DNA of 64,000 bases from assembly GCA_964270895.1 (NCBI GenBank), contig OZ185437.1. The stretch is one strand, 5' to 3'. Both the position numbers and the translations under genes were made by a program. Below, piece by piece: positions 1 through 64,000 of the stretch. The notes under the pieces are model-generated. The model had not been told where the DNA came from. It saw nothing but the letters and a program-made list of their open reading frames with translations, and did not search any database. The DNA is from Podarcis filfolensis. Lineage: Eukaryota. Within the stretch, counting starts at the first letter, position 1, and the number at the start of each line of letters is the position of its first letter.

Positions 1-758
1 TGGAGCTGGGTGTTCCTTACTGCTTGGCTCTGACGGACCATAATAGATGAGTGGAGAAGAGAAAGCTTGGTCTTTAATTCACCTTAAGATGGAATCTGCA
101 GAGTAAAGATCTTGCTGGGAACTTCAGAACTACTCTTGCAAATCACATTAAAATGTCATGCAACATGAGGTACATGGCAGCATATCTGAGGCCACGTATG
201 TCCATTTTGTTTCTGCTTCTCATTTTTCCAATCTTAAATTCAATTCCCTACATTTCTGCAGCAATTTGCGATTATTTTTAAATCCTCACAAACATGCACC
301 AGCATTTTTGTGTGAATTTCCCATGTCACATTTTTGTATGCAGTGTTCACATTCTTGCAAAAAAATGAAATGCATTTTTGTATGGTTTTTTTTTTGCCCA
401 GTTAATCTGTATGTACACTTTCCTCTAATATATGCATTTTTGCAAACATGGGTTGGAGAACTGCTTTGCATAATTCGGATAAGTGTGAATTTCCGAGGCT
501 AGCTGGGTTTCCATTCTCATATCGTTTTGGGGAAAGCAATTTTTATAGATCTGCCTTTATGTACGAACTGAATTGAATTTCACTCCATCCCTGTTGCACA
601 CACACCTCTTTCCATCCCGGCAAGCAAAAGGTATTATCAGAACTCAATGACACATTCCAGTCGGGCAAAAGCTCATGAGAGCTAATGAGGGATGTGGCCC
701 AAGGACTGGACAGAGAGATCTGGAGGGCCTCATGCAATTCCCTACCCCTATTCTAGAC

Positions 759-1013
759 CAGGGGTCAGCAAACTTTTTCAGCAGGGGGCCAGCCAATTTT
801 CCCACAGACCTTGTGGGGGGTCAGACTATATTTTGGAAAGAAAAAAAAATGAACCAATTCCTATGCCCCACAAATAACCCAGAGATGCATTTTAAATGAA
901 AGCACACATTCTATTCATGTAAAAACACGCTGATTCCCGGACCATCCGCGGGCCAGATTGAGAAGGCAATTGGGCCGGATCTGGCCCCCGGCCCTTACGG
1001 TTTCCTACCCCTG
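759..1013. mobile_element. Non-autonomous hAT (Charlie-like) DNA transposon
   Basis: TIRs CAGGGGTCAGCAAAC / GGTTTCCTACCCCTG; 8-bp TSD TTCTAGAC (751-758) / ATCTAGAC (1014-1021). Confidence 0.85.
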
Positions 1014-1618
1014 ATCTAGACAGCTTACCAGCTACTCTTGTGGCCTGTCACAGGGCTGCAGGTAAAACACAGCATATACCAAAAAAAAAAAAAAAACCCC
1101 ACATATTTCCCTAGAAAACTAGTGGTGTCAGGGCAAAAGCACCTCATTTGATTTTCTCCCTAACATGGCTAATTTTCTGTGTGTAGCGTGATAGTTTCTT
1201 CGTTCAGGAGGCATCTGCATTCCTTTACATGTAGTCCAAAATGGTGCAGCATGAGAACAATTTTACTATTTGATGAACTTTTTGTCTCCTTGAGGCCTTA
1301 CCACTCTACCAAGTCTATTTTGCCACTCAACAAAAATTCAACTGCACAAATCTTTTATAAAGAGGACCAGATGGAAACTTCAGCTCAATTATTGTAACTG
1401 ACGTTTGCATAAGCAAGTATCAGATAGCCGAGACCAATTACATTATTTTAAAAGGCTTATAAAGGCAAAGACAGGGAAGAAAGGGATTTAATATTATTCA
1501 GTGTCACATTACATTTCTGGGAGAGAAATTTGGTTTTTAGGCATTAAGCAGTTTTACTCTGATAGAACTTTATTTGCATAAAAACAGAAGTGTAAAACGG
1601 CTTGTCAGCACTTTACAG

Positions 1619-1755
1619 CAGGGGCGGGAACTTTTGGCCCTCTATGTGTTGTTGAACTGCAACTCCCATCAGCTCCAGCAAGCATGACCCATGACTAGGG
1701 ATGGTAGGAGTTGTAGTTCAGCGACATCTGGAAGGCCAAAGGCTCTCCATACCTG
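1619..1755. mobile_element. Palindromic ~140-bp hAT-like MITE; related degenerate copies at ~30910-31042 and ~53365-53440
   Basis: CAGGG...CCTG ends; internal inverted ACTGCAACTCCCATC / GGAGTTGTAGTT. Confidence 0.7.
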
Positions 1756-3866
1756 AACTCAGGAGAAAAGAAAGAAAATCTAAGAAAGTCAAAGTTAAAT
1801 GAGCACAGCCAAAATAAAATTAAAGTTAAGTGCTTAACTTTGTTTGGATCAGGTTCTAAATATTTACTAATAAATTTGTGGCAGTCTGGTATCCCATTAT
1901 TTCCTTTGCCAATGATGATAACTCAGTTGGAAGACTGTCCTTGACCGTTCTCTGTTTTTGGTCTGATGCTTTGCCTTGTATTTCTCCGCACCCTGGCAGT
2001 CTAAACGTAGCCAAGGCAGCTTAAAACCCTGTTCCTTTTCCTACTGTAAAATAAGCAGATGTGGATGTCTGTTATTCATATAGACATACACAGGTTTTTG
2101 TATAATAATCAATTGTTTTTATCCATGAGTTACTCTGGAGTTTCACACTGGCAGTGTCCCAATGTCCCACCAAAGGGAGGCAATGGTTCGAGCAAGGGGA
2201 GGAGTCAGTACTTTCTGGTTCCTTAGACAGACAGGGCAACACAAAAGTCAGAACCATGGATAGAGATCAAGGTGTGACTCCAGCACCATGGACAGTGCTC
2301 CTGAAGCTGAAGTGAAACATCCCATTGTCTCAGATGCTGGAGCAACTGGCTGAGTTTCATAGCAGGCATAGCCAGTCATTCACTGCCTCCTAACCATTTC
2401 TGGTGCCTTCTTCTGCAACTGTTGACTCCTTTGAGGTAATGGGGTTTTCAGGGCTTGGGATCTCTCCTCAGGGAGTCTGTGGACTGGCCTTCAATATAAC
2501 CTTAGGGCTCAGCAGAGGAGAATAAAGCTCCAATGTCCAGAGATACGTATGGAATAGACCAGGGCATGGAACCATCACCTTCAATTAAAAAGTTTTCATT
2601 TCAGTTGCTATTATGGATATGAATGGATAGCCAGGTTCTCTTACCTTCTTGGTAGCTCTGTACATAGCAAAAGACTCCACATCTATGCACAATAGAGAAT
2701 GGGTTTATCTCTCGCGAACATTTTAAAAAAACATTTCTATTGAGTCTCTGCATACTAAAAATACACCCTTTGGTTTTGGGCTTTTATGCATGAATTGGCC
2801 CTCTCAGTGGACTTGATTCTCATACAGGGCTCAGAACCTAGATTCAGTTTGCAGTGCCCTCCAATGTGTAAAAAGAATGCCTTGAAACTTGTACATTTCT
2901 TCACATTCAAGCTTTAACCCAGAATGTGTTGATTTAGGAGCTCTAGCATTTTCCAGAAATGAATTGTTAGGGTTCTGCGGCTCTGACCATTTTACACACT
3001 ATCATGGTCGCACTTTTTCAAATATCACTTTCTTGAGTTTAGTTTTCTCATATTGCGACTTAATTGTTACACAGGCATAAGCCTTTCTCACATGGCCATG
3101 ATCAATATCCCTGTGTAAAAGTAGTTTGCACAGAACTCAGGGATATTGTGCTGTAATTTTCACCTGTTGGGAAGAATCCATATCCTGGAAAAGCGACATC
3201 TATGCCCTGAGATTTAAAGAAATCACTATGAGGCCTCTTACTGCAATCTCTCTTTGACATATTTCATACAGAGTTTTTCCTGTCGTGCTAGGTGGCAGGT
3301 TCAGTCTTGTTAAAAAGCGGCATGAGATAAGCTCTTGGAAATCAATTAAATTGTGATTTTCTATGGAGCAATGTAGACCTCTCCTGCTCGATTGTTTGTT
3401 CTGCTCTGTCCCTATCAGATCAGCTTGAAGTGGTTTCCAGTGACTTTGCACGAGAGGCTAGAATAAAATGTCTGCATATATAAATAACTGATTTGCCTCC
3501 TTGCTGTGCTGTTATCAGGTATGTAAATGTATGTCATATTCAGCTATTTGAGCAAACAGGTCTCATCATTTCTATCTCACTGAATTACAGGTAAATAATG
3601 TCTGGACAGCATACTAAACCAAACCATGCCTTAGTGCAAACAAGCAGGTTCTCAAACTGCCAATCATGGCCATAGCACTTTCCCCATAATCTTGCTGCTG
3701 CCTTAACCCAGGGCTAAGCCGTGGTTTGGTTCAGCATCGCATCTGAATGGGGGCTTGCAGTTTGTCTGGGGGAGACGAGCCTGGGTTCAGGTGTATTATT
3801 ATTGCTATTATTCATTTCATTTCTAGACCACTTAATATTTTAGAGGGGAAAATCACGAAGCAGTTT

Positions 3867-4203
3867 AAGGTAAAGGTAAACGGACCCCTGACCATTAGGT
3901 CCGGTCGTGACCGACTCTGGGGTTGCGGCGCTCATCTTGCTTTATTGGCCGAGGGAGCCGGCGTACAGCTTCCGGGTCATGTGGCTAGCATGACTAAGCC
4001 GCTTCTGGCGAACCAGAGCAGCACACGGAAACGCCGTTTACCTTCCCGCTGGAGCAGTACCTATTTGTCTACTTGCACTTTGACGTGCTTTCGAACTGCT
4101 AGGTTGGCAGGAGCAGGGACCAAGCAACGGGAGCTCACTCCGTCGTGGGGATTCAAACTGCCGACCTTCTGATCAGCAAGTCCTAGGCTCTGTGGTTTAA
4201 CCC
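3867..4203 (-). mobile_element. Sauria SINE, near full length
   Basis: (AAAGGT)n = reverse complement of the ACCTTT tail; typical body; tRNA-like B box at the far end. Confidence 0.9.
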
Positions 4204-4734
4204 AACACATTAAAACATTGAATACAGCAATCCAGAATAAAACATTACTGAAAAAAATCAGATATAAAGTATACCCTCAAAGCGACATAATTTACAGGAA
4301 ACTAAAATATTATCTTAAAGATTTCAAAATGAAACATTACAAAGGAGGTAAACTACTGAATGCACACTTAAGTTAAGAAAAGTTAAGAAAAAATATCTTT
4401 AAAACATTTAAAAGGATCCTGGGAACGTTAGTTTGAGGGGCCTGGGAATTGTAGCTCTGAGGGGGAAAGTACACTTCCCATTATTCTTTGGGAGAAGTCA
4501 TGTCCTTTAAATGTGTGTTGTATATGCTTTCAGTGTTTGGTATGGCTCTGCCCTTAGTTGCTTTCGGTGAATAATGAATTACTGAAATATGTCACTCTGA
4601 AAGACTGAATATTTTGTAGTCTCTTACTGCCACCTTATGTGATTTCTTGCCATTGCATATAATGAACTTTATTTCCCCATCCTAGTCAGTTGTTTTTAGG
4701 GTGACCAGATAAGTGACAGGACAGGTCTTCTGTA

Positions 4735-4880
4735 CTGTGGCACAAATGGTCAGTGTCTGGTTGTTAGCCAGAAGGTTGGTGGTTTGAGCCCACCCAGGGA
4801 AGGACGTGGGCTGGACTCCTGCACTGCAGGCAATTGGAGTAGATGACCCTTGGGGTCCCTTTCCATTCTACAATTTAAGA
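4735..4880 (+). mobile_element. Degenerate tRNA-derived SINE with CR1-like tail
   Basis: GGTTTGAGCCC B-box-like motif; tail gatgacccttggggtccctttccattctacaatt, same type as 38776-38929. Confidence 0.65.
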
Positions 4881-7134
4881 GGGAATTACAGCAGCTGCAT
4901 CTTTTCTCAAAACGTACGGCAGTATGACACAATAGATTCTTGTCTTCCAAATTTACAGTGCCCAACTTCTGTCCTCTCTATTCTTCTGGGAGGAGTACAA
5001 GCGCCAGTAGTATACTTTGTCCTTTGTGGACAGTCAGACTCAAAAGTAAATTCAAAGCACATAGACACAGTAAAATCACAGTTGTGGAGCACATTATGCA
5101 CAAGATTCAAAATAAAATGCATCAATATCTGACTATCATGCCACTTCTGAAATCGTTTTCACTGTATAAGGGAAACTGTAAGTGATATTTTTACAGAAAT
5201 TTAAAAGTTTAGTAGACCATAGAAGACTAAGTTTCTATTTGCTCCTAATTCACAAGTTAGCAGGTATGGCATTTGATAAAATCAGTGTTCTTGAGGGGAA
5301 TACCTTTGAAAATAATAAAATTCATTTCAGACTTCAATAATTGACTTAATGCTTTTGTTAAGAAATTGCTAGCATAGTTAACTGGCCTGGCTAAATAAGT
5401 AAACTTGCATATGCAATATTAACTGTTGTTTCAGCATATGCAATCGGTATGTAGGGTTCATCCAGACTGTGATTCCGCCCCCCCCCCCCCAGGTATATTC
5501 TACAAGTTGTTATTGATACAATAATAGTGCGTTAGTGGTGGATTTATTTGGGACTGCAGCACTTAATTCCACTTCATTAGTTCCGATATGCTCTTCCAAT
5601 GCACAATAGCACAAAAAGTGGGACAAAACAAACACCCTGGAATGTTTTTTTTTTGGGGGGGGAAGGGACGAGTTTTAGCAGGAAGATAAAAGACACACTA
5701 ATTACAATGAAGCAGTATGTTTATCTCAAAACTTTTGCATGTGCAAACAGTACTGAAAGCCGGATTGTGTGTAACCACCCCAATAACATCGTGAACACAA
5801 TGCACAATAAAATGATTTATTTGAAAATTATTTATTGAACAATGCACAATAACATAATTTATTTTAATGCACTAACATAAATAAAAAAAATTAAATTACT
5901 GAAACCTTTGGGTACAACCACTTTTTAAATTATATATTTTAAAAAGATTTTTATACTTTGAATTTGTATTTACTAAACTATATAACAATCTGATACATGC
6001 CTTTAGCCTGGGATCTAATGTGTGCAGTGGTAAAAATCACAAATTATTCCCTCTATCTGCAACAACCCTTTCTGGTAAGTATGCCAAGAAGCAAATTTTC
6101 AGCCAAAGGTCTTTTGATAAGAATAAAGTGAAAATAAAATCAATTTTGCTGTTGGCTGTGGTGATTCATAGTAATTAAAGCTGAAAGCACAACAAAGCTT
6201 AGGTCATCAGTATAACAAAGTCAACAAAGCTTCACATTCAGGGCATCTCTGCAATTGCAATCTTGTTATTATTTCCAAACAATCATAAACTAGCTCATTT
6301 TTTCTTTAATATGCTGGTCGCAAACATTCTCAGGCATTTTCTTATCCCCAAAGCAAAATGCAGGTCAGATTTGTATTGATTTTACTGAAATGAACTGAAA
6401 TCTCTTCTTCTTAAACACACTTCAGTGATCACTCTAAATGACAGTGCAATCAAATGAACACTGCACATTGGATAAGCATTCTTCCTGTCTGTCTGTAGCA
6501 TGTGAGTGACTGCTGAATCTGCTACTGGAAGCACCAGAGTCAGGTGTTTTAAATTTGCCCTCAACAGCAAAATCTGGTCATTAATTGAGATGTATATATG
6601 TATTTCTAAATCACCAGACAGCCCAGCTGAATGGAGGTGTTGAAGAAATGGGAGAGATTACTTTCCATTAGCAAAAGCTTCCCAATGCACATGCCCAACA
6701 AAATCATCCTACAGGTCCTACATTCAACTGATGCATAATGCAAGACTGACGTGAGCCCCTCTCTTCCACCACAAACTGATTTGAGGAGAAACTGCGCAAA
6801 CCAGGTTTCTGTGGGTTTAACTAGCAAGGAGAGCTTTATTAGACTGCACTTGTGCTCATTTATTATTATTAATAATAATAATTGCATCTTATATCCATTC
6901 TTCCTCCTGCTGGAGCCGATGCTTACGTTTAGGATCTGCTTGTAAAACCAACTTGAAAATGTGCTTTTTCAAATTGTGTAAAAAAAAGATTCTAACAGAA
7001 GAGTCCTAAACACATCTTTGTAGAAGTCCTCTTGAAGTCAGTGGGATTCACTCTCAGGTAAGTGGGGTTAGGACTAGAGCCTAATTCAGTTCTTTAAGAT
7101 AGGGGTTATGGAATCAAAGAAATGTACACCCAGT

Positions 7135-7440
7135 GATGGTGATGATGATGATGATGATTTATTTATACCCCGCCCATCTGGCTGGATTTCCCCAGGCACT
7201 CTGGGCGGCTACCAGCAGAATATTTAAAATACGATAAAAAAATCAAACATTAAAAACTTCCCTAAACAGGGCTGCCTTCAGATGTCTTTTAAAAGTCAGA
7301 TAGCTGTTTATTTCCTTGACATCTGATGGGAGGGCATTCCACAGGGCAGGCACCACTACCGAGAAGGACCTCTGCCTGGATCCCTGTAACCTCACTTCTC
7401 GTAGGGAGGGAATCACCAGAAGGTCCTCGGAGCTGCACCT
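7135..7440 (-). mobile_element. L2-clade LINE 3' fragment
   Basis: (GAT)n tail; reverse complement is similar to the copies at 40632 and 60669 (AFSVV...LW C-terminal ORF2 motif). Confidence 0.8.
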
Positions 7441-7462
7441 AAATGAAGTGACTGAGTTTTTA

Positions 7463-7685
7463 CAGTGGTACCTCGGGTTAAGTACTTAATTCGTTCTGGA
7501 GGTCTGTTCTTAACCTGAAACTGTTCTTAACCTGAAGCACTTTAGCTAATGGGGCCTCCTGCTGCCGCTGTGCCGCCGGAGCCCAATTTCTGTTCTCATC
7601 CTGAAGCAAAGTTCTTAACCCGGGGTACTATTTCTGGGTTAGCGGAGTGTGTAACCTGAAGCATATGTAACCCGAGGTACCACTG
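7463..7685. mobile_element. Tc1/mariner (Tigger/pogo-like) MITE
   Basis: TIR CAGTGGTACCTCGGGTTA at both ends; TA TSD. Confidence 0.9.
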
Positions 7686-8029
7686 TATTTCAGTTCACTC
7701 CATGTGAAAATACAGAGATGGTTTAAGCTTATGCGTAACAAGCCTCATACAGTTAGACGGGCTTTTCCAGCACGTAAGTAAGCAAACATGCCTTGCTTTT
7801 GCTTGGTATTTTCATTTCTAAAACGTCGCCAAAGAAGTTCAAGATGTGAAAGGGTGCATGTGCAGGTGAGTTTTCTCCCGTGTTGTTTTCTTGGAATCGA
7901 GCTAACGCTGCTTGGAGAGAAAACTACCAACTTATTCTCTAAGGACACTTCACGTAGAGAGAGAGAGAGAGAATTAAAAAACTCGATTTAGCTGCTTAAG
8001 GGAACTCGCAGCTTCGAAGCGCCCAAGCT

Positions 8030-8640
8030 CCGAGCGCTCAAACTGAACAGGGTAGCGGGTTCCCTCGGCAAAACAAAGCAGCGCACCTCGGCGGGCGTCA
8101 CGTGAACGGGAAGACGGCGCTACGAACCCTGGGACGCCGCGCTCCCAAGCGCCGAGGTGCGCCTCTCCCGACAGGGGGACGCCGGATAGGCCACGTGACG
8201 CGGCCGCTTCCAGAACTACATCCCCCGTGATGCTTTGGGCGCTCAGGGCTCCGTTGCCATGGCGCCTTAGCGGTCTCCTTTCTCCAACTCCCTCGGGATG
8301 CCGTTACCGCCGCTTTCTCCAGCCCGGGTGTTTGCCGAGCTGGTCCCTCCGCCCGCCGGGGGGGACAACAGCCGGGAGAATGAAGTCCCGAGGCCGCCGG
8401 GGAGGGAAGTTCACGTCAGCGGCACCTCGGAGCTCAGCGCTAGGCCGGACCGGGCGAAAGTCACCGTTTACCTGAAGAGCAAGAAAGGAGAGGCCGGAGC
8501 GGCGCGGAGCAGCGTCACTCGGAGGCTGGATTATGTCGCCCAGAGCGCCCGGCAGCGCGGAGGAATCTTGGTGGGTTGGAGGGCGAGAAGGAGAGCCGAC
8601 CCACCTCGCGCATGCGCGCAGCTCAACGGCTTTCTCTGTG
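8030..8640 (+). promoter_or_regulatory. CpG island / IRAK1BP1 promoter and exon 1
   Basis: The only strongly CpG-rich block in the window. Contains E-boxes CACGTG (8097-8106, 8190-8199), a ZNF143-like ACTACA-TCCCC motif (8215-8233), an X-box-like motif (8253-8266) and an NRF1 palindrome CGCGCATGCGCG (8607-8618). Confidence 0.85.
8298..8570 (+). CDS. IRAK1BP1: IRAK1BP1 exon 1 (coding part)
   Basis: ATG 8298 to ...QRGGIL; donor TTG|GTGGGT, phase 0. Confidence 0.9.
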
Positions 8641-11600
8641 GCTACACCACATCACCACCAGCTTCTGCACCGGAAAAGCTTTCGCTCTTTCTTATAGTTT
8701 GGTGGGAGGGGTGGGCCGCTTGGAACCCTAGAGATATCCTCAACACTACTGACCTGATGGGAGCCGAGCTGCAACACATGGAGGGGCAGTGGTTCCACAC
8801 CATAGAAGCATTCAAACGGATCAAAACCAGTGCAGTTGGATGATTAGGCTAGAGAGGAAACCCTTGTCTACAAGCCCAAGTTTATTGTGTGTTTCCTGAT
8901 TGTGTATTTGCTGCATTTCCATCCTGCCCTACTGTCAGTGAACTCAAGGCTGCACACAGGTTGCTTAGATGACAAACAGGTTTAAAAATTGCTCTATGTA
9001 TTTAATACAATGAGATATATTTACGGAGTAACAGGCTGGATGATAAATAATTTCATGCTCTACTTAGGATGGGTTAACAGTTGTGGGTGAAGACAAGATT
9101 TACTCATCTATGCTAAGCTGGATTTATTTTTTACTTTTACCTTGAAATAGTGTACCTTGAACTCTGCTGCATTGCTTAGTACTAGTTAAGCAACCATAAT
9201 GTCACCGAAAAGCATTCTCTTCCATAGTTTTGTACTTAAAGCTGTTGTGTTTTTTTTTTCTAGGAGAACGACATGACTGTGACAAAGAACTTTAGTAGAA
9301 TAGACAATTTGTATAAGATGGAAGCAGAGGCAAGTGTCTTAAGTATGAGTATTGGTCATGTGTCTCAAATACCATTTATATATATATATCTTGAGCATTA
9401 AACAAGAAATGTGAAACTATGTCCTAATATGCTTTTCTGCTCAAGGGTGAAAATGGTTCCACACTCATACATTACAGTATTACTGCTTGTGGTTATTTAT
9501 ATATTATCTTTTTTGCCATCCTACTCCTGAAGTATTTTCCTGCAATACCATCTTAATAGCCTTACAAAACTATGTCAGCATCACAACACACTTGATAATG
9601 AGGTACTGGTGTAGTTATTTATGGAAGCAGAAATTGAAACATCTACCAAATTTACAATCCAATCCTCAAAACATTCATATTGAAACTAAGAAAAGCTTTA
9701 TTTATGTGAATTGTGTTTAGAATTGCAGCCTTGGATCTAGGCATCAATCCCATACATGCTTATCTGGAAGTCTTATTGAACACAGTGTAGGGTAGTAAAA
9801 ACCTGGACACCCCAAAAGTTGTTGAGCTTTTTTTTTTTAGGAAGGTCCAAAAGTTTGCTTTTTTAAAGGAAGATACTGAAATTGTTGAGCTTTTTACATA
9901 AACGCCAAGATGTCAATTCCAGACGTTTGACATCCCTAAGACAACGGGACTTCTCATGCAGGATTGAATTGTCTTAAAATATTAGGAGCATGTTGATGTG
10001 CGGTTATAAACCAGGGGTTAATATTAATTTCCTGAATGTCTTTCCAATTCTGCAAATTCATTGCTTCTCCATAGTTGGTTCTACAAAATGATTGTCATTC
10101 TAAAAACTTGAATATGACAAAAATTGCCTGCTTTAATTCCATATAATAATGAGCATACAGATATGAGTATTTTTCATGTATTGCTGAAAGCTATGTAAGC
10201 CACATTGAGCAAAACTTCCTCTGTACAGAGGTAGCATATAAATGAAAGTATAATCTAATTTAGCTTTGTACAAAATGCATATTATAATTGATTTTGTATT
10301 ATTCATCTTTAGCCAATTTTTAGCTAAGGCACTAAAAAGGCTTGCAAATTTTTACATTCCCATATAGGTCTGCATTATATTCAGTGATTTCGGCAAAATG
10401 CAAGACGTTTGTAACTTCCTTGTTGAGAAGCTAGGTAGCTCTGTTATCATCAGCCCACCTCACTTTTACCATACAGTGGAGGCAGTAGATGCCCTTCGGT
10501 AAGTTATGTCTTCCTCCTTTTACCAGAAAGTTAGGTCTCGCTAGCTTGATTTACCAGTTCCATGCCTCTGGAAATCTGTTCTCTAATAAGTAGCCAAAGC
10601 TTCTATTTTGTTGACCAGTCCAAGAAAACAGCTGGTGGAATACACATGTTCATATAGATATGGCTCGTGCATAATAGTAAACCATTTATAAAATAAATGA
10701 TGGTTTAAATTGAATGTGCTAGTGCACACAGTTGGAAACTGCAGGTGTTTTACTTTTGTCCCGTTGCTGGAAAACAAGCTGTATTATGTAAGAATCCAAG
10801 CTCATCTTTTGTTTCCCCCAAATAAACCATGAACAGTAAACCAAGAACAAACATTGATTGCTACTCGTGACTTGGAGAGAAGCAGACCAGAAGCACTAAG
10901 CCAAGCCATGGCAGGAACAAATCCCCCATGAAAGAGGTTGATATAATATTAAAGTAGACAAAAAAACGAAACAAGGCTCCATATTCTTCTGAAGGTTCTA
11001 AATTGGAATGTATCATTAAGATGACAAATCATTCAGTCAAGCACCCCAATGCTGGTACATGAATAACCGTGAAATCCTGTACAGTCATACCTCGGGTTGC
11101 GAACACTGTGGGTTGCATGTTTTCGAGTTACGGACCACGGTGAACCCGGAAGTACCGGAACGGGTTACTTCCGGGTTTCAGCGCATGCAGATGCGCAGAA
11201 GCGCCAAATCATGTCATGCGCGACGCTGCGGGTTGCGAACGTGCCTCCCGCACAGATCACGTTCGCAACCCAAGGTTCCACTGTACTCTCAGTAAAGTGG
11301 GAACAGGATTGAAGCCTATGAGGAGGAGAAAGCCAGCCTAAGAAGAGATGAATTAAAATAAATGCAATCACATATATTTTGGCTTAGTTTCAGAGTTTTG
11401 CCTGTCTGGTATGGAAAGGTTGAAATGACAGTGCATGTATATAATAACCACTGGAAGACAGAAGTGCCTGGCGTGCTCTGGTCCATGGGGTCACGAAGAG
11501 TCGGACACGACTGAATGACTAAACAACAATAAGTATATAATAACACCACTGAAGTGTATAAAGGCCTTGATTCAGATCTGAAGCATAAAGAACTATTAAA

Positions 11601-12628
11601 CTGTTGAACGGCAGCAGCACGGTCTGTGAAAGCATGCAGTTGGTAAAACTTTCAAAGAGTGAATATAGATCAATGGTATCAAAGGGTAGGGCAGCTAACA
11701 CTTCATGCAAAACTACACAAAAGTTAAACGTTGCCTGTGGGAGAAAATTAAATACTTTTCCATTAGTTTGTTACATGTTTATTAACTGTTAACATATCAG
11801 AGCAGGGGAGATTCCACCACCAGCATACACCTCACTCTGGGCACAATGAGCTGGTTTTTGCTTTTTGCTCTGGAAAGAAAAGACAAATTAACTCTGTTCT
11901 GTGTGAGATCGGAACTTTATTTGCCTTTCTCAGCCTTTGACAAACTTACATTGGATTTCCAATCTGACATGGAACATGTGTGTTGTTATTTTTCACAACA
12001 ATGTAAACTGGTGGAGTGGGGGAAGGGGGTTAATTTAGTTGTTTAAGTTGCATAAATTTTAAATGTCGTAAAATGGGGGAGGGGATAACATCACTGAATA
12101 TATAGAGGCTGAAATCCTACACTGATACCTGGAATTAATCTCAATGAACTCAAAGTAACATACTTTTGGGTAGATCTGTATAGGATTGTACTGTTAGTTG
12201 CTTTGTGAAGGTCTTTCTCATTGAAAAGCAGAGTATACAGTGCTCAAAAGTAGGTACTACATTGGTTAACGGTTTTAATTGACACACTCCCTTTTTGTTG
12301 CTTTAATTAGCTAAATCTTCTCATTTGTCTTTGTTTTTTTTGCAGACGTCAGGTTTGTCTTGCTGCTGTTGGGAGTGCCCGGCAAAAAGCTCAAGAAGTT
12401 TGCCAGTTGCTTGGCCAGCCCCTTGGGAAGCCTTTGCTAATAAGGGAAGAGGAAGTGAAAGAGTGGGAGGGCCACCTCGAAAATCACTTGGCCAATGCCC
12501 CAGACTCACTGGGTTTGCAGCAGAGACTCCAGAGTGCCACCATCTATGTTTCCTCAAGGGTATATGCCGTTTTTGAAATAAAGGGGGAAAGGAAGAGAAA
12601 ACAAGCAGCTCACATAAATGTAAACTGA
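8298..12628 (+). CDS. IRAK1BP1: Interleukin-1 receptor-associated kinase 1-binding protein 1 (SIMPL), complete 4-exon gene, 250 aa; join(8298..8570,9264..9329,10368..10498,12346..12628)
   Basis: Spliced product (753 nt) MPLPPLSPARVFAELV...REVHVSGTSELSARPDRA...VCIIFSDFGKMQDVCNFLVEKL...LGKPLLIREEEVKEWEG... matches the recalled vertebrate SIMPL sequence. Exon phases are consistent. Tail-to-tail synteny with PHIP as in human. Confidence 0.96.
9264..9329 (+). CDS. IRAK1BP1: IRAK1BP1 exon 2
   Basis: ttttctag|ENDMTVTKNFSRIDNLYKMEAE|GCAAGT (GC donor), 66 nt. Confidence 0.9.
10368..10498 (+). CDS. IRAK1BP1: IRAK1BP1 exon 3
   Basis: catatag|VCIIFSDFGKMQ...AVDALR|GTAAGT, 131 nt. Confidence 0.94.
11082..11283. 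mobile_element. Tigger-like MITE (IRAK1BP1 intron 3)
   Basis: TA-CAGTCATACCTCGGGTTGCGAAC ... GTTCGCAACCCAAGGTTCCACTG-TA. Confidence 0.85.
11453..11530 (+). mobile_element. RTE-BovB LINE extreme 3' end
   Basis: gcctggcgtgctctggtccatggggtcacgaagagtcggacacgactgaatgactaaacaacaa; flanked by near-direct repeat gtatataataac(ac)cactg. Confidence 0.85.
12346..12628 (+). CDS. IRAK1BP1: IRAK1BP1 exon 4 (coding part)
   Basis: ttttgcag|RQVCLAAVGSARQKAQEVC...HINVN* (TGA). Confidence 0.94.
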
Positions 12629-13424
12629 TTTATTACTGAAGTCCTGAATCATTGTGTTTTCCTTTGGGAAGAACATTATTCTTGGGAAGCTTAACTAGCT
12701 TTTCCTTAATCAAAATGTTAAAGTGACTCTGATGTTTGTTCACTTTTTAAACGATTCCATGAAATTGTAGCACGGGTTGTAATTCTCCGCACTTGGACGC
12801 AAGCTGTGGCTTGGATCCCAATTTACGTTTCATTTCTTGGAAGAAAACTTCTTGCCATGAAGAAGCCCTCGTGTTCATAGAAGACACTTTCCATTATCAG
12901 CAGCTCCTTCCATGAATAAAACAAACTTTGGAATCAACCTAGTGAATGCTTGTGGTAGCCATAGATACAAGTACATTTTTAATATACTGTTTAGAATAAT
13001 TCTTAATGGCTGGTGGCAGAAACCAGTTTTTTTTCAGTGTTTTACACTGGACAAATTGCATTTGGTGAAATGCCACATTGTCAGTGTAGTTCAAGAAATC
13101 TCTGCTGAGAGTAGTTTTATCAGGGGAGAAATTCCTTGGATGCCAGAAGCTCCTGGCCTTCAAATATAAGGATGTGCATTTACTGTCTGACATGAGAAAT
13201 TTCTCAAATATAACCAGTCTGAGTTAAGAAATTATGAATAAGAGACGGAAATACTGTAAAACTGCATTGTTGCTGAAAAACTTGCTAATTTTTGGGTGTT
13301 GGTGGTGAGACTAGGCAAGGTGTCGAGTGATTTCTGCTTGAATAGTTTCACAGATTAAGGAATGCAGTTTAAACAAAAAGGATAGAACTTACAACTCTGC
13401 CTATAGTTTCTTAATCTCCAATTT

Positions 13425-13430
13425 AATAAA
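13425..13430 (+). terminator. Probable polyadenylation signal of IRAK1BP1 (AATAAA); another at 12915-12920
   Basis: AATAAA followed ~30 nt later by GU/U-rich ttcactctttgtatttc...ttttgtgg. Confidence 0.5.
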
Positions 13431-13833
13431 ATTCTAACTTTCCAACCTGTATGAACTATTCACTCTTTGTATTTCATCTGCAGTTTGCTATTTTTGTGGA
13501 ATTTATTCTGGCTTTGCTAATGTAAGGAAGCAAGGTTATGGGGGCGGGGCAGCTTTTCCTAACAAGGAAATAATGCAGATGTTTTTCATTCTCCTAGCCC
13601 AACACAATGTCCATTTTATATTATAGTATATTATCATACCTGCCTATGCACCTGTTAAGAACAAGTGCCTTCAGAAAGAAAGTTGATCACACATCTCTGG
13701 ATAATAGAATTTGTAAGGCTGTCTCACACATGTAGTGATGGTAGTAAAATTTACCAGTTCCATTAGAGCATTTGTGTTAAGAAACTAAGTTACTCTTGTT
13801 GCCAATCAATATCCTTTATATTTAAGTCATTAA

Positions 13834-13917
13834 GGTTGCAGTCCTGTAGAAACTTACCTGGGACTAAGACTCATTGAACTTGATGGGGCTTATTTTTGGG
13901 TCAACGTAGGATTGCAG
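13834..13917. repeat. ~90-bp palindromic interspersed repeat (GCAATCCTA...TAGGATTGC family); other copies near 7020-7080, 12110-12190, 47940-48020, 53202-53303 and 56725-56885
   Basis: Shared terminal inverted motif and internal acttacctggg / cccattgaac / aatggg motifs. Confidence 0.65.
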
Positions 13918-14011
13918 TATGGTGAAAGTTTTTAGACACAACTTGTGTACTTCACACATTTATATTAGTTTAATAACAAAAGCAAAGCAGCTTAGAAAAA
14001 CGAGTTTTCTA

Positions 14012-14017
14012 TTTATT
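14012..14017 (-). terminator. Probable distal polyadenylation signal of PHIP (AATAAA)
   Basis: tttatt on +; U-rich downstream element on -; ATTAAA also at 13969-13974. Confidence 0.55.
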
Positions 14018-17000
14018 TAAAAATAGGTTTGTAGTTACTACATTGCAGTGACAGTAATTCATACACATACATTCTAGTTTGTATAAAAGGATTCCAAGTA
14101 TTATTCATCAAAACCAACGTAAGTGTTTCACATAACAATAAAAGTTTCGATCAATATGTACAAAAAGAAAGGGCACTGTTCATCCAGGTGTGAGACTGCA
14201 CTTTATAACTTGATAAAGCAGAAGAGAAAGAAAATAACCTTGATAAAACCTAAACTTGTAAAACTGTATGTTGGTTACATGAACATTTTTGGGATTTACA
14301 CCATACTGTACAAAGTAAGCAAAGCTTTAAAATGTGTCAGTTTCAAAATTAGATGTTCCAGACAATTTCCTTAAGTTACACTACATTATATGTTTCAACA
14401 TTAAGTGGCAAGATTTAAGGTATTCACTCAATAACTTTCTTTTCAATTTTTGCAGTGTAATGGTCCAAAAATGTAACTTCAAAATGTGTGTCAATAGCCT
14501 ATCCTTTTAAAAACATGCATCTGAGATAAATATACCATGTTAAATGTCTTATGTGAAAGTGTAGAAATTTGGTGCTGTATCTTTAAAGGTGTAGTAATTT
14601 CCAGCACTAATTATATCATGAACAAAAATTTATACCATATCCTGAAGCAATTATCTGCATTTATTTAAAATTCAAATATTCAACATTTGGCTCCCTTTTT
14701 GGTATCAAAAGAAAAATGATTTTTCATATAAATAGCTCCTTAAATTATTTACCCTTTAAAAAAAGGGAGATTTGGGGTTTGGTCTTTAACAGCAAATATT
14801 ATGCTATTTCCATCTTCAAAATGCCATCTCACATCTACGGTACTTTTAACAAAAAATATCCTGAAATAAATGTAACCTTCCTGAAACAGAGGGTACCTTT
14901 TATTCCAAAATGTTGTGAACTAAATGGGAAAATGAGAGCAACAAAATAATTCTTTGCTTCACCATTATTCCAAGAGTAATTATGTAAAGTTAGCACATTT
15001 AAAAAAAAACACAATACCAGATTTTGTTATATTAGAAATAATTTTCAGACTTGGCCACTATATATGAAATGTACACCTTTTTTGAATTATAAACATATGT
15101 ACATTATTTACAGCAGAAACTGAACAGCCCTTTTATCAGATGAATGCTTAGGTCCAAGAACATGAAATGCAAGATTGATACATCAAAATTTACAACAAGG
15201 CTCAATCCAGTCGGTCCCTTACACACACTAGGACACAGCTGTCCCACAAGTGCACCTCTCCAGTTGTGGGAAGTCTGATGGCCGGTGTGGGTGAGATGGA
15301 TGGCAGGAAACTCCTGCATGCCCTGAGGATGCAAGGCACGACTGGATTGTGGCCTTAAGCTTTCATTAAATAGACCACCAGGAGCTCTTGCTTCAAAGCA
15401 AAGGATCCACATTCTTCAGCACAGTAGGATCAGCTCTTTGCAGAAATCAACACACTAAGAGCTGTGTGTATGGAGTTCTGGTTGGGGTCTTAATATCACT
15501 TTAGATGTACTAAAGCTCATGAAACTGAAAGCTCAAATTGGTATTTCACAAAGAGTCGTAACACAGCACATGACTTATGTACTGAAACTATGTCCCCATT
15601 CATTTTTAAACGTTGAGAAGTACTACATGCTTTTGAATCGGTATTTTACAAAGATCAATCCAAACTAAGATAAAGTATTAAACAACACATGGAAAAATTG
15701 ACAGTATGGTACAAATAATTTTGTGCAAGTTTACATCACAGCAGTACTATAGGAAGACGGGTTTTGTAAAGCTGTATCGCTACTCATACCACAATGATAA
15801 AGATCATTTCTTCAGTACCCAGTTATTATAGCAATGTAATTCAAGCTTAATCCCTGGGAAACAATTAAATTTCAAACCCGTTTAGCCAAACAAGGGATTG
15901 ATTACTGGAGTGAAAATGAACTTATTTCCCAATCAAAGAAAATGGAATGTGCTGCTATCAGACATCGCTGTATAGTAACCACTGGTTAATATTGAAGTAA
16001 TTTAATGTTCAGCATTATGGAACTAATGGACCGCTCTGTATCAGAAGCTGTATCAGTAGACTGCATTTTACATTTGTTTTCATTACTGCCAAGTTTGTAA
16101 GATAATTGCTTGTGTGAATATCTGTAATTACCAACAGAAAGAGTGTCTACATAGTATTTTCCATGTAAATGTGCCATAAAATAAATATTACTTTGCTCTC
16201 AATAGTTTTATCCATAACACATTTCATTACGGTTTCCCCCTCCAAAAGTTAGTGAACCAGTATTTATTGCTTATATTAAAATGTGCTAAATCAAAAGCTC
16301 TTCTGTGTTGGTACAATAATTTTTTTGCAAATCAGTCAAATTTAACCAATGACAGTAATTTAAGTCAAACCAATGCAATTTAAAGCACTTATATAGTATA
16401 TCTAGCACAATTACAGTTTTAAGTGTTTCTACACAAATGTATTACCAAAATAATGTTAGAAAAAAATAAGCTTGTGAATTCTTAGTACAAAATTATTCAT
16501 GAATGGGGAACAATACATTTGTGTACTGCAAATAAGACTTGATTCTTTTGTTCTGAAATGTGTAATTTTCAGACACTATGATGGTGATGTGTACTATTCC
16601 ATTCTCCAACGTTACATACACATACTTGATGTATACAAGTATATACATAAATATATGCCAAGTGGGACATAGTTATAAAATGAGTAACTTACAGTAATGG
16701 GGTTTCATGTTTGCTTTGCCAATTTCTTTTATATAACAATGCAGATAACAAAAGGAAATCACACATTTGAAATTGATTGCCTTCATCAACAGTGAAATTC
16801 TTAAATGGGCAAGATAAATCTACTGTAATGCTTCCATTGTGAAATGAACTATCACTGTACATAGGCTGCTGAAATATTTTCATGTTTAATGTCTGCAATA
16901 TTAGTAAGAATGCATGTTTAAAAACATAAGTCAGTGTCCCAAATCCCATAATTATAATACGCTAATGAAAATAGGTATCCAAGAAGGACTAGTGCCAGTA

Positions 17001-17494
17001 GAATTTATTATTCTACTGTAAATCATGATTTGGCAAATACTCTTAGTTGAAGATATTTTCTTAAAAGCCAAACCAATATGGGTTATTTAGAGGAGATGGT
17101 GATGGCAACTAACCAACCAAAACAGAATCTTCCCTGCCTCCAAACATTCAAAACTGGCCTGATCATAACGTTGATTAGTCTACTTCAAATAAAAGTGAAT
17201 TGTGTTGATGTTTATGAGTATTTGCAATAAAATCAGAAATGCATTTTAAGAACCAATTGCCATGGACACAAATGGATAAAAGATGCATATTAATCTTGAA
17301 CCTCAGATGCCATCCACTGCGAGCAACATATGTGCACTAATGAAGTGAGTATCAAGTTGCATACAAAGCTGTGTTGCATACATAGTTCCTGAAGTTGCTT
17401 CCACCTGCAGTCCTCAAACCCGGACTGGAAACTACATATTAACACAGACTGTCAATGTTGCCAAAATGGTAGACACACACAAAACATAAGATAA

Positions 17495-18573
17495 CCTAGC
17501 TGTTTGGAGGGTAAGGATCGGAATATAACCTCCCAGGCTTCCCCTGATGGGGGAAAAATGTTAAAGGGGCTGCTTTATCACCTCTCCAAACAGATTATTG
17601 GCTCTACCATGTTGGCAAAACACAGCTAAACTTCAGGTTACGTGAATATAATACTGGTTTGTGACTATGTAAGTTCTTTTTCAAAAACAATTCAACATGT
17701 AATATACAATATCACAATGTGTAATTCCATAAATCAACAGAACATATTATGATAAATTAAAGTCCAATGGATGGTCAGGAGAGACAGTCCATTCAGTTAT
17801 TAATTTGGCAAACAGGCAATAACCACGATATGGTATGCTTATCTTGTGGTGTTCCACATCTCGCTGCTTTGAGGATTCTAGCGTTCTAGTGTTCCTTACA
17901 TGTAGGTATCAGATGGAAAGCTAGAAAGTATGGCATGACAAGGATTCCGGGATAATACCTTGTTTTGCCCAATGTGGCTTTGTCAGCCGTGCATACTCAT
18001 ATTCTTGTGTGCCGAAAACATGGAACATAATAGGTAGAGTTATAAGTATGCAAGGCTGACGAAGCCAGATTGGGCAAAACAAGGAATTATCCCAGAATCC
18101 TTGTCATGCCATGCTTTCAACCTTTCCATCTGATATCTGCATGTAAGGAACACTAGAACACTAGAATCCTGAAAGCGGTGAGATGTGGAACACCAAAGGA
18201 TAAGCATACCATATCGTGGTTATTGCCTGTTTGCCAAATTTACAACTGAATGGACTGTCTCTCCTGACCATCCACTGGATTTTAATTTATCAGAATATGT
18301 TCTCTTGATTTATGGAATTACACCTTGTGATATTGTGTATTACATGTTGAGTTGTTTTTGAAAAAGAAGTTACATAGTCACAAACAGCCTGATGTTTTGT
18401 GTGTGTTGTTACCAGTATTATATTCACGTAACCGAAGGTTTAGCTGTGTTTTGTCAACATGGTAGAGCCAATAATCTGTTTGGAGAGGTGGAAAAGCAGT
18501 CCCTTTAACATTCCCCCCCACCAGTGGAAGCATGGGAGGTTATATTCAGATCCTTACCATCCAAGCAGCTAGG
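17495..18573. repeat. Long inverted repeat (arms 17495-18001 and 18041-18573, loop 39 nt) in the PHIP 3' UTR
   Basis: Hand alignment of the left arm to the reverse complement of the right arm: ~42 substitutions, one 1-nt gap and one 27-nt indel. Confidence 0.97.
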
Positions 18574-20210
18574 CTGCCGGCACCAATTATCTTTTGAACA
18601 GGTATGTATACATCTGCATCTCTAGATTGAGGCTTACTTCTCCCAAAGGGTGTTAAATGAAAAGTGTGGTTACATTTTTGTACCATGCAACTGTTTAAAG
18701 ATGTATTTTGTTTTCTTTTAAATTGGACTATACTTTCAAACAATAGAAATTGTATTAAAGTTTGTTTTAATACAAACTTTGTTTTAAAGGTATAAAATAA
18801 GTAAATGTACCATAAACAAATAAATAACTGTTTCTTTTTCCATAGCAGTACATACAGCAATACATTCCCCTAAGTCATATAGTCATTTACAATAGACAAC
18901 TTAAGTTTACTAAAGATGCACAAAATAATAGACTACAAGGCACAATCATTAAGTGGGATTTTCCTTTAGGGTGTATATATTGACTTATGTCAGCTTGATA
19001 AGTACACTGTAAAAAGTGCAGAAAAACAATGTGCAATGAGAACACTGTATAAAACATGATTGCATAAAAAGTGATTTGGCCTTTTTATCTTTAATAATTG
19101 AAAATAACCAATCTTCCCCTTAAAATAAAAGTATGACATTTTAAAATTTTATCTAGTATTATCTAAAAAGTCCTGAAAAAAATTATTCCTGGGTAATATT
19201 GTATATATTTATGTGCTTGTGTACATAATATATACATACACAGACACTTTTTAAAATTTTAGTCAGTTTTAACACAATTTGTATAAACAATCAATCTGAT
19301 CGCATCGTAAACATAAGAATCTCACACTTTTCCTGCAGTTTCCTTGAATCCTTTAACCCAATTATACATTTTGCCTAAGGATCCCACCAGTGCATTAATT
19401 GTTTTTACTACAAAGTACCAGTAGAGATAATTTTTCAGAACAGTGTATATTTAGAACATAGATTCATAAGCATAATTGAAAAATGTATGCTGCACTGACA
19501 CTAAAAACTTTTCTACTGCACCGGTTTTCAGTCTTTGGCACAATAAACAGAGATTTGATTGATACGAGAATGAAGGTCTGAAAAATTAGACATATTAGTC
19601 AAACTTTTTCCAATGTGGATATATATATCTACATAGTGTGATTTTTCTCTCTGGCTGAACCTAGATAAACCAACAAGCTGCACTAGGTTTGTTTGTACAA
19701 AGCTGTGTGCCCAATTACTACTGAAATTAAACATCTTATTAGCAATGTTTGGAATTTTGCATTTGTTCTCAATGGCATTTACTGCCACACTCTGCTAATA
19801 TCCTGCAAAACACAGATACTACACTCTATACAAATGTACTGTACCTTGCTCATTCAAAAATAGGAGTTCTGTTCTCAGTCTGTTACATTAAAAATTCTAT
19901 CAATTTTAATCAAATAGAGGTTACTGACTGTCCAAAATTACAGTAACATTTCTGCAAATCAAGAATTTCCATTTATACAATCTTCAATACCAACTGAACA
20001 AAGTGAATTGAAATGTATAACCTACTTGGAGGGCAATAAATAGCAAAAGTTTAAAATACATACTTCTTTCAAAGAAATGTTCAGTTTGTTTTTGCTATAC
20101 TTTTTCCAAATCAGAACGTATTCTCATTTGTAAATAGCAGCAGAAAGCAGATATCCTTAGTTCTACCACTTCCTCAGCTGTACCTGTTTATTAGCATTTT
20201 TAAATGCTGG

Positions 20211-62649
<42,439 letters not shown>

Positions 62650-64000
62650 TTAAGAAGAAACCAGGAGTTAAATATCCAATACTCTTCTGTTAATTTAGAA
62701 AACTATCGGGGGGGTGATGTTTTGAAAAGGGGACAGTATTTGACATCTGAAATGCTTCTATGATTTCTAGTATACACAGCAATGAAAGCAGTATTTAAAG
62801 GAGGACTCGAGTGCACAAACAAATAACATCTAGACTGATTTTTTCTTAACCTAATGCTTAAAATATTTATGATTTTGCAAACAAAATTATTTGAATCACT
62901 ACAGAAATAGTATTGAATACACAGTATCATAATGAGTCAATTTGAAAACAAGGTGACATATTTTAGTAATAGTATTTAGCATTAACATTAAAGTGTTTTG
63001 ATAGTTAAAACACTGCACATACATAGGCCTGATTCATTTAATATGAATGAGTGTGCTAGAGCACACTGAAGTTCCCTTGACCACCTCCCTTACTCTGGCT
63101 GCCTCACAGTCTGGTTTGTAATGCTGTCTGAACCCAGGCTTGTGGTCTGTTTCTCTACAATCTAGGAGCAGTTACCAAAGTCAGTTCTACCAAACCAGGG
63201 ATTGAGGTTTGTTTCTCGTCAAATTTTAAGCCATAGGTTTGTTGCTAACTTATAGATCAGGACTTATTAGGGAGAAACAAACCAAGATCCTTGGGTTTGG
63301 ACATAATGGAAAGCCAAGGCTTCCTGGATTGTTTACCGCACCAGAGGAGAAGCAAAGCAGGAGTGATCGCACAGTGTGAACTAGCACGCTGTTTATTTAT
63401 AGTTACAGATAGGTAGCCATGTTGGTCTGCCATAGTCAAAACAAAACAAAAAAAAATTTTAAGGTGCTACTGGAAGGAAAAAAAAATTTTTTTGTTTATT
63501 TATAGTATACCACAATAAGCCAGAAACCCTGGCTTACCATTACATGCAAATGCAGCCAAATTTGGATCTGCAAAGACAGAACTGTATACTCTTTATATCT
63601 CAGCAGGGAAACTTTTCCGCACTGTATTTTCCCTCTCAGTATGAACCCCATCATGCAATTCATGCACTTCTTGTTCAAATACTCAAACAGTATCAATTGT
63701 GATGATACTCTTTTTAGCGAACGGGTTTTCCCAGATGACTAGTTTATTATATATTAAAAGAATATTTTTTCTAATTTGTGTGCACATCTGCATGTCTTTT
63801 CTCTCAATAGCACTTAAGTTACAAGGTTATTATATTCAGAATGCAGGAAAATGCAGTACTCCTCCCCAGATAAAAATGTTCATTATTATTTTAATTGCCA
63901 CATGAAAATGTCATTATCCAAGTTCATCAATCTACAGGAGACAATTTATGACGTAATCAGTGACAAGCAACCCAGCTTTCTCCCTTCTCACTGAAGTAGT

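Follow-up and report, generated by a model that had tools for sequence, protein, structure and literature searches.

A lineage-specific 1.08-kb near-palindrome in the PHIP 3' UTR of Podarcis filfolensis

In mammals, pairs of Alu or other SINE copies in inverted orientation within a 3' UTR (IRAlus; in mouse, CTN-RNA/Slc7a2) are expected to be acted on by ADAR, Staufen and PKR and to be subject to nuclear retention. The duplexes formed by IRAlus are ~300 bp long and arise where two SINEs have inserted independently, each bringing its own tail and duplication, with spacers of hundreds of nucleotides between them. Long duplexes are rare in mature mRNAs, and are thought to be purged for mimicking viral dsRNA (PMC7006430). 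Across 49 organisms, long inverted duplicated sequences are strongly depleted from mRNAs; those that are retained are reported to be weakly expressed or heavily edited, and an extreme class of 'nearly perfect' duplexes, longer than 300 bp and above 96% identity, is almost missing (Barak et al. 2020, PMC7006430). Hyper-edited palindromic repeats include frog Harbinger and lizard Penelope elements (Porath et al. 2017, PMC5625713). In lizard brain, palindromic and inverted repeats are reported to be massively hyper-edited, and unedited transcripts are typically not expressed from hyper-edited regions (PMC5625713). At the DNA level, fold-back (snap-back) inverted duplications occur at DNA breaks (PMC3907307, PMC10622511, PMC11724301).

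The 64-kb window considered here, which is the whole stretch of Podarcis filfolensis contig OZ185437.1 that was analysed, contains a 1.08-kb near-palindrome at 17495–18573, an inverted repeat with a short spacer. The palindrome is moderately unusual. Its best reading, proposed tentatively and at somewhat less than even confidence, is a lineage-specific, neutral fold-back that lies where the 3' UTR of PHIP is permissive. The palindrome is composed of the following parts.

17495–18001: left arm, 507 nt, the 3'-distal arm in PHIP sense orientation (repeat search, blastn, global alignment)
18002–18040: spacer or loop, 39 nt, unique, with no internal complementarity (repeat search, sense-RNA fold)
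18041–18573: right arm, 533 nt, the 5'-proximal arm in PHIP sense orientation (repeat search, blastn, global alignment)
about 18386–18412 (ambiguous by ~2 nt): bulge, 27 extra nt present in the right arm only (global alignment)

The repeat search resolves the arms into three gapless, collinear inverted blocks, pairing 17657–18001 with 18041–18385 (345 nt, 92%), 17550–17658 with 18411–18519 (109 nt, 91%) and 17495–17553 with 18515–18573 (59 nt, 90%). Blastn merges these blocks into a single match of 507 nt versus 533 nt with 42 mismatches and 28 gap columns. In the global alignment of the arms, 466 positions match and 39 do not; there are also three gaps of 1 nt, and the right arm has one piece of 27 nt that the left arm lacks. 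Over ungapped columns the arms are 92.3% identical, and their three longest perfect runs measure 42, 36 and 31 nt. The first-pass annotation of this DNA had given ~91–92% identity, ~42 substitutions, a 27-nt bulge, a 39-nt loop and perfect runs of up to 42 nt, and all of these numbers are correct. Its gap count stands for the 27-nt bulge, but the single 1-nt gap that it listed becomes three in the global alignment. The outer ends of both arms are sharp and coincide exactly, and extension of the palindrome into the flanks is not significant (score 9, against a shuffle mean of 8.4). No further copy of either arm is present in the 64-kb window, where the best other blastn match is 19 nt, consistent with the earlier statement that the arms are like no other repeat there. 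The palindrome is also the sole long, closely spaced inverted repeat that the repeat search finds in the window.

Folding of the PHIP-sense (minus-strand) RNA predicts a single long continuous hairpin at −785 kcal/mol. Self-comparison and RNA folding, the two checks first proposed for this locus, both return the palindrome at 17495–18573, and it is confirmed as a real feature. In the sense RNA the duplex comprises 505 aligned positions, with 466 Watson-Crick and 8 G-U pairs, so that a duplex of ~505 bp is ~92% Watson-Crick paired, or ~94% when G-U pairs are counted. At this length it lies above the ~300 bp that mark a long-dsRNA ADAR substrate in a 3' UTR.

The palindrome is located 1.64–2.72 kb past the PHIP stop codon, internal to the 3' UTR. 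The surrounding region was compared with four genomic contigs of other squamate-like species (L001–L004), which were obtained via their last-exon ORFs. The features of the gene and its UTR that bear on the palindrome are listed below.

20211–20882, minus strand: ORF in the last, C-terminal PHIP coding exon, 223 aa plus stop (BLASTP)
20211–20213, minus strand: PHIP stop codon (ORF translation)
20187–20192, minus strand: proximal AATAAA, 21 nt past the stop codon (motif scan, squamate comparison)
13990–20210, minus strand: predicted full-length PHIP 3' UTR, ~6.2 kb (collinearity with L004)
14012–14017, minus strand: distal AATAAA, conserved, the same in L004
17430–18653: UTR segment that is unalignable in comparison with other squamate loci, comprising the palindrome with ~65 nt and ~80 nt of flank

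The best BLASTP match of the last-exon ORF is the PH-interacting protein of Varanus komodoensis (84% identical), and the last ~70 residues of the PHIP C-terminus are invariant across the aligned sauropsid-like sequences. The same exon carries a pure (TGT)16 at 20619–20667 on the minus strand, which reads as (ACA)n in the sense orientation and codes for 16 threonines. This run has no counterpart in six other aligned PHIP C-termini, where 0–2 residues are present, and the tract is a lineage-specific expansion of a coding microsatellite. A dispersed repeat is found in the PHIP introns, with three direct copies at 40645–40746, 55070–55171 and 57140–57241 (62–75% identity) and a 177-nt inverted pair of the same family at 40821–40997 and 60749–60925 (80%). 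A 36–49-nt piece of it matches an intron of L003 (1150–1198), and it is probably an old interspersed element.

The 3' end of the UTR can be placed by comparison with L004. The distal AATAAA and the next ~20 nt are identical in the window and L004, and all similarity ends after this point (13990). This abrupt end of homology ~20 nt past a shared AATAAA points to a conserved poly(A) site, and thus to a 3' UTR of ~6.2 kb. The conserved site lies 3.5 kb downstream of the palindrome, and therefore the canonical long mRNA should carry the hairpin. The original placement of the palindrome within the PHIP 3' UTR is thus upheld, with the stop codon at 20211–20213 on one side and the conserved distal poly(A) signal at 14017–14012 on the other. 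The further proposal that alternative polyadenylation at the proximal AATAAA switches the element in or out of the mRNA is weak. In the two other squamates compared, this hexamer is kept in L004 and is AACAAA in L003. Apart from it, only ATTAAA variants occur as hexamers from the stop codon to the palindrome.

The downstream region is covered in whole by L004, which aligns in collinear blocks at 20900–18655, 17264–17220, 16822–15746 and 15228–13990, reaching 94.6% identity at the end of the block that terminates at 13990. A weak but significant alignment to L004 is also present at 17429–17364. Homology with L001, L003 and L004 ends at ~18653–18659, ~80 nt before the palindrome, and resumes in L004 at ~17429; between these points the window has 1224 nt and L004 has ~300 nt. 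The palindrome thus lies within the one part of the UTR that cannot be aligned from one squamate to another, and is missing from the UTR of L004. Neither arm, in either orientation, shows similarity above shuffled controls to the L004 gap or to the 450-nt tail of L003, no inverted repeat is found in either of these, and no further arm copies occur in the 32 kb of other squamate loci represented by the four contigs. From its absence in the UTRs of L004 and L003 it follows that the palindrome arose after the Podarcis filfolensis lineage split from those species, and on these alignments the palindrome is shown to be lineage-specific. L003 and L004 are also unlike each other here, which marks the segment as a hypervariable part of the UTR. 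The first reading had proposed a fold-back of unique UTR sequence. That ancestry finds no support in these alignments, where no arm resembles orthologous squamate sequence; the segment is too diverged in L003 and L004.

Two further observations concern the UTR outside the palindrome. In a different gap of the alignment, L004 has ~800 extra nt (its positions 4580–5908) where the window has 518 nt (15746 to 15228), so that variable segments of this UTR tolerate large indels in several lineages. In addition, a 24-nt palindrome (92%) is present at 18757–18780, within the conserved UTR block at 18655–19025.

The differences between the arms provide a record of how the palindrome has evolved since its formation. 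The 39 differences in the global alignment consist of 22 transitions and 17 transversions, 7 of them in CpG context, from which a K2P distance of ~0.082 is obtained. Mismatches are spread evenly along the arms. Transitions that keep a G-U pair number 8 of 22 in the PHIP-sense RNA and 14 in the antisense, and there is thus no sign that pairing has been preserved in the mRNA. Likewise, the longest identical tract is 42 nt, so that there is no sign of recent arm-to-arm conversion. The substitution pattern between the arms is shown by these counts to be neutral-looking. G-U-preserving change and arm-to-arm gene conversion were both raised when the palindrome was first described; the alignment shows no bias towards the first and no sign of the second in recent time. 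The accompanying suggestion of selection for a dosage control likewise finds no support in the even, neutral-looking differences, the position in the least conserved UTR segment and the G-U counts in the sense strand.

The persistence of the palindrome to ~8% arm divergence had itself been taken as a hint of selection. The instability of DNA palindromes drops with longer spacers and with more arm divergence; in a reviewed example, inverted Alus stalled eukaryotic forks when 12 bp apart, but not when the spacer was 52 bp (PMC7999016). A 39-nt spacer combined with 8% divergence suffices, and persistence needs no selection. The palindrome is read as a tolerated passenger that is apparently drifting neutrally, with no evidence of a selected function in its sequence.

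A single-locus fold-back, giving rise to a lineage-specific quasi-palindrome, is the favoured origin, although we put it at a little below an even chance. The palindrome would have arisen once, in the poorly constrained middle segment of the otherwise conserved ~6.2-kb PHIP 3' UTR, most likely as an inverted duplication made at a DNA break by fold-back (snap-back or template switch). Such a mechanism would leave a short unique spacer and no target-site duplication, and the anatomy is of this kind, with a unique spacer of 39 nt and no target-site duplication. The arms would then have diverged neutrally to ~8% with no arm-to-arm conversion. On this basis we infer both the fold-back origin and the single-copy status of the palindrome.

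The main alternative is that the palindrome derives from a mobile element, either as a head-to-head fold-back insertion of a 5'-truncated, non-coding retroelement tail (Penelope-like) or as a non-autonomous DNA transposon whose terminal inverted repeats are very long. This is a substantial possibility, although we hold it to be doubtful. Several features are as expected of an insertion. First, the outer arm ends are sharp and exactly coincident, and the flanks do not extend the repeat. Second, in other squamates the orthologous UTR has nothing that corresponds to the arms. Third, Penelope is a massively edited element of a lizard (PMC5625713). Fourth, the left flank is weakly like an internal piece of the right arm (p ~0.03), as might result from a nested insertion into an older copy. 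In this last case the left flank together with the first 12 nt of the left arm (17466–17506) resembles the reverse complement of 18381–18414, the region that holds the 27-nt bulge. The likeness consists of a shared CA-rich 15-mer, TGGTA and GCTGTTTG, and the reverse complement of the bulge alone is weakly like the left flank at 17466–17491. It is marginal, with a blastn E of ~0.1 and with 16 of 500 dinucleotide shuffles scoring as high, and it might go back either to serial template switching or to an older, nested copy.

Several hallmarks of such an element are, however, missing. No target-site duplication of 2, 3, 4 or 8 bp, at offsets of 0–3, is present at the palindrome ends, where the left flank ends in ...AAGATAA and the right flank begins with CTGCC..., CTGCCGGC. 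The arms are complementary to the outer ends, as terminal inverted repeats are, but this is trivially true of any palindrome. The palindrome contains no ORF longer than 58 aa, none of 10 ORFs tested has a Pfam match, and a homologue search with a 104-aa ORF that spans the right junction returned no match; no remnant of a reverse transcriptase or of a GIY-YIG or other endonuclease is recognized. The 58-aa arm ORF has no true homologue among 1.84 billion representatives; its matches there are translated tandem or CRISPR-like repeats only, and were rejected as spurious. A hammerhead core (CUGANGA ... GAAA) is absent from both strands of 17400–18700, and Rfam reports no hammerhead family at E up to 1 and no family above threshold. 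Sub-threshold Rfam models of plant miRNA hairpins over the loop were rejected as generic hairpin matches. ARAGORN found no tRNA-like head, the arms have no B box, and no A-rich or microsatellite tail is present at the arm ends. Exact 25–26-mers from the perfect or best-conserved arm runs have no match in the metagenome and viral collections searched, which is weakly informative. No other copy exists in the 64-kb window or in the 32 kb of other squamate loci. The initial claims of no target-site duplication, no SINE or LINE tail and no second copy within the window are thus sustained, and beyond its trivial inverted termini the palindrome fits no tested defining feature of MITEs, Penelope-like elements or SINE pairs. 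The 'non-transposon' label that was first given with these claims is a tentative one.

Public sequencing runs provide a further line of evidence, in the form of a word share, which is the fraction of sampled 31-mers of a stretch that is present in the contigs of a run. For 16500–19600, the share is 0.94 in runs of the source organism (A) and 0.84 in a separate sample (X3), 0.54–0.61 in six other organisms, and 0.40–0.42 in six RNA runs of organism H. For the palindrome alone it is 0.96 in the source-organism runs X1 and X2, which may be the sample from which the assembly was made, 0.33 in organisms C, D and G, and 0.05 in the RNA of H. By subtraction, and on the assumption that sampling was even, the flanks have shares of ~0.67 in C, D and G and ~0.61 in H. 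Palindrome words are thus less shared than flank words in the relatives C, D and G, as would fit single-copy neutral DNA beside a constrained UTR and unlike what a young family of many copies would show. The share of 0.33 fits equally well with one arm present at flank-like identity or with both arms present at ~3.5% neutral divergence.

The same runs bear on what happens to the palindrome in RNA. If the fold-back reading is followed through to the transcript, the long mRNA would fold the palindrome into a ~505-bp duplex, and promiscuous A-to-I hyper-editing by ADAR, unwinding the duplex, would be expected. The long PHIP mRNA is read as a probable ADAR substrate, and we infer both transcription through the palindrome and its editing. 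The RNA share of 0.40–0.42 in H is more than either flank alone can supply, and so both flanks are represented in the RNA-derived contigs. The palindrome itself is nearly missing from them. Hyper-editing would erase genome-matching 31-mers and fits this share of 0.05; the near-absence also fits lack of the palindrome from the genome of H, or dropout in assembly or reverse transcription. The most far-reaching version of the editing account is that a single-copy, non-transposon hairpin of ~500 bp has for millions of years been part of the mature 3' UTR of a gene that is both essential and dosage-sensitive, and is hyper-edited so fully that sister-species RNA assemblies lose exactly this part. 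We regard this as quite improbable. If true, it would represent a natural, lineage-specific, ADAR-dependent self-dsRNA, a candidate ligand of MDA5 or PKR if unedited, or a modulator of PHIP dosage.

Very unlikely is a selected regulatory module, in which the palindrome controls PHIP dosage via ADAR, Staufen or nuclear retention, or serves as a source of Dicer-processed hairpin siRNA acting on PHIP. That a conserved gene has kept a ~500-bp duplex in its mature UTR while the arms diverged to ~8%, and that just the palindrome part is lost from the RNA contigs of the relative H, would be in keeping with such a role. Throughout Metazoa, mRNAs are strongly depleted of long duplexes, so that a retained one is unusual (PMC7006430); however, the strong reported depletion concerns duplexes above 96% identity, and the PHIP duplex is at 92%. 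The alignment also argues against selection, with no pairing-preserving bias in the G-U changes and with mismatches that build up evenly, as in neutral DNA. The element sits in the least conserved segment of the UTR and is missing from the other squamates compared, and both its 39-nt spacer and the divergence of its arms already make the DNA less unstable (PMC7999016). Moreover, the only target of an siRNA made from a UTR-specific insert would be the insert.

That the palindrome is an artefact of the assembly, such as might come from a chimeric long read that folds back, is extremely improbable. Palindromes are a known artefact of some long-read libraries, and the runs with the highest share, X1 and X2, may be the assembly's own sample, but artefactual fold-backs give near-identical arms where here there are 39 substitutions and a 27-nt indel. 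The X1 and X2 contigs contain both arms and the junctions, as their palindrome share indicates, the independent sample X3 contains more of the 3.1-kb stretch than the 0.65 that would be possible if the palindrome words were absent, and one third of the palindrome words are present in the three other species C, D and G.

The significance of the locus depends on its copy number. If single-copy, the palindrome would be a well-defined example of a 500-bp duplex in a conserved and broadly important gene, and ADAR hyper-editing and dsRNA sensing could be studied on it, as a clean and natural substrate, outside mammals; it would also be a germline fold-back duplication with a date. If it is instead another mobile-element fold-back, it would be ordinary; the consequences for dsRNA and ADAR would be the same, and the novelty of a non-transposon origin would be gone.

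Comparison with the described systems places the PHIP palindrome beside several of them; in the transcript it would behave as do the long 3' UTR inverted-repeat duplexes that ADAR edits and that dsRNA-binding proteins sense. Like IRAlus, it is a long, imperfect intramolecular duplex in the 3' UTR of a protein-coding mRNA; unlike IRAlus, it has 505-bp arms, a 39-nt spacer and no SINE features, and looks like the product of one event. It resembles the inverted duplications surveyed by Barak et al. 2020 (PMC7006430) in exceeding 300 bp and in its presumed place inside a mature transcript, but at 92% its duplex differs from their 'nearly perfect' class and belongs to a less strongly depleted one. 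As with frog Harbinger and lizard Penelope (PMC5625713), its self-complementarity allows it to form dsRNA alone in a transcript; those are multi-copy families, whereas no sign of belonging to a family is seen here, with no hammerhead, coding remnant or target-site duplication found. With fold-back duplications (PMC3907307, PMC10622511, PMC11724301) it shares inverted arms, a short unique spacer and the lack of a target-site duplication. Described fold-backs are either templated insertions of 5–34 bp or large chromosomal duplications, and the PHIP palindrome, as a putative fold-back of 0.5 kb that became fixed in the germline within a UTR, would represent an event of intermediate scale.
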